Assembly (NCBI GenBank): GCA_026225415.1
Contig: JAMFSS010000006.1
Coordinates: forward strand, 161,046 to 225,045
DNA: 64,000 nt
From: Alphaproteobacteria bacterium
GTDB lineage: Bacteria > Pseudomonadota > Alphaproteobacteria > UBA9219
Direction of reading: 5' to 3'
Part shown: one piece after another, positions 1 through 64,000 of the stretch
Layout of the letters: every line of letters starts with the position of its first letter
Numbering within the stretch: position 1 is the stretch's first letter
The notes under the pieces: model-generated
Seen by the model: the letters and a program-made list of their open reading frames with translations, nothing else
What the model was told of the DNA's origin: nothing
The model's database searches: none
Position numbers and translations under genes: made by a program

Positions 1-342
1 GGTTTCGCGATGCAATTCGCCATAGGTGATGTGACGAGCGGGCTCTGTGGGGATGTCGGGCTCCCAGATAAGTGCGGTTTGGTCGGCGCGTGTTTTAAGA
101 TGGCGGTCGATGCAATTGGCCGCGACATTCAAAATGCCATCTTCAAAATAGTTGATTTTCACATCGCCGGTAAAATTGCCGCCGTGGGTTTTGCTATAGG
201 GCTTTATCCAATCAAGAGTCTTGCCTTGTTCGCACCAGAACGCATCGGGGTCAGCAATGGATTGCGCATAAAGTTTTTTGTAACTATCGGCATCGATCCA
301 TGCCGATGCGGCGGAGGCGGGCGAAACGGGGATAAGGGTCAT
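1..342 (-). CDS. acs: acetyl-coenzyme A synthetase, N-terminal part (gene continues past window start)
   Basis: Manual minus-strand translation from a start codon at 340-342 gives MTLIPVSPASAASAWIDADSYKKLYAQSIADPDAFWCEQGKTLDWIKPYSKTHGGNFTGDVKINYFEDGILNVAANCIDRHLKTRADQTALIWEPDIP... This closely matches the Acs N-terminus (FWGEQGK.LDWIKPY, YEDG.LN.AANC.DRHL, A.IWE.D). No stop before the window edge, so it is absent from the ORF track. The + ORF 10..363 is its shadow. Confidence 0.7.
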   Translation of the reverse strand, partial: MTLIPVSPASAASAWIDADSYKKLYAQSIADPDAFWCEQGKTLDWIKPYSKTHGGNFTGDVKINYFEDGILNVAANCIDRHLKTRADQTALIWEPDIPTEPARHITYGELHRET

Positions 343-352
343 GTGTTTCCTG

Positions 353-2383
353 TTATTGGATAAGTGCGCCCAACAAAGCGCGCAACACGGCGGCGCAGAT
401 CAGGATAAGCGCCAGAAAGCTGCTGATGGATGCGGCCATCGGTTTGCCTGCGCCGCGCACCACACTTTCGCGGTTGTTGATTTTGGCTTCCATCGCATTG
501 ATTTCTTTTTGGGTGTTCAGATACAATAAACGCGCCGCGATAAAATCCTGACGGTCGCGTTCCATGCGGCGTTGATCATCGACCAGACGCAACAGCGACG
601 ACAGATTGCCGCTCTTGATCGTTTCCTGTGCCTGTTTTTTCAAATGATCGCGCAAGGCTTTGCTGAGGAAACGGCGCAAGGCAGGGTCGACAATGGAAGA
701 CAACCAACCGGCAAGCGAAGGCAGGTTCTCGGGCCCGTGGCGGTTCTGCATTTCGGCATACAGATTAAGCAAACCCAAGCCACGCGCCAAAGACCCTTCG
801 GGCGCCATCATGGCCGAGAAAAACGAGTCGCTGCGTTTATCGCGCACGATAAGGAAGGCGGCAATATGCCTGTCCATCGCCTCTTTGGGGCGGTTGCCTG
901 CCCCCGCGATGCGTTCCAACGCGGCCATCATCATTTTGGGTGTCGTTACATATTGGCCGCGTAAAATCGGGCTTTGGCAGGGCAGGCCGGGATTAAGTTC
1001 ATAGGTGACGCGTTCGATACCATTGCCGAACGAAGCTTTTTCGATAATGCCTTTCATGCGCTCGAAAGCCTGGCCCAGCGAAATAAAATCGCCCTTGCCG
1101 TCTTTTTGCATCTGTATCCACAAAGTCACCAGCTGGCTTGCGATAATTTCGGCAAGCGCCGGCAAATTTTGCGGATCAAACGATGTTTCGGCCAGCAAGG
1201 CCGCGATACCCGTGGGCATGGCGGAAATGCCGCGATAACGGATGGGCAAGGACGGGCTAAGCGCGATACAAACGCGGGTTACCAGCTGATCTTCATAATG
1301 GGTCGCTTTGCCGCCGGATTTCAAATCATGGATAACGCGTTCCACATCATGGGCGCGGTCTTCGTCGTTCATCGCGCGGCGCAACCATTTATGCAGCGAT
1401 TCATTTTCGATAACTTTGGCGGCTTCGGCCACATTGCCCGACAGCGCCAGCGCCAAAGGCGCTATCTGCCAATATTCCTTGCCGCCAAAATCAAAATGGC
1501 GCGACGAACGTTTGCCGGCGTCCGAACTTTTCGGCGTCATGCGGCGGCCATTCAGCCATTGTTCCAGATCATTCGCCGACCAGCGTTGATTGGAATCATC
1601 CGCCAGAAGCCCGCGCAAAAGCTCGATATGCGTTGTCGATAAACGGTGATTGCCGATAAGCGCGCCGAAACTGCCGCGCTGCATTTTCAGATCAATAATC
1701 GCCGCGTCATCCATATCCTGTAACGGGTTGCGCCCGATGACCATAAGCGCCAGCGTAACGCCAAAGGCGTAACAATCATCGGCAGGCAACCCCATGCCGC
1801 GGCCAAGCGGCGAGGCCAAGGCGCGTTCGACCGGTTCAAACAAAATGGGTTGCCCCATGCCGGCGGGCGATGACAGGCATTCGCCGATTTGCGGCGGCGA
1901 CGCGTTGCCGATACGCCAGAAAATATTGGTGGGGCGGATACCGTTATGGACTATCCCGTAATTATTCAGGACAACCAGACTGTTGATCATCGGCGTGATG
2001 AAATGCTGATGCACCGCATCTTCGCTTAGGGGCGTGTGGGTTTCATTGATGGTGGCGAACATGCGCGGTGCCACCGGCCTTTGATAGACAAAGGCAAAGG
2101 CGCGGGTTCCATCCATCCATGTGATAACACCGGAATCGACAAGCCGGATGATGCCGGGGCTGTCGATATTGCGCATGATTTGCGCCATATCGCTGCGCGG
2201 CGGCAATGTCGATTGGCAGATAATGGCAAAATAACTGCTGGCGGCGTCAAAACGGCTGCGCGCGGCATAGGCGTTGCCGCCGGTGCTGTTAAATTCGGGC
2301 AGGGGCTGGGACGGGATAATCTCGATCTGAGACCCCAGCGGGATGCCGTTGGCTGTGCCATTTTGCGCGGTGTCGTAAGACAT
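353..2383 (-). CDS. protein-kinase-like (pseudokinase) domain protein with C-terminal transmembrane anchor
   Basis: 676 aa ORF. The N-terminal ~280 aa show kinase-fold landmarks but degenerate catalytic motifs (HNGIRPTNIFW in place of HRDLKPxN, no clear VAIK lysine or DFG). The extreme C-terminus is hydrophobic (MAASISSFLALILICAAVLRALLGALIQ). Confidence 0.6.
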   Translation of the reverse strand: MSYDTAQNGTANGIPLGSQIEIIPSQPLPEFNSTGGNAYAARSRFDAASSYFAIICQSTLPPRSDMAQIMRNIDSPGIIRLVDSGVITWMDGTRAFAFVYQRPVAPRMFATINETHTPLSEDAVHQHFITPMINSLVVLNNYGIVHNGIRPTNIFWRIGNASPPQIGECLSSPAGMGQPILFEPVERALASPLGRGMGLPADDCYAFGVTLALMVIGRNPLQDMDDAAIIDLKMQRGSFGALIGNHRLSTTHIELLRGLLADDSNQRWSANDLEQWLNGRRMTPKSSDAGKRSSRHFDFGGKEYWQIAPLALALSGNVAEAAKVIENESLHKWLRRAMNDEDRAHDVERVIHDLKSGGKATHYEDQLVTRVCIALSPSLPIRYRGISAMPTGIAALLAETSFDPQNLPALAEIIASQLVTLWIQMQKDGKGDFISLGQAFERMKGIIEKASFGNGIERVTYELNPGLPCQSPILRGQYVTTPKMMMAALERIAGAGNRPKEAMDRHIAAFLIVRDKRSDSFFSAMMAPEGSLARGLGLLNLYAEMQNRHGPENLPSLAGWLSSIVDPALRRFLSKALRDHLKKQAQETIKSGNLSSLLRLVDDQRRMERDRQDFIAARLLYLNTQKEINAMEAKINNRESVVRGAGKPMAASISSFLALILICAAVLRALLGALIQ

Positions 2384-2464
2384 GGGGGAGAGAGGGGGGG
2401 GAAAGAGAGGGGTCAGAGCGAAGAGGAAGAAGGGAGAGAGTAAACCCTAGAGCATTTAGAGAGA

Positions 2465-3733
2465 TTAGGGAAATGCCTGATTGCGAAGCGTGGCATAAAA
2501 ACCGCTTTTTTCGGTAAAAGAGGGAATCGCGACAAGCTTTTCGCCTGCCCACAGCGCGGGTAGGGTTGCGCGGATACGTCCCTGGGGGATGTCGTGGCGC
2601 AAAATGGGGGCAAGTTGGTCGATGATGTCATGCGAAGGCATGCCCAAAGCGCGGATTTCGCCTTTGGGTGTTAGGGCGTCAGCGTTTATTACCCAACGCC
2701 CATCCCATGTAATTGGTTGTTCCGGTGATAACACACAGATTTCCGTTGCCGCCGCCGGTTCGCGGAAAAGCGTCACCTGTTTTTCGGTAAGGGAAATCAG
2801 GCAGCCATAAAGGCTGCGCGTGGTGTCATCTGCTGATGTCAGAATATGATCATAGGCATCGGCTAACGCATCCTGTTCCGGCGGGTAATCATTGGGATGG
2901 ATGATGCGCAAACAGATGGCGATTGCGCGGAGGCCAATCGCGCGGGGTGGTGTGGATAAGGCGCGGCGGTCGAGGCGGATGCTGCCGTATTTTTCAATCT
3001 GCGCGGTTTGGCGCAGGAATTCGTGGGTGATTGTTGCCAGCGCTTCGGTGGCTTCGGATGCCCGCGCGCCAAGCCGCAACAAATTTTCTGTTGTCAGCCC
3101 TTCTTGCGCCAGAAGCGGCATGATGTTGCGCAAACGTCCGCGTGTGAATTTATCCGATGCGTTGCTGGGGTCGGTGACAAATTGGATGTTATCTGTGTCG
3201 CATGTGGCGATTAACCGCGATTTGGGAAAGTTCAGAAAAGGGCGCAGCAGACGGATATTGCCGCGCATGCTGGCGGGTGCGATGCCGGATAATCCTTCAA
3301 CCGCGCTGCCTTTGGCGATACGCATCAAAATAGTTTCAGCCTGATCATCGGCATGATGCGCGGTTAGTAAATCTGTTACGCCATGTTGGTGGCAGGCTTG
3401 TAACAACAAATCATAACGCGCCTGCCGGGCTTTTTCGTGAATCGCGCCGGAAATTTGTGGGTGGTGCCAGCGCAGGATTTCGGCGCGGATACCCATTGTG
3501 CCCAGACTTCTTTTGACCTGTTCGGCTTCGGTGGTGGACTCAGAACGCAAGCCGTGATCGACGATAAAGGCAATGCAGGGGATATTTGCGCGTTTGATAC
3601 AAAAAGCCAAAGCCATCGAATCCGGCCCGCCGGAAATGGCCAGCGCGATTGGCGATGACAAAGGGGCGAAGGGGTTTAACGCTTGCGCAATATCATCGGC
3701 GCTCAGGGCTGTATCCCTTAACGTGCCGGGCAT
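2465..3733 (-). CDS. tilS: tRNA(Ile)-lysidine synthetase
   Basis: PP-loop motif SGGPDSMALA near the N-terminus. 422 aa. Sits next to the tol-pal cpoB gene, as is typical in alphaproteobacteria. Confidence 0.85.
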   Translation of the reverse strand: MPGTLRDTALSADDIAQALNPFAPLSSPIALAISGGPDSMALAFCIKRANIPCIAFIVDHGLRSESTTEAEQVKRSLGTMGIRAEILRWHHPQISGAIHEKARQARYDLLLQACHQHGVTDLLTAHHADDQAETILMRIAKGSAVEGLSGIAPASMRGNIRLLRPFLNFPKSRLIATCDTDNIQFVTDPSNASDKFTRGRLRNIMPLLAQEGLTTENLLRLGARASEATEALATITHEFLRQTAQIEKYGSIRLDRRALSTPPRAIGLRAIAICLRIIHPNDYPPEQDALADAYDHILTSADDTTRSLYGCLISLTEKQVTLFREPAAATEICVLSPEQPITWDGRWVINADALTPKGEIRALGMPSHDIIDQLAPILRHDIPQGRIRATLPALWAGEKLVAIPSFTEKSGFYATLRNQAFP

Positions 3734-4572
3734 TTCAATCTTGTGCGCTCATCATCGGCGCGCGCTTTGATCGAAGCGGAAGCGTTGGGGTATTTGCTTT
3801 TCAGCTCGCCCAGCGTGACGCAGGCATCCGGTATTTTATTGATCTGACCCAACGACATGCCCAGTTTCAACAGGCTGTCGGGCGCTTTGGTGCCGCGCGG
3901 ATTGGTTTGAAACGCATCGGCGAAAGCGACTGCCGATTGGTCGAATTTGGCGCGGACATACAAGGTTTCGCCGTACCAATATTTGGCGTTGTCGATCAAT
4001 TTGTCTTTGGGGTTTTTTTCGATGAATGTTTTGAAAGCGGTTTCGGCGTCGGGATAATTGGCGGCGCGTAATAAACCAAAGGCGCGTTCATATTGTTCTT
4101 CTGTCGTCAGGCCGTAATCGGCGGGTGCGTTGGGCAAAGGGGGCGATTGCGGATTATTCACGCCGCCTGTTACCTTGCCATTCTGCATTTTAATGGCGCC
4201 CAAGGTGCCGTTTTGCTCGATAACGGGTGCGGGCGGTTGTACCACCACCGGAGGTGGGGGTGGCGGGGCCGCTGCTTGTTGTTGCAAACTGACGACTGTG
4301 GATTCCAGTTTGGTCAGACGCGCATCATCATCGGCCTGTAGCCGCTGCATCGCTGCATCGACGCGGCGCACCGCGAATTCGACCTGTTCGATGCGGCCGC
4401 TAAGAGTGCGGAGTTGATCTTCAAGAGTGGTGATGCGTGTTTCTGTGCGCGTGCTTGATGACGCCGCGGGCGGTTGTTGGGGTATGTAGGTGGGCGCGTC
4501 ATCCTGTGCCCATACCGGGGCGGTGGTCAGAAGGAGGACAAGGCCAAGCGCGGAAAAACGGGAAAGGGGCAT
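3718..4572 (-). CDS. cpoB: tol-pal system protein YbgF/CpoB (coiled-coil plus TPR)
   Basis: Signal peptide MPLSRFSALGLVLLLTTAPVWAQ, a coiled-coil segment, a Pro-rich linker and a C-terminal TPR-like region (YWYGETLYVRAKFDQSAVAF). Confidence 0.75.
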   Translation of the reverse strand: MPLSRFSALGLVLLLTTAPVWAQDDAPTYIPQQPPAASSSTRTETRITTLEDQLRTLSGRIEQVEFAVRRVDAAMQRLQADDDARLTKLESTVVSLQQQAAAPPPPPPVVVQPPAPVIEQNGTLGAIKMQNGKVTGGVNNPQSPPLPNAPADYGLTTEEQYERAFGLLRAANYPDAETAFKTFIEKNPKDKLIDNAKYWYGETLYVRAKFDQSAVAFADAFQTNPRGTKAPDSLLKLGMSLGQINKIPDACVTLGELKSKYPNASASIKARADDERTRLKCPAR

Positions 4573-4685
4573 GGGGATTCACGGAACGGGGAAAAGACAA
4601 AGTAACTGTAGCCCATTTTGGGGTGAGGTCAAATGGTGGGGTTACATTTCATCAAGATAGAAGTAGGCGCCTAATAAAAGAAGTA

Positions 4686-4769
4686 ACCCCCCACCGGCAA
4701 AAACTAAGACTTACGCCCCAAAGCGTAAGCCTAAGTTTTTGCTTCCTCCCCCCAAGGGGGGAAGGAAGG
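4686..4769. repeat. ~85 bp double-hairpin intergenic repeat, copy A (second copy at 8434..8516)
   Basis: About 90% identical to 8434..8516. Contains two stem-loops (cttacgc/gcgtaag and cccccc/gggggg). Confidence 0.7.
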
Positions 4770-4770
4770 A

Positions 4771-4800
4771 ACAAAAAACCGGAGACATTTTCATGTCCCC
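4771..4800 (-). terminator. rho-independent terminator for the small minus-strand gene 4840..5073
   Basis: Hairpin ggagacat-tttc-atgtcccc. On the minus strand it is followed by GGTTTTTTGT. Confidence 0.5.
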
Positions 4801-4839
4801 GGCTTTTGACAAGCCCCCCGGCTTGGAAACCTTACGAAA

Positions 4840-5073
4840 TCAAAAACTTTCGGATGATGCGATTTTGCGGCGACGGCCGCGGCGCGGAATATCGCTGAAC
4901 TGGCTCAGGATGCCTGCTTGCAAAGTGTCTTGCTGAAGTTCGGTCAAAGCGCGTTTCAGGGCGATCTTTTCGCGCAAATCGTCTTGGTCGCCGATGCTCA
5001 TGATCGACAGGCGGTTTTCGATCAAATCGTTCAAAACTTCGATGCTGCTGCGTGATAAAATCATTTTATTCAC
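4840..5073 (-). CDS. small hypothetical protein (77 aa)
   Basis: ORF with its own downstream terminator and an AT-rich upstream region (5074-5290). Charged, helical-looking sequence. No family recognised. Confidence 0.45.
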   Translation of the reverse strand: MNKMILSRSSIEVLNDLIENRLSIMSIGDQDDLREKIALKRALTELQQDTLQAGILSQFSDIPRRGRRRKIASSESF

Positions 5074-5290
5074 CCTCTTTAATGTTTTCCGAAAATGTCT
5101 CTCTAATGTTCCTATTATTTATCTAAAATGCTTAATATCTTGTGAAAAAAATCCACTTATTTTGAAAAATATTCAGGCGGCGCAAGAGCTTGCCTACGGG
5201 CATAGTCATTGGATTCGTTCGGGAATCCGCGCCGGATGATTACTTAAATGTTAAAAATCTGCCCAAATTTTTCGCCTTATAGGACAAAGA

Positions 5291-8200
5291 TCAGGAGTGG
5301 GTCTTGTGTTTATGGTGGTCGGCGCCGAGCGCCATATAAATGGCGGGTACGACGAACAGGGTGAACAGGGTGCCGATTGCCAAACCGGATGCGATAACCA
5401 GACCCATATTATAACGCGATGCCGCGCCCGCGCCCGAGGCGAAGATAAGCGGCATGACGCCCAGAACCATCGCGGCTGTGGTCATAAGAATGGGGCGCAG
5501 ACGGATGCTGGTGGCGGCAATGATCGCTTCCAGTTTTGGTTTGTTTTCTTCTTCTTGCAGTTTGTTGGCGAATTCGGTGATCAAAATCCCGTGTTTGCTG
5601 ACCAATCCGATCAGGGTGATAAGCCCGACCTTGGTATAGATATTGATGCTGGCGCCGCCGAAACCCAGCGAGATGAAAAGTAACGCGCCCGAAATCGCCA
5701 TCGGCACCGAGATCAGAATGATCAACGGGTCGCGGAAAGATTCAAATTGCGCGGCCAATGACAGGAAGATGATGATGGTTGCCAGCACCAGCGTCATGTA
5801 AAACCCGCCGGATTCTTGCGAGATTTGACGGAATTCGCCGCCGTAATCGATGGTGTAACCTTCGGGCAGAGTATCCTTGGCCAGTTTTTGCAAGTAAGCC
5901 ATCGCATCGCCCGCGGCGACGCCCGGAAATTCCACGCCCTGAATGGTGGCGGAATTCAACTGTTGAAAATGGTTCAGCGATTCAGGGACGGTTTCGTTTT
6001 TCAACGTCACAAGCGTGGAAAGCGGAACCGAATTGCCGCTTTGGGTACGGATGTAATAATTATTCAACTGATCGGCGTTCAGGCGCGACGCTTGTTCGAC
6101 CTGCGGGATGACTTTGTAGGAACGGCCGCCAAAGCTGAAATAATTGACATAACCGCCCCCCAGCATGGATGACAGGGAACTGCCGACATCATCCATCGTT
6201 AGACCCAATTCCGCAGCCTTGTCGCGGTTGATTTCAACGGTGGTTTGCGGCTTGTCGACTTTCAAATCATTGTCGAGGAACAGGAACATGTGGCTCTGTA
6301 AGGCTTTGGCCAGAAAATCCCATGACACTTCGGCCACTTCGCTGAACGGTTTGGTGGATTTGATGACGAACTGCACAGGATAACCCTGGCTGCCCGGCAG
6401 TGGCGGCGGGTTGATAACGACGGAATTAAAGCCCGAGATGCTGCTGACATCTTTGGTTAGCAAACCTTGCAGTTGGGATGCGGTGCGCGTGCGCTTGTCC
6501 CACGGTTTGAAAACCAGACCGGCCAAGGAATTACCCGGCGCTTCGATCTGGAAGATGCTTTCGGTTTCGGGATAGGCCGCGAATTTTTGATAGACCTGAT
6601 GCGCATAGAATAATTTTTGTTCCAAGGTCGCGTTGGGCGCGGGGGTTTGCAGCGACAACAGATAGCCTTGGTCTTCGGGCGGCGCCAATTCGCTTTTTGC
6701 GGTGACATAAAACAAAGGAATACTGATGAAAATCAATGCGGCAAAAACATACGTGACCGGGCGAAATTTCAGGCTGCTGCGCAGAAGGCGTTCATAACGC
6801 GTGTGGATGTAATCGAAGCGCTTATCGATCCAGCCGACAATATTCTTTTCCCATTGTGGGCTTTGGTCGCGCGGTTTTAAAAAGATCGAGCAGAGCATCG
6901 GTGAGGAGGTCAGCGCGATGATGGCAGAGATAGTGACGGCGCCGACCAACGTAAAGGCAAATTCGGTGAAGAGCGCACCCGTCAGGTCGCCCTGAAAACC
7001 AATCGGCACATAGACGGCGATCAAAACAATCGTCATCGCGATAATCGGCCCCGCCAATTCGCGCGCCGCAAGCAGTGACGCATCGAGCGGCGATAGCCCA
7101 TCATCCAGATGGCGGTTGACATTTTCCACCACGATAATCGCGTCATCGACCACAAGCCCGATGCCAAGCACAAGCGCGAGCAGCGTCAGAAGATTGATGG
7201 AGAAACCGAACATCAACATCATGAACAACGCGCCAATCAACGACAAAGGAATGGCGATAACGGGGATAAGAACGGCGCGGGGCGAACCCAGGAAGGCGAA
7301 CACAACCAGCGTCACGATCAATATAGCTTCGATCAGGGTCATGACAACTTCGTGGATCGAGCTGTTCACGAAAACGGTCGAGTCATACACGATGCGGCTA
7401 TAGATGCCTTGCGGTTGTTGTCTTTGGATATCGGCAAAAACGCTGCGCACATCGGCGATAACGTTGAGCAGATTGGCGGCGGGCGCAATTTTAATGCCGA
7501 TATAAACGGCCTTTTTGCCATCGAATGAAACGCGGGATTCATAATCATCCGCGCCCAAGGTGACGTTGCCGACATCTTGCAAACGGACGATGCCGCCATT
7601 TTGTTGCTTGATGATCAGGTTACGGAATTCTTCAAGGCTGTGCAGGCCGGTTGATGCCGTGAGGGTGGCCTGAACCAATTGGCCCTTGGTGTTGCCAAGG
7701 CCGGAAATATAATCATTTTTGGTCAAAGCCGCGCTGACATCGCTGGCAGTCAGGCTGTAAGCGGCCAGTTTTTCGGGGTCCAACCACGCGCGCAACGCGA
7801 AATTCTGGCCGCCGATGACTTCTGCCGTTTGCACGCCGGTGACGGCCTGCAAACGCGGCTGCACAACGCGGGTTAAATAGTCGGTGATATCATTTTGCGG
7901 CAAGACATCGCTGTTAAAACCGACATACATCGCGTCGATTGTTTGGCCGATGGAGATGTTAAGGACAGGCTGTTGCGAACCGGGCGGAAGCTGGTTGAGG
8001 ATCGAGCTGACCTTGGTGTTGATTTCGGTAAGCGCTTTATCGCTGTCATAGTTCAAACGCAGATAGACGGAAATCGTGCTGACGCTGGTTTGGCTGTTCG
8101 ATGTGATGTAATCGATGCCGTTGGCTTGCGCGATGGCGTTTTCCAAAGGTGTCGTGATAAAGCCCGCGACGGTATCGGGGTCGGCACCGTAGTAAGTGGT

Positions 8201-8344
8201 GGTAACGGTGATAACTGCGTTTTCCGTATGCGGATATTGGTTGACCGGCAAGGCCAGATAGGCGCGTGCGCCAAGCACCAAAATCATCAAGGTGACGACG
8301 CTGGCCAATACGGGGCGGCGGATAAAAAGATCTGTGAATTTCAT
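5291..8344 (-). CDS. RND multidrug efflux transporter, AcrB/MexB family inner-membrane pump
   Basis: About 1017 aa from MKFTDLFIRRPVLA. Has the typical RND N-terminus, 12-TM architecture and large periplasmic loops. Confidence 0.9.
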   Translation of the reverse strand: MKFTDLFIRRPVLASVVTLMILVLGARAYLALPVNQYPHTENAVITVTTTYYGADPDTVAGFITTPLENAIAQANGIDYITSNSQTSVSTISVYLRLNYDSDKALTEINTKVSSILNQLPPGSQQPVLNISIGQTIDAMYVGFNSDVLPQNDITDYLTRVVQPRLQAVTGVQTAEVIGGQNFALRAWLDPEKLAAYSLTASDVSAALTKNDYISGLGNTKGQLVQATLTASTGLHSLEEFRNLIIKQQNGGIVRLQDVGNVTLGADDYESRVSFDGKKAVYIGIKIAPAANLLNVIADVRSVFADIQRQQPQGIYSRIVYDSTVFVNSSIHEVVMTLIEAILIVTLVVFAFLGSPRAVLIPVIAIPLSLIGALFMMLMFGFSINLLTLLALVLGIGLVVDDAIIVVENVNRHLDDGLSPLDASLLAARELAGPIIAMTIVLIAVYVPIGFQGDLTGALFTEFAFTLVGAVTISAIIALTSSPMLCSIFLKPRDQSPQWEKNIVGWIDKRFDYIHTRYERLLRSSLKFRPVTYVFAALIFISIPLFYVTAKSELAPPEDQGYLLSLQTPAPNATLEQKLFYAHQVYQKFAAYPETESIFQIEAPGNSLAGLVFKPWDKRTRTASQLQGLLTKDVSSISGFNSVVINPPPLPGSQGYPVQFVIKSTKPFSEVAEVSWDFLAKALQSHMFLFLDNDLKVDKPQTTVEINRDKAAELGLTMDDVGSSLSSMLGGGYVNYFSFGGRSYKVIPQVEQASRLNADQLNNYYIRTQSGNSVPLSTLVTLKNETVPESLNHFQQLNSATIQGVEFPGVAAGDAMAYLQKLAKDTLPEGYTIDYGGEFRQISQESGGFYMTLVLATIIIFLSLAAQFESFRDPLIILISVPMAISGALLFISLGFGGASINIYTKVGLITLIGLVSKHGILITEFANKLQEEENKPKLEAIIAATSIRLRPILMTTAAMVLGVMPLIFASGAGAASRYNMGLVIASGLAIGTLFTLFVVPAIYMALGADHHKHKTHS

Positions 8345-8433
8345 GGCAATCCTATGTGTTGGCTCGCGAAGCCTTCGTGGCTTAGGTTCAATCCACAATC
8401 AGAGCATTTCATAAACAAGTGAGGATAATCGAC

Positions 8434-8516
8434 CCCCCACCTGCAAAAACTAAGACTTACGCCCCAAGAGCGTAAGCCTAAGTTTTTTGCTTCCTCCCCC
8501 ACAAGGGGGAGGGAAA
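8434..8516. repeat. ~85 bp double-hairpin repeat, copy B, in the MFP-RND intercistronic gap
   Basis: Near-identical to 4686..4769. Lies in the 230 bp gap between the MFP stop (8574) and the RND start (8344). Confidence 0.7.
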
Positions 8517-8573
8517 CCTCTAATCGTCATTCCCGACTTTTGCCTCGCCTCATCTATCGGGTGTATTGAGAAT

Positions 8574-9698
8574 TTATTGGTCTTGTGGCTTTGGATTGGA
8601 ATCCGCCGCTGGCTTGTTGTCGTTATTGATGACCACCGGCACATCATTGCGTAATTTAACCTGGCCGCTGGTGACGACTTCGTCGCCTTCCTGTACGCCG
8701 GAAAGAATGGTGACCAGATCGCCGCGCGTTTCGCCGGTTGTCACAACGCTTTGTTGAACGGTTGTTTGCGCTTTGCCGTCTTTGCCCTCGCCCTGTTTGA
8801 CCAGATAGACGACATTGCCATAGGTGTTAAACACAATCGCAGTTTGCGGCAGCGTAAGGGCGCGGTTGGTTTGTCCGGCATCGACCGTGACCGAACCGAA
8901 CATGCCGGGCAGAACTTTATGCTCGGCGTTATCAATAGTGGCACGAACGCCGATATTGCGTGTGGCTTCATCAATCTTGGAATTGATGGCGGTGATTTTG
9001 CCGGTAAAGCTTTGGCCTTCGACCGCGTCGCTGTTCATATGGACGGTTTGGCCAACGGTCAGGCGCGACAGCGATTGTTCGGGCAACATGAAATCCACAT
9101 AGATCGGGTCAAGCTGTTGCAAGGTGACAATCGTGGTGCCCGGTTGCAGATATTGGCCGACATCGACCTGACGAATGCCCAAATGTCCAGCGAAAGGCGC
9201 ACGAATGGTTTTTTTGTCGATGATTGCCTGTTGCGCGGCGACTTGCGCCTTGGCGTTTGCCAAGGCTGCGCTGTCGGTGTCGACTGTGGCCTGGCTGATC
9301 GCCTGCGATTTCAATTGCTTCATATCGCGGTCGAGCGTGATTTGCGTCAAATTCGCGCTGGCTTGTAAGGCGTGCAGTTGCGCCACTTCATCGGCATCGC
9401 GCAAATGAACCAACACGGCGTCTTTGTCGGCATCGCCTCCGGAATCGAACGAAACGCTTTCGACAATACCCGCGACTTCGGCGGATAAATCCGCGCCATT
9501 CACGGCGCGAAGCGTGCCGACTGCGGTTAATTGCGGTTGCCAATCCTGCATTTCGGCTTTGGCGGTCGAAACGGTGGGTGCCGAAAAACTGGATGCCATT
9601 TGCGCCATGCCCGCCTTCATCGCGTGCATTTTATACGCGCCGAATGCGGCAATAATAATTGCCACGGCAATCAACATAATGATCATACGTTTAATCAT
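8574..9698 (-). CDS. RND efflux periplasmic adaptor (membrane fusion protein, AcrA/MexA family)
   Basis: 374 aa with an N-terminal TM anchor and coiled-coil hairpin. Immediately upstream of the RND pump. Overlaps the OMF gene by 4 nt. Confidence 0.85.
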   Translation of the reverse strand: MIKRMIIMLIAVAIIIAAFGAYKMHAMKAGMAQMASSFSAPTVSTAKAEMQDWQPQLTAVGTLRAVNGADLSAEVAGIVESVSFDSGGDADKDAVLVHLRDADEVAQLHALQASANLTQITLDRDMKQLKSQAISQATVDTDSAALANAKAQVAAQQAIIDKKTIRAPFAGHLGIRQVDVGQYLQPGTTIVTLQQLDPIYVDFMLPEQSLSRLTVGQTVHMNSDAVEGQSFTGKITAINSKIDEATRNIGVRATIDNAEHKVLPGMFGSVTVDAGQTNRALTLPQTAIVFNTYGNVVYLVKQGEGKDGKAQTTVQQSVVTTGETRGDLVTILSGVQEGDEVVTSGQVKLRNDVPVVINNDNKPAADSNPKPQDQ

Positions 9699-18629: not shown

Positions 18630-18962
18630 CTATCCAATCTTCGCGACCAGTACCTTGTTTTTGCAATTAGGCGTTTTAAATGTTCTTGGTTCACTTGAAC
18701 CTCGCTTAAGAATTATCGCGTCAGAATCCACATAGTAAGCATAGGCTTCACAAGTGCTGTTCGGAACCAAACGGAATGTAATTTCTTTGCCGTTATAAAT
18801 AAAATCTTTTTGCCCGCTATTGAGGGCAGAAAGTGCAGTGTCGGCAAATAGGTCTTTCTTTGGCTGACGTGCTTCACTTACCCCCTGTATAGTGGAGCTG
18901 ATAATGCTTAAAGCAGTCAGGCCAATGAATAAGTAAGCCAGTGAATCATCTTGTTGAGTCAT
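18630..18962 (-). CDS. hypothetical small exported protein in AT-rich islet
   Basis: Hydrophobic N-terminus (LAYLFIGLTALSIISSTIQG). The locus is about 35% GC and lies between the ABC ATPase and ispB. Confidence 0.4.
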   Translation of the reverse strand: MTQQDDSLAYLFIGLTALSIISSTIQGVSEARQPKKDLFADTALSALNSGQKDFIYNGKEITFRLVPNSTCEAYAYYVDSDAIILKRGSSEPRTFKTPNCKNKVLVAKIG

Positions 18963-19071
18963 TTTTTCTCCAAAATATATTAGTAAATATAAAGAGGCCA
19001 ATCCTATTGACGCGCACTAAATAGAGTCAAGAGTTTTTAAATTTTATAGATAGTTTTTAATACAAGTATGG

Positions 19072-20094
19072 TTAAAACTCGCGTTCAATCGTAAAATCAA
19101 CGATATCGAGAAGGGCGCGTTTCACCGGATGGTCGGGGAACATGCCCAGCGCATCGCGGGCAATGGCGCCATAATGGCGGGCGCGGTCTATCGCATCGCG
19201 CAGCGCATTATGGCTGCGGATCAAATCCTGCGCATGCGCGAAATCGCCGTCGCGTTGGTCGCTGTCATCCAATGTGCGTTTCCAGAAGGCACGTTCTGCC
19301 TCGTTGCCGCGATGGATGGCAAGGATAACGGGCAATGTCACTTTGCCTTCGCGGAAATCATCGCCAACAGTTTTGCCCAAACGCGCTTGCTCGGCGGAAT
19401 AATCCAAAATGTCGTCGACGATTTGAAACGCGATGCCAAGGTTAAGGCCAAAGGTGCGCAACGCTTCTTCTTCGGAGGCCGGGCGCGCCGCGACAATCGC
19501 GCCAACACGACAGGCGGCCGCGAATAGCTCGGCGGTTTTGGCGCGCACGACTTCTAAATAGGCCTGTTCCGATGTTGCGCTGTCATTGGTGGTTATCAAC
19601 TGTAATACTTCGCCTTCGGCGATAATGGCGGAGGCATGCGACAGAACGCGCAACACATCGATCGATCCATCTTCGACCATGAGTTCAAAGGCGCGGCTGA
19701 ACAGAAAATCGCCAACCAATACGCTGGCCTCGTTACCGAACAAGGCATTGGCCGAGGGGCCGCCGCGTCGCAACGCGCTGTCATCCACCACATCATCATG
19801 CAATAATGTTGCGGTATGGATAAATTCAACGCTTGCCGCCAGTTTGCGGTGGCGCTCGCCGCGATAACCGCACATTTGCGCGGTGGCGAGTGTTAGGATG
19901 GGGCGCAAACGTTTGCCGCCCGCCGCGATGATATGGCCCGCCAAACGCGGGATCATCGCAACACGGCTTTCCATACGTTGCACGATCAATTGATTGACGG
20001 CGGCAACATCGTCACCGACAACGGCTGCCAGATTATCCAGCGCGGCGGTATGGTTGCGGCGTTGCGGTTGTTCGAGGGGGATAATGGTCGCCAT
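19072..20094 (-). CDS. ispB: polyprenyl (octaprenyl) diphosphate synthase
   Basis: First and second Asp-rich motifs LLHDDVVDDS and FQIVDDILD. 340 aa. Confidence 0.85.
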   Translation of the reverse strand: MATIIPLEQPQRRNHTAALDNLAAVVGDDVAAVNQLIVQRMESRVAMIPRLAGHIIAAGGKRLRPILTLATAQMCGYRGERHRKLAASVEFIHTATLLHDDVVDDSALRRGGPSANALFGNEASVLVGDFLFSRAFELMVEDGSIDVLRVLSHASAIIAEGEVLQLITTNDSATSEQAYLEVVRAKTAELFAAACRVGAIVAARPASEEEALRTFGLNLGIAFQIVDDILDYSAEQARLGKTVGDDFREGKVTLPVILAIHRGNEAERAFWKRTLDDSDQRDGDFAHAQDLIRSHNALRDAIDRARHYGAIARDALGMFPDHPVKRALLDIVDFTIEREF

Positions 20095-20149
20095 GTTTAA
20101 ATCTTTCGATGTTTAAAAAGCTTTAGCAAATAAAAACGCAAAGAACAAA

Positions 20150-20344
20150 TCACCCATCCTGTTTGCCAAACAAGGCATCGATACCGTCCTTGTGCGCCTG
20201 TTTTTTATTAATCATGTCGTCGGCGCGGATAATTTCGGCTTCCAATGCGGTGATATAATTTTCTAAATCCTCAATCGACATTTGTTGCAGATCGCGGGGT
20301 TTGGTTTGCGGTTTGGTGATATCCAATTCGTCGGGATTAATCAT
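20150..20344 (-). CDS. DUF1192 family small protein
   Basis: MINPDELDITKPQ...SIEDLENYITALEAEIIRADDMI is typical of the alphaproteobacterial DUF1192 family. Confidence 0.6.
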   Translation of the reverse strand: MINPDELDITKPQTKPRDLQQMSIEDLENYITALEAEIIRADDMINKKQAHKDGIDALFGKQDG

Positions 20345-20345
20345 G

Positions 20346-21665
20346 TCATTCTCCTGTGGGGCGTGCGGCGATGCCACGGCTGGTTCCCGCGCTGTGCCAT
20401 TCCAGCGTATCGAAATTGCCGCATGGCATGCAGGTCGGGTGCCATTCGGCATGCGTGTATCCGCAGGCGCGGCACGACCAGGTAGGGTCTGTGGCGGCTT
20501 CCGAAGATTTGGTCAGCCATAGGGATGCCGCGCGTTCGTCACTGCGTTCGCGCCGTTCCAACCGCGCCAGCAATTTATAAATATTTTGCGTGGCAACGCG
20601 CGTATTGACAGACGCCACTAAATGCCGCCGCGCTTCGCCCCAGATATCGGCGTTCAAGGCCGCTTCGGCTAAAGCCAGATGGCTTTCGGGCGCGGCTTCA
20701 TTCAGGCGGCATAAACGTTCAGTTTGTTTAAACGCCTCTAAAGCATCAGTATAAAGCCCGCGCAAAATCTGCGCCAATTGCGGATGCGGTTGGGTTTTCC
20801 ATGCGCGTTCAATTAAGCGTTGCGCGGCGCGGCGGTTATTTGTTGCCGCCAATCTTTCCGCCAGATTGATAAGGGCGGGCAACCAATCGGGGGTGTAACG
20901 CACCGCTTGTTCCGCCGCTTGCAACGCGCTGTCATTGTTACCTGCGGCTGCCGCTTCGCGCGATGCCGCGATGCGTAACGATGCGCGGTTGCGCTTGCCG
21001 GATTCCGTGTCCATTAAACGGGCGGTTACGGCGTGGGCAACTGCTGATTCCGCTTCCGCCCATTGGCCGCGCCGCGCCGCGCTTTCCATACGGATAAGGC
21101 TGAGCCACGGCGTTGCCGGTTTCAGGCGATGCAGTTCAGTCAGCAATTGATCGACTTCATTCCAATCATTTTGTTTTTTGGCCTCTGTGATCAGGCCGCG
21201 ATAGCCCAACACGGCGGCTTTGGGGTGCGCCGCCAATTTGCGGAAAATTTCACGCGCCGCGCCCGTATCGCCCGCCAATTGCGCGGCTTGTGCCTGTAAC
21301 CACAAAGCGGCCACGTTATTTTCGGCGCCTTTGCGCATCGTAATGGCTAAACGCCCGGCCTCGCTGGCATGGCCGGAGGCGAGGGCGATCAAACCATCGG
21401 TTAAATGGTCGTGGCTTTTTTGGACTTTGTTTAAAAGGCGGCGCAAACGCCAATGGGTCGGGCCGTGGCGCAGCACATGCCACAGCCGGAATAACAGATG
21501 GATGGCATAGGCCAGAAGCAAGGCGCACAAAGCCAGAAACGCCGCCGACGTTTCAATGACGGTATCATGCCAGACGATATGCGCGCTTCCGGGGCTGTCG
21601 GCCAGCCATAAGGCAAGCGCGACGACAACCGCGATTTGAAACAGGGAATAGAAAAACCGGATCAT
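20346..21665 (-). CDS. hemY: HemY-like membrane protein (TPR repeats, C-terminal zinc ribbon)
   Basis: N-terminal TM helices, TPR-like helical repeats and a C-terminal CRACGY...CMPCG motif. Follows hemC-hemD. Confidence 0.7.
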   Translation of the reverse strand: MIRFFYSLFQIAVVVALALWLADSPGSAHIVWHDTVIETSAAFLALCALLLAYAIHLLFRLWHVLRHGPTHWRLRRLLNKVQKSHDHLTDGLIALASGHASEAGRLAITMRKGAENNVAALWLQAQAAQLAGDTGAAREIFRKLAAHPKAAVLGYRGLITEAKKQNDWNEVDQLLTELHRLKPATPWLSLIRMESAARRGQWAEAESAVAHAVTARLMDTESGKRNRASLRIAASREAAAAGNNDSALQAAEQAVRYTPDWLPALINLAERLAATNNRRAAQRLIERAWKTQPHPQLAQILRGLYTDALEAFKQTERLCRLNEAAPESHLALAEAALNADIWGEARRHLVASVNTRVATQNIYKLLARLERRERSDERAASLWLTKSSEAATDPTWSCRACGYTHAEWHPTCMPCGNFDTLEWHSAGTSRGIAARPTGE

Positions 21666-23263
21666 GGTTTTTCACCGGATGTGGGCGATGCGAAATGTGC
21701 GGCGATCGCGTGAACAGCGTCATCAAGCGTGGCGCGGTTTTGCAATTGGGTGTGCCAGTCCGATAATTTTGTCTGGGTTTCTTCGGGCAAGGTTGTGAAA
21801 TTTTGTAACGCGGCTTCCGCATCATTGGCGTCCAACGCTTGTTCTATGGCGGTGAATTGCGCGTTGTGAAGCGGGTGAACCGAAATCAACGGGCGCATGG
21901 TTTTTTTAATCTGTTGCAGCCATTCTTGTGAATCCGTATCGGGTGCGGTATCGGTTTTGCTTTCTTCTTTCTCCAGACGGGTACGCAATTGGGCGCAGGT
22001 TGGCGCATTCGTCAGTGCTTCAAGTTTGGCCGTTTCTCTTTTCACAATCTCGTCATCGGGCGCGGCTTTGCTGAGTGCGGCAAGTTGCGCCGAAAAATCG
22101 CGCCCCGCATTGGCAGCATCACGCAATTCCCAGAATGCCAAGGTTGCCGCGAATTGTTGCTGATTATTCTGGCCGGTATTTTTCTGGTTTTGCAATTCCG
22201 CAATTTGCGCTTGCAATGTTTTGACGGTATCGGCCAAAGCCGCATTGTCGGTGGTGCCGGTTGTGGGGGCCGCAATTTCGGTCAGGGAATTTATTTTGGT
22301 TTCCAGCGCATCTAACCGATGTTCGACCGCTGCAATGTCTGCGGAAGATGTGGCCGCTGGTAATAACGGTTGAAAAACAGGGCAATGCAGGATGGCATAA
22401 CCACCGGCACAGGCGGCCAGTATCAAACCGGACAGTAGCAAGGGGAAACAGGATTTCTTGCTTTTACAGGCGGCGGTGTTTGTCGGCGCTTCGGCAGCCG
22501 TCGGAACAGTCGTTTCATTTTCTGTCATTGCGGATTCCAGACATAAAAAAATTTCTTCTTCTGTAGGCTTGGCGGCTACCATTAATCGCCGCCAAGGCAG
22601 GCTTTGTAGCACATCTGCCACTGCTTGGCTAAGCCCCACGGCATTGATGCGGTTGCATGCCTGTGTCAGATGGTTTTTTTCGATCAGACCCAACAAAATC
22701 TTCGCGCTGCGCGGCGAAAAAACCGGGATGGATTGGATATCGCCTTGCGCCAAAGCGTCACATGTTGCGGGCGAAAAATTATCGCGTGCCGTCGCCAGAT
22801 AAACAATCCATGACATCAATATATATCCCTGTGTCGCCACTAAGGTGGCCAGCTTGGCGTCGTTCTGGTCGCCCGCGATATGCAACAAAGGTTTGGTTTT
22901 ATCGGTCAGGTTTTGCAAAGCAAGTTTTGCAAGCGCCGCGCTGTCGCCATCGCCGCAATGAATGTTGGTGAAACCCAAAGCGCGCGCCGCCGCGCCGGTC
23001 GATGCGCCCACGCAATAGCAAGGAAGGTCGCGCAACTCTTCTATCGATACCTGAATATCCGCAAGCGTATCCGGCGCGTTGGCCGAGGTGATGAACACCG
23101 CCTGAAAATCACCGGTGGGTCGTGGTGTGTGGGTTGGGGTCAGCGTAAGCAGAGGTTCGATAACGCTGTCATAGCCGCGTCGGGCAAGAAAACGCGCCGC
23201 TCTTTCACTGGCGGATTGCGGACGGGTAAGGAGGATGGTTTTCATAAAGATTAAAGAGAGCAA
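21662..23263 (-). CDS. hemD: uroporphyrinogen-III synthase fused to a HemX-like membrane-anchored coiled-coil domain
   Basis: The N-terminal ~240 aa are HemD-like (MKTILLTRPQ...). Then comes a TM segment (CFPLLLSGLILAACAGGYAIL) and a long coiled-coil tail. Confidence 0.7.
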   Translation of the reverse strand: MLSLIFMKTILLTRPQSASERAARFLARRGYDSVIEPLLTLTPTHTPRPTGDFQAVFITSANAPDTLADIQVSIEELRDLPCYCVGASTGAAARALGFTNIHCGDGDSAALAKLALQNLTDKTKPLLHIAGDQNDAKLATLVATQGYILMSWIVYLATARDNFSPATCDALAQGDIQSIPVFSPRSAKILLGLIEKNHLTQACNRINAVGLSQAVADVLQSLPWRRLMVAAKPTEEEIFLCLESAMTENETTVPTAAEAPTNTAACKSKKSCFPLLLSGLILAACAGGYAILHCPVFQPLLPAATSSADIAAVEHRLDALETKINSLTEIAAPTTGTTDNAALADTVKTLQAQIAELQNQKNTGQNNQQQFAATLAFWELRDAANAGRDFSAQLAALSKAAPDDEIVKRETAKLEALTNAPTCAQLRTRLEKEESKTDTAPDTDSQEWLQQIKKTMRPLISVHPLHNAQFTAIEQALDANDAEAALQNFTTLPEETQTKLSDWHTQLQNRATLDDAVHAIAAHFASPTSGEKP

Positions 23264-23365
23264 GAAGAGGTTAAGACGAGCAAGACCGAGTAAGACCGAG
23301 CAAAATCACAATTTGTGATTTCTCTCGTTCTTTCTCCTCTTTCTCTCTTTCTAGCCCTCTCTTCT
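23264..23365. repeat. polypurine/polypyrimidine imperfect inverted repeat (GA-rich arm, palindromic centre atcacaatttgtgat, TC-rich arm)
   Basis: aaagagagcaagaagagg... / ...cctctttctctctttct between hemC and hemD. Same architecture at the other listed loci. Confidence 0.5.
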
Positions 23366-24307
23366 TTATGCTGCAAATAAATCCGCCGGTGATTTTTTGC
23401 GTAGATTTTGCCCCAGCATTTCGCCAATCGCATCGGCGTCTTGCGGGTTGCCGGTTGCGGCCAGACGGATCAGATCCTTGCCATCGGCACGCGCTACTAA
23501 CGCCTCAATCGCTAACTGGCCCGATGGCAGAAGAATGGCATAAGCACCCGCCGGTGTGTTGCAGGTGCCGTCAATCGCCCGCATAACGGCGCGTTCCGCC
23601 ACAACACAGATATGCGTTTCGGCATGATCAAGCGGTGCCAGCAAGGCGCGGGTTTCGTCATCATTGGCGCGGATTTCAACGCCCAAAGCGCCCTGCGCCG
23701 ATGCGGGCAAAATATCTTTGGTGGAGAAAACCGATGATATGCGCGATTGCATGCTCAGGCGTTCCAAGCCGGCAACGGCCAGCAAGGTGGCATCCGCCAT
23801 GCCTTCTTCCAGTTTTTTAATGCGCGTTTCAACATTGCCGCGCAGAGGGACGATTTTCAGATCAGGGCGCAGCGCCAAGAGTTGCGCCTGACGGCGAAGG
23901 CTCGATGTGCCGATTGTGGCGCCTTTGGGCAGATCGTTTATGGTTGGCGCCTTGGTGCTGATAAACGCATCACGCACATCGCCGCGTTTTAAAATCGCGC
24001 CAATATCCAGATGTGGCGGCAAAACGCTTGCGACGTCTTTTAAAGAATGAACGGCGATATCGATATAATTGCTCAGCAGCGCTTCTTCGATTTCCTTGGT
24101 GAATAATCCTTTATTGCCGCCCATATCGACAAAGCGGCGGTCTTTATGTTCGGGCCGCCAATCGCCGGTCGTGCGAATGGGGATAATTTCAATATCCGTT
24201 TCATCGGAGAAATGGGGATGGGCAGCAACAATAAGCCGTCTGATTTCTTCGGCTTGAATAAGGGCAAGGGGGCTGCCCCGCGTGCCTAAGCGAATCTTTT
24301 TCTTCAT
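23366..24307 (-). CDS. hemC: hydroxymethylbilane synthase (porphobilinogen deaminase)
   Basis: MKKKIRLGTRGSPLALIQAEE N-terminus. 313 aa. Confidence 0.9.
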   Translation of the reverse strand: MKKKIRLGTRGSPLALIQAEEIRRLIVAAHPHFSDETDIEIIPIRTTGDWRPEHKDRRFVDMGGNKGLFTKEIEEALLSNYIDIAVHSLKDVASVLPPHLDIGAILKRGDVRDAFISTKAPTINDLPKGATIGTSSLRRQAQLLALRPDLKIVPLRGNVETRIKKLEEGMADATLLAVAGLERLSMQSRISSVFSTKDILPASAQGALGVEIRANDDETRALLAPLDHAETHICVVAERAVMRAIDGTCNTPAGAYAILLPSGQLAIEALVARADGKDLIRLAATGNPQDADAIGEMLGQNLRKKSPADLFAA

Positions 24308-24325
24308 CTCAAATTCCTACGGCAT

Positions 24326-24457
24326 GTCGCCAATTAAACGATCTTGGGCTGCAAATCGCCGTTTTTCAAATTTTGCAACGCGTGTACGCAAAGTACACTT
24401 GCCTTGCAAAATTTGAAAAAACAACGATTTTCGCCTCAAGCTTGTTTAATTGGCGAC
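24326..24457. repeat. nested palindromic intergenic element, copy 1
   Basis: Outer arms gtcgccaattaaac/gtttaattggcgac. Inner arms ttttcaaattttgcaa/ttgcaaaatttgaaaa. Conserved core aacgcgtgtacgcaaagtacacttgccttg. Homologous to the copies at 32553..32679 and 63500..63577. Confidence 0.7.
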
Positions 24458-24607
24458 ACGCCTTTAAGTCGTCGCGCTTTAACGCGCTTTTAAAAAGAAC
24501 AGGCAACTCAACCTGTTGGATAGAAGCAGCCCTTCTATAGAACATCCGCGTTTATTTTGTTAACAGATTTTTTACCATAGAATCAATGAATTAGTTTCAA
24601 GTTTCGG

Positions 24608-25009
24608 GTGTATAGTCTGTTTATGGGAAAAAAGAACGCCATCGCGGGGATGAAAAAACAAGCGGCAGGGGTTGCCGGCTTAAATACGGATATTCAGATT
24701 ATTGCCGCGTTCGTCACAATCGCCATGGTTGCCTTCATTGTCGTCGGATTTATCTTTCGCATGACGGTCCTGATTTTTGGAATTGCCTTTATCGTTGAAT
24801 TTTTCGGATTTGGACGAGGGAATAACGGGGTTCTGCACAAGGGGAGCCATAGCCTGCATGACGGGCACAGCCTTGATCGCAACATCCTGTGGCAAGGTGT
24901 TGGCTACAATCGGCGGTGGTATGGACGGTATTTGCATGCTCTTATGCCTCGCAAAGCCTCTCCCTCGATCCGGGACTATAATATATTATTGCCTGACCGG
25001 AATAAATAA
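24608..25009 (+). CDS. hypothetical small membrane protein (AT-rich locus)
   Basis: ORF only. One strongly hydrophobic segment. Low-GC region 24480-25080. Confidence 0.25.
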   Translation: MYSLFMGKKNAIAGMKKQAAGVAGLNTDIQIIAAFVTIAMVAFIVVGFIFRMTVLIFGIAFIVEFFGFGRGNNGVLHKGSHSLHDGHSLDRNILWQGVGYNRRWYGRYLHALMPRKASPSIRDYNILLPDRNK

Positions 25010-25106
25010 ACATTTAATTATTTTGTGCGATTGAGGAAGCCGGTAAAAAATAATTAGAGATAAACCTTTAAATATCATAGGTTTGACCAAACAAGGACGG
25101 AATATT

Positions 25107-26240
25107 ATGAGTGCCATTAAAGATACATTGCCGCGCATGGTTGCCCTGGCGCACGAACGTTCCGAGCTGTCGCGGATTCAGCTCGCGGGAATGTTGGCCG
25201 ATATTTTCCTGTTCAATGATTCGCATCTGTCTTTGCGCGAAGAAGAATTGATCAATGAATTGATCGATCAGTTGATGAAATCCGGCACCGTCCAGGTGCG
25301 CAGCCAGTTGATGGAAAAATTCGCCGATGTGTCGCGCATGCCGCGCCGCATCGCCACGCATATTGCCCGCGATGATATCGCCATCGCCCGTCCTGTTCTC
25401 ATGGCCTGCCCCACTTTGACCGATGATGATTTGATTCAGGTCGTTGAAGAACAGGGTGTTTCGCATGCGGCCCTGATCGCCACGCGCCAACAAATCAGCG
25501 AAGCCGTGGCGGATGCCTTGGTGACGACTGGCGACGTGCGTGTTATGCAAGCGGTTGCCGAAAATCTGGGCGCGCATCTGAGCCAGAAAGCGGTTGAAGC
25601 GGTGGCGGATGCCGCGCGTTACAGCGCCGAATTGCGCGCGCCCATTTTGCATCGACCCGAAATTACTGCCGACACGGCGATGAAGCTATATTGGTGGGTT
25701 GAACAGGATCTGCGCCGTTATACGTTGAAGCGTTTTGGCATTGGGTCGGGTCAGGTCGACAAGGCTTTGGCGATGACCATCACGACTTTCCTGAATGACC
25801 ATGTCAACCAGAAGGGCAATGACGAGGTGATGACGCAAATCGCCGAATGGATGGAAAAACACGAAGCGCTGACGCTTCAGGTTTTGCCGCAGGTTCTGCG
25901 CATGGGGCATTTCCGCTTGTTCAATATTTTGCTGGCGCGTCTGGCGAATTTGAATTTGTCGTTGATCGACACGATTATGGCCGAAGCCGGTGGCCGCGGT
26001 TTGGCGGCGGTGTGCCGCGCGGTTGGCATGGACAAGCCCGGCTTTGTTTCGTTGTTTTTATTGGCGCGTGGTGGCCGTCCGGGCGATCAGGTTGTGCATC
26101 CGCGTGAATTGTCTTTGGCATTGGAAGCGTTTGACCGTATGAGCCCCGCGATTGCCAAGGATTTATTGCATAGCTGGTCGATGAACCCCGATTATTTTGC
26201 GAAACATAATCAGGAAGCGTCGCGGGATGCGCTGCATTAA
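25107..26240 (+). CDS. DUF2336 family protein
   Basis: About 378 aa all-helical repeat protein typical of alphaproteobacterial DUF2336. GGA-containing RBS before the ATG at 25107. Confidence 0.55.
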   Translation: MSAIKDTLPRMVALAHERSELSRIQLAGMLADIFLFNDSHLSLREEELINELIDQLMKSGTVQVRSQLMEKFADVSRMPRRIATHIARDDIAIARPVLMACPTLTDDDLIQVVEEQGVSHAALIATRQQISEAVADALVTTGDVRVMQAVAENLGAHLSQKAVEAVADAARYSAELRAPILHRPEITADTAMKLYWWVEQDLRRYTLKRFGIGSGQVDKALAMTITTFLNDHVNQKGNDEVMTQIAEWMEKHEALTLQVLPQVLRMGHFRLFNILLARLANLNLSLIDTIMAEAGGRGLAAVCRAVGMDKPGFVSLFLLARGGRPGDQVVHPRELSLALEAFDRMSPAIAKDLLHSWSMNPDYFAKHNQEASRDALH

Positions 26241-26336
26241 GAACGAGGTAGGAACGAGATGGAAAGAGAGATAGGCGAGAAAAAAGGAGAATATAGTTTT
26301 TCTCGTTCTATCTCGATTTTCTCCTTCTTTTCTCTT
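26241..26336. repeat. polypurine/polypyrimidine imperfect inverted repeat
   Basis: gaacgaggtaggaacgagatggaaagagagataggcgagaaaaaaggagaa / tttttctcgttctatctcgattttctccttcttttctcttc. Confidence 0.5.
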
Positions 26337-28175
26337 CTATCCTCTTAACTTGGTCTGACATTCTTGCAAAATATCACGCGCGATGGGTGCCGCTTCATGC
26401 GCACCGCTGCCACCATGCTCAACGATAACCGAAATAGCGAAACGCGGCGCACCCACCGGTGCGAAACCGGCGAACAAAGCATGGTCGCGCTCTTTCCATG
26501 GAAGGGCTTCGTTTTTCGTCACGCCTTCTTCATGTTCGGCTTCGGAAATATGGCGCACCTGTGATGTGCCCGTCTTGCCGGCCATCTCCATACCGTCTTG
26601 CATGATACGCGCGGCATAGGCTGTGCCCTGATTGGAATTGATGACGTTCGACATCCCTTCGCGCACCAAAGCCAGATGGCGCGGGTCCAACCCCATCGAT
26701 GGCCAGATTTCGGGCGCGACCAAAGACCCACCAATTTTTTGCGCGATATGCGGTTTGACGGCATAACCGTCATTGGCGATACGCGCCGCCATCACCGCCA
26801 ATTGCAACGGCGACGCCAGCATATAACCTTGGCCGATGGCGGCGATCAAAGTTTCGCCCTGTTCCCAATTTTGATGCTTATTGGCCTGTTTCCATGCGCG
26901 ACCCGGCACCAAACCGCCGCGCTCATGCGGCAAATCGATGCCCAGTTTTTGTCCCCAGCCGAAACGCTCGGCCATCGCCTGAATTTTATCGATGCCGACG
27001 CGGTGACCCAGATCGTAAAAATAAGTATCGCATGAACCTGCTATCGCTTCGGTCAGATTGACATGGCCGTGGCCGTTCTTTTTCCAGCAATGGAATTTAT
27101 GGTCGCCAAATTCATAATAGCCGGGACAGAAAGTGCGCTGGTTATTGTCGGTAATATCGGCATCCAACGCGGCCATCGCCACAATGGGTTTAATGGTCGA
27201 ACCCGGCGCGTAAACGCCGCCGATAATTTTGTTTAATAACGGCGAATGGATATCATTGTTCAGATTGTTCCAATCATCCTGGCTGATGCCAAAGGTGAAA
27301 AGATTGGGATCGAAACTGGGCTGCGATGCCAATGCCAAAACTTCGCCACTATGAATATCCATTAACACGGCGGCTGCGCCCTCTTCGCGCGCCAACCGTT
27401 GCTGCATAAATTGTTGTAACCCGATATCGATGGCCAATGTTAATTCCTGGCCTGCTATCGGGTCGTGGCGCACCAATTCCTGCACCACGCGGCCATGCGC
27501 GTTGACTTCCATTTCGACATCGCCCGCGGTGCCGCGCATCTGCTCTTCATATTGTTTTTCGATGCCGTTTTTGCCGATGCGGAAACCCGGCACGCTTAAA
27601 ACTTTGGCGTCTTCGTCATCATCGGCGTCATCGATTTCGCTTTGTGACGCTGTGCCGACATAACCCAGAATATGCGCGGTCGTTTCGCCGTAAGGGTATG
27701 AACGGACTTCGCCCGCATCAATATCGACGCCCGGCATGTCGGGGGTGTGCACCGCTATAACATCCATCTGGTCGCGGGTCAGATTATCCTGCACCACAAC
27801 CGCGTTGAAACCGTTGCGCTCTTTCATTTCGCGTTCGATGCGTTTGCGGTCGGCATCGTCAATTTTCACGTAAGGATCAAGTTTCACCAGAACATCCTGC
27901 AAATCCGTTACCTGTTCCGGCAACAAAATCACGCGGTAGGTCTGGTCGTTCATCGCCAGCGCCACGCCGTCACGGTCAAGGATGCGGCCACGCGGCGGTG
28001 CTATCATCCGTAAATTGATGCGGTTTTCTTCGGCCATCTGATGATATTCCGCGCCCTGCACCACTTGCAGATAATAAAGCCGTCCGGCGAGAATGGAAAA
28101 CAATGCGCCCTGCGCACCGCCGATGAGAACAGCGCGTCGTGTAAAAATGCGTGATTTTTCGGTATTGCCAGCCAT
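26337..28175 (-). CDS. mrdA: penicillin-binding protein 2 (peptidoglycan D,D-transpeptidase)
   Basis: Transpeptidase motifs STIK (APGSTIKP), SxN and KTGT (AGKTGTSQV). Downstream of mreC-mreD. Confidence 0.9.
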   Translation of the reverse strand: MAGNTEKSRIFTRRAVLIGGAQGALFSILAGRLYYLQVVQGAEYHQMAEENRINLRMIAPPRGRILDRDGVALAMNDQTYRVILLPEQVTDLQDVLVKLDPYVKIDDADRKRIEREMKERNGFNAVVVQDNLTRDQMDVIAVHTPDMPGVDIDAGEVRSYPYGETTAHILGYVGTASQSEIDDADDDEDAKVLSVPGFRIGKNGIEKQYEEQMRGTAGDVEMEVNAHGRVVQELVRHDPIAGQELTLAIDIGLQQFMQQRLAREEGAAAVLMDIHSGEVLALASQPSFDPNLFTFGISQDDWNNLNNDIHSPLLNKIIGGVYAPGSTIKPIVAMAALDADITDNNQRTFCPGYYEFGDHKFHCWKKNGHGHVNLTEAIAGSCDTYFYDLGHRVGIDKIQAMAERFGWGQKLGIDLPHERGGLVPGRAWKQANKHQNWEQGETLIAAIGQGYMLASPLQLAVMAARIANDGYAVKPHIAQKIGGSLVAPEIWPSMGLDPRHLALVREGMSNVINSNQGTAYAARIMQDGMEMAGKTGTSQVRHISEAEHEEGVTKNEALPWKERDHALFAGFAPVGAPRFAISVIVEHGGSGAHEAAPIARDILQECQTKLRG

Positions 28176-28687
28176 TAGGGCGTACTTAAAAGATTACGTT
28201 GCAGGCGAATAAGAACCCAGCAAGGCAGCGGGAAAAACAAAATCGCCAACACGGTTTGAATCAACACCGGCAGAACGGGCGAGGCCTGCCATTGCACAAG
28301 GCTGATCAAAACCCATTGGCAGATCATCATGGCGCCCGCCGCCAAGGCAAACCCAGACCACAACATAAAGAAAGAATGCCCTGTGAAAAAACGCCGTTGC
28401 TGCCAGATAATCTGATGCGCCAACACGAACAGAAAAGCGGATACGCCCAACGGAAAATCATTGATGATGTCGTTCAAAATACCGATGGCGAATGCGACGC
28501 CGGCGGGAAACAAATCGGGGCGGTGTGTCGACCAGTAATAAAGCGCGATAAACGCCAAAGGTGGCATCACGGGGCCAAGATAAGGCAGCGGCCATACGAT
28601 AACGCTGAGCAATGTCATCATCACGGCGACGACTGACGGCATTGCTGCCCTAAGGCTCTGGTCGAGCCGTTGCCAAAAAACTTCCAT
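28175..28687 (-). CDS. mreD: rod shape-determining protein MreD
   Basis: 170 aa polytopic membrane protein between mreC and mrdA. Confidence 0.75.
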   Translation of the reverse strand: MEVFWQRLDQSLRAAMPSVVAVMMTLLSVIVWPLPYLGPVMPPLAFIALYYWSTHRPDLFPAGVAFAIGILNDIINDFPLGVSAFLFVLAHQIIWQQRRFFTGHSFFMLWSGFALAAGAMMICQWVLISLVQWQASPVLPVLIQTVLAILFFPLPCWVLIRLQRNLLSTP

Positions 28688-29622
28688 TACTTCTTTTTGC
28701 TTTCGGCGCGCATTTTGGATTCAATGGAATTGAAAGTGCCGCCCTTCAAATCGAAATCAACCAAACGCACATACGTCACGCGCCCCAAATCGGCCGCGGG
28801 TGTAATCGCATAAACGCCGTGATCATTGGCCTGTAACGTGCCAACCGGCAAATTGGGCGGGAAAATACCACCATGGCCGGATGTGACCACATGCGCGCCT
28901 TCGCCCGATGCTGCGTCGCGCGGCATAAACATTAAACGTGGTGTCGTCGATCCGTCGCCGGCCAAAATGGCGCGGTCGCCGCTTTCGGCCACGGTTACGG
29001 GGATGCGTGAATTCAAATCGGTGATAAGGAGAATGCGCGACGACCAATCACCCACTTCGACCACGCGGCCAATCAAACCTTCTCCTGTCATCGCCGCCAT
29101 GCCTTCGCGCACGCCGTCTGTTTTACCAGCGGTGACGATAAGGCCGCGTGTGTAAGCGCCGCCGGTATCGGCAATAACGCGTGCGGAAATGTAAGAAAGG
29201 CCGGGTTCGGCTTTGTAATTCAACAAGCCGCGCAATTCGCGGTTTTCTTTTTCCAGATTCACAACCGCATTCTGCCATTCAACCAGATGCGTATTTTCGT
29301 CGCGCAATTTCTGATTATCGGCGCGCAATGAAACGGTGTCGCGCAAACTGCCCATGACATTTTCAACGGCGGTCATCGGGCGGGCGATGGCATCCAACAC
29401 GGGCGCCACGGTATCGATAACATGAACACGCAGCGCCCCAATCGCTTCGGGTTGCGCATGCGACAGGATCAGCAACGAAAAAGCCAACCCGCCAAAAAAC
29501 AAAAAGGAAAAACGATGCGAAACCCCGCGCCACGACAAAGTGGCAACAGCCGAAGACCATCCAGAAAAAGTTGAGCGGCGGGTAAGCATGGGTAAAACGC
29601 TACAAGAAGACGCTGTAAACAA
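28687..29622 (-). CDS. mreC: rod shape-determining protein MreC
   Basis: N-terminal TM, coiled-coil and beta domains (GLIGRVVEVGDWSSRILLITD). The true start may be an internal Met. Confidence 0.8.
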   Translation of the reverse strand: MFTASSCSVLPMLTRRSTFSGWSSAVATLSWRGVSHRFSFLFFGGLAFSLLILSHAQPEAIGALRVHVIDTVAPVLDAIARPMTAVENVMGSLRDTVSLRADNQKLRDENTHLVEWQNAVVNLEKENRELRGLLNYKAEPGLSYISARVIADTGGAYTRGLIVTAGKTDGVREGMAAMTGEGLIGRVVEVGDWSSRILLITDLNSRIPVTVAESGDRAILAGDGSTTPRLMFMPRDAASGEGAHVVTSGHGGIFPPNLPVGTLQANDHGVYAITPAADLGRVTYVRLVDFDLKGGTFNSIESKMRAESKKK

Positions 29623-29663
29623 ATGTTAACGGTTTTTAACCTATGACGCGCCTGAATCCAACC

Positions 29664-30071
29664 TTAAAAACCACCCATCTCCATTATTTTTTGCCATTCA
29701 TCCGTTGTCACAGGCGATACCGATAACCGCCCCTGACGCAACAAAACCATTTCGGCCAATGCGGGCTCGGCCTTGATGGCGGCCAAAGCTACCGGTTTTT
29801 TCATCGGTTTAAGGGGGGCGACCGTGACCATGCCAAATTTACCCTTTTCGTCGCTGGGATCCGGGTGCCACAATTCGATAATCTTCATAAGGCCGACAAC
29901 GGCCAAACCTTCGTTGGAATGATAAAAAAAGGCCTTATCGCTTATTTTCATCGCCTTCATATTATTGTTGGCCAGATAATTCCGCACGCCATTCCATTCG
30001 GTGCGGCCTTCTTTGACCAAAGTTTCCCAGCTATAAGCGCTGGGTTCGGACTTCATAAGCCAGGAGGACAT
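29664..30071 (-). CDS. EVE (PUA-like) domain protein
   Basis: MSSWLMKSEPSAYSWE..., the canonical EVE-domain N-terminus. About 135 aa. Confidence 0.75.
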   Translation of the reverse strand: MSSWLMKSEPSAYSWETLVKEGRTEWNGVRNYLANNNMKAMKISDKAFFYHSNEGLAVVGLMKIIELWHPDPSDEKGKFGMVTVAPLKPMKKPVALAAIKAEPALAEMVLLRQGRLSVSPVTTDEWQKIMEMGGF

Positions 30072-30074
30072 GGG

Positions 30075-30220
30075 GGAAGAAAGTGCGAGAAGAAAGACAG
30101 AGCAAAGTACGAGAAAAAAAGAGGAACAGCAAGAGCCGGTGAGGGCAGCCATTTTTTCTTATCTTTGCCTTCCTTGCTCACCCTTCCTCATTTTTGCTCT
30201 CCTCTTTTCTCGAGCTTTTC
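30075..30220. repeat. polypurine/polypyrimidine imperfect inverted repeat
   Basis: gggggaagaaagtgcgagaagaaagacagagcaaag... / ...ccttccttgctcacccttcctcatttttgctctcctcttttctc. Confidence 0.5.
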
Positions 30221-31222
30221 TTAAGCCGCTTCGTTCCGCAAAGGCCGCGATAGCAATTCACCAATCATATCATCGATGCTGGCATGGTCGCGTAAAATAC
30301 GGTCAATTGCGCTGACGACTGGCATATCGACGGCATGGCGGCGCGCCAAACCAAGGGTTGCTGCTGCGGTTGCAATGCCTTCGGTGACATTATTGCGGCT
30401 TGCCAAAATGCTTTCCAGACTCTCGCCCTGACCCAACGCAAAACCCAATGACATATTGCGCGACTGGACGCTGGAACAGGTTAAAACCAGATCGCCCATG
30501 CCCGATAACCCCATCAGGGTTTCGGCACGCGCGCCCAATGATAAGCCCAAACGCATCATTTCCGCCAATCCGCGAGTGATCAATGCCGCGCGGGCATTTT
30601 CGCCCATGCCGCGCCCCGCGATAATGCCGCAGGCTATGGCCAATACGTTCTTAACCGACCCCCCTATCTGGGTGCCGATAATATCATCGGTGGTATAAAG
30701 CCGCAGGCTGGGGGATGACAAGGCATGCGCCAACACCTCGCCACCTGTTTCGCCGGCCAAGGTCAGGGCGGTCGGCAGACCGCGTGCGACTTCATGCGCA
30801 AAACTGGGTCCCGACAGGATAAAAACCGGACAGGTGGGGATTTCTTCGGCCACAACTTCGCTCATCAACCGATAATGATGCGATTCAATGCCTTTGGCGG
30901 CGATAAGGAGGGGGCGCGGTCTGTCCAGCAACGGCTTGAGTTTTTTGCAAGTCTCGCGCACAAATTGCGCCGGTGTTGCCAGAATAAGGGCGTCGCAATC
31001 GCTGACTTGATTGATATCCGCCGTGATGCGCAAAGCGGGGTCAAGCGCGATACCCTTTAAATACAGGGTGTTTTCGCGTTTTTCGGCCATGTTGGCGGCC
31101 AATTCCGGCTCATGCGCGACGAGGGTGACATTTTTTACCCCGCCTTTTCGCAGGGCGATGGCCAAAGCCGTACCCCATGCGCCCGCGCCAATAATGCCGA
31201 AATGTGTGTAAGTTGAAGGCAT
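30221..31222 (-). CDS. gpsA: NAD(P)H-dependent glycerol-3-phosphate dehydrogenase
   Basis: GAGAWGTALA dinucleotide-binding motif. 333 aa. Confidence 0.9.
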   Translation of the reverse strand: MPSTYTHFGIIGAGAWGTALAIALRKGGVKNVTLVAHEPELAANMAEKRENTLYLKGIALDPALRITADINQVSDCDALILATPAQFVRETCKKLKPLLDRPRPLLIAAKGIESHHYRLMSEVVAEEIPTCPVFILSGPSFAHEVARGLPTALTLAGETGGEVLAHALSSPSLRLYTTDDIIGTQIGGSVKNVLAIACGIIAGRGMGENARAALITRGLAEMMRLGLSLGARAETLMGLSGMGDLVLTCSSVQSRNMSLGFALGQGESLESILASRNNVTEGIATAAATLGLARRHAVDMPVVSAIDRILRDHASIDDMIGELLSRPLRNEAA

Positions 31223-31340
31223 GAGAAGCTGGGGTCAGAGGAAAGAGGGGAAAGATTAGAGGGGAGCAGATAGGGAAACAAGGATTTCTTGTTATCCCTC
31301 AGCTTTACCCTTCTTTGCTCCCCTCTGTCTCCCCCCCTTA
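31223..31340. repeat. polypurine/polypyrimidine imperfect inverted repeat
   Basis: gaggaaagaggggaaagattagaggggagcagatagggaaacaagg / cttgttatccctcagctttacccttctttgctcccctctgtctcccc. Confidence 0.45.
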
Positions 31341-31437
31341 CTCTTCTCTAGCCATAGGAAATTTTCTTTGCTAATTCCTTGTCATAGCCTAGTTTCGGGC
31401 TATCACTCTGTCTTCTGCCTCCTTTTTGGATGATTCC

Positions 31438-32553
31438 ATGAAATTCACACTGTCGCGCGATGCCCTGTTGAAAAGCCTCGGCCATGTGCAAAGCGTGGTC
31501 GAACGCCGCAACACCATCCCCATTCTGGCCAACGTCCTGATCCGCGTGACGGGGCAGGAGGTATCCTTTACCGCCACCGATATGGAAATTGAAATTAACG
31601 AAACCGTCGAAGCCCAGGTGGGCAAGACCGGCGCGATTACCGCACCCGCGCACACTTTGTATGAAATTGTCCGTAAATTGCCCGACGGTGCGCAAGTTGA
31701 ATTGAACGCCGCCAGCGCCAACCAGTTGACGCTGTCTTCCGGCCGTTCGAATTTCAAACTCGGTTGTCTGCCGATCGAAGATTTCCCCAAAATGCCCGAA
31801 GGCGATTTGAAGCACAGCTTTAAAATTTCGGCGACTGATTTACGCGCGCTTATCGACCGTTCGCGTTTCGCGATTTCGACCGAAGAAACGCGTTATTACC
31901 TGAACGGTATCTATCTGCACACCGCCAAGAACAAAAATGTCGAAGTATTGCGGGCTGTGGCCACCGACGGCCACCGTTTGGCGCGTGTTGAAATGCCTGC
32001 GCCCGAAGGCGCCAAAGGCATTCCGGGCATTATTCTGCCGCGCAAAACCGTTAGCGAAGTACGCAAATTGATTGAAGAAAGTTCGGACGAAATCGAAATC
32101 GCTTTGTCGGAATCCAAAGTGCGCTTTACCTTTGATGGCGTGGTGATTGCGTCCAAATTGATCGATGGCACCTTCCCCGATTACGAACGCGTTATCCCTG
32201 CCGGTAACGACAAAACATTGGAAGTCGATACACGTGTTTTTGCCGCCGCGGTTGACCGTGTTGCGACCATTTCATCGGAAAAATCACGCGCGGTGAAAGT
32301 AAGCCTGACCCCCGGCCATGTGGTGTTATCGGCCAATTCACCCGAAGCCGGAAGTGCCACGGAAGAGTTAGAATGTAAATATGACGGCGCCTTGCTGGAT
32401 GTCGGGTTTAATGCGCGTTATCTGCTGGATATCTTGCAACAGGTCGAAGGCGACGGTGCGCGTTTCACATTGGCCGACGGCACCGCACCGGCCATTATTC
32501 AAGATGTGTCCGACACAAGCGCGTTGTATGTGCTGATGCCGATGCGCGTCTAG
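31438..32553 (+). CDS. dnaN: DNA polymerase III beta sliding clamp
   Basis: MKFTLSRDALLKSLGHVQSVVERRNTIPILANVLI. About 372 aa. Confidence 0.9.
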   Translation: MKFTLSRDALLKSLGHVQSVVERRNTIPILANVLIRVTGQEVSFTATDMEIEINETVEAQVGKTGAITAPAHTLYEIVRKLPDGAQVELNAASANQLTLSSGRSNFKLGCLPIEDFPKMPEGDLKHSFKISATDLRALIDRSRFAISTEETRYYLNGIYLHTAKNKNVEVLRAVATDGHRLARVEMPAPEGAKGIPGIILPRKTVSEVRKLIEESSDEIEIALSESKVRFTFDGVVIASKLIDGTFPDYERVIPAGNDKTLEVDTRVFAAAVDRVATISSEKSRAVKVSLTPGHVVLSANSPEAGSATEELECKYDGALLDVGFNARYLLDILQQVEGDGARFTLADGTAPAIIQDVSDTSALYVLMPMRV

Positions 32554-32679
32554 GAAATCGCCCGATCTTGGACTGCAAATTGCGCTTTCTTCTATTTTTA
32601 CAACGCGTGTATGTTAAATACACTTGCCTTGTAAAAATAGAAGAAATCACAATTTTCGCCTCAAGCTAGGGCGATTTCC
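32553..32679. repeat. nested palindromic intergenic element, copy 2
   Basis: Outer arms ggaaatcgccc/gggcgatttcc. Inner arms cttctatttttacaa/ttgtaaaaatagaag. Core aacgcgtgtatgttaaatacacttgccttg. Immediately after the dnaN stop. Confidence 0.7.
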
Positions 32680-32715
32680 GCTCATCTATGTTTGATTAAA
32701 GAAGGAAGAAACCAA

Positions 32716-33252
32716 ATGGATATCGCTAAAATCTCCGCCGGGAAGAGCGTTCCCGAAACAATCAATGTCGTCATCGAAATTCCCCAAGGCGGTTCGCCGA
32801 TCAAATACGAAGTTTGCAAAGACAGCGGCGCTTTGCTGGTCGACCGTATGATGTCGACCGCCATGTATTACCCCGCCAATTATGGTTTCGTGCCCAATAC
32901 TTTGTCGGGCGACGGCGATCCGGTCGATGTATTGGTTGTCACCCATTCGCCTATCCAAAGCGGTGCGGTTGTTTCGTCGCGACCCATTGGCGTTTTGTTG
33001 ATGGAAGACGAAAGCGGTCAGGATGAAAAAATCATCGCGGTGCCGATGGATAAAATCAGCCCCTATACCGCGCATATTAAATCAACCGCCGATTTACCGC
33101 CGGTGCTTGTGGAACAGATCAAACATTTCTTTGAACATTACAAAGATCTGGAAAAAGGCAAATGGGTGAAGATCATCCGTTGGGGCGATGCCGAAGAAGC
33201 CAAGAAGCTGATCCTGGAAGGCGTTGCGCGTCTATCCAGCAAAGCGGCGTAG
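32716..33252 (+). CDS. ppa: inorganic pyrophosphatase
   Basis: Family I PPase motifs (DGDPVDVLV). About 178 aa. Confidence 0.9.
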   Translation: MDIAKISAGKSVPETINVVIEIPQGGSPIKYEVCKDSGALLVDRMMSTAMYYPANYGFVPNTLSGDGDPVDVLVVTHSPIQSGAVVSSRPIGVLLMEDESGQDEKIIAVPMDKISPYTAHIKSTADLPPVLVEQIKHFFEHYKDLEKGKWVKIIRWGDAEEAKKLILEGVARLSSKAA

Positions 33253-33499
33253 GCAAGCCATGTCTTTAAGGAGCGAATTTGAAGGCATAGTAGGAATAGA
33301 GATAGCCCTCTATATGTTCGCCGAAGGATTTGTTCCCCCCGCTGAACGCGTCTTACACGGAAAAGATAAAATTTCTGCGTTTGTCATGTTCGGTTCCGCA
33401 CTTTGTATTCCTGTTGTCCGTCGGGCCTGTCACGTTATCAGACACGGCTTGCAACAACATCCCGCTCCATAAATTTCATCCTCTAACCTCGAGTTTCCT

Positions 33500-34675
33500 A
33501 TGACCGTATCAAACGACTTTTTCTTTACGTCCGAATCCGTTGGCGAAGGCCATCCAGACAAAGTGTGCGACCGCATTTCGGATGCGATTGTCGATTTGTT
33601 TCTGGCCGCCGACCCCGAAAGCCGCGTTGCGGTTGAAACCATGGCAACCACCAATCGTGTGATGTTGGCGGGCGAAGTGCGTGGGCCGGAATCGATCACG
33701 CCCAAAGAAATGGAAGAAGTCGCGCGTAAAGCCATCCGCGATATCGGCTATGCTCAAAAAGGGTTCCATTGGCAATGGGCGGAAATCCACAATTACGTTC
33801 ACCCGCAATCCATCGATATCGCCGTGGGTGTCGATGCCGCCGGCAACAAGGATGAAGGCGCCGGCGATCAGGGTATTATGTTCGGTTACGCCTGCCGCGA
33901 AACGCCAGTTTTCATGCCTGCGCCTATTTTCTATTCGCACAAAATCTTGCGCCTGATTTCCGAAGCGCGTCATGCGGGAAAACTGCCTTTGCTGGGGCCC
34001 GATGCGAAAAGCCAGGTGACGCTTGAATATCGTGACGGCAAGCCGGTGCGCGCCGCGCGTGTTGTTGTCTCAACCCAACATGATGAAACGATTGACCAGG
34101 CCGGCGTGCGCGATCTCGTGCGTCCGTTTGTGGAAGCGGCATTGCCCAAGGGTTGGATGCCTGATGAAGAATTTTTCTATGTCAATCCAACGGGTCGTTT
34201 CGTTATCGGCGGGCCCGATGGCGATGCCGGTTTGACGGGGCGCAAAATTATCGTCGATACTTATGGCGGTGCTGCACCCCATGGTGGAGGCGCGTTTTCG
34301 GGCAAAGACCCCACCAAGGTTGACCGATCGGCGGCCTATATGGCGCGTTATCTGGCGAAAAATGTTGTGGCGGCTGGCATTGCCGAACGTTGCACCATCC
34401 AATTGTCCTATGCCATCGGCGTGTCGGAACCTTTGTCGCTTTATGTCAACACGCATGACACGCATCATGTCGATGACAGCAAATTGCCGGATGTGTTGCG
34501 CGAAATGGTGCGGTTAAGCCCGCGCGGCATCCGCGAACATCTGCAACTCAATCGCCCGATTTATACGAAAACATCTTCCTTCGGCCATTTCGGGCGCGAA
34601 CCCGAAGCCGATGGGCATTTTTCGTGGGAACGGACGGATTTGATTGCCGAACTGAAGAGCAGGTTTAAACTCTAA
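33500..34675 (+). CDS. metK: S-adenosylmethionine synthetase
   Basis: [13 protein letters not shown] and GGGAFSGKD motifs. 391 aa. Confidence 0.95.
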
Positions 34676-34676
34676 C

Positions 34677-35357
34677 GTGCCCGCCGCATCCGCATCTGTC
34701 GCCAAACTTTTTGGACGTCGTAAAGGTCGCCCTTTGCGCACGCGTAAATCCGGTTTGATGGAAACTTTGTTTCCAAAACTTGTGATTGAATTGCAAGAAG
34801 GGCAACGCACATCTTATGCCGAAATTTTTCAAAAGCCTGTACGGGTTGCAACACTAGAAATAGGATTTGGCGGCGGCGAACATCTGGCGGCACAGGCCAA
34901 AGCCAACCCCGATGATTGTTTTATCGGGTGCGAGCCGTATCTCAATGGTGTTGCCAGTTTGCTGGATCATCTGGATGCGGACGGTACGCAAAATGTGCGC
35001 GTTTTTAATAATGATGCGCGGGTTTTGCTGGATGCGTTACCGGATGCGTCATTGGATAAATGTTTTGTGCTGTTTGCCGACCCCTGGCCCAAAAACCGGC
35101 ATGCCGAACGGCGTTTTATCGGGCGGGAAAATCTGGTGCGTCTGGCGCGGGTTTTAAAACCGGGTGCGTTGCTGCGTTTGGCATCCGATCACCCGACCTT
35201 GGTTGAATGGATGCTGTTCACCATGGATGGCTGCCCGGATTTTAGAAATGTATACGCGTCGCATGAGGCGCCGGTGGATTGGATACAAACCCGTTATCAG
35301 GAAAAAGCCATTGCGGCGGGGCGCAAACCGTATTTTACGGATTATTGCCGAATTTAA
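34677..35357 (+). CDS. trmB: tRNA (guanine46-N7)-methyltransferase
   Basis: N-terminal GRPLRTRK segment (compare GRPLRRIR of E. coli TrmB). EIGFGGGEHL SAM-binding motif. Probable GTG start. Confidence 0.8.
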   Translation: MPAASASVAKLFGRRKGRPLRTRKSGLMETLFPKLVIELQEGQRTSYAEIFQKPVRVATLEIGFGGGEHLAAQAKANPDDCFIGCEPYLNGVASLLDHLDADGTQNVRVFNNDARVLLDALPDASLDKCFVLFADPWPKNRHAERRFIGRENLVRLARVLKPGALLRLASDHPTLVEWMLFTMDGCPDFRNVYASHEAPVDWIQTRYQEKAIAAGRKPYFTDYCRI

Positions 35358-36093
35358 GCGCCCATTTCACCATCGCGTAATTGCTGGCGCCGTCCACGCT
35401 TTGGCGCAGGCCGGTGGTGAATTTGAAATGGTTGGTCAAATCGACATCGCCGCGCACTTCCATGCCGTGGCCATCATCGGTTAAATTATCGTCGCCGCCG
35501 ACATAACCCAACGCGATTTTACCCCACGGTAAACCATCATCGGTGCGTTTGGCGATATCCATCGCGATCTCGCCGCCGTAATAACCGCGCATCGAAAAAT
35601 AATTCTGTCCGTAATAAGGTTTGAACGACAAACCCATTTTGCTGCCCAAAAGGGATTGGTTGAATTTCGGCCCCATCACAAAACTGTCATGGGTCGGAAG
35701 GAACCCCTTGTGATGCATATTGCCTTCCAGATCGAACAGCCTCGCGCTTTGCGCTGCCGGCGTCGCGGCCATCGCCTGGGTCACAGCATCCGCGTTTGAT
35801 GTTTCGGCGGTGTCGTCGTCAAGGCTGCGCAACGGGTGGAACGTGCCCGAAAACCAGCTGCTCACTTCTTTTACCTCGCTGGGCAAAATGGATAGGCCTT
35901 GCATGCCCTGCGCACGCAGATAGCTGGTCGCTTCATGCACGCGTTGTTTGACCAGAACGCTGTCATCCACCTGATTCTGATCGGCATGCGAAAAAGTGGC
36001 GAACAGACAGACAAAGGTGATTAAGGTTAAAAAACCGACTTGCCTTTGCGTGGCAAATCTTAAATTCCAGACAGGATGATACGTCCCGATCAT
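35335..36093 (-). CDS. putative exported/outer-membrane beta-rich protein (MipA/OmpV-like?)
   Basis: Signal peptide. Alternating hydrophobic pattern in the C-terminal half. Family assignment is tentative. Confidence 0.4.
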   Translation of the reverse strand: MIGTYHPVWNLRFATQRQVGFLTLITFVCLFATFSHADQNQVDDSVLVKQRVHEATSYLRAQGMQGLSILPSEVKEVSSWFSGTFHPLRSLDDDTAETSNADAVTQAMAATPAAQSARLFDLEGNMHHKGFLPTHDSFVMGPKFNQSLLGSKMGLSFKPYYGQNYFSMRGYYGGEIAMDIAKRTDDGLPWGKIALGYVGGDDNLTDDGHGMEVRGDVDLTNHFKFTTGLRQSVDGASNYAMVKWALKFGNNP

Positions 36094-36260
36094 GGATGCA
36101 CCTGTTTGCAGAAACCCCTGTTAATTCAGGGATTACGCAAGGCTTTCCCGATTTTCAGTATATCGAATCCCTGTTAATTTTTATTGAAGATAATTAAGGA
36201 AAAACTGCATTCCTTAAGCATTTGAATCACATGCAAGAAGCGGAATTTTATTGCAGCGCA

Positions 36261-36497
36261 TCACAAGATGATCATGAGCGCGGTCAGCAAACAGCCAGCG
36301 CCGGTAAAAACGGCCGCGCCGCCATAAAGCAAAAACCAATGCACAAAATCGCTGTGCAATTTGCGGGCATCTTCGGATTCGGTTCCTGAAACACCTTGCG
36401 CTTCACGTGCCCCGTAAACAGACAGAACAAACCCGCCGACGAATAACAAAGACAGGCCGAACAAAGTCAGCCACACGACATTGCTATGGGTTTGCAT
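36261..36497 (-). CDS. small membrane protein (~78 aa, two TM helices)
   Basis: MQTHSNVVWLTLFGLSLLFVGGFVLSVYG...VFTGAGCLLTALMIIL. The upstream part of the listed ORF is non-coding-like. Confidence 0.4.
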   Translation of the reverse strand: MQTHSNVVWLTLFGLSLLFVGGFVLSVYGAREAQGVSGTESEDARKLHSDFVHWFLLYGGAAVFTGAGCLLTALMIIL

Positions 36498-37242
36498 TGT
36501 TATCCTCCTCTTGTAGCCAGCTCCATCCGCTGGGTGATAGAAATTGTAATGGTTTAAAATGTGATTTGTAAGCCATTTTCCGCGCCTCCCTAACCCAATA
36601 GCCAAGATAGATAAAACCCAGATTATCGGTAATGGCCTCGTTGATAAGCGATAAAACCAGTTGCGTTCCCAAACTGCGGCGCGGTTCGGCGGTGTTAAAA
36701 AAACTGTACACGGCGGAAAATCCGTCACCGACAAAATCACCGATGATGCATGCCTGTAAAGCACCCCCACTGTCGCGCAGCTGATACAGGCGCGTATCGG
36801 CGTTGCCTTCGGTCAACATGGCGGTGAAATCATCGCGCGTCATGCGCGCCATGTCGCTGTCGCTGTGGCGTGATGTTTGATAGGCGTTGAAAAGCGCGAA
36901 AAGTTCTTCGCTGAATTTTGTTTCCGCGCGTTGCCAATGCAAATCGGCATTGCGTGCCGCTATTTTGCGTTGCGTACGCGATCGCATGAACAGCATAACG
37001 GGAATGCGTACAGGGATACAGGCATTGCATGCGGTGCAGGCCGGGCGATAAACAACATCGTGGCTACGACGAAACCCGACGCGGCATAAAGCGGCATTGA
37101 TTTCGGTATTCAGTTCGGTGTCGTTGGTGTCCAGCCGCGTGAAAAGTTTGCGCTCAATCAGCATCGGTAAATAGGGGCAGGGCGCAGGGCCCGACAGATA
37201 GAATTGCAAGTTGTTGCTGATGCCGGGCGGAATGATGGACAT
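36484..37242 (-). CDS. bpt: arginyl/leucyl-tRNA--protein transferase (Bpt/ATE family)
   Basis: FYLSGPAPCPYLP motif and an ATE_N/ATE_C-like layout. 252 aa. Confidence 0.8.
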   Translation of the reverse strand: MSIIPPGISNNLQFYLSGPAPCPYLPMLIERKLFTRLDTNDTELNTEINAALCRVGFRRSHDVVYRPACTACNACIPVRIPVMLFMRSRTQRKIAARNADLHWQRAETKFSEELFALFNAYQTSRHSDSDMARMTRDDFTAMLTEGNADTRLYQLRDSGGALQACIIGDFVGDGFSAVYSFFNTAEPRRSLGTQLVLSLINEAITDNLGFIYLGYWVREARKMAYKSHFKPLQFLSPSGWSWLQEEDNNANP

Positions 37243-37283
37243 GCCTCAATCCTATAACATTTTCCGTTGTTGGAAAAGGGGTG

Positions 37284-37889
37284 TTAATCCACCAACTCCA
37301 GCCGTTTCAGCAATTGACGTAAATGCGTTCTGGTTTTTGCAAGACCGTCGCCGGTGGGGATCATGTAATCGGCATGCTGGCGTTTTTCGGCGTTGGTCAT
37401 TTGGCGTTTCAGAATGGCGCGGAATTTTTCCGGTGTCATGTTGGGGCGCGACAAAACCCGTTCTTGCTGGATTTTGCGTGGTGCGGTTACGCACAATGTG
37501 ATGTCGCAACGCGCCTCGCCGCCGGTTTCAAACAGCAACGGAATTTCCAGAATAACTGCGCGGGCTTTGTCCTTGCGGGCTTTGGCAATGGTGGCGCGTT
37601 CGGCCTGACGCAACAAAGGGTGAATAATTTTTTCCAACGCGCGTAGTTTTTGCGGCTGGGCGAATACGGCCTGTCCCAGAACTTTGCGGTCGATGCCGCC
37701 GCGCTTTAAACTTTCGGGGCATAATGTCGCCACGGGCTTCACGCCCTTGCCGTCTTTTTTCAACACATCATGCACCGCCTGATCGGCGCTGTAGATCGGC
37801 AAACCCATGTCTTGTAACAACCCCGCCACGGTGCTTTTGCCCATGCCAATGCCACCGGTCAGGCCGATAATCACCATGCGTTTTTTCAT
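37284..37889 (-). CDS. coaE: dephospho-CoA kinase
   Basis: P-loop IGLTGGIGMGKST. 201 aa. Downstream of aroE. Confidence 0.9.
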   Translation of the reverse strand: MKKRMVIIGLTGGIGMGKSTVAGLLQDMGLPIYSADQAVHDVLKKDGKGVKPVATLCPESLKRGGIDRKVLGQAVFAQPQKLRALEKIIHPLLRQAERATIAKARKDKARAVILEIPLLFETGGEARCDITLCVTAPRKIQQERVLSRPNMTPEKFRAILKRQMTNAEKRQHADYMIPTGDGLAKTRTHLRQLLKRLELVD

Positions 37890-38728
37890 TGTGTGTTCCC
37901 CAAAACATAATCGCGCAATGCCTGCGTTACTTCGGGATCATGCCCAAAAAACGCCTGAAACGAAGGCCGCGCCTGATGCAGCAACATGCCCAACCCGTCA
38001 ATCGCCGCAAACCCGCGTGCGCGCGCTTGCGCCAATAACGGCGTTTCCAACGGCGCATAAATAATATCATTCACGGTTGCGGTTGGCGGCAAAGCATCAA
38101 GCGATAAAAGCAGTTCCGGCTGCCCCTTCATACCTAATGACGTTGTATTGACTAATAATTCTATGCCCATTTGTGCTTTTTCCGCATCTTGCCATGCAAC
38201 CGGCGTAATCCGGCATTGCGGTGTGGCAAAATCCTGTGCCAGCTTTTCGGCATGGGCAATCGTGCGGTTGGCAATGCGGATTTCGCTTAAACCCATTTTC
38301 ATCAATGCGTAAATAATGGCGCGTGCCGCCCCACCCGCGCCTAAAACCAATGCCGCGCCATTTTTGGGAACATAGCCGGACAACAAAAGATTTTGCGTAA
38401 AGCCATAGGCGTCCGTATTACGTCCCTGCAAGGAACCATCCGCCCCCACCACAACCAGATTAACCGCGCCAATGTCACGTGCCGTTTCATCCAAACTATC
38501 CATAATCGCACAGGCGGCCTGTTTATGCGGAATGGTCAGATTAACCCCGCAAAAACCTTTTATGTGCAAGTCGCGCAAAAGATCGGCCAGGTTTTCCGGT
38601 GGCGTGGGCATGGCTTCATAGCCCCCGTCAATGCCACAGGCATGCAGCCAGAACCCATGCAATCGCGGCGACAGCGAATGTTTGGCGGGCCACCCGACGA
38701 TGGCGGCTTTTTTGACAGGATGGGGCAT
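37886..38728 (-). CDS. aroE: shikimate dehydrogenase
   Basis: 280 aa. NAD(P)-binding GAGGAARAI. aroE-coaE arrangement with a 4 nt overlap. Confidence 0.85.
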   Translation of the reverse strand: MPHPVKKAAIVGWPAKHSLSPRLHGFWLHACGIDGGYEAMPTPPENLADLLRDLHIKGFCGVNLTIPHKQAACAIMDSLDETARDIGAVNLVVVGADGSLQGRNTDAYGFTQNLLLSGYVPKNGAALVLGAGGAARAIIYALMKMGLSEIRIANRTIAHAEKLAQDFATPQCRITPVAWQDAEKAQMGIELLVNTTSLGMKGQPELLLSLDALPPTATVNDIIYAPLETPLLAQARARGFAAIDGLGMLLHQARPSFQAFFGHDPEVTQALRDYVLGNTQ

Positions 38729-38833
38729 GGAAACGAAAAATTGGGGAAAAAAGGAATGGGGATATTATGGTATAATGTAAAATAAATCGCTATTATCTTT
38801 TGCGCTCCCGCCTCTTATCCCCTGTCCCCGTCT

Positions 38834-39472
38834 ATGCTTCTTCTGTACATCCCCGATAACGCCCTGCGCGAAGCTGTGGTCGAACAAATGACGGTTGCCA
38901 AGCTGGGCGATATTATTTTGTGCGATACGCCGCAAAACCTGTTGAAAAAAGCCGAAAGCGACAAGGACGGCATTATCATTATCGATGGTGATGATAAAAA
39001 GGCGACTGGCTTGGCTCAATCCTTGCCGGGGTTGGCATCCACGCTTCTGGTGCTGGGCGGATTAGGCGAAAATGAAAATGTCACTGAAACATTCACCAAA
39101 CCCCTGCGGCTTGGCCATTTTATCACGCGTCTGCGTTATTACGCCGAAACGGCACCCTTGCTGCGCAACCAGACTATCATTTTTGGATCCTATCGTTTGG
39201 AGCCGCAAAACCGCCGGCTGTGCCGCACCGATAAGGAAGAGATTATAAAATTGACGGAAAAAGAAACCGCCTTGCTGGTTTTTCTGGGCACGCGCGGTGT
39301 GCCTGCCACGCGACAGGAAATTCTGGCCACCGTCTGGGGCTATGATGAACGTATCGATACGCACACGCTGGAAACCCATATATACCAATTGCGCCGCAAA
39401 TTAGACGAAAGCGGCGGCGAATTTCTGGTTAATGAAGCAGGTGCCTATCGTCTGCAACAAAGGGGTGTGTGA
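38834..39472 (+). CDS. OmpR/PhoB-type winged-helix regulator with atypical receiver-like N-domain
   Basis: C-terminal trans_reg_C-like region (LTEKETALLVFL...TVWGYDERIDTHTLETHIYQLRRKL). N-terminal acidic pocket only partially conserved. First gene of a six-gene coupled operon. Confidence 0.7.
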   Translation: MLLLYIPDNALREAVVEQMTVAKLGDIILCDTPQNLLKKAESDKDGIIIIDGDDKKATGLAQSLPGLASTLLVLGGLGENENVTETFTKPLRLGHFITRLRYYAETAPLLRNQTIIFGSYRLEPQNRRLCRTDKEEIIKLTEKETALLVFLGTRGVPATRQEILATVWGYDERIDTHTLETHIYQLRRKLDESGGEFLVNEAGAYRLQQRGV

Positions 39473-40053
39473 TGCGGCGTTTCTTGGCGCTTGGGGTTCT
39501 GTGTGTTTTGGCGGCGTGCGGCGGGGGGGCGGGTTCGTCTTCATCGCATCAGGTTTCCGGCAGGGGTTTGGCCAAAACAACGCCCGATGGCGACGCCACG
39601 CGGCGCATTGTGATGGTCTACCCCTATACTCACGAAAAAATTGATGTGGTTTATTATCATGATGGTTCTTACGACCAACGTGCTTTGGCTTCCATTAATG
39701 AACTTATGCGCGACCGGCATGAAAATATCGCCGGTAAAATCGACCCCGAATTGATCGATTATATGGTCGATATCCGTAAAAGGCTGGGGTTGCCCGCCAC
39801 GGTGCCGTTTCAGGTTTTGTCGGGTTTCCGCACACCCGAAACCAATGCCAGCCTGGCGGTCACCAATGCCAATGTCGCCAAGGAATCGTTGCACATGCAT
39901 GGTTGGGCGGTCGATTTCCGTATCGACAGCGTGAATGGCAAGGCGATGTGCGAAATCGCCAAAACCATGCAGCGCGGCGGCGTTGCTTTCTATCCCGAAG
40001 ATAATCATATTCATATCGATCTTGGTAATATCCGCACCTGGCATGGTTCATAA
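39472..40053 (+). CDS. DUF882 (YcbK-like, peptidase M15 superfamily) lipoprotein
   Basis: Lipobox LAAC. Conserved H..D...H-like zinc ligands (HMHGWAVDF...HIHID). Start overlaps the upstream stop by 1 nt. Confidence 0.7.
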   Translation: MRRFLALGVLCVLAACGGGAGSSSSHQVSGRGLAKTTPDGDATRRIVMVYPYTHEKIDVVYYHDGSYDQRALASINELMRDRHENIAGKIDPELIDYMVDIRKRLGLPATVPFQVLSGFRTPETNASLAVTNANVAKESLHMHGWAVDFRIDSVNGKAMCEIAKTMQRGGVAFYPEDNHIHIDLGNIRTWHGS

Positions 40054-41391
40054 ATGACTCAATCCTCCATCGACTTTCTTTCTGATCTGATCGGCAAAGC
40101 CATCAAGGCGGGCGCGGATTCCGCCGATGCTTTGTTGTCGGACTCGACGGATTTATCGGTGTCGCTGTCCAACGGCAAAATTGAAAGTCTGGAACGGTCG
40201 GAATCCGCAGATTTAGGTTTGCGCGTTTTCATCGGGCATCAGCAAGCGGTGGTGTCGAGCAGCGACCGCAGTACCAAAGCGATTGATGAATTGATCGCCC
40301 GCGCGATTGCCACCGCCAAACTTGCGCCCGAAGATCAATTTTGTGGCATCGCTTTGGCGGATGAAATAGGCAAAAATATTCCCAAACTGGAAATGGCCGA
40401 CACGGCCGAATTTTCTGCCGAACAACTTATCGTGCAGGCGCGCATTACCGAAGATGCCGCGCGTTCTGTGGCAGGTGTCACCAATTCCGACGATATCGGC
40501 GCGGGTTGGGGCGAAAGCCGCACCACATTGGCCGCCAGCAACGGTTTTGTGGGCTCTTACGCCCGCACAGGATACAGCCTGAGCGCGGCGGTGATTGCAG
40601 GAACCGGCACAGGAATGGAACGCGATTATGATTACGCGCACCGTGTTTTTGCGGGCGACATGCCTGCCGCAGATGTCATCGGACGCAAGGCGGGCGAACG
40701 GGCGGTGCGGCGTTTAAACCCGCGCAAAATGCCGACCGCGCGTGTGCCGGTTTTCTTTGACCCGCGTATTGCCGGTGGGTTGATCGGTTCCCTGATCGGC
40801 GCGATTTCCGGCGCATCGGTGGCACGTAAAACCAGTTTTTTGAAAGACGCGCTCGGTAAGAAAATTTTTGCTGACGGCATCACCGTTATCGATGATCCGC
40901 ACCGCGCCCGTGGCCAACGGTCACGCGCGTTTGATGCCGAAGGGATTCTGCCACAGAAACGCAAATTGATTGATGCGGGTGTGCTGACAACCTGGTTGCT
41001 CGATCTCAGTTCGGCACGGCAATTGGGATTGCACAGCACCGGGCACGCGTCGCGTTCGACCGGCGGGCCGCCTTCGCCTTCCGCCAGTAATGTATATGTC
41101 GAGGCGGGCACCGCGACGCCCGCAGAATTGATGCGCGATGTGGCATCGGGTTTTTATGTGACCGAAACCATGGGTATGGGCGTTAATGGCGTGACGGGCG
41201 ATTACAGCCAGGCGGCATCCGGTTTCTGGATTGAAAATGGGGAAATTCTTTTTCCCGTGAACGAAATGACTATCGCCGGTAATTTAAAAGACATGTTTTT
41301 GAATATGTCCGTTGCCAATGATCTGAATTTCGAACGCGGTATCGATGTGCCGACAGTGCGCGTCGAAGGCATGACCATAGCGGGGACCTGA
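40054..41391 (+). CDS. pmbA: PmbA/TldE family metalloprotease
   Basis: 445 aa. N-terminus MTQSSIDFLSDLIGKAIKAGADSADALL is typical of PmbA. Confidence 0.85.
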   Translation: MTQSSIDFLSDLIGKAIKAGADSADALLSDSTDLSVSLSNGKIESLERSESADLGLRVFIGHQQAVVSSSDRSTKAIDELIARAIATAKLAPEDQFCGIALADEIGKNIPKLEMADTAEFSAEQLIVQARITEDAARSVAGVTNSDDIGAGWGESRTTLAASNGFVGSYARTGYSLSAAVIAGTGTGMERDYDYAHRVFAGDMPAADVIGRKAGERAVRRLNPRKMPTARVPVFFDPRIAGGLIGSLIGAISGASVARKTSFLKDALGKKIFADGITVIDDPHRARGQRSRAFDAEGILPQKRKLIDAGVLTTWLLDLSSARQLGLHSTGHASRSTGGPPSPSASNVYVEAGTATPAELMRDVASGFYVTETMGMGVNGVTGDYSQAASGFWIENGEILFPVNEMTIAGNLKDMFLNMSVANDLNFERGIDVPTVRVEGMTIAGT

Positions 41392-43769
41392 TGAAACGGG
41401 GATTAAAGAAATTCTTGCTCGCAACCTGTGCCGTTCTTGTTGGCGTCCCCCTTCTTGCGCTTGGTGGTGTTGCCTTTATCTTTAAACACGCCGAACCGGA
41501 TTACACAGGAACGGTGCAAATGACCGGCCTGTCGGCGCCCGTCAATGTCTATCGCGATGCCTATGGCATCCCGCATATTTTTGCCGACAACATGAATGAC
41601 GCGGCGCGTGCCCTTGGTTACGCGCATGCCAGCGAACGTCTGTTTCAAATGGAAACACAACGCCGCGCGGGGCAGGGACGGCTGGCCGAAATTTTGGGCG
41701 CAGATACCGTTGGCATCGATAAATTCACCCGCACTTTGGGTCTCTACAAATTGGCGCAAAGCAGCTATGCCGCCATGTCGCCCGAAGCCCAAGGCTATTT
41801 CCAAGCCTATACCGACGGCGTTAATGCATGGCTGCAAACCCATGCCCATGCTTTGTCGCCAGAATTTGTTTTGTTGGGCATCAAGCCAGAACCCTGGACA
41901 CCGGCGGATTCCGTGGTGTGGGGCAAATTGATGGGGCTGGAACTCAGCCATAATTATCATCTGGAAATGTTGCGCGCGCAATTGGCGGGCAAGATTTCGC
42001 CTGAACAAATGCAATGGTTATTCCCGATGCCGCCCGCCGGCACGCCGGTCACGACGCAACCCGTTGTCGAACAAACCTCTGCGCGCGATGTGAACAACAA
42101 ACTCGCCGCCTTGCTTGGCCTGTCACATGCCGCATCGAATGAATGGGTTGTTGGCGGGTCGCGCACTGTCACCGGCAAACCGATGCTGGCCAATGACCCG
42201 CATCTGGATTTGGGCGCGCCCATTTTATGGTATCTGGCGCGTATCGTAACCCCGCAGGGCAGTGTGAAGGGCGCGACCGTTCCCGGTTTACCGATTATGC
42301 TGTTGGGCGAGAACGATCATATGGCGTGGGGATTTACAACAACCGGCAGCGATGTCGAAGATTTGTTCGTTGAAACCACAGACCCGCAAGACCCCACGCA
42401 TTATCTAACGCCGGATGGCAGTGTGCCGTTTGATACGCATAATGAAATTATCCGTGTGAAAAATGCACCCGATGTAACCATTGCGGTGCGCACCACGCGC
42501 CACGGCCCTGTGTTATCCGACATTAATGCCGATATGGCGAAACTGGCGGGTAATGGCAAAATAATGGCATTGGCCTTCACCGGTTTGGGCGGTGATGATC
42601 GCACGTCGGAATCATTGATGCTTATCAACCGCGCGAAAAACGCCGATCAATTTATGGCGGCGCTACAGCTTTATCAAACGCCGCCGCAAAATATCGTTTA
42701 TGCCGATGATGCGGGCGCGTTCGGTTATATCAATCCGGGCTTGGTGCCGGTGCGCAAAAAAGGCGATGGGCTGATGCCCGCTGATGGCGCATCGGGTGAT
42801 TATGATTGGATAGGCACTATACCACTGGACGCCGATCCGCAGATTGCCAATCCCGAAGCCGGTTTTGTGTTCAATGCCAATAACGCGGTGGTGGCCGCGG
42901 ATAACCAAAATTATTTTGGCCAGGATTGGGAAGAACCCTATCGCGCGCGTCGTCTGCAACAAATTTTCACTGCCACCGACAAATTTACGCTGCCGAAAAT
43001 CGCGGCGATGCAGGCCGATACTTTGTCTGTCGCTGCCACCGATTTTCTGCCTTGGCTGGTGACGATTGAACCCGACTCAAATAATCCAAGGGGCGACCGC
43101 GCCAAACAGGCGATTGCGATGCTGGATAAATGGGATGCGGTGATGGATAAAGACCGGCCCGAACCGGCGATTTTCGAAGCATGGCTCTATCAATTCCATC
43201 ATCACATGCTGGATGAAAAAACCGGCGTCGATATGTCCGAAAAAGGCCCGTTTGCCGCCATGACGCTGGCTGATCTGGTTAAAAATCATGCGGATGATTG
43301 GTGCGGCGATGCCGATTGCCGCAAACTTATCGCACAAAGTTTTGATGACGCGCTGGATATGATGGCAGAGCGGCAAGGCGAAGATATGACAGCGTGGCGT
43401 TGGGGTCGCGAAAATATCGCGCAGCTGACCCACAAATTCTACAGCCATATTCCCGTGTTGAAGGATATCAGCGACCTGAGCGTGGAAAGCAGCGGCGATT
43501 TTTATACGCTCGACCGTGGCGGCGGTTTCGATAACCCACCCGAAAAACCCTTTGCCCGCACGCATGGCGGCGGCTTCCGCGGCATATATGATCTGGCCAA
43601 TCCCGATGCGTCTTTGTTCATGATCAGTACAGGCGAATCCGACCATCTTTTCGGCGGCCATTACGGCGATCTGGTGAATGCGTGGGTGAATGTCAAAGCC
43701 ATCACTTTGTCAGGCAGCGCGGATGATTTCCGCAAAAACGGCGCGGATGATCTGGTGTTGATCCCATGA
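41391..43769 (+). CDS. penicillin acylase family (Ntn hydrolase) protein
   Basis: 792 aa. N-terminal TM/signal. Family-typical segments (YGIPHIF, SNEWVVGG at the beta-subunit nucleophile site). TGATG overlap with pmbA. Confidence 0.8.
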   Translation: MKRGLKKFLLATCAVLVGVPLLALGGVAFIFKHAEPDYTGTVQMTGLSAPVNVYRDAYGIPHIFADNMNDAARALGYAHASERLFQMETQRRAGQGRLAEILGADTVGIDKFTRTLGLYKLAQSSYAAMSPEAQGYFQAYTDGVNAWLQTHAHALSPEFVLLGIKPEPWTPADSVVWGKLMGLELSHNYHLEMLRAQLAGKISPEQMQWLFPMPPAGTPVTTQPVVEQTSARDVNNKLAALLGLSHAASNEWVVGGSRTVTGKPMLANDPHLDLGAPILWYLARIVTPQGSVKGATVPGLPIMLLGENDHMAWGFTTTGSDVEDLFVETTDPQDPTHYLTPDGSVPFDTHNEIIRVKNAPDVTIAVRTTRHGPVLSDINADMAKLAGNGKIMALAFTGLGGDDRTSESLMLINRAKNADQFMAALQLYQTPPQNIVYADDAGAFGYINPGLVPVRKKGDGLMPADGASGDYDWIGTIPLDADPQIANPEAGFVFNANNAVVAADNQNYFGQDWEEPYRARRLQQIFTATDKFTLPKIAAMQADTLSVAATDFLPWLVTIEPDSNNPRGDRAKQAIAMLDKWDAVMDKDRPEPAIFEAWLYQFHHHMLDEKTGVDMSEKGPFAAMTLADLVKNHADDWCGDADCRKLIAQSFDDALDMMAERQGEDMTAWRWGRENIAQLTHKFYSHIPVLKDISDLSVESSGDFYTLDRGGGFDNPPEKPFARTHGGGFRGIYDLANPDASLFMISTGESDHLFGGHYGDLVNAWVNVKAITLSGSADDFRKNGADDLVLIP

Positions 43770-45010
43770 AACGCGTTGCCGTTCTTATCGATTTACCGCG
43801 TGGTGCGGGCGCCGGCGGCCATGTGATTTATTGGGAACGGCTGGCGCAAGCGGCGGCACGCGAAGAAATGCCGCTCGATCTGACCTTTTATTTTTCCGGC
43901 ACAGGGGATGATGAAAAATTGTCGCCGCATGTGCGTTACCGTTATCTGCCACCGGTTTTCAGCACAGCGAAATTAAAATTCCTGCCCTATCTTCCGGCAC
44001 ATACCGACCTTGCGCCCTTTCACCCGCAATTGGCGGAAGAACTGGCTGATTATGATGTTATCCATACGACAGATGCGTATTTCGCCTTTGCCAAAACGGC
44101 GGAACGCGTGGCGCGGTGGCACAACATTCCTTTGGTGACGTCGCTTCATACCGACACGCCCGCTTATTCCGAAATTTTTGCCCGCGCAACGGTCGAAAAT
44201 ATCTTTGGCGGTTTTGTGGGGTCGTGGCTGGATATCACATTCAATATCGCCGCGCGCGAACGCGACTCAAAAGCCAGAAGGCTGGCATCGCATATCAAGG
44301 CAACCGATGCGGCGATCGTGTTGCGCAAAACCGATGCCGAACTTGCCGAAACACTGATCGAACCTAAAAAAGTATCGCGTCTTCATCTGGCCGTGAACAA
44401 GGATGTATTCGTGCCCAATGACACGGCGCGGGAGGCTATCGAAAAAACCTATGGTATTCCTTCGGGTAAATTTATCGTGCTATTTGTGGGACGCGTCGAT
44501 ATCGGCAAAAATATGCCGTTGCTTATGGATGCGTGCGAACAAATGCTGGCGCAAAATATCCCGCTTCATCTGCTTGTCGTCGGTCAAGGCCCCTTGCAGG
44601 ACGAAGTCAAAAAGAGACTGGGCGTTAACGTGACGCTGACGGGGCAATTAACGCCTGAAAAACTGGCGCCTTGTTATGCGGCTGCCGATTGTCTGGCGCT
44701 TGTGTCCGATGTGGAAATTGGCGGGCTTGTGGCTCTGGAAGCATTGTCCTGTGGTTGCCCTGCCCTTGTTTCGCGCATCAGTGATGTGGCACAGGCGTCA
44801 GACGCCACCGATGTCATGCAAATGGTCGAAAGCAACAGCGATGATTGGGCGCAGGCTCTCAGCAGCTTGGCGCAGGATAAGGAAAAACAGGCGCAGATGC
44901 GGCAAGCCGCGTTGGGGTATCGGCGCGATAAACTGGCCGATTGGACAGGCATCCTGAAAAATGATTTCATGGCCGTCTGGCAAAAACTGGAGAAAACCGA
45001 TGTTCGGTAA
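43766..45010 (+). CDS. glycosyltransferase family 4 (GT-B) protein
   Basis: C-terminal GT4 motif EIGGLVALEALSCGCPALVS. ATGA overlap with the upstream acylase gene. Confidence 0.8.
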   Translation: MKRVAVLIDLPRGAGAGGHVIYWERLAQAAAREEMPLDLTFYFSGTGDDEKLSPHVRYRYLPPVFSTAKLKFLPYLPAHTDLAPFHPQLAEELADYDVIHTTDAYFAFAKTAERVARWHNIPLVTSLHTDTPAYSEIFARATVENIFGGFVGSWLDITFNIAARERDSKARRLASHIKATDAAIVLRKTDAELAETLIEPKKVSRLHLAVNKDVFVPNDTAREAIEKTYGIPSGKFIVLFVGRVDIGKNMPLLMDACEQMLAQNIPLHLLVVGQGPLQDEVKKRLGVNVTLTGQLTPEKLAPCYAAADCLALVSDVEIGGLVALEALSCGCPALVSRISDVAQASDATDVMQMVESNSDDWAQALSSLAQDKEKQAQMRQAALGYRRDKLADWTGILKNDFMAVWQKLEKTDVR

Positions 45011-45758
45011 AAGAATCCTTATCGCCGTCGCACACCCCGATGATGAAATCGTTGCCTGTGCGGCCTCTGTGGCGCGGGCACGCGCGGCGGGTGCAACGGT
45101 GTCCGCGCTTTATCTGACCAATGGCTGTATTCCGCAAACTGAAATGTGGCGCTGGCAACGTAAAAACTATGTGGCCTGCGTCGCCAAACGCCGCGCCGAA
45201 GCCGAAGCCGTCGCTCTGGCACTGGGCATACAACCGGTGGGATGGGCCGATCGTCCCGCGCGGCATTTATGGCGCAATCTCCCCGATGTGCAACACGAAC
45301 TGGATGCCGCAATATCCTTGTATCGCCCCGACCAATTATGGGTTCCGGCCTATGAAGGCGGCAACCCCGATCATGACGCGCTTAACGCGTTGTGCTTTGG
45401 TTTCAAAATGCGGCTCAGTGTTTTGGAATTTGCCGAATATAATTTCTTTGGCGGCGTGGCGCGGTCGAACGTGTTTATTTCGTCCGATGAAACGGTGCGC
45501 ACGATAACGCTGACACCCGAAGAACAAAAGGCCAAACGTGCCGCACTGGCCAGCTATAAATCCGAACGCGGCAATCTGTCATCAATGCGCGTCGAGCAGG
45601 AAGCCTATCGCCCTATTGGTGCCTATGACTATAACCACCCGCCGCATCAAGGAAAATTATGGTATGCGCGTTTTCAATGGGTGCCGTTTAAACATCCCCG
45701 CGTTGATTTCACCAGGCCAGAAGAAGTGTTGAAGGCAATCGCTGCGTTCAAATCATGA
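45000..45758 (+). CDS. PIG-L/LmbE family N-acetylglucosaminyl deacetylase
   Basis: VAHPDDEI motif near the N-terminus. Start overlaps the GT4 stop by 11 nt. Confidence 0.75.
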   Translation: MFGKRILIAVAHPDDEIVACAASVARARAAGATVSALYLTNGCIPQTEMWRWQRKNYVACVAKRRAEAEAVALALGIQPVGWADRPARHLWRNLPDVQHELDAAISLYRPDQLWVPAYEGGNPDHDALNALCFGFKMRLSVLEFAEYNFFGGVARSNVFISSDETVRTITLTPEEQKAKRAALASYKSERGNLSSMRVEQEAYRPIGAYDYNHPPHQGKLWYARFQWVPFKHPRVDFTRPEEVLKAIAAFKS

Positions 45759-46889
45759 GAACAAAGCCTTAATCTTCGCAATCACTTCCAGATGAACCAG
45801 ATCGTTCCATGTCGCGAAAATCATCAAGGACGCGACCATGGTAAGGCCGATACGCATGCCGATTTCCTGAGCCTTTTCCGGCAGGGGTCTTTTAAACACG
45901 GCTTCATAGGCGTAAAACATCAAATGTCCGCCGTCCAATAAGGGCACAGGAAACAGGTTGATAAGCCCCAGATTAACCGAAATCACCGCCATAAACCACA
46001 CCAGCGCCCACACGCCGTCCTGCGCAATATGCCCCGACATTTCGGCAATGCGTAACGGCCCGCCAATTTCATCCGATGCGCGTGTGCCCAAAATCATTTG
46101 GCCGATGGCCTTCAACGTATCGGTGGATAGATGCCATGTTTCCAATGCCGCATGTTGCACAGCCTGCAAAGGCGGCCATTCTTTATACTCCAACGCGTTT
46201 GAAACAATGCCGATTTTGCCCATGCGGTGTTCGCCGCCAAAATGGTCGGTCTGCACGCTCATTTCCGGTGTCAGGGTAATTGTTTGCGCGGCACCATCAC
46301 GTTCAATATCAAATTGCATCGGCGCGCCGACGCTCATGCTGACCATGCGTTTGATATCTTCAAACCGTGATACGTCGGTGCCGTCGATGGCGGTTACTTT
46401 GTCGCCGCCATGTAATCCCGCCTGCGCCGCTACGCCGCCTTCTTGGACTGTGCCGATGGTGGGCGGCGAATAAGGTTGTCCCTGAAAAACAAATAATACC
46501 GCCAAAACAATTATGGCGAATATATAATTGACGGCAGGCCCTGCAATCACCACGGCGGCGCGTTTGGCGACCGATTGGTGATAAAACGCGACTTTCTTTT
46601 CGTCATCCGTCATGGTTTTAACGGATTCATCGGGGCTGCTGGCAGGGTCGGCATCGCCGAACATTTTCACATAACCGCCCAACGGCAACCATGCCACCTG
46701 CCATTGTGTGCCATGTTTGTCTTTCCAACTGAAAATGGGTTTGCCGAAACCGATCGAAAAAGACATCACGCGGATCCCGCATCGCCGCGCGACCCAGTAA
46801 TGACCGAATTCATGCACGAAAACGACAACGCTAATCACCAGAATGAAAGGCAGGGCATAGTCGTGAAGGATGGACAGAATGTGGGGCAT
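45753..46889 (-). CDS. rseP: RIP site-2 zinc metalloprotease RseP
   Basis: HEFGHYWVAR (HExxH), a PDZ domain and a C-terminal LDGG motif. 378 aa. Confidence 0.9.
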   Translation of the reverse strand: MPHILSILHDYALPFILVISVVVFVHEFGHYWVARRCGIRVMSFSIGFGKPIFSWKDKHGTQWQVAWLPLGGYVKMFGDADPASSPDESVKTMTDDEKKVAFYHQSVAKRAAVVIAGPAVNYIFAIIVLAVLFVFQGQPYSPPTIGTVQEGGVAAQAGLHGGDKVTAIDGTDVSRFEDIKRMVSMSVGAPMQFDIERDGAAQTITLTPEMSVQTDHFGGEHRMGKIGIVSNALEYKEWPPLQAVQHAALETWHLSTDTLKAIGQMILGTRASDEIGGPLRIAEMSGHIAQDGVWALVWFMAVISVNLGLINLFPVPLLDGGHLMFYAYEAVFKRPLPEKAQEIGMRIGLTMVASLMIFATWNDLVHLEVIAKIKALFS

Positions 46890-46995
46890 TTATTTTCTTT
46901 CAGTATGCGGAAACAACCGGGGCATAGTTGCACAAACATAAGGCCAAAAAAAGACCCGGCTTTCGCCGGGCCTTGGTGGAGCGTTTAACGCTGTT

Positions 46996-47178
46996 TTAAG
47001 CAGCGATTTGCTGCCCATGCAGCAGACGCTCGATTTCGTCCTTAACGCCCAGCTTCTGGGCTTTCAGCCGGTGGATGACCAGATCATCCGATCCCGGATG
47101 TGTCTCTTCCTCGCGCAGCATCTGGTCGATGCGGGCATGTTTCTTCTTCAACGATTCAATGTGACTAGTAAGTGCCAT
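46996..47178 (-). CDS. DUF465 (YdcH-like) small protein
   Basis: The 60 aa sequence MALTSHIESLKKKHARIDQMLREEETHPGSDDLVIHRLKAQKLGVKDEIERL is typical of DUF465. Confidence 0.6.
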   Translation of the reverse strand: MALTSHIESLKKKHARIDQMLREEETHPGSDDLVIHRLKAQKLGVKDEIERLLHGQQIAA

Positions 47179-47424
47179 AGACGATCTCCTTTGATGTGAG
47201 GTTGATCACTTTTGTGCAGATGCAAACTCTACCATAAATCGCGGAGGTCGGGCGGGGAATTTTGTTAACAAAGTGCGCGATTTTTCACGCGTTACCGGCA
47301 ATAAGTTTGGCGCTTCAATAACTAAGACGGTGAACGCAACATTCTTGCTTTTTTTTGCGCACGCGCCCCGCGCATACAGAAAATTAATTTAAATTTTAAG
47401 TAAAAAGAAAAATCAAATAGGTAT

Positions 47425-47458
47425 AAAAAACGCGCCCCGTTTAAGGGACGCGTTTTTA
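47425..47458. terminator. bidirectional rho-independent terminator downstream of ctrA
   Basis: AAAAAA-cgcgcccc-gtttaa-gggacgcg-TTTTT, 13 nt after the ctrA stop. Confidence 0.6.
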
Positions 47459-47470
47459 AAAGAATAATGC

Positions 47471-48184
47471 TTAGGCGGTTTTTGCAGCCGTACGTGTGGC
47501 TTCCGAACCGACAGGATCCCGCAACACATAGCCGCGGCCCCAAACGGTTTCGATGTAATTTTCGCCGCCTGCGGCTGTTGCCAGCTTTTTACGCAGCTTG
47601 CACACGAAAACGTCGATAATTTTCAATTCAGGTTCGTCCATGCCGCCATACAAATGGTTCAGGAACATTTCCTTGGTCAAGGTCGTGCCCTTACGCAAGG
47701 ACAGCAATTCCAGAATGCCATATTCCTTGCCGGTCAGATGCAACGGCGCGCCGTCAACATCAACGGTGCGGGTGTCCAGATTAACGATCAGTTTGCCGGT
47801 GCGGATAACGCTGTCGCTGTGACCCTTGGAGCGGCGGATAATCGCATGAATGCGGGCAACCAGTTCGCGGCGGTCGAAGGGCTTGGTCAGATAATCATCG
47901 GCGCCAAAGCCCAGACCCTTAATCTTGTTATCCAGTTCCGACAGGCCGGACAGGATAAGGATAGGTGTCGATACACGCGCGGCGCGTAAACGGCGCAAAA
48001 CTTCATAACCATCAATATCAGGGAGCATCAGATCGAGGATAATGATGTCGTAATCGTAAATTTTGCCGATTTCCAAACCATCTTCGCCCAGATCGGTGGT
48101 ATCGACGATGAAACCTTCCGCTTGCAGCATCAATTCGATGCTCTTGGCGACCGAGGTATCGTCTTCAACAAGCAGAACGCGCAT
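47471..48184 (-). CDS. ctrA: cell-cycle response regulator CtrA
   Basis: MRVLLVEDD...[14 protein letters not shown] receiver plus OmpR-type DNA-binding domain. Near-canonical CtrA sequence across all 237 aa. Confidence 0.9.
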
Positions 48185-48322
48185 AATTTTGCCTCACAGG
48201 TTAATGGCGGCTATAATTTATTAATCATATTCTAACATAGGTTTTAAGGAATGGTAAGCTTTATTAACAATGTCGGAACCGGCATGCACAAAAAATTGAT
48301 TTATTATATCAAAATCAATAAG

Positions 48323-48844
48323 TTATTGTATTTTTGGCGTCATGCACAGTTGAAAAAACCCCAAAAGACTGTCCCTATGTGTGCGGGTCGTGCTTTCACT
48401 ATTCTGGGGTATAATGGCACCGGGGGCATAGCTACGTTCTTTTACACTAACAGAAACGCGCCCAGCCGCCGTGAAATTACCAAACAGGCTTGTGCTGGTG
48501 GCTAAATCATCTGTGCCTACAGTGATGATGAAGCTTTGATTTTTGTTATTGATCATAAAATGCGAACGGGTTTTAACTTCTGTGTCTTTGATATTATGGC
48601 TGGCATAAGCAACCGTACCGGAAAATATGTCACTTACTTCTGTCGAAGGCTGCATATGGTTGAGATCATCATCTTGCAAAGCCTGAAAAGCGCAAGCGGT
48701 TGCTTTTGTCATAATTTCGGATTGTGCCGATGGGTTGGCCGCAGGCCGAACAGTTTTTACGGCTTGTGGACGCGTGGTGACAACCGATGCCGTAAAAAGC
48801 TCAGCCACCGCCGTAATACCCAAAACCCATTTTTTCTTATTCAT
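48323..48844 (-). CDS. hypothetical exported protein in AT-rich islet
   Basis: Signal peptide MNKKKWVLGITAVAELFTASVV. The locus 48190-48940 has low GC. Confidence 0.45.
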   Translation of the reverse strand: MNKKKWVLGITAVAELFTASVVTTRPQAVKTVRPAANPSAQSEIMTKATACAFQALQDDDLNHMQPSTEVSDIFSGTVAYASHNIKDTEVKTRSHFMINNKNQSFIITVGTDDLATSTSLFGNFTAAGRVSVSVKERSYAPGAIIPQNSESTTRTHRDSLLGFFQLCMTPKIQ

Positions 48845-48951
48845 AGCCACTCCTGATGCGCGAAATAAAAAAGGATAATGCAATCGGGGGATTATACATG
48901 GGGCGCAATTACTTTCCTAAGCTAATTAAGGCGACTTATGGTTAACGTGCC

Positions 48952-50271
48952 TTATTTCCCAATACAGAAATCGCGGAAAATGATGTCGAGCAAATCTTCG
49001 ACATCAACCCGTCCCGTAATGCGCCCCAGACTGCGCATCGCCAAACGCACATCTTCGGCGCGCATATCGGCCATCGGTGCTGCCAAGGCACGATCCAGAT
49101 GTGCCACAGAATCCTCCAACGCGGCGCGGTGACGGGCGCGGGTAAGGGGCGGCGTTGTTTGATTGTCGAACCTTTGCGCGATCTCGCTACCAATTTTTTG
49201 TAACAAGGCATCAATGCCCGCACCTGTTTTGGCGGAGATTGGAAGCGCGCGTGGTTCGGTGGTTGAAGGCTGCGAGATATCGGCCTTGTTCCAAACCACA
49301 ATCGTATTTTCATCAATCAGTTTTTTGGTCTCGTCATCGGGCGCGGTGCCATCCAAAACCACCAGTTTTAAATCGGCTTGTGCTGCGCGGGCGCGGGCGC
49401 GGTGGATGCCTTCATTTTCAATGTCATTTTCACCAATCCGCAATCCGGCGGTATCGGCAAGGATAACGGCATAGCCGTTAATATCCAAATGCACATCGAT
49501 TATATCGCGCGTGGTGCCTGCGGTGGGCGAAACAATCGCGGCATCGCGCCGCGCAAGGGCATTGAGCAAGGATGACTTGCCGGCATTGGGCGCACCCAGT
49601 AACACGATGGAAAAACCATCGCGCAACCGTTCGCCGCGATGATTATCGTTTAAATGTGCCGCGATGGCATCGCGCAATTTGCGCAATTCTACATTTTGTT
49701 TTTCCACCATATCGGCGGGCAGTTCCTCATCGGAAAAATCTATCGCCGCTTCCATATACGCCAAACCACGCGACAATGTTACACGCCAATTTTTATAAAG
49801 CGCGCCTAACGCCCCGCCCATTTGCCGCAAAGCCTGCTTGCGTTGCGCTTCGGTATCGGCATGAACCAGATCGGCGATGGCTTCGGCTTCGGTCAAATCC
49901 ATCTTGCCGTTTTCAAACGCGCGGCGGGTAAATTCTCCGGCTTCGGCTAGCCTGTAATTTGGCAATGTTTGAAGAATATCGATAACGGCGTTTGAAACGG
50001 CGCGACCGCCATGGGTGTGGAATTCCACCACATCCTCGCCGGTAAAAGAATGCGGCGCGGCGAAATACAGAACCAGGGCCTTGTCTATGAGATCGCCCGT
50101 TACCGGATGTTTAATCTCGCGCAACATTGCCATGCGCGGCGCGGGGACATCATTCGGTGCGCATAATTTTGTTATCGCCTGTGCGGCCTCGCACCCCGAA
50201 ATGCGAAACACGGCAACACCGGCTTTGCCTGCCGCAGACGCGGGCGCGAAGATTGTTTGGTTATTGTTCAT
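48952..50271 (-). CDS. mnmE: tRNA modification GTPase MnmE
   Basis: G-domain motifs GAPNAGKSSLLNAL and DTAG. C-terminal CIGK. Confidence 0.9.
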   Translation of the reverse strand: MNNNQTIFAPASAAGKAGVAVFRISGCEAAQAITKLCAPNDVPAPRMAMLREIKHPVTGDLIDKALVLYFAAPHSFTGEDVVEFHTHGGRAVSNAVIDILQTLPNYRLAEAGEFTRRAFENGKMDLTEAEAIADLVHADTEAQRKQALRQMGGALGALYKNWRVTLSRGLAYMEAAIDFSDEELPADMVEKQNVELRKLRDAIAAHLNDNHRGERLRDGFSIVLLGAPNAGKSSLLNALARRDAAIVSPTAGTTRDIIDVHLDINGYAVILADTAGLRIGENDIENEGIHRARARAAQADLKLVVLDGTAPDDETKKLIDENTIVVWNKADISQPSTTEPRALPISAKTGAGIDALLQKIGSEIAQRFDNQTTPPLTRARHRAALEDSVAHLDRALAAPMADMRAEDVRLAMRSLGRITGRVDVEDLLDIIFRDFCIGK

Positions 50272-50584
50272 TGGGGACAAGTAGCCGCGCAACCTTTTTG
50301 CCCTGCTGCAAATGGCTGATTAAAATTTCATCGATATCGGATTCATTCTTAGGCGAATACCACACGCCTTCGGGATAAATCACCATCACGGGGCCATATT
50401 CGCATCTGTCCAAACATCCTGCGCCGTTCACGCGCGTTTCGCGAATACCCAACTCCTTGGCGCGCTTCTTCATATAATTGCGCAAATCCTCGCTGCCCTT
50501 GGTGGCGCAACAACCTTTTTTATGGTTGTCCGGCCTGCGGTTGGTGCAGACGAAAACATGATGTTCAAAATAAAGTTCGTTCAT
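50261..50584 (-). CDS. thioredoxin-like [2Fe-2S] ferredoxin domain protein
   Basis: Cys pattern C..CC...C...C (FVCTNRR, GCCA, CLDRC). 107 aa. Overlaps both neighbours. Confidence 0.55.
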   Translation of the reverse strand: MNELYFEHHVFVCTNRRPDNHKKGCCATKGSEDLRNYMKKRAKELGIRETRVNGAGCLDRCEYGPVMVIYPEGVWYSPKNESDIDEILISHLQQGKKVARLLVPNEQ

Positions 50585-51687
50585 TCTTTCCTCACCAACT
50601 CTCCGACATAATCGCCAATTGCCAGCGACGATGTCAAACCGGGCGACTCGATACCATAAAGACAGACCAGATTGCGAATCCCATGTGCGGATGTGTCTTG
50701 AATCATAAAATCCGTATCATGCGGGCTGGCGCGGCCAATTTTGGGGCGAATACCGCAATAATCCGGTTGCAACGCACCGGAAGGCAAACCCGGCCAGTAA
50801 CGACGCACCGCCTCTTCAAATTGCGGCAAACGGTGTGGGTCGACATGGTAATCAATCTGTTCAACCCATTCCACATCGGGGCCGAAACGCACGCGCCCCG
50901 CAATATCGCAAAACGCATGCAGGCCTGACGATCCCAAAACGGGCAGGGGATAAATCAACATCGAAAAAGGTTGCCTGCCGGTCAGCGAAAAATAATTACC
51001 CTTGGCCAAAACTTGCGGCGGCACCGTTGCGGCATCCAAACCGCGCAGATTGCGCCCGACATTTTGTGCGCCCAATCCTGCGGCATTAATCAGGTATGTG
51101 CAGGAAATTTGCGAAGGCGCATCACCCGCCACATCCAGCACAAAACCATCATCGGTAATCGCGCCGCCGGTAACGAGCGTTTTCAACGCGATCATTGCGC
51201 CTGCTTCTTCGGCGTCGCCTTCCAGTGCCAGCATGTAAGGATGCACATCGATAATGCCGGTCATTGGCGCGTGCAGGGCGGCTGTGCAAAAAACCTCCGG
51301 CTCCATCGCATGTGCCTCGTCGGGCGTTATCAGGCGCAAACCCGTCACGCCATTTTGTTCGGCGATATGCTGCCATTCTTTCAATTTCGTAATTTGTGCC
51401 TCATCAGTCGCCACAATCAACTTGCCGCAATTTTTGTGCGGAATACCGCGCGTCTGCGCATAGGCGTATAATTTCTTGCGGCCCTCGACACACAAACGCG
51501 CCTTCAAACTGCCCGGCTTGTAATAAATGCCGGCATGAATAACGCCACTATTGCGCGAACTGGTCGCGGTGCCGGGTGTCGTTTCCGATTCCAGAACCAA
51601 CACCTCATGCCCTTGTTGCGCCAAACGCCGCGCAATGGCCAAACCCACCACGCCCGCGCCGATAATGATTGTCTCTATACGATCCAT
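50581..51687 (-). CDS. FAD-dependent oxidoreductase (DAO family; L-2-hydroxyglutarate oxidase-like)
   Basis: IIIGAGVVGLAIARRLAQQGHEVLVLE Rossmann motif. About 368 aa. Confidence 0.7.
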   Translation of the reverse strand: MDRIETIIIGAGVVGLAIARRLAQQGHEVLVLESETTPGTATSSRNSGVIHAGIYYKPGSLKARLCVEGRKKLYAYAQTRGIPHKNCGKLIVATDEAQITKLKEWQHIAEQNGVTGLRLITPDEAHAMEPEVFCTAALHAPMTGIIDVHPYMLALEGDAEEAGAMIALKTLVTGGAITDDGFVLDVAGDAPSQISCTYLINAAGLGAQNVGRNLRGLDAATVPPQVLAKGNYFSLTGRQPFSMLIYPLPVLGSSGLHAFCDIAGRVRFGPDVEWVEQIDYHVDPHRLPQFEEAVRRYWPGLPSGALQPDYCGIRPKIGRASPHDTDFMIQDTSAHGIRNLVCLYGIESPGLTSSLAIGDYVGELVRKE

Positions 51688-51789
51688 ATTTAATTCTAAC
51701 GCGAAAGGCGTGGTAAATGAAGGGGCGACTTGCAATTCGTTCTATTTAGGACAAAGCTTCACCAGCTTCTTTCAGTCAAGGTTCTCTTT

Positions 51790-52383
51790 ATGCAATCAAC
51801 TGCGACAGTATCCTATACCCGTACCGCCAAAATCCTGCATTGGCTTATCGCGCTGGCGATACTCTTTATGCTGGCGCTGGGATGGAGTTTCGGTTTTCTC
51901 CCCAAAGGTGAAACGAAATTCGCGTTGCTACAGCTGCATAAATCAATCGGCATCACCATTCTGGCGCTCAGTGTTTTTCGCCTTGTCTGGCGGTTGTTGC
52001 ATCGCGCCCCGCCTTTGCCTGCCGCAATGCCGCGATGGGAACAGATGGCCGCGCATATCGGACATTTTTTGTTGTATGTCGCGATGATCGGCATGCCGCT
52101 GTCGGGTTGGGTGGTTGTATCAAGCGGCGGGCATAATATCCCGACCATCTTGTATGGCCTCATTACCTTGCCGAATCTTCCTGTTGCCGCCGATAATAAA
52201 CAAGCCGTGAATAATCTTGCCTTTAACGCGCATAGCTGGGGCGCTTATATTATGGCGGCACTTGTGGCGGGGCATGCGGCTGCTGCTTTGAAACATCATT
52301 TCATTTCGCGTGATGATATTCTGTTGCGTATGGCGCCAAAAGCCTGTGGAAATTTTCTCAACTGTTTAAGAGGTATAAAATGA
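51790..52383 (+). CDS. cybB: cytochrome b561 family protein
   Basis: Four TM helices with conserved His residues (HWLIALAI, HKSIG, HIGHF, AGHAAAALKHH). Paired with yceI. Confidence 0.75.
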   Translation: MQSTATVSYTRTAKILHWLIALAILFMLALGWSFGFLPKGETKFALLQLHKSIGITILALSVFRLVWRLLHRAPPLPAAMPRWEQMAAHIGHFLLYVAMIGMPLSGWVVVSSGGHNIPTILYGLITLPNLPVAADNKQAVNNLAFNAHSWGAYIMAALVAGHAAAALKHHFISRDDILLRMAPKACGNFLNCLRGIK

Positions 52384-52934
52384 AGAAACTTTTGTCTCTG
52401 ATTTTTCTGGCCGCCCTTTGCGCATCGGCACACGCCAGCGATTGGCAAGTGGATCCGGCGCACAGCATGCTTACTTTCACAGGCGACCAGAATGGCGAGA
52501 AATTTTCCGGCGGTTTTAAAAAATTCACCGCGCAAATTTCGCTCGACCCCGCGCATCCGGAAACAGGAAAAATTTCCGTCACTGTCGATACCTCGACCGC
52601 CTTTGCCGGAAGCAGCGACCGCGATGAATTGCTGCCGCAAAAAGAATGGTTCGATGTGGGCGTGTTTCCTCAGGCGCAATTCACCTCGACCACCATCCGC
52701 AAAATTTCCGAAGGCAGCTATGAGGCAGCCGGAACCCTGTCCATCAAGGGTATCAGCAAGAATGTAACGCTTCCCTTCACATTGGCACCCGAAGGGCCTT
52801 ATTGGCATGCGGTGGGCCATGTTTTGTTGATGCGTAACGATTTTGATGTCGGTTTGGGCATGTTTAAGGGCGAAAACTACGTCAAAAACGGCGTGGATTT
52901 GGGGTTTGATTTAATGGCCAGACCCAATTCATAA
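52380..52934 (+). CDS. yceI: YceI family periplasmic protein
   Basis: Signal peptide, then WQVDPAHSMLTF, typical of YceI. Confidence 0.8.
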   Translation: MKKLLSLIFLAALCASAHASDWQVDPAHSMLTFTGDQNGEKFSGGFKKFTAQISLDPAHPETGKISVTVDTSTAFAGSSDRDELLPQKEWFDVGVFPQAQFTSTTIRKISEGSYEAAGTLSIKGISKNVTLPFTLAPEGPYWHAVGHVLLMRNDFDVGLGMFKGENYVKNGVDLGFDLMARPNS

Positions 52935-53170
52935 AAACAACTCATTGATATATAACGATTTATATTGTTTCGTGAGCGAAACAATAACGCTATCCTTGCT
53001 TTTCTCGCGCCAAAAGCATAAGAATAGCGCCGTTCGGGGGGTGTTCCTCTGCACGTAACTTAAAAACTCACATATGTTCGGCTTTTGCGGTCAATCCCGC
53101 ACTTGCCATCCGGTGCTTGAAATTCAAGTACACAACATATGGTGGTCTAACCGGAAAAGGAAATACGCAC

Positions 53171-53962
53171 ATGACGATGCCAATCGTTACTCTCCGCCAA
53201 TTATTCGAAGCTGGCGTTCATTTCGGCCATAACACGCGCCGCTGGAACCCCAAGATGCAAGCCTATCTTTTCGGCGTGCGCAACAATGTCCACATCATCG
53301 ATCTGGAACAAACCGTTCCCCTGTTCCAACGCGCGTTGCAACAATTGCGTGACACCGCTGCCTCGGGCGGTCGCGTGCTGTTCGTTGGCACCAAGCGTCA
53401 GGCGGCCGACAAAGTAGCCGATGCCGCCAAGCGTTGCGGCCAATATTATGTGAATCACCGTTGGTTGGGTGGCATGCTCACCAACTGGAAAACCATTTCG
53501 CAATCCATCAAGCGTTTGCGCGAAATCGACGACAAGCTGACATCGACGTCGCACAAAGTGACGAAGAAGGAAGCGCTCGGCATGTCGCGCGATCGCGACA
53601 AGCTGGAAAAGGCATTGGGCGGCATCAAGGATATGGGCGGCTTGCCTGATCTGATCTTCGTCATCGACACTTTGAAGGAAGACATCGCGATCGCCGAAGC
53701 CGTGAAACTGGGCATCCCCGTTATCGCCATCGTCGACAGCAATTCAGACCCCGCCAGCATCACCTTCCCGATCCCGGGTAATGACGACGCTTCGCGCGCG
53801 ATCGATCTGTATTGTGAATTGGCGTCGCAGGCCATTCTGGATGGTATCGAAGCCGAAATCGGTTCGAACGCCAAGGCCAAGGGCAAGGATCTGGGCGCTT
53901 CGGATGTTGTGCCAGCCAGCGAAACAACGATCGAAGAAACCAAAACCGCCGTTAATGGCTAA
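53171..53962 (+). CDS. rpsB: 30S ribosomal protein S2
   Basis: [21 protein letters not shown]-terminus. AAGGA RBS. Confidence 0.95.
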
Positions 53963-54073
53963 GTGTAAGTGAGAGAGATAGAAGGAGCGAAGACGGGACA
54001 AGAGCAAAATTTTTCTCTTAATCCCTCTAACCCCTTCTATGCTCCTCTTCCCTCTTTTTATTTGGAGAACCAA
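53963..54073. repeat. polypurine/polypyrimidine imperfect inverted repeat in the rpsB-tsf spacer
   Basis: gtgagagagatagaaggagcgaagacgggacaagagcaaaa / tctcttaatccctctaaccccttctatgctcctcttccctcttt. Confidence 0.45.
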
Positions 54074-54994
54074 ATGACCGAAATCACCGCAACACTGATT
54101 AAAGATTTGCGCGAAAAAACCGGCGCCGGCATGATGGATTGCAAAAAAGCTTTAACTGAAGCCGCAGGCGACATGGATGCCGCTGTGGATTGGCTGCGTA
54201 AAAAAGGCCTGTCGGCTGCCGCCAAAAAATCCGGTCGCGTCGCGGCTGAGGGTTTGGTTGCTGTCGCTTCATCGGGCACGAAGGCCGTGATTGTCGAAAT
54301 CAACGCCGAAACCGATTTCGTCGCGCGCAGCGAACAATTCCAATCTTTCGTTCTGGCTTCGGCCAAGGTTGCGTTGGAAACCGGCGCGGATGCGGAAGCG
54401 TTGAAGACTACCAAACTGGCCGATGGCACAACGGTCGAAGCGTCGCTCACCAATCTGGTTGCCACCATCGGCGAAAATATGGCGCTGCGCCGCGTGGCGC
54501 ATCTGTCGGTATCGCAAGGCATCGTGGCGTCCTATGTGCATAACGCGCTAGCGCCAAACCTTGGCAAAATCGGCGTGTTGGTCGCGCTTGAATCTTCGGC
54601 TGATGCCGCCAAGTTGCAAGAACTCGGCAAGCAAATCGCGATGCATGTCGCAGCATCCCGTCCCGAAGCATTGAGCATCGCCGATGTCGACACCAAATCG
54701 CTCGACCGTGAACGCAACGTGTTGGCCGATCAGGCCCGCGCATCGGGCAAGCCGGAAGAAATCATCGCCAAGATGGTCGATGGCCGCTTGCGTAAATATT
54801 ACGAAGAAGTCGTGTTGATGGAACAGATCTATGTCGTCGACGGTGAAAGCCGCATCGCGCAGGTTGTCGAAAAAGCCTCCAAAACTTTGGGCGCGCCTGT
54901 CAAACTGACCGGCTTTGTGCGTTACCAATTGGGCGAAGGCATTGAAAAGACAGTCGACGATTTTGCTGCCGAAGTCGCTAAAATGGCTTCGTAA
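54074..54994 (+). CDS. tsf: elongation factor Ts
   Basis: [34 protein letters not shown]. Confidence 0.95.
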
Positions 54995-55010
54995 GATTAC
55001 CACGACAAAG

Positions 55011-55048
55011 AAAAACCCCGCATCGGGAAACCGGTGCGGGGTTTTTTA
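55011..55048. terminator. bidirectional rho-independent terminator after tsf
   Basis: AAAAA-ccccgca-tcgggaaaccgg-tgcgggg-TTTTTT. Confidence 0.75.
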
Positions 55049-55486
55049 TCAGGGTTGTGGAAATTCTGGTGATATTTTGCTTGCGCCGGGTCTGGCCGCA
55101 AGATTTTTCAAGTGAAGCCGCATACCGGTAATAAGCATATCGGGTTTTTGAATAATCCCTGCGGGCGGACGGGTTGCATATTCAGGCAAACCGCGAATAT
55201 GCGCCATAATGGTCGAAATATTCGTGGCAGAAATAAAATAGAAATCTATAGTGGGCTGTGTCCGAACGGCAAGTTGGTAAAGATCAACGCCGCCACTGAT
55301 GGCGGAATGAATTCCGCGATAGCTGAAATCCGAAAAAATCACATCATAATCATACGTCATCAGGAAATCGGCGGCTTCCCTATAATTAACGGCTGTGTAA
55401 AGCGTATCATCGGGATAGTTGCGGCCAAAAGACCGGGCACTTGGTTCACGAAGCCCCTTATCATCTTCAACATACAGAACGCGCAT
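55049..55486 (-). CDS. stand-alone response regulator receiver domain protein (CheY-like)
   Basis: MRVLYVEDD, an acidic residue in DVIFSDFS, conserved T (FISATN) and K (IQKPD). Lower-GC locus. Confidence 0.5.
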   Translation of the reverse strand: MRVLYVEDDKGLREPSARSFGRNYPDDTLYTAVNYREAADFLMTYDYDVIFSDFSYRGIHSAISGGVDLYQLAVRTQPTIDFYFISATNISTIMAHIRGLPEYATRPPAGIIQKPDMLITGMRLHLKNLAARPGASKISPEFPQP

Positions 55487-55614
55487 ATTTTTTCCTTTGC
55501 GAATACCTGCACGAATTTAATGTTTTTCTTTATTTTCATCAATAAGTTTCCACCTGTTCTTTGCCGCCCAAACTTGTATAATCACCAGGTTTTACAGGTT
55601 CCAAGGAATTAACT

Positions 55615-56364
55615 ATGTCGTCTTCCCATCTTGCGGAGAAAAACCCCATGCCCGTCCCCACACGCTACAAACGCGTTCTGTTAAAAATATCGGGCGAAGC
55701 CTTGATGGGCACGCGCGATTACGGGCTTGATCCCGCGATTGTCGAACGCGTCGCAGGCGAAATCAAAACAGTGGTGGCGATGGGTGTCGAAGTCTGTCTG
55801 GTTATCGGCGGCGGCAATATCTTCCGCGGCGTTTCCGGCGCGGCGCAAGGTATGGACCGCGCGGCGGCCGACTATATGGGCATGTTGGCGACCGTCATCA
55901 ACGCGCTCGCTATGCAAAACGCTTTGGAAAAAGCCGAAGTGCCGACGCGCGTATTGTCCGCTATCCCCATGTCGACGGTGTGTGAACCCTATATCCGCCG
56001 CAAAGCGCAACGCCATATGGAAAAAGGCCGCGTAGTGATTTTCGCCGCCGGAACCGGCAACCCGTTTTTCACGACCGACAGCGCAGCCGCGCTCCGCGCC
56101 TCCGAAATGCAATGCGACGCGTTGCTGAAAGCCACCAAGGTCGACGGCGTTTACAGCGCCGACCCTGCCAAGGATAAAAACGCCACGCGTTATGACCGCC
56201 TCAGCTATATGGATGTGTTGTCGCAGGATTTGCAGGTGATGGACACCTCGGCCATTTCACTGGCGCGTCAAAGCAAAATTCCCATCCTCGTCTTCTCCAT
56301 CTTCGAACATGGCATGTTCGCCGAAGTGATGAAGGGCAAAGGCAAATTCACGATTGTGGACTAA
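55615..56364 (+). CDS. pyrH: UMP kinase
   Basis: [12 protein letters not shown] and [10 protein letters not shown] motifs. Confidence 0.95.
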
Positions 56365-56905
56365 TAAACCGCAATCTTGGGGCAGGCGCCGGAAGGGTTG
56401 CAGCCGGATATTCGGTGCACAGCGCGGCTTCGATAGTACGCGCCAAGTGAAGACGCAGCTCCGTTGAAGGGCCGCTGAAATGAGCGGGGTCTATCTCGCT
56501 CAAAATTGCGCGGGCGCAGGCCAGAACTTTCTGCAAAGCTTTTAGCCCATGCGTGTTTTTCGGCAAGATGTCGGCGGCTTTCTCCTCAAATGCAGCAATG
56601 GCCGCATGCAAAGCGGGCGCCATCCTAAGGGCTAGCTCTATTTCATAGGGGATAAAAACCGTGTCGGAAAATTCATAAAACGCCTTTCCTCTTTGGTCGC
56701 TCCTCGCTATGGCAAAGAAAGCAGATTTGGTTTCTTGTCTCAGGGCATCAAGGGTGATGCGGTCTTCCTCCGATGAAAAATGGTTGGAGATGTAGCGCGA
56801 TTGCGACAGGGTGCAATCAATCGCGTGAAATGCCCAGGGAAGCTCGGAAACTAAATCCAATGTTAAAATCATAAATTTTTCCTCTAAAAAACTATTCTTA
56901 TTCAT
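56348..56905 (-). CDS. hypothetical protein inserted between pyrH and frr
   Basis: 185 aa ORF with no recognised family. Convergent 17 nt overlap with the pyrH 3' end. Confidence 0.4.
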
Positions 56906-57019
56906 GTCGCATGCTGCTAATACTCTGTTTCCTTTACCATTTCCGACCGCAGAATTTCAAGGAAAAATCCTTGGAATTCTGGTAATGAGAAACCGCTTCT
57001 TAGTTAACGCGAGGACAAA

Positions 57020-57556
57020 ATGAATCTTGATCAAACAAAACAACGTATGGAGGGTGCTATCGACGCGCTCCGTAAAGAATTTTCGGGCCTTCGCACCGGT
57101 CGCGCTTCGGTCAATCTGCTCGACAGTGTCATGGTCGATGCCTATGGCAGCCCCATGCCGCTTAATCAGGTCGGCACTGTGGGTGTTCCCGAACCGCGCC
57201 TTATTACGGTACAGGTCTGGGACAAAGGTTTGGTTAAGAATGTCGAAAAAGCCATTCGTGATGCCGGCCTTGGCCTCAACCCGCAACCAGATGGCCAGAT
57301 TATCCGCGTGCCCTTGCCGGACCTGAGTTCCGAACGCCGTCAGGAATTGGTGAAAATAGCAGGTAAATATACCGAACAAGCCCGTGTGGCGGTTCGTAAT
57401 GTGCGCCGCGATGCGATGGATGAGGTGAAAAAAGAAAAACTGTCCGAAGACGAAACCAAAGGACAAAACGACAAAGTCCAGAAACTGACCGACGACACCA
57501 TCAAGAAAATTGATGATCTGTTCACGGCCAAAGAAAAAGAAATCACGCAAGTGTAA
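57020..57556 (+). CDS. frr: ribosome recycling factor
   Basis: Full-length Frr-like sequence, 178 aa. Confidence 0.95.
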
Positions 57557-58285
57557 ATGACTGAAATCGGCGCGCCTATCGTCCCCCTGCATGTCGCCAT
57601 TATTATGGATGGCAATGGCCGTTGGGCGAAATCACGCGGTCTGCCGCGTCCCTTGGGGCACCGCGCGGGCATCGAGGCGGTGCGCCGGACGATAACGGCA
57701 TCGGTCGATCAAGGCGTGGGTTATTTGACGCTTTACAGTTTTTCATCCGAAAACTGGCGGCGTCCGGACACCGAAATCGGCGAACTGATGGGCTTGCTGC
57801 GTTTCTATCTGCGCAGCGAACTGGCGAATTTGCATAAAGAACAGGTGCGCGTGCGCGTGATCGGCGAACGCAAGAAACTGCCCGTCGATATTGTCGAACT
57901 GATCGACCATGCCGAAGAACTAACGCATGAGAATAAAAAACTGACGCTAACGCTGGCGCTTAATTACGGCGGGCGGCAGGAAATCACCGCAGCCGCGCAT
58001 GGCCTCGCCAAAGCGGTCGAACGTGGCCAGCTGAAAGCCGACGCGATCGATGAACATGTGTTCCAATCATTTTTGTTCACCGGCGGCATGCCCGATCCCG
58101 ATCTGGTCATTCGCACCTCGGGCGAAAAACGCATCTCGAATTTCTTGCTATGGCAATCCGCTTACGCGGAATATGTCTTTATGGATGTGCTCTGGCCGGA
58201 TTTCGGCGGCGACCATCTGGCGCAGGCGATAGCCGAATTCAAATCCCGTGACCGCCGCTATGGCGCGACGGCGAGCAAGAGCTAA
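57557..58285 (+). CDS. uppS: undecaprenyl diphosphate synthase
   Basis: HVAIIMDGNGRWA motif. Confidence 0.95.
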   Translation: MTEIGAPIVPLHVAIIMDGNGRWAKSRGLPRPLGHRAGIEAVRRTITASVDQGVGYLTLYSFSSENWRRPDTEIGELMGLLRFYLRSELANLHKEQVRVRVIGERKKLPVDIVELIDHAEELTHENKKLTLTLALNYGGRQEITAAAHGLAKAVERGQLKADAIDEHVFQSFLFTGGMPDPDLVIRTSGEKRISNFLLWQSAYAEYVFMDVLWPDFGGDHLAQAIAEFKSRDRRYGATASKS

Positions 58286-58869
58286 TATTTGTCAATGTTC
58301 TTTAACATTTTGGCATATTCAACTTGATTAGCCGCCAGCATCAAATCAAAATTCTTGGCGAGCGCTGCGAGTAAAGATTCTAGCCACACCTTGTCGGCCT
58401 TGGCGAACGGGTTCAAAACATAATTGGAAACGACATCGCCTTTGACGATATCGCCCTGTTCCGTCATCGGGCGGCCAATACCCAAACGCACGCGCCAATA
58501 ATTCTGCCCCACTTGCGCGTCCATTGATTTCAAACCGTTATGGCCGCCGGTGCCGCCACCTTGTTTGATGCGGACCTGTCCGGGATCCAGGTCCAGATCA
58601 TCATGAAAAACAATAATCTGTTCGGGCTTCATCTGGTAAAATTGCATCGCCTCCAGCGCGGCTTCGCCGGAAAGATTCATGAATGTCTGTGGTTTCAGTA
58701 ATAAAAAACTTTCAGCTTGGGTAATCAGCCCGCGAAATTTTTTCTTCCACGCACCCGCGTGATACCGCGCCGCAATTTCGTCCACCGCCATAAAGCCAAT
58801 ATTATGCCGCGTGCGAATATACTCGTCGCCCGGATTGCCAAGACCGATGATAAGGTGGGTGTTGGACAT
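58282..58869 (-). CDS. pth: peptidyl-tRNA hydrolase
   Basis: LIIGLGNPGDEYIRTRHNIGF N-terminus. Confidence 0.9.
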   Translation of the reverse strand: MSNTHLIIGLGNPGDEYIRTRHNIGFMAVDEIAARYHAGAWKKKFRGLITQAESFLLLKPQTFMNLSGEAALEAMQFYQMKPEQIIVFHDDLDLDPGQVRIKQGGGTGGHNGLKSMDAQVGQNYWRVRLGIGRPMTEQGDIVKGDVVSNYVLNPFAKADKVWLESLLAALAKNFDLMLAANQVEYAKMLKNIDKY

Positions 58870-58914
58870 AAAGAAATGGGGTTGAGAAAGAAACCTCCCT
58901 CAACCCCTTATCCC

Positions 58915-59664
58915 TTACTTCTTCGCCGCAGGCTTGGCTGCAGGCTTAGCCGCAGCCGCAGGCGCCGCCTTGGCACCAGCCGCAGGAGCCGCACCAGCTT
59001 TCGCGCCGGCAGCAGGCGCCGCAGCACCAGCCGCAGGAACGGCAGCAACCGCAGCAGCAGGAGCCGCCGCATCCGCGTTTTCAGAACGAATGGCAGAAGG
59101 CACCGCAATCGTGGCGATGGTGAAATCTTTTTCATGCGTGGTCAGCGTAACGCCGGCGGGCAATTGCAATGCGCTCAAATGCACAGCTTCGTTGATCTGC
59201 AAACCTTCCAGGCTGACTTCGAAACGTGCGGGGATCTTGTCGGGCGCGCATGAAATTTCAATTTCATGATGCACGACGTTCAACGTACCGCCACGCTTGA
59301 TGCCGGGCGACTTGTCGGCATTGATAAAGGCGACAGGCACATTGACGCGCACGCGAGTGTTGGCCGAAACGCGCAGGAAATCGACATGCAACACGCGGTC
59401 GGAAACAGGATGGAATTGCACATCGCGTGGCAAAACGCGGTGCTTCTTGCCGTCCATTTCAATATCGAACAAACGGGTCATGAAACCCGCGACTTCCAAA
59501 TGACGAACCAGAATTTTGTTTTCGACCGAGATCAGGGCGGGCGCTTGCTTGTCGCCATAAATCACGGCGGGCACAAAGCCGGTCGCGCGGATTTCGCTGT
59601 TGGCGCCTTTGGTGGATTTGTTGCGCAGCGTTGCTGCCAGAGTGGTTGCTTCTTGTTTGGACAT
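58915..59664 (-). CDS. rplY: 50S ribosomal protein L25 / general stress protein Ctc with Ala/Pro/Lys-rich C-terminal tail
   Basis: L25/Ctc core plus a tail of about 55 aa (AAAPAAAVAAVPAAGAAAPAAGAKAGAAPAAGAKAAPAAAAKPAAKPAAKK). Confidence 0.85.
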   Translation of the reverse strand: MSKQEATTLAATLRNKSTKGANSEIRATGFVPAVIYGDKQAPALISVENKILVRHLEVAGFMTRLFDIEMDGKKHRVLPRDVQFHPVSDRVLHVDFLRVSANTRVRVNVPVAFINADKSPGIKRGGTLNVVHHEIEISCAPDKIPARFEVSLEGLQINEAVHLSALQLPAGVTLTTHEKDFTIATIAVPSAIRSENADAAAPAAAVAAVPAAGAAAPAAGAKAGAAPAAGAKAAPAAAAKPAAKPAAKK

Positions 59665-59857
59665 TTTGCTCTCCTAAAAACGGGAGAGACCGGGCGAATG
59701 GCTATTCGCTCAAAGCCGCCCCCTGACGTTAAATCTTCTATACCGGGCGGCCTCCAGGGGTGCCGTTCCGTCTTGCGGGTCAGTGAATAACAGGTTTTTC
59801 AGGCTAAAAGCGAGTCTTTTCTGCTAACCGCTAACCCCTTATCTTCGGGGGCTAATT

Positions 59858-60805
59858 TCAGCTGAATAGGCTCGAAACCGACCGTTCTTGACTAATGCGG
59901 ATGATGGCCTCAGCCATCAAAGGCGCAATGCTGATCTGCTGAATTTTGGCACAGGCCGCAATCGCGGGCGTCGCTTCGATGGAATCCGTGATGATCATTT
60001 TTTCCAAAGCGGATTTCTGGATCCGGTCAACCGCTTCGCCCGACAAAACCCCATGGGAAACATAGGCGGAAACACTCTTGGCTCCAGCTTCCTTCAACGC
60101 GCCTGCGGCATTGCATAAGGTGCCTGCGCTGTCGACAATATCATCCAACATGATGCAATCGCGGCCATCGACATCGCCGATGATATGCATGACTTCGGAT
60201 TCACCGGCTTTTTCGCGGCGTTTATCGATAATCGCCAAACCGGCATCCAGTTTTTTGGCCATCGCGCGGGCGCGCACAACGCCGCCCACATCGGGCGACA
60301 CTATGGTTAATCCTTCCGGCAATTTGCCGTGAACCGATAATGCATCGCGCACATGGCGCACAAAAACAGGCCCCACAAACAGATTATCGACCGGAATATC
60401 GAAGAAACCCTGAATTTGCCCGGCATGTAAATCCAACGTCAAAACGCGGTGCGCACCGGCGGTGGTGATCAAATTGGCGACCAGCTTGGCGGTAATAGGC
60501 GACCGTGAACTTGTTTTACGATCCTGGCGGGCATAACCGTAATAAGGGACAACGACAGTAATGCGGCGTGCCGACGCGCGGCGCAAGGCATCGACCATAA
60601 CCAGCAATTCAATCAATGTATCATTGGCGGGGGCGGATGTCGGCTGGATAATAAAAACATCCTCGCCACGGACATTTTCAAGGATTTCAACGAAAACTTC
60701 CATATCGGCAAAGCGGCGAATGGTGGCGCGGGTCAGCGTGGTGCCCAGACTTTGCGCAATGGCCTCGGCCAGAGGGCGGTTGCTGTTGCCGGCGATAAGC
60801 TTCAT
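59858..60805 (-). CDS. prs: ribose-phosphate pyrophosphokinase
   Basis: [17 protein letters not shown] start. PRPP-binding motif DDIVDSAGT. Confidence 0.9.
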
Positions 60806-61030
60806 GTCCTGTCCTATAATAGGTGGAATATCCGGCGTGGATATATCAGCGTGGAGGGGAAGTGTAAAGAAGGGCGAGAGAAGAGAGGAAGCAGAGGGAG
60901 GGAAGATGAGCAAGGAGAGAAAAAGGTTAAGAACGATGATAGGAGAGATTCAAGGCAATTTCTCTGGGTTTTCCTCCTCGTTGCTCCTTCTTGCTCTTTC
61001 TACTCCCCCCTTCTTTCTGCTTGACCATAT
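60806..61030. repeat. polypurine/polypyrimidine imperfect inverted repeat upstream of prs
   Basis: A GA-rich tract of about 110 nt followed by a TC-rich tract of about 70 nt (…gatgagcaaggagagaaaaagg… / …cctcctcgttgctccttcttgctctttctactcccccc). Confidence 0.45.
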
Positions 61031-61122
61031 CGATACCGGGGGGTATGAGTCCGGCCTTCGCGCAAAAGCCTTTAAAAGCGTGCGCGGTACACAGTTAACG
61101 ATGACATTTGGGAAATTTTTCT

Positions 61123-61449
61123 ATGGCAAACCATAAATCAGCCGCCAAGCGCGCCCGGCAAACAATCAAGCGCAACGAACTGAACCGTTCACGCCGTTCG
61201 GCTATCCGCACCGTGGTCAAGCAAGCCGAAGCTGCCGCAACCGAAGGCGATGCCAAGGCCGCATTGACAACATTGCGCAAGGCAGAATCCAGCATGGCGC
61301 GCGCGGCATCGCGTGGCACGCTTCATTGGAAAACAGCGGCGCGTAAAACATCGCGTCTGGCCAAGGCTGCCAAAGCAGCCAAAGGCACCGAGGTAAAAAC
61401 GGCACCTGTAAAGGCCGCGCCGAAAGCCAAGGCTGCCAAAAAAGCATAA
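61123..61449 (+). CDS. rpsT: 30S ribosomal protein S20 with Lys/Ala-rich C-terminal extension
   Basis: MANHKSAAKRARQTIKRN. Confidence 0.85.
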   Translation: MANHKSAAKRARQTIKRNELNRSRRSAIRTVVKQAEAAATEGDAKAALTTLRKAESSMARAASRGTLHWKTAARKTSRLAKAAKAAKGTEVKTAPVKAAPKAKAAKKA

Positions 61450-61466
61450 GTAATTTTTGTTTCTTG

Positions 61467-61520
61467 AAAAACGCCGCGTCTTGAAAAAAGATTTTTTTCG
61501 GGACGCGGCGTTTTTTATTT
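61467..61520 (+). terminator. rho-independent terminator after rpsT
   Basis: 10 bp stem acgccgcgtc/gacgcggcgt followed by TTTTTT. Confidence 0.7.
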
Positions 61521-62009
61521 TTACCTTTTTCTTTTCGTTCTCTTTTTCGTTCTCTTTTTTTCTTCTCTGTTTCTCCGCGCAAAAAAGAAAAAACTTTTGT
61601 CCAGAAATTTCTTCGAGTCATAAAATTTTTTTTATGTCATTTTTGTGACGAGCCTGTGGACAAGTCCATCCGATTTGATCTATGGTTTTTTCTCTTCACT
61701 TGTTGTTTCTCTTGTTGTCCATCTCGGATTTTTTGCAGCGAAGCGGATTCAGTCTATGATTATGAAAAATCTTTCCACGAAAAACATCTTCTCCAAGAAG
61801 CTTTTTGCGAAAAATACTTCATCTCACGCTGTTCTTATTCTTTGCCCCGCAACATCGTCTGATTTTCCTCATACGGCCGGTTTCTAAACTGTCTGTCTCT
61901 TCCACGCTTCCGGAAATTTTCCGGAAGCACCGGTAGTCGTTTTGTCTTTTGCCGTTTCGTCTTTTGTTGAGTGCCTGTCTATCGCGTTTGTTCTGTCAAC
62001 GGAGTAGTG

Positions 62010-63476
62010 ATGAAGGTTCAATCAGCCCACGATGTGTCGTCCGACGCCAATCCTGTCAAGGATTTGTCCGATACCGCATGGGAAAATCTCCGTGTTGCCT
62101 TGCGCGACCGTTTCGGCGAAACCGCCTATCGCCGTTGGCTGGAACCGATGACGGGCTCGGTCGCCTGCGACGATGCTGGCAACCCCGCCGTGACTTTGAC
62201 TCTGCCAACGCGCTTTATGCGCGATTGGGTCGAAGCGCATTATGGCGACACTGTCCGTTCATTGTGGGGGCAAATTGCCGGCCAAGGCTCCGCTAAGGAC
62301 AGCGTCACTTTCACCGTCATGTCGCCTTTGACCAAGGCCGCGCAAACCAAAACCGCGATCGACCACGCGGCCACATCGCCCATCGCGCCGCTTGCCGCTA
62401 TGTCGCGTCCGGCGGATATCGCGTCGCCTTCCACATCGGGCTTCAATTGCGATCTGTCGGCCGATCTTGATCCGCGTTTCACTTTTGATAATTTTGTCGT
62501 CGGCAAACCAAACGAACTGGCCTATGCCGCCGCGCGCCGCGTGGCCGATACCGAAAACCCCGCTTTCAATCCACTGTTCCTTTATGGCGGCGTCGGTTTG
62601 GGCAAAACCCATTTGATGCACGCCATTGCCTGGCATATCCGCACCAACTACCCGCATCGCCGCGTTATCTATATGTCGGCGGAAAAATTCATGTATCAAT
62701 TTGTGCGCGCTTTGCGTTTCAAGGATACCGTGGCGTTTAAAGAACAATTCCGTTCGGTCGATGTGTTGATGATCGATGATGTACAATTCATCGGCGGCAA
62801 AGACACGACACAGGAAGAATTTTTCCACACCTTCAACGCGCTGGTCGACCGTAACCGTCAGGTGATTATTTCTGCCGACAAATCACCACAAGATCTCGAC
62901 CGTATGGAAGAACGTCTGCGTTCGCGCCTCGGCTGGGGTCTTGTCGCCGATCTGCATCCTGTTAATTACGAACTGCGTCTGGGCATCTTGCATGCCAAGG
63001 GTGAAAAACTCGGCTGCCCCGTGCCTGACAAAGTCATGGAATTTCTGGCGCATAAAATCGCCTCGAATGTCCGCGAACTCGAAGGCGCGCTCAACCGTAT
63101 CGTCGCCCACGCCCAACTGGTGGGCCGCACGATATCTTTGGAAATGACCCAGGAAGTTTTGGCCGATATGCTGCGCGTCGCAGAACGCCGCATCACCATC
63201 GACGAAATCCAGAAAAAAGTCGCCGAACATTACAATGTCCGCGTCGCCGATATGCACTCCGCCCGCCGTTCACGCGCCGTTGCGCGTCCGCGTCAGGTGG
63301 CGATGTATCTGGCCAAACAACTCACGCCGCGTTCGCTGCCGGAAATCGGCCGTAAATTCGGTGGCCGCGACCACACCACGGTTATTCATGCCGTGAAAAA
63401 GATCGAAGAGCTGTCGGCTTATGACGCAAGCTTCCGCGAAGATGTGGAGCTGCTCCGCCGTCTGCTACAAAACTAA
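62010..63476 (+). CDS. dnaA: chromosomal replication initiator protein DnaA
   Basis: GGAG RBS 6 nt before the ATG. AAA+ Walker A GGVGLGKTHL. C-terminal DNA-binding domain (VIHAV...). Confidence 0.95.
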   Translation: MKVQSAHDVSSDANPVKDLSDTAWENLRVALRDRFGETAYRRWLEPMTGSVACDDAGNPAVTLTLPTRFMRDWVEAHYGDTVRSLWGQIAGQGSAKDSVTFTVMSPLTKAAQTKTAIDHAATSPIAPLAAMSRPADIASPSTSGFNCDLSADLDPRFTFDNFVVGKPNELAYAAARRVADTENPAFNPLFLYGGVGLGKTHLMHAIAWHIRTNYPHRRVIYMSAEKFMYQFVRALRFKDTVAFKEQFRSVDVLMIDDVQFIGGKDTTQEEFFHTFNALVDRNRQVIISADKSPQDLDRMEERLRSRLGWGLVADLHPVNYELRLGILHAKGEKLGCPVPDKVMEFLAHKIASNVRELEGALNRIVAHAQLVGRTISLEMTQEVLADMLRVAERRITIDEIQKKVAEHYNVRVADMHSARRSRAVARPRQVAMYLAKQLTPRSLPEIGRKFGGRDHTTVIHAVKKIEELSAYDASFREDVELLRRLLQN

Positions 63477-63499
63477 ACAAAATCTCGCCTGTTGGCCAT

Positions 63500-63577
63500 A
63501 AATTGCGCTTTTTATAGAAAATAAAACGCGCGTACAGGGAGTACGCTTGTCTTCTATTTCTATAAAAAGCGCAATTT
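63500..63577. repeat. nested palindromic intergenic element, copy 3
   Basis: Perfect 21 bp arms aaattgcgctttttatagaaa / tttctataaaaagcgcaattt around core aacgcgcgtacagggagtacgcttgtctt. The core is homologous to copies 1 and 2. Confidence 0.6.
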
Positions 63578-63630
63578 CTGTCACAACATTCGAAATTTTG
63601 CCGCTCTCTATTTTCGAGAGAAGTGCAGGA

Positions 63631-63993
63631 TTAAAACTTCCCCGCCGCCGCATAAACATACAAACAACCAAAACTGGCCAGCGTCAAAATCAGATAGGTG
63701 ATTTGTGCGCCCAAAAAACGCATGCCGTCTGCCATCGCGCCGTGATTACTGCCAAAGGCATGCATCAACCGCGCCGCAAACAATCCCAACCCCATAAAAT
63801 GCAACACCGATGCGGGCGCGCCGCTGGTTTCGATAAACCCCATCAAGATTATGGTTAACGGCACATAATCGGTAAAGCTGCGCACCAAAGCCTCCGCTCG
63901 GCGCAAATCATCACCGCCGCCTGTGGCATTGCTTGAAACCCGCACCCAGCATTTGACCATATTAAACGAGAGGACGATCAGCAAAAGCCCCAA
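63631..63993 (-). CDS. MAPEG family membrane protein (YecN-like)
   Basis: 120 aa with 3-4 TM helices. GLGLFAARLMHAFG segment. Confidence 0.45.
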   Translation of the reverse strand: MGLLLIVLSFNMVKCWVRVSSNATGGGDDLRRAEALVRSFTDYVPLTIILMGFIETSGAPASVLHFMGLGLFAARLMHAFGSNHGAMADGMRFLGAQITYLILTLASFGCLYVYAAAGKF

Positions 63994-64000
63994 CAGGCCG

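Follow-up and report, generated by a model that had tools for sequence, protein, structure and literature searches.

Bacterial pseudokinases have barely been studied. Described Ser/Thr families, among them ActPs1-3, GLW, and CP1 (PMC12599244), combine a Hanks-type fold with the replacement of three catalytic residues, as does the family analysed here, which fits none of the seven bacterial families described. The ActPs are actinobacterial, whereas the present family is not. In the GLW family, GLW stands for HRD and Leu or Trp occupies the β3 position (PMC12599244), as opposed to H-[RN]-[AG] and Cys here. CP1 members carry a linked COG3899 ATPase domain and no transmembrane region (PMC12599244). 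In contrast, the present protein ends in a hydrophobic tail, and Pfam and NCBIfam searches found no COG3899 domain in it. The family further differs from the described pseudokinases by the motif H-[RN]-[AG]-I-R-x-x-N and by [VIMQ]-L-G-[ED] in place of DFG, and it possesses a ~320-residue helical domain without a known fold together with a terminal tail anchor.

Coupling of a pseudokinase domain to the membrane has precedents. EssB/YukC of type VII secretion shares with the present protein a cytoplasmic pseudokinase domain on one membrane helix and, presumably, the role of a non-catalytic scaffold. EssB, however, continues with an extracellular domain after its transmembrane helix and belongs to an ess/yuk secretion locus, whereas the present protein ends with its helix and has a housekeeping genomic context. 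In mycobacterial ActPs3, which is MviN/MurJ-linked, the pseudokinase domain is likewise coupled to a membrane protein. It is fused there to a polytopic flippase, whereas the present domain belongs to a tail-anchored protein of its own, which has at most a small membrane-protein gene as neighbour.

The leader of the gene also has counterparts. Ribosomal protein S1 binds pyrimidine-rich regions upstream of start codons (PMC3296737), genes devoid of a Shine-Dalgarno sequence (SD) depend on S1 and on weak local structure (PMC5397173), and the majority of Caulobacter genes are non-SD (PMC4117421). These systems share with the present locus the absence of an SD, an open start, and pyrimidine-rich sequence upstream, but their leaders are U/A-rich, whereas this one is C-rich and almost purely C/U. 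The contingency loci of Neisseria, Haemophilus, and Campylobacter resemble it in having an 8-nt poly-C/G run near the gene start, located in the ORF or in the promoter spacer.

The features of the locus, found in a 64-kb stretch of DNA (the window), are collected in Table 1. The overall explanation that we favour, with a probability of about 60%, is that of a non-catalytic, membrane-tethered pseudokinase of an ancient and large alphaproteobacterial family, preceded by an SD-less leader of a C/U class in which the C8 run is not a switch.

Table 1. Features of the pseudokinase locus, in window coordinates.
Feature	Position	Strand	Basis
acs, 5' end	1..342	(-)	Pfam ACAS_N, E 7.8e-18
Pseudokinase CDS, 676 aa, stop codon 353-355	353..2383	(-)	ORF list and same-length homologues
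C-terminal hydrophobic tail anchor (predicted), aa ~646-676	356..448	(-)	hydropathy and family conservation
Long stalk helix running into the anchor, aa ~601-645	449..583	(-)	DSSP on model
All-alpha domain of no known fold, aa ~291-600	584..1513	(-)	
Protein-kinase-fold domain, aa ~13-290	1514..2347	(-)	AlphaFold2, Foldseek, Pfam, family columns
Q165-I-G167 in place of DFG; Q165 at the Asp position	1883-1891	(-)	
H146-N147-G148 in place of HRD; G148 at the Asp position	1940-1948	(-)	
C56 ("AIIC56") in place of the VAIK β3 Lys	2216-2218	(-)	
SD-less, unstructured C/U 5' leader, 56/60 pyrimidines	2384..2443	(-)	sequence, composition, folding, orthologues
C8 homopolymer (G8 on the + strand), within the low-complexity leader	2394..2401	(-)	sequence
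Degenerate copy of a non-coding block conserved 3' of the tilS stop in relatives (GGAAAAAATGATTTAGAATC)	2444..2464	(-)	leader alignment, 17 loci
tilS, upstream gene	2465..3733	(-)	Pfam PP-loop ATP_bind_3, E 1e-49

The gene, its family, and its neighbours

The ORF list and the sequence place the start of the pseudokinase ORF at the ATG at 2383. An in-frame TAG (2449-2447) precedes it, no ATG, GTG, or TTG is found in frame between the two, the next in-frame start (codon 59) falls inside conserved β-strands, and all homologues begin with M-[AST]-[YF]. The start is therefore unambiguous. Upon re-reading of the sequence, every sequence-level statement of an earlier note on this DNA was borne out, namely the 676-residue ORF, its motifs, the anchor, the leader, and the spacing to acs.

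Homologues of the same length number 349, and the family comprises at least 921 clusters (50% identity) of ~675-residue proteins at E ≤ 1e-30, almost all of them full length. Databases annotate them as "serine/threonine protein kinase" or "hypothetical protein", and nothing specific to the family was found in the literature. The cultured members Telmatospirillum siberiense and Curvivirga aplysinae make it experimentally tractable.

The gene order ybgF-tilS-pseudokinase is kept in the close clade. The neighbours are purA and rpoH-like genes in distant relatives, as against tilS, a ybgF-like gene, and acs in the window. That acs directly follows the pseudokinase stop, as reported earlier, is correct: its ATG (342-340) stands about 10-11 nt past the TAA (355-353), its AGGAAA SD (346-351) lies in the gap between them, and the ACAS_N match backs its identity. 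acs adjoins the pseudokinase gene in only 4 of 20 close-clade loci (L002, L003, L004, and L009), and the adjacency implies no functional link. In 30 related loci, a gene for a ~170-residue membrane protein is found 3' of the pseudokinase gene on the same strand. Such a small polytopic membrane protein, encoded directly downstream, is probably the partner of the pseudokinase in most lineages. In the window's clade, the partner gene is not adjacent, and a tblastn search of the 64 kb for it gave nothing better than E 0.05.

Kinase fold, helical domain, and membrane anchor

From its N-terminus onwards, the protein is predicted to be composed of a kinase fold, an all-helical domain, a stalk helix, and a single C-terminal membrane anchor. 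The AlphaFold2 model has a pLDDT of 89 and a pTM of 0.81. Foldseek against the PDB returns many kinases at a probability of 1.0 and a TMt of 0.6-0.72, including PknA, CaMKK2, KSR1, and WNK3, for which TMt is ~0.7. The Pfam Pkinase profile scores 32.1 bits, where the cut-off is 31.7, and kinases are the only matches in a profile search of the protein (E 1e-6). Structure prediction and fold search have thus yielded the protein-kinase fold that the earlier note had claimed, and not a non-kinase one.

Catalytic positions were assigned by a HMMER alignment to SNRK and by the strand order in the AlphaFold2 model, and family columns were counted over 145 diverse representatives at ≤50% identity, with tallies given out of 146 sequences. 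The β3 position is held by Cys in 100/146 sequences, followed by A, S, I, L, and G, Lys being absent among the residues listed. At the HRD Asp position, A, G, S, and N are most frequent, and at the DFG Asp position V, I, M, Q, L, and A, with Asp absent among the residues listed at either. The reported loss of catalytic residues (HNG for HRD, no VAIK Lys, no DFG) hence extends to the 145 representatives. With a kinase fold in which all three catalytic residues are replaced family-wide, the protein is a pseudokinase by sequence definition. The representatives almost invariably keep the structural residues H146, N153, D203, and R267. A WNK-like rescue of the β3 Lys by a Lys of the Gly-rich loop was ruled out, as the position is A40. 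A role in defence or lanthipeptide synthesis was also rejected: the NCBIfam matches to LanL and MADS6 score far below their thresholds and are limited to the generic kinase C-lobe, and the context is a housekeeping one.

The ~320-residue helical domain is confidently modelled, and it matches neither solved structures, including those of any enzyme, nor Pfam families. It harbors a near-invariant polar cluster (E457, R458, Y461, C469, S471, D504, R505, H506, and Q546). Beyond it, DSSP assigns residues 604-675 of the model to one continuous helix. Kyte-Doolittle 19-residue windows above 1.6 start only at residues 645-658 and peak at 2.68 for 657-675. This segment (645-676) is the only hydrophobic one in the protein, is followed after 3-5 residues by the C-terminus, and has a hydrophobic counterpart in 143 of 145 family representatives, in keeping with the single C-terminal anchor noted before. 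A lone hydrophobic helix in the last ~30 residues, with neither an N-terminal signal nor a further transmembrane segment, is the hallmark of a tail-anchored membrane protein, and the present protein is one as judged from hydropathy, which predicts its membrane insertion. From this architecture, the whole protein would therefore lie on the cytoplasmic face of the inner membrane. Its most likely role would be that of a non-catalytic, membrane-tethered scaffold or conformational sensor.

A distinctly less probable reading holds that the protein is not inert, and that its kinase fold or helical domain performs an atypical chemistry or its cysteines bind a small-molecule or redox signal. The former active site is ringed by the near-invariant R63, H146, N153, and G167-[ED]168, where E or D directly follows G167 in 138/146 sequences, as well as by C56 and by C169 (118/146). 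The pocket cysteines and the acidic residue may leave room for ligand binding or such chemistry, and the Cys/His/Asp-containing cluster of the helical domain could be an active site, in which case "scaffold" would be wrong. Catalytic "pseudokinases" have precedents (PMC12599244), SelO performing AMPylation and SidJ glutamylation. However, the Gly-rich loop is degenerate family-wide (G35 in only 36/146), none of the three canonical catalytic side chains is retained, with no Lys listed at β3, and the helical domain resembles no enzyme of known structure.

The pyrimidine leader and its C8 run

The leader is composed of A2 C34 G2 T22 and is purine-free from -1 to -29 before the ATG. Accordingly, no SD is found 4-15 nt upstream of the start, and the earlier description of a C/T-only tract in its stead is accurate. 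Purine-only or pyrimidine-only tracts of ≥14 nt number 20 in the window against 2.9 expected, and that of the leader (29 + 21 nt) is the longest, its length being far beyond chance. RNA folding (z = -0.97) leaves the tract unpaired, and the leader thus contains no structured element. No Rfam family was detected at the leader, with the leader region searched in E-value mode and the whole window at the gathering threshold. A leaderless-mRNA signal (TAnnnT) is absent from the 29 nt of C/T upstream of the ATG. Scans for sigma-70 promoters and terminators made no call in the tilS-pseudokinase spacer. TAGGGT (2444-2449), within the block conserved in relatives, is a candidate -10 element uncalled by the promoter scan. 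Being degenerate as well, it leaves the possibility that the pseudokinase gene is read through from tilS. Around the tilS stop, a TTTCC...GGAAA hairpin was checked in 16 loci and proved weak and inconsistent.

The leader type differs between close and distant orthologues. Of the 20 orthologues that are ≥57% identical, 14 reach ≥72% pyrimidine over the last 25 nt and none has an SD-like 4-mer; of the 25 that are ≤44% identical, none has such a pyrimidine leader and 15 have an SD-like 4-mer. The C/U class hence appears confined to one uncultured clade. Within the window, the stretch -30..-1 is at least 73% pyrimidine in 7/55 genes, the expectation being 0.8%. Since it is both conserved in close orthologues and present at ~11% of the other window genes, the C/T leader looks like a lineage-wide, SD-independent type used by ~10% of genes and not peculiar to the pseudokinase. 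The "non-canonical initiation signal" of the earlier note therefore stands as an SD-less pyrimidine leader conserved in the close clade, but not as a gene-specific signal, being common to about 1 in 9 genes. Initiation would proceed from an open, structure-free, pyrimidine-rich landing pad of the S1 type, and not through SD:anti-SD pairing. The clade-specific switch from an SD to a purine-free C/U leader in orthologous genes offers a clean natural comparison for SD-independent initiation and Rho coupling, and such leaders are also of concern to gene calling based on RBS motifs in metagenome-assembled genomes (MAGs).

The leader might instead be mainly a Rho-loading (rut-like) site coupling transcription to the initiation rate or ending tilS read-through, a reading that we regard as unlikely but the strongest of its competitors. 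Of all 78-nt windows in the 64 kb, both strands considered, the one at the leader has the greatest excess of C over G (C 41, G 6). The leader further contains 31 YC dimers within its 60 nt, stays unpaired upon predicted folding, and lies 3' of the tilS stop, where the RNA would be ribosome-free. By composition only, it is a putative rut site, such sites being about 60-80 nt long, unstructured, C-rich, G-poor, and untranslated. Most sister leaders, however, span only 25-35 nt, below a typical Rho footprint. Rho loading is compatible with the favoured explanation.

At a comparably low likelihood, protein and leader would be linked: an undescribed alphaproteobacterial membrane signalling module together with a dedicated SD-independent/Rho-coupling mode of the clade, acting on about a tenth of its genes. 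That module would possibly be formed by the tail-anchored pseudokinase with its new helical fold and the small polytopic partner, and its Cys/His/Asp cluster or pocket cysteines could have a ligand-sensing or enzymatic role.

Still less likely is a tract devoid of dedicated function, arising from neutral CT-microsatellite-like expansion or reflecting a DNA structure (H-DNA mirror repeat or template-strand G-quadruplex). The 17-locus alignment shows the window leader to be ~30 nt longer than those of relatives through added CT-rich sequence, and homopurine/homopyrimidine tracts are 7-fold enriched and turn up in either orientation and also at 3' ends, so that not every R/Y tract is a translation signal. 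Against neutrality, 14/20 close orthologues still have a pyrimidine-rich leader without an SD, although their sequences have diverged beyond alignment, and 5 of the 6 tracts located less than 40 nt from a start carry their pyrimidines on the coding strand. On the + strand, 2384-2412 fits the G-quadruplex pattern (G3+N1-7)x4, of which the window holds 4 instances versus 1.45 expected, but this potential is unconserved.

The C8 run was present before the start as the earlier note described, separated from the ATG by a 10-nt spacer (TCTCTCCCCC). Since it lies between the only promoter-like element and the ATG, a change in its length can alter neither the frame nor a -35/-10 spacing. An exact-protein look-up gave one Logan contig, the protein cluster has a single member, and an 18-mer scan of metagenome contigs for the locus gave 25 matches, all unrelated; the length comparison suggested earlier hence covers two assemblies only, the window and Logan L069, both with C8. 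That the run is a slipped-strand, phase-variable on/off switch of pseudokinase expression is very improbable. Although it is long enough for slippage and close to the start codon, and although the leader of the relative L002 contains a run of C7, C/G runs of ≥8 nt occur in the 64 kb at chance level (1 versus 1.7 predicted by a first-order Markov model of the window). No recognisable -35/-10 hexamers flank the run, which is located in neither an ORF nor a promoter spacer, unlike the runs of contingency loci. It belongs to the window-specific ~30-nt extension, and neither its position nor its length is conserved in 20 close orthologous loci, whose longest leader homopolymer is 3-8 nt of any base. 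We therefore discount phase variation, the C8 most probably being no more than a part of the low-complexity tract.

Kinase fold and catalytic positions

By sequence searches alone, the kinase signal of the 676-residue protein is marginal. Pfam Pkinase scores 32.1 bits for a cut-off of 31.7, phmmer against the PDB returns an E-value of 7e-4, and a profile built from 69 homologues retrieves kinases exclusively, at an E-value of 1e-6 and over residues ~40-310 only. An AlphaFold2 model based on the 69-sequence alignment (pLDDT 89, pTM 0.81) was compared with the PDB using Foldseek and matches about 1,900 kinase chains, with a probability of 1.0 and a target-normalised TM of ~0.7 for PknA, PknB, CaMKK2, KSR1, and WNK3. 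Because these matches are kinase chains, the kinase fold proposed earlier is confirmed by a check that could have returned another fold.

The catalytic positions were assigned from the HMMER alignment and the strand order in the model. C56 occupies the β3 Lys position, H146-N147-G148 that of HRD, and Q165-I-G167 that of DFG. In a family alignment of 145 representatives, one per 50%-identity cluster, Cys is the commonest β3 residue (100), followed by small or aliphatic residues, and Lys is absent among the most frequent ones. The HRD-Asp position is filled by A/G/S/N and the DFG-Asp position by V/I/M/Q/L/A, Asp being absent from the residues listed at both. The glycine-rich loop is degenerate, and H146, N153, D203 (the subdomain IX Asp), and R267 (the subdomain XI Arg) are near-invariant scaffold residues. 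The same pattern is found in distant cultured members (Telmatospirillum, Curvivirga, and Tagaea), which argues for an old, family-wide pseudokinase rather than a recently decayed gene. The original pseudokinase call was right and extends to the family, as all three catalytic residues are replaced.

The only hydrophobic segment is formed by the last ~30 residues (Kyte-Doolittle maximum 2.68), as anticipated in the earlier note. This tail is present in 143 of the 145 representatives and, in the model, prolongs a 70-residue helix. The protein may therefore be viewed as held by its tail at the cytoplasmic side of the membrane, where it would act as a non-catalytic scaffold or sensor. The helical domain between the kinase fold and the tail matches no solved structure or Pfam family. 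It harbors a near-invariant polar cluster (C469, D504, H506, E457, R458, Y461, S471, and Q546), which may serve in binding or catalysis.

Family and gene neighbourhood

Among 50%-identity representatives, the family counts 2,106 matches with a threshold of E<=1e-3 and 921 with one of E<=1e-30, nearly all of 660-730 residues. A 2025 review describes seven bacterial pseudokinase families (PMC12599244). The present one fits none of them, the detailed comparison covering the six families other than DYD. The GLW family carries a GLW motif where H-[RN]-[AG] is found here; CP1 is soluble and possesses a COG3899 domain, in contrast to the hydrophobic tail seen here; DLHK retains the HRD Asp, which is replaced here; and ActPs1-3 are actinobacterial (PMC12599244), whereas this family is alphaproteobacterial. 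Its architecture sets it apart as a bacterial pseudokinase family that has yet to be characterised.

The 68 related loci taken from species-representative genomes all belong to Alphaproteobacteria of the Rhodospirillales type, if a few MAGs are taken to be mislabelled. In the close clade (orthologues at least 57% identical), the pseudokinase gene comes after a ybgF-like gene and tilS, in that order, and acs comes next in four loci only. Thirty more distant loci have a gene for a polytopic membrane protein of ~165-215 residues directly 3' of the pseudokinase gene and in the same orientation, with purA upstream and rpoH-like and rluD-like genes downstream; most lineages conserve such a membrane-protein neighbour. 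This small protein ends with a conserved "...LKxxWGPDVA" and matches no Pfam family; its gene has no match in the window and is not adjacent to the pseudokinase gene in the window's clade. In the distant relatives L042-L065, the order is serA, hisZ-like, purA, pseudokinase, and small membrane protein, followed by oppositely oriented rpoH-like sigma and rluD-like genes. This order appears to be the ancestral context, the close clade having relocated the pseudokinase gene behind tilS.

Coordinates of the features discussed (window positions unless a related locus is named)
Feature	Position (strand)	Remarks
Pseudokinase ORF	353-2383 (-)	676 aa
acs start	342	10 nt past pseudokinase stop; preceded by AGGAAA; ACAS_N, E 7.8e-18
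tilS end	2465	Upstream of pseudokinase gene; PP-loop, E 1e-49
Helical domain	584-1513	aa 291-600
Leader	2384-2443 (-)	34 C, 22 T, 2 A, 2 G
C8 run	2394-2401	10-nt spacer to ATG
GGAAAAAATGATTTAGAATC counterpart, with last tilS codons	2444-2476	Degenerate; ends TAGGGT at 2444-2449
G-quadruplex motifs	2297-2315, 2384-2412 (+)	Canonical; template strand
Other SD-less C/T-rich leaders	Starts 4572(-), 31222(-), 38728(-), 38834(+), 33500(+), 60913(-)	25-50 nt; 3' of -10-like elements
Hairpin-arm tracts	26277-26291 with 26317-26338; 4742-4771	Convergent genes / upstream of ybgF-like gene
tRNA gene	12806-12889 (+)	
rpsB leader RNA	53067-53166 (+)	RF01815, 46.3 bits; ahead of ORF 53117-53962
Small membrane protein gene	L014 6049-6576; L025 6027-6539; L045 5995-6489	Plus 27 other loci

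Start codon and pyrimidine-rich leader

The ATG at 2383 is secure, since it is the earliest start codon past an in-frame TAG (2449-2447), the next in-frame start (codon 59) falls within conserved β-strands, and all homologues begin with M-[AST]-[YF]. The ORF, the C8 run, the missing Shine-Dalgarno (SD) sequence, and the acs start shortly past the stop had been described accurately. The final 29 nt before the ATG contain no purine, making an SD sequence impossible. Folding predictions leave the leader RNA unpaired (z -0.97), and no match to an Rfam family was obtained.

This type of leader recurs. The window contains 20 homopurine/homopyrimidine tracts of at least 14 nt vs 2.9 expected, a seven-fold excess; most are intergenic, the one in the pseudokinase leader being the longest. 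Some are complementary hairpin arms, so not every tract is a leader. Among first-ATG ORFs, 7/55 window genes have at least 73% pyrimidine in -30..-1, vs 0.8% expected; examples are those starting at 4572(-), 31222(-), 38728(-), 38834(+), and 33500(+). In one such case, the ybgF-like gene, the signal peptide begins directly at the Met, and the promoter scan places TTGACC-16-TACAGT 26 nt upstream. Other window genes, including acs, carry AGGA-type SDs, and the host anti-SD is therefore presumably canonical.

The pyrimidine-rich leader tracks phylogeny, identity being measured to the window pseudokinase protein. At least 72% pyrimidine in -25..-1 is found in 14/20 orthologues at least 57% identical, 5/22 at 45-56%, and 0/25 at 44% or below; SD-like 4-mers occur in 0/20, 4/22, and 15/25, respectively. 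For flanking genes of the same loci, the pyrimidine-leader share is 11%, 4%, and 0% from the closest to the most distant group. An SD-free, purine-free, unstructured leader is a property kept in the close clade and common to about one in nine genes. It looks like a lineage-wide class; the suggested non-canonical initiation signal is real in that sense, but not peculiar to the pseudokinase gene.

S1 binds upstream pyrimidine-rich regions (PMC3296737), and non-SD genes rely on S1 as well as on weak local structure (PMC5397173). Initiation would proceed via an open pyrimidine landing pad. No other 78-nt stretch of the 64 kb is as rich in C and as poor in G as the leader (C 41 / G 6), and nearly all the next-ranked C>G windows lie at gene 5' ends. 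Rho favours RNA of C-rich, G-poor composition, and the C/U leader may load Rho when ribosomes lag.

C8 run and neighbouring elements

The idea that the C8 run is a slipped-strand or phase-variable element is unsupported, given its chance-level count, lack of conservation, position, and identity in a second assembly. C/G runs of at least 8 nt number 1 in the window vs 1.7 expected under a first-order Markov model, and those of at least 7 and 6 nt are likewise at or under expectation. In an alignment of 17 orthologous leaders, C8 falls within a ~30-nt stretch unique to the window, and in the 60 nt before the start codon of the 20 closest orthologues, the longest homopolymer measures 3-8 nt and differs in base and position. 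It lies outside the ORF and is not flanked by promoter hexamers. C8 recurs in the sole independent assembly (Logan, SRR18933205); no further copies of the locus were found in the collections searched. As judged from these assembly-level comparisons, C8 as an expression switch is unsupported.

In relatives, a conserved non-coding block, GGAAAAAATGATTTAGAATC, directly follows the tilS stop and is probably a promoter -10 region or operator. In L001-L039, a TTTCC...GGAAA inverted repeat that extends over the final tilS codons often lies ahead of this block; hairpin prediction at this site is inconsistent among loci. The + strand of the leader fits a G-quadruplex pattern, such motifs being in marginal excess in the window (4 vs 1.45 expected). 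Two of them lie within 120 nt where the pseudokinase gene begins. Above the gathering threshold, Rfam retrieves only RF01815 and one tRNA gene in the window.

Follow-up and report, generated by a model that had tools for sequence, protein, structure and literature searches.

In-place expansion of purine-to-pyrimidine quasi-palindromes in the intergenic spacers of an alphaproteobacterial genome

The spacer between hemC and hemD in the genome of this uncultured alphaproteobacterium is made up of a GA-rich arm and a TC-rich arm that could pair in a long hairpin, and further spacers of the window, by which we mean the whole stretch of 64,000 nucleotides analysed here, have a similar look. How such tracts arose and whether they matter to the neighbouring genes are the questions raised by this locus. 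A sequence-only reading had assigned nine spacers to one architecture, consisting of a GA-rich tract, a short centre and a TC-rich tract, and all of the sequences that it described are present where it placed them. Two of the nine have a single arm with no partner: the tract at 2384-2460 is GA-rich, and that at 61521-61575 is TC-rich. The elements are named in Table 1, to which a pair scanner added E58, a site absent from the earlier list.

Table 1. Purine-to-pyrimidine (R-to-Y) elements, single arms and associated features, in positions of the window
Feature	Position	Strand	Context and layout
E02	2384..2464	-	Single arm; 81-nt spacer from tilS to the downstream gene, CU-rich on the mRNA strand up to the ATG
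E02 tandem array	2384-2412		Period 13
E23	23246..23365	-	Entire 120-nt hemC-to-hemD spacer (flanking genes by Pfam); on the minus (mRNA) strand, GA arm from the hemC stop, central palindrome, CU arm to the hemD ATG
E23 central palindrome	23303-23321		9 bp, perfect
E23 tandem units	23272-23300		Units of about 10 nt in the CU arm
E26	26241..26336	.	96 nt between the convergent stops of a DUF2336 gene (+) and PBP2 (-); genes by Pfam
E26 core stem	26276-26305		CGAGAAAAA/TTTTTCTCG; distal Y arms U-rich in both directions
E30	30075..30220	-	146-nt spacer from gpsA to the EVE-domain gene; GA arm then CU arm on the mRNA strand
E31	31223..31345	-	About 121-123 nt directly upstream of the gpsA ATG
E38	38729..38833	.	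Divergent aroE/response-regulator spacer
E38 purine tract	38729-38762		CU-rich leader of aroE on the minus strand
E38 AT-rich core			Between the tracts; TATAAT at 38770-38775
E38 pyrimidine tract	38805-38833		Leader of the + gene
E53	53963..54064	+	rpsB-to-tsf intercistronic stem, followed by the U-run CTCTTTTTATTT, a GGAG Shine-Dalgarno and the tsf ATG (54074)
E58	58870..58914	-	Small R-to-Y hairpin filling the rplY-to-pth spacer
E60	60869..61020	.	152-nt R-to-Y tract exactly between two putative divergent promoters
prs promoter (putative)	60840-60868		-35 TTTACA, written on the + strand, 60863-60868; -10 at 60840-60845
rpsT promoter (putative)	61021-61049		-35 TTGACC at 61021-61026; -10 at 61044-61049
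E61	61515..61575	+	Single TC-rich arm directly past the rpsT terminator hairpin (61468-61514)
E61 tandem repeat	61532-61559		Exact 12-nt repeat, TTTTCGTTCTCT x2.3

Abundance, polarity and composition of the tracts

In the 64-kb window, 411 stretches of 25 nt were at least 88% purine or pyrimidine, and together they covered 1077 bases; 100 shuffles that preserved dinucleotides gave on average 6.0 such stretches (at most 29) and 52 bases. The tracts are far commoner than composition predicts, and the shuffles rule out chance or base composition as their source. Their order is also polarized. With a pair scanner set at 25 nt, at least 84% and a gap of at most 40 nt, eight R-to-Y pairs and no Y-to-R pairs were detected in the 64 kb, while the comparison set of about 1356 kb (other fetched loci, mostly from unrelated genomes) yielded 14 and 4, respectively. 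In a genome survey (PMC4060949), oligopurine runs were normally represented in most phyla, and the Alphaproteobacteria were not among the moderately over-represented groups listed.

Some tracts and loci were discarded. The purine tracts at 11124-11164 and 4552-4577 are N-terminal coding sequences rich in Leu/Ser codons, not elements, and an apparent excess of tracts in locus L013 came from runs of masked N. An assembly artefact was ruled out for E30 and E31, both of which were reproduced exactly by an independent Logan assembly.

Each arm of the large elements consists of GA or CU of low complexity over 45-75 nt; uninterrupted purine runs in the arms reach at most 6-29 nt, and the Y arms contain about 37% C and 8% G. 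The earlier remark on GAGCAAG-like words was borne out, in that GAGCAA occurs 11 times in the arms where 1.0-1.4 were expected (z 9.7 against mononucleotide and 8.6 against dinucleotide shuffles). The elements take up 1.6% of the bases of the window and hold 11 of its 24 occurrences of GAGCAA/TTGCTC. A second word, GAACGA, is also common to the elements (z 5.3 against dinucleotide shuffles), and GAGTAA variants of GAGCAA are present. GAGCAA was rejected as a general ribosome-binding-site word, as just one of its 13 occurrences outside the elements precedes a start codon.

A period of 10 nt runs through the elements. Sequence identity at a lag of 10 nt reached z 4.3, and the purine runs are broken about every 10 nt (z 3.3 for the periodicity of pyrimidine interruptions). 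Of the 52 TRF rows, 12 fall within the small fraction of bases taken by the elements, and in E23 one arm has a tandem array and the other has none. This enrichment, the lag-10 identity and the one-arm arrays suggest that the tracts grew by local duplication. The only occurrence of the alphaproteobacterial LexA box (GAAC-N7-GAAC) lies in E26 and was judged to be a by-product of an 11-nt repeat.

The tracts are also placed with respect to the genes. Their arms begin at stop codons and end at ATGs without a Shine-Dalgarno. In the 30 nt before the start, 10 of 62 window genes had at least 75% pyrimidine, one of which was a coding-sequence artefact, so that nine are real; the corresponding number in four relatives was 1 of 84 in total. 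None of these nine starts has a Shine-Dalgarno, and no start in the window follows an equally purine-rich (at least 75%) stretch of this length. CU leaders that lack a GA partner precede dnaN and dnaA and also occur at E02 and on either side of E38. E02, which likewise has no Shine-Dalgarno, folds at -4.4 kcal/mol (z -0.4, for 2381-2467).

Pairing, folding and symmetry

Long imperfect RNA hairpins are possible, as the sequence-only reading had proposed, with predicted minimum free energies of -29 to -62 kcal/mol. Its description of the arms as approximate reverse complements was right beyond composition at E23, E26, E31 and E53, and at the other sites the complementarity did not exceed composition. 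An R arm pairs about equally well with its own Y arm and with that of a different element, and when the arms were shuffled the sequences continued to fold, at -22 to -59 kcal/mol. These cross-pairing and arm-shuffle controls, together with alignment, rule out sequence-specific inverted repeats at every site, and leave them for the four elements.

E23 folds at -49.3 kcal/mol on the sense strand (z -4.9) and at -41.0 on the antisense strand (z -4.3), and contains an inverted repeat of 49 nt with 82% identity to itself. At its base, CATAAAG (23243-23249) and CTTTATG (23364-23370) form a 7-bp helix joining the hemC stop with the hemD start. The two strands of E26 fold at -36.2 and -28.7 kcal/mol (z -3.5 and -3.2). 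E31 reached -58.2 (sense) and -62.3 kcal/mol (antisense), with z -3.6 and -4.1. It adjoins a conserved promoter-like or operator-like block (31346-31399), lying on its downstream side, and is therefore probably the 5' UTR of gpsA. The sense strand of E53 folds at -28.8 kcal/mol, its antisense strand at -38.5. The antisense strand was thus the better folder at E31 and E53, as it was in the rpsB-tsf hairpin of the relative L091, and there is no general G.U signature of selection on RNA.

Three further two-armed sites are different. E30 and E60 gave z -0.2 to -1.8 against arm-shuffled or fully shuffled sequences, with no excess. In E30 a stem is possible (-47.4 kcal/mol, z -1.6) but not beyond composition (z -0.4 to -0.7 against arm shuffles), and E60 (z -1.8 and -1.5) folds no better than shuffles. 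E60, with a conserved promoter-like block on either side, is probably untranscribed. E38 had been listed as a hairpin-type site and does have two tracts, but these flank an AT-rich core and no hairpin was found there (fold z -0.8; alignment of the R arm to the reverse-complemented Y arm z 0.0); each arm belongs to a different transcript.

No element matched Rfam 15 at the gathering threshold, where the window gave only one tRNA and the rpsB leader. In a search by E-value, the sole likeness of the elements was to miRNA precursors of plants and animals, far below threshold, and such precursors are long hairpins of a generic kind. The consensus terminator scan flagged no large element, only the small hairpin at 58907-58878 on the minus strand, within E58. 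The promoter and terminator consensus scans gave about as many sites as the shuffles, apart from one region in which terminators exceeded the expectation by about 2 sd, and the promoter scan, too, flagged no large element. Stems are present in the elements, and a U-rich tract was seen in E53, which closes with CTCTTTTTATTT, and in the distal arms of E26. Ordinary G+C-rich terminators occur in this genome as well, such as those at 55010-55060 and 61468-61514.

The triplex (H-DNA) proposed earlier requires mirror repeats. The best mirror arms were 6-13 nt long, and in 14 of 16 arms mirror symmetry was not above the arm-shuffled expectation (p at least 0.05), with one arm of E23 alone reaching p 0.01. 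H-DNA is therefore not specifically favoured. The elements do share with H-DNA and intrastrand triplex motifs the adjacency of strand-segregated purine and pyrimidine blocks in intergenic DNA, but the intrastrand motifs (Holder et al. 2015, PMC4666352) are built of three consecutive compatible blocks, each 6-15 nt long, and loops of 1-6 nt, compared to two arms of 45-75 nt here. A separate repeat, at 4740-4785 and 8490-8515, resembles the intrastrand motif more than the elements do.

Turnover among relatives

The nearest relatives, L082 and L094, come from one sample (ERZ12298644) and have 84-89% nucleotide identity to the window. At the E26 site of L094 the two stop codons abut (TAATTA), leaving 0 nt compared to 96 nt in the window. 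At the E30 site, L082 (89% in GpsA) has an ATGA stop/start overlap instead of 146 nt, and in L083, a 72% relative, the genes abut. L082 has at the E31 site a 47-nt leader after the same conserved block, compared to about 121-123 nt. At the E23 site, L094 has a miniature R-to-Y hairpin of 45 nt instead of 120 nt, the outer parts of which align with the ends of E23. The spacer was thus larger in the window than in the nearest relative at all four comparable sites. A miniature purine-then-pyrimidine pattern was also found in the gpsA leaders of L001, L002 and L003.

Since the ends of the 45-nt miniature align with those of the 120-nt E23, we suggest growth in place. The lengths at the hemC-hemD site form a graded series of 34, 45 and 120 nt, and the element appears to have grown from its interior. 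In L094 the stem is better on the sense strand (-16.7 kcal/mol) than on the antisense strand (-11.8), as in the window (-51.4 compared to -43.7). A metagenome scan with HemC gave a closest match of 73%; a protein search gave a 92% relative. One search with GpsA had uncultured Rhodospirillaceae-like MAGs as its best matches, at 67-71%.

L083 has none of the elements, and an ordinary 115-nt spacer at the E38 site. Between the window and L089, R/Y elements are found in both directions at sites where the other has none. At the E58 site L089 has a longer R-to-Y element of 103 nt containing GAGCAAA, and at the E60 site its promoter hexamers are conserved with variable 17-nt spacers, the promoters being separated by 113 nt of ordinary sequence. 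Presence/absence polymorphism, which the earlier reading had proposed to check, is therefore seen between the window and L082, L094 and L089. The absence or much smaller size of the orthologous spacers in L082 and L094 and the lack of elements in L083 point to origin in place and rapid turnover.

At the rpsB-tsf site, a long hairpin directly after the rpsB stop occurs in five of six genomes (the window, L089, L090, L091 and L093; L092 is without it). In the four relatives the spacer with short flanks folds at -40 to -50 kcal/mol, and two of these hairpins have a T-run. The sense strand is better through G.U pairs in L089 (-34.7 compared to -13.8 kcal/mol) and L093 (-41.0 compared to -24.5), a preference that was seen neither in the window nor in L091. 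E53 occupies the place of this terminator-like hairpin conserved in relatives. The earlier idea of an intercistronic element is thus reasonable at rpsB-tsf, where the position of the hairpin is kept. It does not extend to one RNA mechanism for all sites, because E60 appears to lie upstream of both promoters, the arms of E38 are split between transcripts and E02 and E61 are one-armed.

Origin and possible roles of the elements

It is well supported that the elements are lineage-specific, low-complexity R-to-Y quasi-palindromes that expanded in place and are not copies of a mobile element. Their building units are short tandem duplications of about 10 nt carrying GAGCAA or GAACGA, and they expand within spacer DNA that is free of other constraints, so that they span from one stop, promoter or start to the next such signal. 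On either strand the purine-rich arm lies to the left and the pyrimidine-rich arm to the right; a transcript that runs through an element, whichever strand is read, therefore has a GA arm, a short loop and a CU arm. GA and CU arms can pair in any combination and in many registers, by A-U, G-C and G-U pairs, so that substitutions and indels do not abolish a long stem; with this register-free pairing the arms can drift and lengthen independently.

When transcribed, the stems may act as intercistronic or 3'-end RNA structures reaching from stop to start. E26 and E53 could stand in for a hairpin that has a U-rich 3' side and serves as a bidirectional terminator or as an attenuator. At hemC-hemD and gpsA-EVE, the base of the stem would join the region after the stop to the Shine-Dalgarno-less region before the ATG; a ribosome terminating on the upstream gene would melt this base and expose the downstream start, and such coupling by a stem would replace the stop/start overlaps of the relatives. 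E60 and E38, which no single transcript spans, and the single arms E02 and E61 are best taken to have come from this expansion, too, without having an RNA role. We give this explanation as a whole, expansion in place together with the RNA role deduced for the stems, a probability of about 0.45. We counted in favour of the role the position of the rpsB-tsf hairpin, the sense preference at hemC-hemD, the stop-start helix, the ends of the arms and the 8:0 polarity. Against the explanation, a burst of expansion in one lineage is equally expected from a purely mutational, non-adaptive process, and independent local slippage does not explain the shared words and the 10-nt period. E30 and E60 fold no better than shuffles, and no large element was flagged as a terminator.

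Two known systems come close. The first is the bidirectional terminator, together with the attenuator that reportedly lies between rpsB and tsf in E. coli. Like the elements, these have the purine (A-rich) side 5' and the pyrimidine (U-rich) side 3' on both strands, and the polarity of eight R-to-Y pairs to none is that of the A-tract, stem and U-tract of bidirectional terminators. They occupy the same positions as E26 (convergent genes) and E53 (rpsB-tsf). However, terminators have a short G+C-rich stem, whereas the elements have long GA/CU arms with a clean U-tract solely at E53. The second is stem-masked translational coupling, in which long-range stems mask a downstream start, as in the rpmI-rplT operon and the MS2 coat-replicase pair. 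The likeness is that the stem base links the region after the stop to that before an ATG lacking a Shine-Dalgarno, with the stop and start codons of E23 in one 7-bp helix. In contrast, the predicted stems of the elements are huge, of low complexity and in place of the overlaps or short spacers of relatives.

A bolder extension of this explanation, which we consider unlikely but worth stating, is that such composition-coded "zipper" stems arise by slippage from nothing or from a seed of 20 nt, work on despite drift, and have repeatedly replaced gene overlaps and zero-length convergent spacers as couplers and bidirectional terminators. The shared words and the 10-nt phase would then point to a lineage-specific factor, mutational or a binding protein, that drives or uses the stems.

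Alternatively, the elements could be neutral by-products without a function of their own, a reading that we regard as somewhat doubtful and still to be taken seriously. Slippage and quasi-palindrome template switching would inflate small R/Y seeds, such as the A/T tracts of terminators or short leaders, until growth halts at coding sequences, promoters or ribosome-binding sites. The polarity would come from the seeds, and selection against Shine-Dalgarno-like stretches of purines ahead of starts would maintain it. This would account for the burst in a single genome, with the larger spacer in the window at every comparable site, for the turnover in both directions relative to L089, and for the tandem arrays within arms, one of them exact. 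Such mutagenesis shares with the elements the internal tandem units and the fast change of length between close relatives. E31 and E53 have no sense-strand G.U signature, E30, E38 and E60 do not go beyond composition, and one element sits in an apparently untranscribed gap between promoters. However, the 8:0 polarity and the exact filling from stop to start demand some selective filter, and no seed is seen in the relatives at E26 (0 nt) and E30 (overlap). The hairpins at hemC-hemD and rpsB-tsf persist across lineages despite sequence change, and shared GAGCAA and GAACGA are unexpected from independent slippage. We know of no slippage or template-switch process that gives a gene-relative R-to-Y polarity, the same words and a 10-nt period at many loci.

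It is improbable that the CU tract upstream of the start is the functional unit, either as an unstructured landing pad, poor in G and bound by ribosomal protein S1, for Shine-Dalgarno-independent initiation or as a C-rich, G-poor Rho rut site attenuating transcription, with the GA tract as an optional mask. The nine pyrimidine-rich starts, none of them with a Shine-Dalgarno, the lack of purine-rich counterparts and the leaders without a GA partner would fit this, and the Y arms have the C-rich, G-poor composition typical of rut sites. On the other hand, no gene follows the CU tracts of E26, the Y arm of E60 precedes a -35 hexamer and is not part of a leader, and the orthologous genes of relatives do without such leaders.

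Action at the DNA level appears very improbable. Non-B structures (cruciform, H-DNA or A-like DNA), or arrays of GAGCAA-type words that are phased at 10 bp and bind a regulatory or nucleoid protein along a single helical face, would affect promoters or supercoiling. The 10-nt periodicity, the specific recurring words, inverted repeats that fold about equally on both strands, and the position of E60 between divergent promoters, where negative supercoiling builds up, are in line with this, but mirror symmetry is mostly at chance level, the arms are too imperfect for ready cruciform extrusion, neither a candidate binding protein nor a consensus site is on record, and most elements lie inside transcription units and not at promoters.

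An old MITE- or REP-like family decayed mainly by transitions, so that R stayed R and Y stayed Y, is hardly credible: the precise intergenic presence and absence among close relatives, the inverted-repeat architecture and the shared short words (GAGTAA fits C-to-T decay of GAGCAA) recall bacterial repeats of the Correia, ERIC, REPIN and RPE type, which are likewise intergenic, variable in presence and form hairpins when transcribed, but the best match between any two elements is 29 nt at 83% (all-against-all blastn with the low-complexity filter off), arm-to-arm Smith-Waterman z is mostly below 2, there are no common termini or target-site duplications (E30 and E31 against L082, E26 and E23 against L094), the hemC-hemD sites are graded from smaller precursors and not empty or filled, E30 and E26 were gained since a split at about 15% nucleotide divergence and yet are no closer to any other copy, and genuine dispersed repeat families in the same window keep 73-81% identity. 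The MITE-like family of the earlier reading is therefore rejected.

The tracts are a hazard for annotation, because they lack stop codons and so produce spurious long ORFs and false N-terminal extensions, and because they can be mistaken for mobile elements. If they are neutral, they mark a lineage-specific mutational process with an unexplained gene-relative polarity. If the stems function, they would show plainly how, in nature, structured regulatory RNA can emerge and lengthen on the spot within a short evolutionary distance, by steps that the graded series at one site displays, and would represent a design in which pairing at the level of composition tolerates both substitutions and indels.

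Purine and pyrimidine tracts and their pairing

The spacer tracts picked out in the sequence-only reading, a GA-rich arm followed by a CT-rich arm (R->Y), are present in place and far exceed what base composition predicts. With tracts defined as 25-nt windows of at least 88% purine or pyrimidine, the 64 kb covered by all our window counts hold 411 such windows over 1077 bases, whereas 100 dinucleotide-preserving shuffles averaged 6.0 windows, never more than 29, over 52 bases. A pair scanner returned 8 R->Y and 0 Y->R pairs in this stretch, and 14 and 4, respectively, in about 1356 kb of other loci from mostly unrelated genomes, where the pairs appear unrelated when inspected. The two-arm architecture had been proposed for nine sites; it did not hold at E02 and E61, which have one arm each, and the small E58 was absent from that list. 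Two further tracts proved to be ordinary N-terminal coding sequence rich in Leu and Ser codons.

Positions of the R->Y elements and other features (z, fold against full dinucleotide shuffles, two values for two strands)
Feature	Positions	Setting	z	Nearest relative	Window
E02	2384-2464	single arm	-0.4
E23	23246-23365	hemC/hemD	-4.9 / -4.3	45-nt miniature R->Y hairpin	120 nt
E26	26241-26336	stops of PBP2 and DUF2336 genes	-3.5 / -3.2	abutting, TAATTA, 0 nt	96 nt
E30	30075-30220	gpsA/EVE gene	-1.6 / -1.7	ATGA overlap	146 nt
E31	31223-31345	gpsA leader, after common conserved block	-3.6 / -4.1	47 nt	121 nt
E38	38729-38833	aroE/response regulator	-0.8
E53	53963-54064	rpsB/tsf	-2.4 / -4.4
E58	58870-58914	rplY/pth, small R->Y hairpin
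E60	60869-61020	prs/rpsT	-1.8 / -1.5
E61	61515-61575	single arm
Rejected tracts	11124-11164, 4552-4577	coding sequence
ORFs crossing elements	29664-30152, 53969-54994, 60561-61136, 2036-2443
~110-nt palindromic repeat	24320-24440, 32556-32672, 63490-63600
~80-nt repeat	4686-4770, 8431-8515
CRISPR-DR57 match	8482-8516
tRNA gene	12806-12889
tRNA gene and low-GC stretch	12806-16000
Fic-domain gene	13217-14338
DnaA-box-like repeat	60823-60847
dnaA	61971-63476
Region 5' of dnaA	61509-61970
22-bp palindromic block	31357-31378	dnaN/gpsA
metK leader tract	33470-33499
rpsB leader (RF01815)	53067-53166 (+)

As judged from sequence, no element is a copy of another (best blastn match among them, 29 nt at 83%); they nonetheless have three hallmarks in common. 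The recurrence of GAGCAAG-like words was borne out: 7 arms together hold 11 copies of GAGCAA, where 1.0-1.4 would be expected (z 9.7 and 8.6), GAACGA is found 7 times in arms (z 6.2 and 5.3), and 11 of the 24 GAGCAA/TTGCTC words of the window lie inside the elements, which occupy 1.6% of its bases. Sequence identity recurs with a period of 10 nt (z 4.3), and so do the pyrimidines that interrupt the purine arms (z 3.3). Twelve of the 52 TRF rows fall in elements, E61 having an exact 12-mer x2.3 (61532-61559), and arrays may sit in one arm only, as do the GAGCAAGACC-type units in E23.

Long imperfect RNA hairpins had been predicted, and every two-arm element does fold into a long stem by computation (-24 to -62 kcal/mol). 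Much of this pairing is compositional, as three controls show. A purine arm pairs with another element's pyrimidine arm about as strongly as with its own. The E23 purine arm scored -38.2 kcal/mol against its own partner and between -36 and -40 against the pyrimidine arms of E26, E30 and E60, and the E60 purine arm reached -78.8 against the E30 pyrimidine arm. After arm shuffling, the native fold was clearly superior only in E23 (z -3.2, -4.2) and E31 (z -4.3, -2.9), marginally so in E26 and one strand of E53, and without advantage in E30, E38 and E60. Local alignment of the purine arm with the reverse-complemented pyrimidine arm gave z of 3.7 in E23, 2.6 in E26 and 1.9 in E31, and at most 1.1 in all others. 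The claim that the arms are approximate reverse complements therefore stands for E23, E26, E31 and E53, real imperfect palindromes by their dinucleotide-shuffle scores, each with a short perfect core (AAATCACAA/TTGTGATTT at 23303-23321 in E23); the remaining elements are purine-then-pyrimidine through composition only. Any GA arm pairs physically with any CU arm in silico, and a long stem therefore forms irrespective of register or exact sequence. Rfam gave no match for the elements at the gathering threshold; below it they resemble eukaryotic miRNA precursors generically only.

Gene context and neighbouring features

The elements occupy whole spacers. Read along the mRNA, the GA arm starts at the upstream stop codon for hemC, gpsA, rpsB and both convergent genes at E26, and the CU arm terminates at a downstream ATG without a Shine-Dalgarno for hemD, the EVE-domain gene and gpsA; tsf, which keeps GGAG, is the exception. 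The base of the E23 stem contains a 7-bp helix (CATAAAG/CTTTATG) that includes both the hemC stop and the hemD start. With gene starts assigned by ORF logic and ortholog comparison, at least 75% pyrimidine in the 30 nt before the start was found at 10 of 62 window starts, one being a coding-sequence artefact, and at 0/21, 1/20, 0/21 and 0/22 starts in four relatives. The same purine threshold was reached before none of the 62 starts and after five stop codons.

One shared transcript for every site does not fit E60 and E38. E60 exactly fills the interval between a promoter-like block for prs (TTTACA-N17-TATATC) and another for rpsT (TTGACC-N17-TATGAG), both assigned, like the promoter at E31, from conservation patterns. 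A relative at ~77% nt identity (L089) keeps the hexamers of both blocks with variable spacers and lacks E60; its blocks are 113 nt apart, with ordinary sequence in between. The tracts of E38 lie on either side of an AT-rich core containing TATAAT and are therefore leaders of two divergent genes.

Stop codons are absent from tracts made only of purines or only of pyrimidines, and the elements are therefore crossed by long spurious ORFs and by erroneous N-terminal extensions, for example a 26-residue hydrophobic 'signal peptide' of the EVE-domain protein and a JGI call of the L089 Tsf that is 8 codons too long.

Other repeats were also seen. A distinct palindromic family of ~110 nt (three copies, 73% mean column identity, core ACAACGCGTGTA...TACACTTGCCTTG) is found in one divergent, one co-directional and one convergent spacer, and looks genuinely REP/MITE-type because it keeps clear homology, unlike the GA/CT elements. 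The two-copy ~80-nt repeat, with a nearly identical 60-nt stretch, terminates in a pyrimidine-purine-purine block, CCTCCCCC-AA-GGGGGGAAGG(AAGG), resembling short intrastrand triplex motifs (PMC4666352); a sub-threshold Rfam match to CRISPR-DR57 lies at one copy. A low-GC stretch (46-48% vs ~53%) comes after the tRNA gene; its spacers are long and AT-rich, it includes a Fic-domain gene (GC3 0.38), and it may be an integrated island. A DnaA-box-like direct repeat of period 14 (GTGGAATATCC / GTGGATATATC) overlaps the inferred prs promoter, and the 450 nt 5' of dnaA are T-rich with several short tandem repeats. The palindromic block GGAAATTTTCTTTGCTAATTCC, kept down to 67% GpsA identity (L001, L002, L003, L082, L083), is probably a promoter or operator common to the divergent dnaN and gpsA. 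A pyrimidine-rich tract with the word CCTCTAACCTC is common to the metK leaders of the window and a 68% relative (L001 8618-8766, ~110 nt) and may be a conserved leader element; Rfam gave no match in the window copy, the one scanned.

Turnover among relatives

The GTDB representatives do not include the source genome; the closest GpsA matches were from uncultured Rhodospirillaceae-like MAGs (67-71%), and an independent Logan assembly reproduced E30 and E31 exactly. The nearest relatives found, L082 and L094, are both contigs of sample ERZ12298644 (84-89% nt identity). Presence/absence polymorphism, proposed earlier as a check, was found: elements are missing or smaller in L082, L094 and L083, the last (syntenic, 72%) having none of them, and L089 differs both ways. 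At rplY-pth, an R->Y element of 103 nt with GAGCAAA is particular to L089, the window having just 45 nt there, and the rplY leader of L089 has a purine tract that the window lacks. The E26 difference from L094 is a gain in the window or a loss in L094, the outgroup gene order being different. The hemC-hemD miniature of the relative, GAAAAGGAAAGGTAGAAAGAAAG-CCC-CTTTCTTTTTCTATCTTTC-ATG, aligns by its outer parts with the ends of E23, and therefore the extra ~75 nt are interior to E23; in a 76% relative (L095) this spacer is 34 nt.

A long hairpin lies directly 3' of the rpsB stop in 5 of 6 genomes (the window and 4 of 5 relatives), each with its own repeat units and two followed by a T-run. In L090 (9909-9990, 84% Tsf identity) it consists of 7-nt GGGACAR / CCCTGTY units and then TTTTTT, and thus one site carries different low-complexity units in each lineage. 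Owing to G.U pairs, the sense strand folds much better than the antisense in L089 (-34.7 vs -13.8 kcal/mol) and L093 (-41.0 vs -24.5 kcal/mol), which argues for RNA-level selection; the antisense is superior in the window and L091, both of GA/CU type. At hemC-hemD, the sense strand is superior in the window and L094. The suggested intercistronic role is reasonable for the rpsB-tsf hairpin and probably does not extend to E60 and E38, which are outside a single transcript. The rpsB leader (46.3 bits, gathering score 40) lies upstream of rpsB, which places the true start of this gene 3' of the TTG (53117) given in the ORF list.

Origin and possible roles

The elements are shown to be lineage-specific, fast in turnover and internally repetitive without mutual homology, and growth of at least one from a smaller R->Y precursor at its own site is likewise shown. 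Others are present where relatives have zero spacer. Their origin was probably in-place expansion rather than transposition. We prefer to combine this growth with a role as RNA stems where transcribed, at a probability of about 0.45. A purely neutral by-product of a mutational process is less likely, though it would account for the burst within one genome, for a sense strand without a general signature, for elements due to composition only and for E60, which appears untranscribed; the 8:0 polarity, the rise of elements from zero-length spacers and the common words with a 10-nt period are not easily explained by it. It is improbable that the CU arms serve as leaders, as an S1 landing pad or Rho loading site, because this accounts for single arms but fails for E26 and E60. 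Even less credit can be given to a DNA-level structure or protein array, which the 10-bp phasing and E60 might suggest, but which has no known binder. H-DNA requires mirror symmetry, and the triplex potential claimed earlier was not supported: 14 of 16 arms were no more symmetric than expected from arm shuffles, and p of 0.01 was reached in only one arm, of E23. The diverged MITE-like family also suggested can practically be dismissed, since tests of homology, termini, target duplication and graded series contradict a decayed MITE.

The elements are outside MITE/REP families, H-DNA motifs and every Rfam family. Prokaryotic surveys exist for oligopurine tracts and intrastrand triplex motifs (PMC4060949, PMC4666352); oligopurine runs are normally represented in most phyla, and the Alphaproteobacteria are not among the over-represented groups listed (PMC4060949). 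No description of the R->Y spacer architecture was found in the literature searched, these surveys included. As working analogues, bidirectional intrinsic terminators, intercistronic attenuator hairpins and coupling stems masking a downstream start come closest; the elements differ from all of these in their very long, low-complexity, strand-segregated arms and very fast evolution in place.

Under in-place growth with an RNA role, the transcribed stems would be intercistronic or 3'-end structures. E26 and E53 would occupy the expected place of a bidirectional terminator or attenuator, and the universal R->Y polarity agrees with terminators of this kind, polarised as A-tract, stem and U-tract. 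In E23 and E30, the stem would join the post-stop region to a start without a Shine-Dalgarno, the upstream terminating ribosome would melt the stem base, and downstream initiation would depend on that melting. We suggest that this stem coupling may stand in for the stop/start overlap coupling of the relatives.

Follow-up and report, generated by a model that had tools for sequence, protein, structure and literature searches.

Three hairpin-forming palindromes of 120–140 bp, all on the + strand, are carried by the 64 kb stretch of DNA analysed here (the window), and we read them, with moderate confidence, as copies of a previously undescribed, non-coding and non-autonomous palindromic repeat family that has inserted in a Micavibrio-like alphaproteobacterium lineage, with a bulged hairpin tip that would be recognised and arms that would be copied. 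The family is best read as being of the same broad kind as the ERIC/IRU, Correia, RPE and REPIN repeats, turned ‘inside-out’, with a conserved centre and variable ends.

Architecture of the three copies

A preliminary description had proposed a three-copy element with a common core, next to hemC, dnaN and dnaA, and both points held. The AACGCGYGTAY-N5-RTACRCTTGYCTT core occurs exactly three times in the window, only on the + strand, as an exact 29-nt core common to the three copies (w1, w2 and w3), while dinucleotide shuffles gave no match even with three mismatches permitted. The copies are also the three longest inverted repeats of the window. Their neighbours were identified by Pfam (hemC) and by precomputed Pfam domains (dnaN and dnaA), and ppa was likewise confirmed. 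Copy w1 is antisense to hemC and to the small ORF on its other side, the first base of w2 is the final G of the dnaN stop codon (TAG) and its last base lies 37 nt ahead of the ppa start codon (ATG at 32716), and w3 is flanked by the dnaA stop (63474-63476) on one side and on the other by a convergent MAPEG gene (63631-63993, −), whose 3′ end faces it. An identical copy of w2 is present on an independent Logan contig (L013). The extent originally given for the third copy proved too short, as w3 has an outer arm pair of its own (Table 1).

Each window copy folds into one hairpin of 100–140 nt (z-scores −8.9 to −13.5), in keeping with the long hairpin first envisaged, and every copy known to us forms a single long hairpin on folding that is stable with DNA parameters also. 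For each of the three window copies, the more stable fold is that of the minus strand (minus versus plus: −85 versus −75, −69 versus −61 and −46 versus −43 kcal/mol). The architecture is layered. At the tip is an invariant asymmetric apical hairpin (AA / C / GC / G-YGTAY, a 5–6 nt loop, then RTACR-C / TT bulge / GC / C / TT), which in w1 is built of a 5-nt loop on a 6-bp stem, a TT bulge on the 3′ side, two GC pairs, a C.C mismatch and a closing AA/TT pair. This is followed by a variable, perfectly paired inner stem of ~17 bp, then by conserved modules that pair imperfectly (5′ GATCTTGGRCTGCAAATYGC, 3′ ATTTTCGCCTCAAGCT) and lie between perfect stems, and finally by copy-specific outer arms of 10–28 bp. 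The 5′ module of w1 is common to w2, w3 and the copy in L015, and Micavibrio-type copies carry the form GGCTGAAATCTGC; in w3 the module is now perfectly paired (AAATTGCGC / GCGCAATTT) and the asymmetry of the core is retained.

This layering qualifies several earlier statements. The arms had been said to pair perfectly within each copy, which is true of the named arm pairs, all exact reverse complements, but not of the whole arms, which are only ~78% complementary. The arms had also been said to differ between copies, and the perfect stems are indeed copy-specific, but the modules between them are not. Selection for structure rather than sequence captures the fact that pairing is kept as stems change, but not the strong sequence conservation of the apical core and the two flanking modules, asymmetries (TT bulge, C.C mismatch) included, in hosts of 40–55% GC. 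The known set consists of 12 full copies and one degenerate copy, and because all except the degenerate one were retrieved by the exact-core pattern, the invariance of the core is partly a matter of ascertainment.

Table 1 Positions and properties of the window copies and their parts (limits of w3 are approximate).
Feature	Position	Strand	Remarks
w1, whole element	24321..24462	+	inverted repeat I2; RNA fold −75.1 kcal/mol, z −13.5; CM R1 82.4 bits
w1, setting	between hemC (23366-24307, −) and small conserved ORF (24680-24937, −)	+	
w1, outer 5′ arm GGCATGTCGCCAATTAAAC	24321..24339	+	copy-specific; pairs with 24444-24462, 18/19 pairs; 14 bp exact, 19 bp if one A.C mismatch is admitted
w1, conserved 5′ module GATCTTGGGCTGCAAATCGCCG	24340..24361	+	imperfect pairing with 3′ module
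w1, variable inner 5′ stem TTTTTCAAATTTTGCAA	24362..24378	+	17 bp; perfect complement of 24404-24420
w1, apical core AACGCGTGTAC-GCAAA-GTACACTTGCCTT	24377..24405	+	conserved
w1, conserved 3′ module ACAACGATTTTCGCCTCAAGCTT	24421..24443	+	
w1, outer 3′ arm GTTTAATTGGCGACACGCC	24444..24462	+	copy-specific
w2, whole element	32553..32679	+	inverted repeat I1; fold −60.9 kcal/mol, z −12.7; CM 85.3 bits
w2, outer arm pair	32553-32563 / 32669-32679		11 bp
w2, inner arm pair	32586-32603 / 32629-32646		18 bp
w2, core AACGCGTGTAT-GTTAA-ATACACTTGCCTT	32602..32630	+	compensated C-G -> T-A change in apical stem versus w1
w3, whole element	63478..63600	+	inverted repeat I3; fold −42.7 kcal/mol, z −8.9; CM 74.1 bits
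w3, outer arm pair CAAAATCTCG / CGAAATTTTG			
w3, perfect 21-bp stem	63500-63520 / 63557-63577	+	
w3, core AACGCGCGTAC-AGGGA-GTACGCTTGTCTT	63525..63553	+	compensated T-A -> C-G change in apical stem

Occurrence in other genomes and empty sites in relatives

The same core tops long palindromes at further loci (L001, L004, L006, L008, L009, L010, L011, L012, L014 and L015), and was found on long palindromes in at least eight other assemblies, mostly alphaproteobacterial MAGs and one of them a Micavibrio. The family is patchy, occurring in only ~8 genomes among 185,579 species representatives and on two JGI contigs. One host is labelled as Clostridiales, and its SecA shares only 54% identity with an alphaproteobacterial SecA over the N-terminal part and 32% over the C-terminal part. 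The core pattern had no matches in viral contigs, and a blastn search of 72,556 plasmids with both subtypes gave no match. The elements are AT-richer than the host (GC 0.38–0.43 versus 0.525). Rfam searches of the window and related loci, at gathering and permissive thresholds, returned no family match at the elements; the permissive matches were sub-threshold, generic miRNA-precursor hairpins (for example, MIR2646 at 46.9 bits versus a gathering threshold of 245). Other Rfam matches were to tRNAs and to an rpsB sRNA away from the elements.

Nearly all copies, 11 of the 12, follow a gene or tRNA and have its orientation (two-sided binomial p ~0.006); one gene neighbouring the copy in L009 encodes a T4SS coupling protein. 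GC skew is positive on the element strand at nine of ten loci, a pattern confounded with gene orientation, and in the window it is weak and negative at w3.

None of the three window sites is occupied in the relatives whose DnaN or DnaA is 85–96% identical. The w2 site is empty in L016, L020, L021, L023 and L024, and in four relatives with DnaN 89–96% identical it holds only a spacer of 19–52 nt or an acetyltransferase gene. At the w3 site in L025, dnaA and the MAPEG gene overlap with zero spacer. The w1 site lacks the element in L016, where a possible remnant upstream of hemC, suggested by MAFFT likeness, was not significant (Smith-Waterman score 19 versus 14.2 ± 2.2, reached by 37 of 1000 shuffles). 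Searches with covariance model R1 found no copy in L016 and L018–L025 (~100 kb), compared with three copies in the 64 kb window. The elements are thus polymorphic in presence and absence at orthologous sites, as is expected of MITEs, although the spacers of the relatives are too diverged to fix the exact junctions and the insertion or excision events were not directly seen. Similarly, no direct repeats flank w1, w2 or w3, with junctions at the empty sites too diverged for base-level placement, and no counterpart of either outer arm of any window copy was found at the empty sites. On these genome comparisons, the copies are lineage-specific insertions into intergenic spacers and not an ancient RNA gene.

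Covariation, mechanism and rival readings

An alignment-based structure check on the 12 full copies bore out the conservation of pairing that had been predicted. Paired cells made up 91.7%, versus 72% in shuffles and 34–58% with partners slid, and cells with double-sided changes numbered 56 versus 20 in shuffles (0 of 500 shuffles reached 56), with such changes in 14 of 23 pairs. Variants of the apical stem are always mirrored (UA:9/CG:3 and CG:8/UA:4, none broken in 12 of 12 copies), which argues for intrastrand pairing over a duplex site bound by a dimer. Between the inner stems of w1 and w2, four of the first 15 core-proximal pair positions differ, each mirrored in the opposite arm. Conservation of pairing is not universal, however: one prediction, that complementarity would be kept in all copies, failed in part, as arms have decayed in L006 and L009 and the copy at 268-376 of L004 is degenerate. 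For example, L006 and L009 show no compensated and seven one-sided differences, with arms drifting without compensation, and L010 and L011 show four compensated and nine one-sided differences.

The character of the changes bears on how they arose. Transversions account for about half of the compensated differences that separate window copies (transition:transversion ratios of 6:6, 9:7 and 6:9), mismatches in the arms (15 G.T, 22 A.C, 84 other) have no wobble excess on the + or − strand, and a wobble-pair strand test on the G.T counts does not single out a transcribed strand. Two conserved G.U pairs do occur on the + strand of Micavibrio-type copies. The outer arms are perfect yet cannot be aligned between copies, or only with mirrored indels. 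Template switching is documented to homogenise and expand the arms of inverted repeats and to make multi-base compensatory changes (PMC8794818, PMC13100816, PMC7202029). Because about half of the changes are transversions, G.U pairs are not enriched and the perfect outer arms cannot be aligned, the sequence evidence favours arm-to-arm copying of DNA by template switching and disfavours compensation at the RNA level in steps. In bacteria, a long perfect palindrome is as a rule unstable, implying some selection for those seen here. Together with the empty sites, the character of the changes makes a MITE-like element with arm-to-arm conversion the best fit among the three candidates put forward in the preliminary description, albeit in a form that departs from the classical one (see below).

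In the mechanism that we propose, a single DNA strand would fold into the bulged apical hairpin, and this hairpin would be the determinant that an enzyme encoded in trans reads when it copies or moves the element; the most natural candidate would be an HUH/RAYT- or IS200/IS605-like activity that recognises hairpins. Such recognition would account for the survival of the core, asymmetry included, amid changing surroundings. Complementarity of the variable stems would be kept, and extended outward, mainly by template switching at the hairpin, in which one arm is copied from the other; selection for hairpins able to fold would assist, and stepwise compensatory substitution at the RNA level would be a less likely route. 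Where transcription of an upstream gene reads through a copy, its long hairpin probably has an effect on the 3′ end of the mRNA too, as a secondary consequence. Neither the window nor the surroundings of any copy yielded a mobilising gene (Pfam, 40 ORFs; no transposase or HUH domain), and neither conserved termini nor a target-site duplication were found, a result that suits mobilisation of the HUH type, directed by a hairpin, but not cut-and-paste movement by a DDE enzyme. A stronger version of this mechanism, which we regard as speculative and rather unlikely, is a hairpin-centred mobile DNA in which the tip alone is fixed and read on single-stranded DNA by a dedicated enzyme, with the unrecognised arms regenerated by fold-back or template-switch synthesis at each copying. 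If true, each copy would gain its own mirrored stems and could absorb flanking sequence, a logic opposite to that of terminal-inverted-repeat MITEs and REPINs.

The main alternative, a tentative one that we consider unlikely but that can coexist with an origin as mobile DNA, is a cis-acting RNA, in which the hairpin would lie in a 3′ UTR or operon spacer as a 3′-end stabiliser, a processing site (for example, for RNase III) or a protein-binding hairpin, with selection on the RNA keeping the pairing. The co-orientation of 11 of the 12 copies with the upstream gene fits this reading at least as well as it fits mobile DNA, and leaves the 3′ stabiliser of the preliminary description standing as a possible RNA-level role in 3′ UTRs, in addition to mobility. 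Strong covariation, conserved bulges like those of protein-binding RNA hairpins and the two conserved + strand G.U pairs also favour it, and REP, ERIC and Correia repeats act in this way on mRNA (PMC3733652, PMC2229807). However, w1 is antisense to both neighbours, the minus strand is the better fold in all window copies, the compensated changes have the mixed character described above with no wobble excess, the same 3′ UTRs of close relatives lack the element, and the elements are not terminator-like, though the window has ordinary terminators. On this last point, scans for an intrinsic terminator (a short GC-rich stem followed by a T-run) turned up just the apical stem of w3, which is 6 bp long and has a poor tail, and window-type copies have an A-run rather than a T-run 3′ of the inner stem, with genuine terminators elsewhere in the window. 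Far less credible is a set of independently transcribed small RNA genes with their own promoter and terminator, the free-standing ncRNA gene of the earlier account. Conservation of sequence and structure across genomes and the presence of multiple copies would suit it, as would a weak sigma-70-like match (TTTACA-16-TACACT) across the inner stem and core of w2, but this match is absent from w1, w3 and the Micavibrio-type copies, no terminator was found by scanning and no Rfam match rose above generic hairpin noise; moreover, w2 begins within the dnaN stop codon, and close relatives have no copy. The variable stems also match only themselves, and a guide or antisense function was rejected on the same result, obtained against the window and all loci with mismatches permitted.

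Two further readings place the origin of the palindromes or the role of the core elsewhere. Palindromes could have been made in place, the core hairpin seeding fold-back or template-switch events that duplicate local flanks in inverted orientation, and we judge this improbable. The outer arms, each pair perfect and peculiar to its copy, vary in length (10–28 bp), the arms of L011 reach 11 bp further than those of its paralogue L010, and template switching can expand inverted repeats (PMC13100816), all as this reading would have it; yet the core and modules (~100 nt) still had to reach three unrelated sites, and the relatives’ empty sites hold no counterpart of the outer arms. Moreover, the outer arms are homologous between paralogues (L010/L011 and L006/L008/L009), and therefore travel with the element. 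Nothing was found showing the arms to be inverted duplications of flanking sequence, a finding that the preliminary description had named as counting against it. Finally, it is very improbable that the core serves as a duplex-DNA site (GTGTAC-N5/6-GTACAC), bound by a dimeric regulator or a nucleoid protein, that lies by chance inside palindromic spacers. Its inverted hexamers with a fixed 5–6 bp spacer are operator-like, but the half-sites change together and stay complementary in 12 of 12 copies, which dimer binding does not need, the conserved asymmetry and the 100-nt flanking palindromes would be left unexplained, and the copies follow stop codons and are not in promoters, at sites where relatives lack the element.

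Relation to known repeat families and significance

Among the known systems nearest to this proposed mobile palindromic family are ERIC/IRU (~127 bp; PMC2229807), which are also imperfect palindromes of ~100–130 bp with a highly conserved central inverted repeat, form one long stem-loop from 5′ end to 3′ end and lie in intergenic, usually transcribed spacers at low to moderate copy number. ERIC end in short inverted repeats that are conserved, and duplicate a TA target (PMC2229807, Table 1). In contrast, the termini of the present elements are copy-specific, no duplication was seen, and the hosts are uncultured Micavibrio-like Alphaproteobacteria and not enterobacteria or vibrios. To our knowledge, no enzyme that mobilises ERIC/IRU has been described, and the ERIC core is not known to resemble the present one in sequence. 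Correia/NEMIS, RUP and RPE MITEs are similar in being non-coding palindromic insertions of ~100–170 bp that are polymorphic between relatives and form long RNA stem-loops (PMC2229807, PMC10969869), but they have conserved terminal inverted repeats of 9–26 bp, some matching those of an IS transposase, and TA duplications (PMC2229807, PMC10969869). The sole terminal likeness in our copies is an imperfect module (CTTGGGC... versus ...GCCTCAAG) inside the variable outer arms. In their termini the copies do not fit a classical DDE-dependent MITE: no terminal inverted repeats are conserved, the outermost arms differ in every window copy and only the internal imperfect module is common.

REP sequences are 20–40 bp units with a stem of 8–9 bp or longer, a GTAG or CGTC head left unpaired at its foot, a CCA tail and a 4–5 nt loop (PMC3733652), and are thought to be recognised as imperfect hairpins with unpaired conserved bases on single-stranded DNA (PMC3733652, PMC3116915). 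As inverted dimers, REP/REPIN form long hairpins; most of them follow genes, in spacers where the adjoining ORFs are unidirectional or convergent, and CGTC REPs (CGTC-1) are typical of Alphaproteobacteria, Micavibrio included (PMC3733652, PMC3116915). Long hairpins and positions mostly downstream of genes are shared by our elements. REP/REPIN are mobilised by RAYT transposases, whose genes the repeats flank; here no transposase domain turned up in the window ORFs scanned or beside other copies. Membership of the REP or CGTC-REP family was nevertheless rejected: the apical stem is 6 bp, flanked by AACGC / TTGCCTT, and GTAG is absent in 11 of 12 copies. CGTC occurs in some Micavibrio-type copies, 17 nt from the hairpin and never at its foot. 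REPINs have conserved hairpins at both ends with a variable spacer between (PMC3733652), unlike our elements, with one conserved central hairpin and variable ends; a REPIN architecture was also rejected on folding, as the arms pair only with each other and the MFE structures have no sub-hairpins in the arms. The CIR elements of Caulobacter and Brucella (Chen and Shapiro 2003, as summarised in PMC2229807) are ~110 bp and intergenic, with two arms, a linker and conserved GANTC (CcrM) sites. So far as that summary goes, the likeness lies in an intergenic element of ~110 bp, conserved between alphaproteobacterial species and strongly structured, without clear MITE hallmarks. Membership was rejected on the features given there, GANTC occurring in 1 of 12 copies and the fold being a single continuous hairpin.

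The hairpins of attC sites and of IS200/IS605 (IS608) elements act as folded single strands, in which recognition and strand choice depend on structure and extrahelical bases more than on sequence, and their stems can vary with compensation. Sites of the attC type keep the base of the hairpin (R/L boxes; R''/R' RYYYAAC / GTTRRRY), vary the apex and lie in a cassette array with intI. An integron attC was rejected, since our element conserves the apex and varies the base, and its neighbours are housekeeping genes with no integron context. IS200/IS605 hairpins flank a tnpA/tnpB gene, whereas no tnpA/tnpB lies near the copies described here (Pfam, in the window ORFs scanned and the neighbours of other copies).

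The intergenic regions of bacteria, the ends of their mRNAs and the stability of their genomes are shaped by small palindromes such as REP, ERIC, Correia and RPE, and the new family would be a clean case from a little-studied clade, the predatory Micavibrio-like Alphaproteobacteria. The Micavibrio type genome was reported to be nearly repeat-free (PMC3189940). The invariant asymmetric tip points to the part that may be recognised, and the hypervariable mirrored stems may document, in nature, how one arm is copied from the other. Given a full genome, the family could be used to test whether template switching, rather than selection on RNA, yields compensatory-looking covariation, a known pitfall in covariation-based discovery of ncRNAs. 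The core would likewise be a handle for finding the partner enzyme by phylogenetic co-occurrence, and a marker of recent insertions beside the essential genes dnaA, dnaN and hemC.

Organisation of the palindromic element

The three + strand copies in the window (w1, w2 and w3; Table) are shown here to represent a new, non-autonomous family of palindromic DNA repeats that has inserted into spacers between genes in this lineage. They are the top three inverted repeats by length in the whole window, and their GC content (0.38-0.43) is below that of the window (0.525). The core, AACGCGYGTAY-N5-RTACRCTTGYCTT, occurs exactly three times in the window, as the preliminary description had stated, and had no match in 100 dinucleotide-preserving shuffles, even with three mismatches allowed. 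Folding, which had been proposed as a check, gave one long hairpin for each copy, with z from -8.9 to -13.5. The gene neighbourhoods also agreed with the first description: w1 is found 14 nt upstream of the hemC start (identity confirmed by Pfam Porphobil_deam), the first base of w2 is the G of the TAG codon that ends dnaN and 37 nt separate its last base from ppa, and w3 is placed between the dnaA stop and a convergent MAPEG gene.

Every copy has four layers from tip to base: apical core, variable inner stem, conserved modules and outer arms. The apical core adopts the same fold in all copies with RNA and DNA parameters alike, comprising a 6-bp stem (G-YGTAY/RTACR-C) and a loop of 5 or 6 nt of free sequence, with a two-T bulge on the 3' side followed by two G-C pairs, a C.C mismatch and an AA/TT closing pair; because this core is asymmetric, the element has an orientation. 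The inner stem (~17 bp) is perfectly paired in w1, w2 and w3, while the outer arms at the base are copy-specific and 10-28 bp long. Between these perfect stems lie the modules (5' GATCTTGGRCTGCAAATYGC, 3' ATTTTCGCCTCAAGCT; recognisable versions in w3), which are imperfectly paired and therefore bring overall arm complementarity to ~78%. The arm pairs first quoted as fully complementary are indeed exact reverse complements, and the claim that arms differ between copies holds for the perfect copy-specific stems, but not for the conserved imperfect modules between them. The third copy had been drawn too short and has an outer arm pair of its own. This "inside-out" organisation, with a conserved centre and copy-specific, mirrored ends, is the distinctive feature of the element.

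Coordinates of element copies, corresponding sites in relatives and other features (window positions unless a locus is named)
Feature	Position	Strand	Details
w1	24321-24462 (core 24377-24405)	+	one long hairpin, -75.1 kcal/mol, z -13.5
w2	32553-32679 (core 32602-32630)	+	one long hairpin, -60.9 kcal/mol, z -12.7
w3	~63478-63600 (core 63525-63553)	+	one long hairpin, -42.7 kcal/mol, z -8.9
w2 site (dnaN-ppa), L020, DnaN 96%			19-nt spacer instead
w2 site, L021 and L023, DnaN 90%			23-nt spacer instead
w2 site, L024, DnaN 89%			52-nt spacer instead
w2 site, L016, DnaN 89%, otherwise syntenic	L016:11116-11678		GNAT acetyltransferase gene instead
w1 site (hemC upstream), L016			element absent from spacer; remaining similarity within shuffle range
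w3 site (dnaA-MAPEG), L025, DnaA 85%			two genes overlap, no spacer
dnaN-ppa spacer	32551-32716		compared with L016, L020, L021, L024
Small ORF	24680-24937	-	MQIPSIPPPIV...
~45-nt stretch	24551-24600; L016:2517-2556		TTAACAGATTTTTTACCATAGAATCAATGAATTAGTTTC
Direct repeat	L004:268-700	-	two units of ~105 nt, ~300 nt apart
Element in L009	L009:1713-1825		between argS and coupling protein gene
TraG/TraD-like coupling protein gene	L009:2544-4796		type IV secretion; convergent
Bidirectional intrinsic terminators	61467-61515; 55011-55046		A-run, GC-rich stem, T-run
Low-GC stretch	12000-16500		GC ~0.47 (window 0.525)
tRNA	12806-12889
Fic/DOC gene	13217-14338
rpsB sRNA/leader (Rfam)	53067-53166		46.3 bits (gathering score 40)

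Empty sites in related genomes

The window organism is an uncultured Micavibrio-like alphaproteobacterium, and its closest DnaN and DnaA homologues are MAG proteins labelled Alphaproteobacteria or Bdellovibrionales. Insertion was tested by fetching contigs of relatives and comparing their sites with the window (Table), where the dnaN-ppa spacer measures 162 nt, 127 nt of it the element. A covariance model of the element found no copies in ~100 kb of relatives' DNA, versus three in the window's 64 kb. Neither outer arm of w1, w2 or w3 has a counterpart in the empty sites, and no direct target duplication is visible in these spacers, which are too diverged to place junctions to the base.

The dnaN-ppa spacer is a hot spot of variation, and the dnaN stop is TAA in four relatives and TAG in the window, its G forming the first base of the palindrome. 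The small ORF on the minus strand is conserved over its full length in L016; just downstream of it, ~45 nt (TTAACAGATTTTTTACCATAGAATCAATGAATTAGTTTC) are nearly identical in the two genomes while the remaining spacer is unalignable, and this stretch may be a regulatory site or small RNA. Elsewhere in the window, a low-GC stretch holds a tRNA, then a Fic/DOC gene and ORFs without Pfam hits, and may be a small island integrated beside the tRNA, and an Rfam rpsB sRNA/leader hit lies upstream of the rpsB-tsf operon.

Distribution and comparison with known families

A relaxed core pattern, used in one scan of 185,579 species-representative genomes, matched 12 loci. Seven of these come from Alphaproteobacteria MAGs, among them Micavibrio sp. 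UBA5703 and another MAG with two contigs each, and carry the same core, with a 6-nt loop, atop long palindromes. A further genuine copy (L012) comes from a MAG labelled Clostridiales, whose SecA is just 54% identical to that of a Micavibrio relative in its N-terminal part and 32% in its C-terminal part, while four of the 12 loci look like chance matches. Two loci from JGI metagenomes (L014, L015) supplied one copy per subtype. Since window-type and Micavibrio-type copies have in common the core and the modules GGCTG(C)AAATC(T)GC and ATYTTC(G)CCT.C..AA, they constitute one family. The covariance model, built from 12 copies and run over 243 kb (window, relatives and copy loci), matched only its input copies and one degenerate partial copy (L004). 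The 12 copies are a small set and were found through an exact-core pattern. Searches of viral contigs and of plasmids yielded no copy, and no Rfam family matched the element.

Two copy loci have further features. The repeat unit in L004 consists of a tRNA 3' end (cttcacccgctcca), the element's 5' arm and the core; the first unit follows an intact tRNA and has the full hairpin, and the second has a broken apex and lacks the 3' arm. The arrangement may have arisen as an att-like duplication at the tRNA gene or by local tandem duplication. The L009 copy may border a conjugative or T4SS region.

The ERIC/IRU, Correia, RPE, CIR and REPIN repeats are ~100-170 bp, intergenic, form long stem-loops and show presence/absence polymorphism (PMC2229807, PMC3733652, PMC3116915). 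The element resembles this group in those traits but belongs to none of its members. At the foot of its hairpin there is no GTAG or CGTC head, nor are there REP dimers; unlike CIR, it has no two-arm layout and contains GANTC in only 1 of 12 copies; and it has neither conserved terminal inverted repeats nor a detectable target duplication. It is not terminator-like, although ordinary bidirectional terminators, unlike it in structure, occur elsewhere in the window. In integron attC sites the base is conserved and the apex varies, the reverse of the layout seen here.

Maintenance of pairing and possible modes of action

RNAalifold predicted 23 pairs on the 12-copy alignment, 14 of which show double-sided, pair-preserving changes. 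Paired cells reached 91.7% in the predicted structure versus 71.9% in column shuffles and 34-58% with partners slid, and double-sided changes numbered 56 cells versus 19.9 +/- 3.2 in shuffles (0/500 reaching 56), bearing out the proposal that pairing is kept while stems vary. The two variable positions in the apical stem change in mirrored fashion in every copy (UA:9/CG:3 and CG:8/UA:4, with no broken pair). Such mirroring, which binding of duplex DNA by a dimeric protein does not call for, indicates intrastrand pairing.

In favour of an RNA-level role, 11 of the 12 copies follow a gene or tRNA and share its orientation (two-sided binomial p ~0.006), and two G.U pairs on the + strand are conserved among Micavibrio-type copies. 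Replication strand would be an equally possible cause of the orientation bias: at 9 of 10 loci the element strand has positive GC skew, a measure confounded by the direction of the genes, and skew in the window itself is weak. Other observations speak against such a role: both genes beside w1 (hemC and the small ORF) are antisense to it, all three window copies fold better as the minus strand, and the arms together (499 Watson-Crick positions, 15 G.T, 22 A.C and 84 other mismatches) show no wobble excess on either strand. Stepwise compensation through G.U intermediates is expected to produce mainly transitions, yet about half of the compensated differences between window copies are transversions (transition:transversion 6:6, 9:7 and 6:9). 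Moreover, the outer arms of w1, w2 and w3 are perfect but unalignable with each other, alignment taking mirrored indels, and in w3 the module that is usually imperfect is now fully paired, with the core bulge and mismatch retained.

Template switching at quasi-palindromes has been documented to make inverted-repeat arms uniform, to lengthen them and to produce multi-base "compensatory" changes (PMC7202029, PMC8794818, PMC13100816). Arm-to-arm copying explains the arm patterns well, and independent point mutation with selection explains them poorly. Arm maintenance is not universal, as indicated by one-sided changes between L006 and L009 (seven, with no compensated changes) and between L010 and L011 (nine, with four compensated), and by the decayed L004 copy. 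The preliminary observation is confirmed and its interpretation partly supported: the structure is conserved, and the best-fitting of the options offered is a MITE-like element with arm conversion.

Most simply, the invariant asymmetric apical hairpin would be the recognition determinant of a putative trans-acting enzyme working on folded single-stranded DNA, and stem complementarity would be kept and extended mainly by arm-to-arm copying together with selection for a foldable hairpin. Transcribed copies would be likely to affect the 3' end of the upstream mRNA, which may account for the orientation bias. A Pfam scan of 40 ORFs, in the window and beside other copies, turned up no mobilising gene. 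The family is a clean, previously undescribed repeat family from a little-studied clade, and offers an instructive case from nature in which DNA-level processes mimic RNA covariation.

Follow-up and report, generated by a model that had tools for sequence, protein, structure and literature searches.

A probable mosaic six-gene operon in an alphaproteobacterium and its putative hopanoid-linked glucosaminyl module

Six consecutive genes of an alphaproteobacterium most likely constitute a lineage-specific mosaic of four modules, not one pathway. On balance, and with modest confidence, we favor a reading in which this mosaic operon carries a module, a GT4 glycosyltransferase followed by a PIG-L/LmbE-family de-N-acetylase, that adds glucosamine (GlcN) to a lipid of the membrane, with a bacteriohopanepolyol as the most likely acceptor. 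The data show the order of the genes, their protein families, intact catalytic motifs, and synteny statistics; from these we infer the donor, acceptor, and product, and also co-transcription. The stretch of DNA analyzed here (the window) is 64 kb of a 264,638-bp contig.

Architecture of the cluster

The six genes lie on the plus strand at positions 38834-45758. They encode, in order, an atypical OmpR-type regulator with a Trans_reg_C domain (38834-39472); a DUF882/Peptidase_M15 protein (PF05951; 39472-40053, or from a GTG start at 39469); a PmbA (TldE)-type protein with three PmbA_TldD domains (40054-41391); a penicillin-acylase-family Ntn hydrolase (PF01804; 41391-43769); the GT4 glycosyltransferase, with Glycos_transf_1 and Glyco_transf_4 domains (43766-45010); and the PIG-L/LmbE-family de-N-acetylase (PF02585; 45000-45758). 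An earlier note on this DNA had proposed the same six families, which match the Pfam results, and its co-directional genes with overlaps of 1, 0, 1, 4, and 11 nt were confirmed by ORF and junction reading. The junctions are TGATG (1-nt overlap), TAAATG (0), TGATG (1), ATGA (4), and, at the last, an overlap of 11 nt. The genes are thus truly arranged like an operon: every junction overlaps or abuts, and there is no intergenic DNA over 6.9 kb. An independent gene call in a public copy of the locus starts PIG-L at the 11-nt-overlap ATG (252 aa), and the 3' end of this gene overlaps the convergent rseP by 6 nt.

Across the whole window, 14/44 junctions between co-directional genes are overlapping or gap-free, so that a lone tight junction is ordinary in this compact genome. 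Outside the cluster the background is 9/39, and tightly joined pairs in the window include functionally unrelated ones such as metK/trmB and coaE/aroE. Five consecutive tight junctions, gap-free over 6.9 kb, argue for one transcription unit, and we infer that the six genes are most likely co-transcribed. An orthologous cluster (L001) is packed likewise, with overlaps of 4, 4, 0, and 1 nt. The sole non-coding DNA upstream of the six genes is the 105-bp divergent gap between aroE and the regulator, in and beside which lies a promoter-like site on the plus strand (TTGACA-18-AAAAAT, 38712..38741). This site is a consensus match and weak evidence; the count of promoter-like sites in the region is not above that in shuffled sequence, and the hairpins and promoter-like sites within the six genes are mere consensus matches in coding sequence.

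Four modules with different distributions

We surveyed synteny by tblastn in 87 related loci, 79 of them with room downstream of GT4; the window's clade comprises 19 loci, and 65 lie outside it. GT4 is followed by an adjacent, co-directional PIG-L gene in 67 of the 79. The adjacent PIG-L gene is absent beside some GT4 orthologues (L020, L085, L086, and L088). The GT4–PIG-L pair (module 4) is most likely the sole deeply conserved unit of the six genes.

The earlier note read all six genes as one dedicated GlcN-glycoconjugate pathway under the atypical regulator, a proposal that it tied to the cluster being kept as a unit in relatives. Across the 87 loci the cluster is largely not conserved as such. 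The single-pathway reading draws on the five consecutive overlapping or abutting junctions, on a five-gene core (regulator, DUF882, PmbA, GT4, and PIG-L) that about 16 loci of this clade retain and that was inverted there as a single block, and on a PmbA–GT4 adjacency that recurs in the sister locus L061. However, the pair occurs without the regulator, DUF882, and PmbA genes in 65 loci, the regulator and DUF882 genes occur on their own elsewhere, the acylase is missing from most of the clade, and unrelated housekeeping genes of the same genome are equally tightly packed. In addition, we know of no chemistry connecting M15 or PmbA peptidases with a GlcN-lipid. We regard the single pathway as improbable and consider the modules separately below.

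Module 1 comprises the regulator and the DUF882 protein, paired without the other four genes in the distant loci L089 and L090; most likely it is an independent, conserved pair of the cell envelope. The regulator matches Trans_reg_C in Pfam (52.9 bits) and has no Response_reg match at E-values up to 0.01; PF00486 is the sole domain in 120/120 homologues among the matches listed. Aligned with a canonical regulator of the same window, the receiver-like N-domain has its DD pocket down to one Asp and Gly in place of Thr. We read the protein as a winged-helix DNA-binding domain joined to a divergent receiver-like N-domain. The suggestion of an atypical regulator is borne out by the family-wide lack of a Response_reg match, yet Asp51 and Lys89 are kept. 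The DUF882 protein (PF05951, 142.4 bits against a gathering threshold of 27) scores 144.8 bits against the NCBIfam MepK model NF053624, below its cut-off of 185, and its translation reads as a signal peptide with a lipobox, LAAC. By sequence, it is an M15 zinc peptidase lipoprotein of the MepK-like L,D-endopeptidase family. It shares PF05951, the H-x6-D and H-x-H zinc motifs, and export to the envelope with Escherichia coli MepK (YcbK); unlike MepK, it is a lipoprotein and not Tat-secreted, and the window-type DUF882 gene always lies downstream of the atypical OmpR-like regulator.

Module 2 is the PmbA-type protein, most likely a housekeeping cytoplasmic metalloprotease subunit, as judged from its domains. 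The three PmbA_TldD domains span its full length, and it scores 333 bits against NCBIfam NF008268 (cut-off 438). No TldD partner is encoded within the 64-kb window, and L061 is the only locus outside the window's clade with PmbA upstream of GT4.

Module 3, the acylase, is most likely a variable accessory gene that recurs near GT4–PIG-L in two arrangements and 11 loci. It lies between PmbA and GT4 in 4/19 loci of the window's clade (the window, L005, L012, and L071); in 7 loci of another clade, it is on the opposite strand, either divergent from GT4 or located a few kb upstream of it. To our knowledge, no characterized acylase-family member has been reported with recurrent proximity to such a pair. 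PF01804 matches over the full length (residues 50-780, 687.9 bits), and more than 20 solved acylases have beta-chains whose alignment starts at residue 249, the Ser in SNEW; Ser249 is the predicted nucleophile. An N-terminal signal-anchor appears to be uncleaved and should place the catalytic domain in the periplasm. The closest solved relatives are D-succinylase (7eby) and glutaryl-7-ACA acylase (4hst), the best at only 238 bits. Full-length PF01804 and a predicted Ser at the beta-chain start are shared with both of these and with PvdQ, from which the window acylase is distinguished by a score of 81 against the equivalog cut-off of 950.

The GT4–PIG-L pair and its genomic neighbors

The GT4 protein matches Glycos_transf_1 (88.8 bits) and Glyco_transf_4 (35.9 bits) above their Pfam gathering thresholds (26.4 and 28.5), and 25 orthologues all keep both glutamates of its E-x7-E motif, E317 and E325. 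The predicted model (pLDDT 87.3) has a two-Rossmann GT-B fold; among known structures it most resembles two UDP-GlcNAc enzymes, MshA and BshA, at 16-21% identity, with TM-scores of 0.77/0.81 to MshA 3c4q and 0.66-0.76 to BshA. Motif and model together identify a putative retaining GT-B glycosyltransferase of CAZy family GT4. PIG-L (PF02585, 75.7 bits against 28.2) aligns its AHPDDE and NPDH motifs with the HPDD and HPDH of TT1542. With its metal motifs intact, it is by sequence a zinc de-N-acetylase and the conserved partner of GT4. Because of this partner, the MshA and BshA matches, and the intact EX7E and AHPDD/PDH motifs, the donor is probably a GlcNAc nucleotide; context and fold predict a lipid acceptor, and GlcNAc (or a different HexNAc) as the sugar transferred. 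The claim that GT4 and PIG-L together follow the logic of GlcN-glycoconjugate synthesis is upheld by their adjacency across the survey and by these structural matches.

Of the glycoconjugate types that the earlier note had listed, the glycolipid is favored by gene context, in a hopanoid-linked form that it had not considered, and the thiol is not. In the thiol reading, the pair would start mycothiol-like or bacillithiol-like low-molecular-weight thiol synthesis, with the two enzyme families shared with MshA/MshB and BshA/BshB, and with MshA and BshA as the top NCBIfam as well as structural matches. The scores, however, fall far under the curated cut-offs: 80.9 bits against 462.5 for MshA (TIGR03449), 52.2 against 273.7 for BshA (TIGR03999), and, for PIG-L, 34.3 against 182.5 for BshB1 (TIGR04001) and, in the Mca/MshB group, 21.3 against 277 for TIGR03446. 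A cysteine ligase or acetyltransferase of the MshC, MshD, or BshC type is absent among the recurrent neighbors, and the gene context is one of membrane-lipid genes. A thiol role is very improbable.

The pair might instead act on the lipopolysaccharide (LPS) core, on lipid A, or on a different cell-wall polysaccharide through GlcNAc addition and deacetylation, as in WabH/WabN. Synthesis of the LPS core commonly involves GT4 enzymes, the structural matches also include WaaG and PimB', KdsB lies two to three genes off in a few loci, and DUF882 and the neighboring rseP are envelope genes. However, MshA and BshA, not WaaG, match best, and no LPS or O-antigen gene family is recurrent among the neighbor clusters present in at least 5 loci, which speaks against the LPS/O-antigen locus that the earlier note had raised. 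The recurrent neighbors are instead hpn genes, HpnL, an uncharacterized secreted protein, and the acylase. We consider an LPS role to be distinctly improbable.

These neighbors suggest that the pair is hopanoid-linked. Genes of the hpn set occur in its flanks in 26/65 loci outside the window's clade, a figure that counts phylogenetically related loci and not independent events. By contrast, only about 23% of alphaproteobacterial genomes carry shc (PMC12583986). In Magnetospira sp. QH-2, whose genome is complete, the gene order HpnA-HpnL-GT4-PIG-L-HpnN adjoins squalene-hopene cyclase; the named Hpn proteins and the cyclase all score above curated cut-offs, and the HpnL/GT4/PIG-L/HpnN junctions overlap by 4, 11, and 4 nt. 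Identity between window and Magnetospira proteins is only 38% for GT4 and 45% for PIG-L. HpnL, above the TIGR03476 cut-off, adjoins the pair in L003, L078, L087, L064, L076, and L073. HpnE and HpnH lie upstream of the pair in Roseiarcus and Methylocapsa loci; L079 has the order HpnH-IspH-HpnA-GT4-PIG-L, and L078 has an MlaA-like gene, GT4, PIG-L, HpnL, HpnH, and then HpnE, HpnD, and Dxs. The two genes between hpnL and hpnN in Magnetospira were left unlabeled in one survey (10.1101/2025.07.29.667474, supplementary file 8), and in another no additional candidates emerged around hpn clusters (PMC12583986). HpnL adjacency is not proof of a hopanoid substrate, because the function of HpnL, like those of HpnA and HpnB, is stated as unknown in both of these 2025-26 surveys.

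For the window organism, the hopanoid role is putative. Homologues of HpnA, HpnE, HpnH, and HpnL are absent from the 64-kb window, and no hpn gene lies within 10 kb of the pair in 19/19 loci of its clade. The N-domain of the window GT4, which holds the acceptor side, shares 53-58% identity with hpn-linked orthologues, compared with about 60% inside the window's clade, and this likeness points to the same acceptor in the window. The C-domain is less conserved (38-43% to the same orthologues). Residues 62-86 form a loop that is invariant in orthologues and unstructured in the model.

A competing explanation is that the pair makes a glucosaminyl glycerolipid, for example GlcN-phosphatidylglycerol or GlcN-diacylglycerol, in a membrane-charge system of the GpgSDF/HexSDF type, with proximity to hpn genes reflecting a shared membrane-remodeling regulon. 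GpgS, likewise a GT4 enzyme, has a deacetylase and a flippase of PF03706 as its partners (PMC12713373), HpnL and GpgF belong to the same flippase-like superfamily, and the window's clade lacks nearby hpn genes. The GlcNAc-PG synthase model NF053787 is the first or second NCBIfam match for the window GT4 and its orthologues; these matches reach 61-75 bits (70.1 for the window), far under the cut-off of 480, and are confined to the C-domain. Moreover, the deacetylase is PIG-L and not COG3233, and the pair sits inside hpn operons in Magnetospira, L078, and L079. We judge the glycerolipid unlikely, and retain a bacteriohopanepolyol as the favored acceptor.

Proposed route and comparison with known glucosamine systems

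In the proposed mechanism, the retaining GT4 enzyme would use UDP-GlcNAc to place GlcNAc on the side chain of a polyol-bearing lipid, in all likelihood a bacteriohopanepolyol, at the cytoplasmic face of the inner membrane; the PIG-L zinc enzyme would then strip the acetyl group to leave a cationic glucosaminyl head group. The product would be expected to be alpha-linked. In other lineages, it may be handled by the adjacent HpnL, which is flippase-like, and HpnN. A speculative further step would take place in the periplasm, where the acylase may act on the amino sugar in an N-acylated form, trimming or remodeling it. The stronger claim, that the pair is an unrecognized hopanoid side-chain module, replacing or supplementing HpnI/HpnK, whose alpha-linked amino-sugar bacteriohopanepolyol is exported via HpnL and HpnN, is tentative, a serious possibility more than an expectation. 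If it is true, the module would have left the hpn cluster in the window's Micavibrio-like lineage and been joined there to both a periplasmic Ntn amidase and the pair of regulator and envelope peptidase, which would couple head-group remodeling to envelope maintenance.

Hopanoids rank among the major membrane lipids of bacteria and are important as geological biomarkers; known genes account for only part of their side-chain chemistry. Later-eluting isomers of bacteriohopanetetrol (BHT)-glucosamine and cyclitol ether (CE), of unassigned structure, occur for example in Roseiarcus fermentans, and BHT-CE-type lipids are found in species without hpnI/J/K (PMC12583986). If the proposal is true, a GT4/PIG-L module could account for both, the isomers through a new anomer, adding two enzymes to the hopanoid pathway, providing a testable substrate for HpnL, and changing how genomes are scored for hopanoid head-group capacity. 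The cluster also carries a caution for pathway inference from operons in compact genomes: even a striking, translationally coupled six-gene operon can have been spliced together from unrelated modules within one lineage.

MshA/MshB, BshA/BshB, and PIG-A/PIG-L draw on the same two superfamilies and the same order of transfer and deacetylation. The window pair differs from the two thiol systems in its scores and in missing their downstream enzymes, and its N-terminal acceptor domain, including loop 62-86, is family-specific. GpgS, GpgD, and GpgF synthesize glucosaminyl-phosphatidylglycerol in Pseudomonas aeruginosa, and HexSDF is analogous in Clostridioides difficile (PMC12713373). In these systems the GT4 GlcNAc transferase acts on a membrane lipid together with a deacetylase and a flippase-like membrane protein of PF03706, and the outcome is a cationic head group, as proposed for the window pair; besides the different deacetylase family and the low GT4 score, the window's 64 kb hold no flippase gene as a counterpart of GpgF, and orthologues of the pair lie in hpn clusters and not beside phospholipid genes.

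The pair's proposed two-step logic is that of HpnI/HpnK, which with HpnJ and HpnL lead to BHT-glucosamine and the cyclitol ether (Schmerk et al. 2015, summarized in PMC12583986). HpnI and HpnK put GlcNAc on a hopanoid polyol and then de-N-acetylate it, as the window pair would, and orthologues of the window pair neighbor HpnL, HpnA, HpnH, and HpnN. Unlike in the HpnI/HpnK pathway, no HpnJ is adjacent to the pair and the window itself lacks hpn neighbors; neither window protein matches HpnI (TIGR03472) or HpnK (TIGR03473) at E-values up to 0.001. The families are unrelated, a retaining GT-B enzyme with a PIG-L/LmbE protein against a GT2/GT21 (HpnI) and a YdjC protein (HpnK; see also PMC12583986). 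Because GT4 enzymes are retaining, the opposite anomer to the HpnI/HpnK product is predicted. We file the GT4–PIG-L pair as a putative, non-homologous functional analogue of HpnI/HpnK, and not as a member of that system.

Packing and surroundings of the six genes

Six plus-strand open reading frames (ORFs) fill positions 38834–45758 of the window with zero intergenic DNA. Pfam assigns them, in order, to a winged-helix regulator (38834–39472), a DUF882/M15 peptidase (39472–40053), PmbA (40054–41391), a penicillin-acylase-family protein (41391–43769), a GT4 glycosyltransferase (43766–45010), and a PIG-L/LmbE deacetylase (45000–45758). Reading the junctions confirms the tight packing and the junction types described in an earlier note: TGATG, TAAATG, TGATG, ATGA, and an 11-nt overlap. 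The PIG-L start agrees with the one called independently on a publicly deposited copy of this region, and the 3′ end of the gene lies 6 nt within the convergent rseP.

Translational coupling alone is no evidence of common function here, since unrelated neighbors are packed equally tightly: 14 of the 44 co-directional junctions across the window overlap or abut, including metK/trmB and coaE/aroE. Five successive tight junctions, together with the same packing in the orthologous cluster of a related locus (L001; 4, 4, 0, and 1 nt), support a single transcription unit. A promoter and terminator scan gave no usable signal: promoter-like sites did not exceed shuffled sequence, and all hairpin matches within the six genes fell inside coding sequence.

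The flanks are housekeeping genes: metK, trmB, ate, coaE, and aroE upstream, and rseP, a canonical OmpR-type regulator, and mnmE downstream. The remaining window is also core chromosome (an RND efflux set, hemC/D/Y, PBP2-MreC, gpsA, dnaN, and tsf). The efflux region (5291–12735) comprises an RND operon (AcrB-like protein, 5291–8398; membrane-fusion protein, 8574–9698; outer-membrane factor, 9695–11209) and, next to it, a divergent TetR regulator (11363–11980); a glycerophosphodiester phosphodiesterase gene starts 5 nt after the latter. Positions 12000–16000 are low in GC (46–48% vs ~53% elsewhere) and may be a small integrated island; they carry a tRNA-Leu(GAG) (12806–12892), a Fic/SoFic-like gene (13217–14338), and an ORF with no family (14680–15522). 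A 676-aa protein at 353–2383 (−) gives only a faint protein-kinase signal.

A mosaic of separately distributed parts

The earlier note suggested that the six genes could serve one pathway, and we examined their synteny across relatives. With an alignment of 25 GT4 homologues, we retrieved 80 loci in species-representative genomes and added others through exact protein look-ups. The six proteins and their neighbors were placed on all loci by tblastn, which replaced ORF calls (antisense ORF clusters c20, c21, and c25 in high-GC loci).

The full set is not kept as a unit. What recurs is GT4 followed by PIG-L: of the 79 loci with enough sequence downstream, 67 have PIG-L as the next gene in the same orientation. 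Such loci come from Methylocapsa, Roseiarcus, Magnetospira, and metagenome-assembled genomes (MAGs) labeled Rhodospirillales, Stellaceae, or Caulobacteraceae. The order regulator-DUF882-PmbA-GT4-PIG-L is found only in the 19 loci that make up the window's own clade, whose MAGs are labeled Alphaproteobacteria, Rhodospirillaceae, or “Bdellovibrionales” (where NCBI places Micavibrio). The acylase stands between PmbA and GT4 in just 4 of these 19 (the window, L005, L012, and L071). Between 2 sub-clades, the block coaE-aroE-regulator-DUF882-PmbA-(acylase)-GT4-PIG-L is inverted (L001, L010, L013, and others vs the window, L005, L012, and L071), which exchanges the rseP and ate-trmB flanks; within this comparison, the acylase is limited to the window's arrangement.

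The regulator and the DUF882 peptidase form a conserved two-gene module that also persists in distant lineages where the other cluster genes are missing: regulator homologues with 44–45% identity still precede DUF882, without PmbA, GT4, or PIG-L. In every case, the DUF882/M15 lipoprotein peptidase comes after this atypical OmpR-like regulator, at 38834–40053 in the window and in 2 of the related loci (L089, 8001–9229; L090, 8001–9238). No Pfam receiver domain is detected in the regulator; in the alignment, its family keeps the phospho-acceptor-equivalent Asp51 and Lys89, and has lost one acidic-pocket Asp and the Thr. The DUF882 protein has its zinc motifs and a lipobox. A DUF2336 gene lies at 25083–26240 (+) in the window, and another near the regulator-DUF882 genes of L089.

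A sister locus from a termite-gut alphaproteobacterial MAG (L061, 7720–11299) holds a tight IspH-PmbA-GT4 run with no PIG-L, so the PmbA-GT4 adjacency predates the window's clade. Given these separate distributions, the “operon” is a splice of regulator plus DUF882, PmbA, a facultative acylase, and GT4 plus PIG-L, and the idea of a single pathway is not borne out. The regulator-DUF882 module and PmbA resemble envelope or housekeeping genes, which would have come to adjoin the GT4/PIG-L pair in the window's lineage.

Several loci depart from the common arrangement. In L006, an inserted RhuM/Fic-domain gene (11238–12299) separates GT4 from PIG-L. The GT4 orthologues of one sub-lineage (L020, L085, L086, and L088) have no PIG-L beside them, and 3 of these 4 genes are transcribed away from a neighboring PGM/PMM-family gene that is probably glmM; tilS-ftsH-glmM synteny recurs near GT4 in several lineages. 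We considered this gene as a donor-supply link to GT4 and set it aside, as ancestral tilS-ftsH-glmM synteny is the more likely explanation.

Hopanoid genes beside the pair in other lineages

Clustering of neighboring genes, followed by curated hidden Markov models (HMMs), places the pair among hopanoid (hpn) genes in other lineages. Within the fetched flanks, hpn genes occur at 26 of the 65 loci outside the window's clade, with shc itself present in only ~23% of alphaproteobacterial genomes (PMC12583986). The PF03706 membrane protein adjoining the pair is HpnL, scoring above the TIGR03476 cut-off (195.65) in every case tested (bits: L003, 301.9; L087, 304.2; L078, 286.1; L064, 253.6; L076, 220.7; L073, 203.8). 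In loci from Roseiarcus and Methylocapsa, HpnE and HpnH are encoded 0.3 to ~7 kb upstream of the pair. One locus (L079) reads HpnH-IspH-HpnA-GT4-PIG-L; another (L078) reads MlaA-like lipoprotein, GT4, PIG-L, HpnL, HpnH, then HpnE, HpnD, and Dxs. In the complete genome of Magnetospira sp. QH-2, all named Hpn proteins and SHC exceed curated cut-offs, and HpnL, GT4, PIG-L, and HpnN overlap successively by 4, 11, and 4 nt. These several distinct hpn architectures argue against a single inherited coincidence. A putative HpnA in L042 proved to be GalE and was dropped from the counts.

The embedding of a GT4/PIG-L pair in hpn clusters appears to be new, the enzymatic logic of the pair being already known. 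Full-text searches returned no paper tying GT4/PIG-L (LmbE) to hopanoids or hpn clusters, and nothing relevant on Micavibrio and hopanoids. According to a published survey, no further candidate genes are evident near hpn clusters (PMC12583986). The supplementary synteny table of a preprint on hopanoids gives the Magnetospira row as “...hpnA hpnL - - hpnN...” (10.1101/2025.07.29.667474), where the 2 dashes leave exactly GT4 and PIG-L unlabeled.

Transfer of the hopanoid link to the window is a separate matter. Homologues of HpnA, E, H, and L are found neither in the 64-kb window nor in any of the 19 loci of its clade, which counts against transfer; a hopanoid product in this organism is putative. 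The pair's companions in another clade (the PF03706/HpnL gene, an alpha/beta hydrolase, and a secreted family, c3sec) are likewise not found across the window. In 18 loci, the c3sec proteins (~320–530 aa as called; no Pfam or NCBIfam match) are encoded immediately ahead of GT4-PIG-L and divergently from it, such as in L003 (8786–9745, −), L087 (8346–9929, −), and L006 (13993–15060, −), plus 15 others, often beside the alpha/beta hydrolase.

Catalytic motifs are intact in the window's GT4 (E317-x7-E325) and PIG-L (AHPDD and PDH). Identity of the two proteins to the Magnetospira pair is 38% for GT4 and 45% for PIG-L, and to most of the HpnL-linked clade, 46–49% and 52–60%. Against hpn-linked orthologues, the N-terminal acceptor-binding domain of GT4 is 53–58% identical and the donor domain 38–43%; a better-conserved acceptor half is unusual among GT4 enzymes. 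As identity in this domain is roughly 60% within the window's own clade, the near-equal conservation argues that the acceptor is unchanged from that of the hpn-linked enzymes.

Proposed chemistry and known counterparts

The AlphaFold model of GT4 (pLDDT 87.3) is a standard GT-B fold; among PDB structures it matches MshA and BshA best, both UDP-GlcNAc enzymes, with 16–21% identity. Residues 62–86 (nt ~43949–44023; FSTAxLKFLPYxPAHTDL) form a loop of the acceptor domain that is particular to this family, invariant across the 25 orthologues (P63, S66, L70, F72–Y75, P77, T80–L82, and H86), and modeled at low confidence (pLDDT 50–58) without secondary structure; it is a candidate lipid or membrane contact. 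A Pfam “GT4-conflict” match (30.9 bits) was rejected as a sign of a defense system: it overlaps generic GT4 domains, and no defense genes are nearby.

The acylase is membrane-anchored, with a catalytic domain predicted to be periplasmic, Ser249 where the beta-chain would begin, and D-succinylase and glutaryl-7-ACA acylase as its closest solved relatives. It lies near GT4-PIG-L in 11 loci and at least 3 arrangements. In the window's sub-clade it is part of the operon; in L063 it is the immediate, divergent neighbor of GT4; in the third arrangement it is encoded on the other strand, some kb upstream, in the company of an alpha/beta hydrolase and an uncharacterized secreted protein. A link in function between acylase and pair is plausible: the enzyme may, for example, N-deacylate the amino sugar.

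In the proposed mechanism, GT4, a retaining enzyme, would act at the cytoplasmic face and transfer GlcNAc from UDP-GlcNAc to a membrane-lipid polyol; bacteriohopanetetrol or one of its relatives is the likeliest acceptor. Deacetylation by PIG-L would follow, yielding a cationic glucosaminyl lipid. The glycoconjugate proposed in the earlier note gains support and narrows to a probable amino-sugar module for a hopanoid or other membrane lipid. Its thiol version (MshA/B, BshA/B) is not supported: GT4 and PIG-L score below the curated NCBIfam thresholds of MshA, BshA, BshB1, and GpgS, on which low-molecular-weight thiol and GlcN-PG equivalogs were rejected.

GT4 enzymes retain anomeric configuration and GT2 enzymes invert it, so the product would be expected as the other anomer, alpha in the case of a GT4. 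Four species make CE-type lipids without hpnI/J/K (PMC12583986), which we regard as a lead, not evidence. The logic proposed for the pair is like that of HpnI/HpnK and of GpgS/GpgD (PMC12713373), but the protein families differ. Since neither protein matches the HpnI or HpnK models and the MshA, BshA, BshB1, and GpgS cut-offs are not reached, we treat the pair as a putative analogue of these systems rather than a member of any of them.
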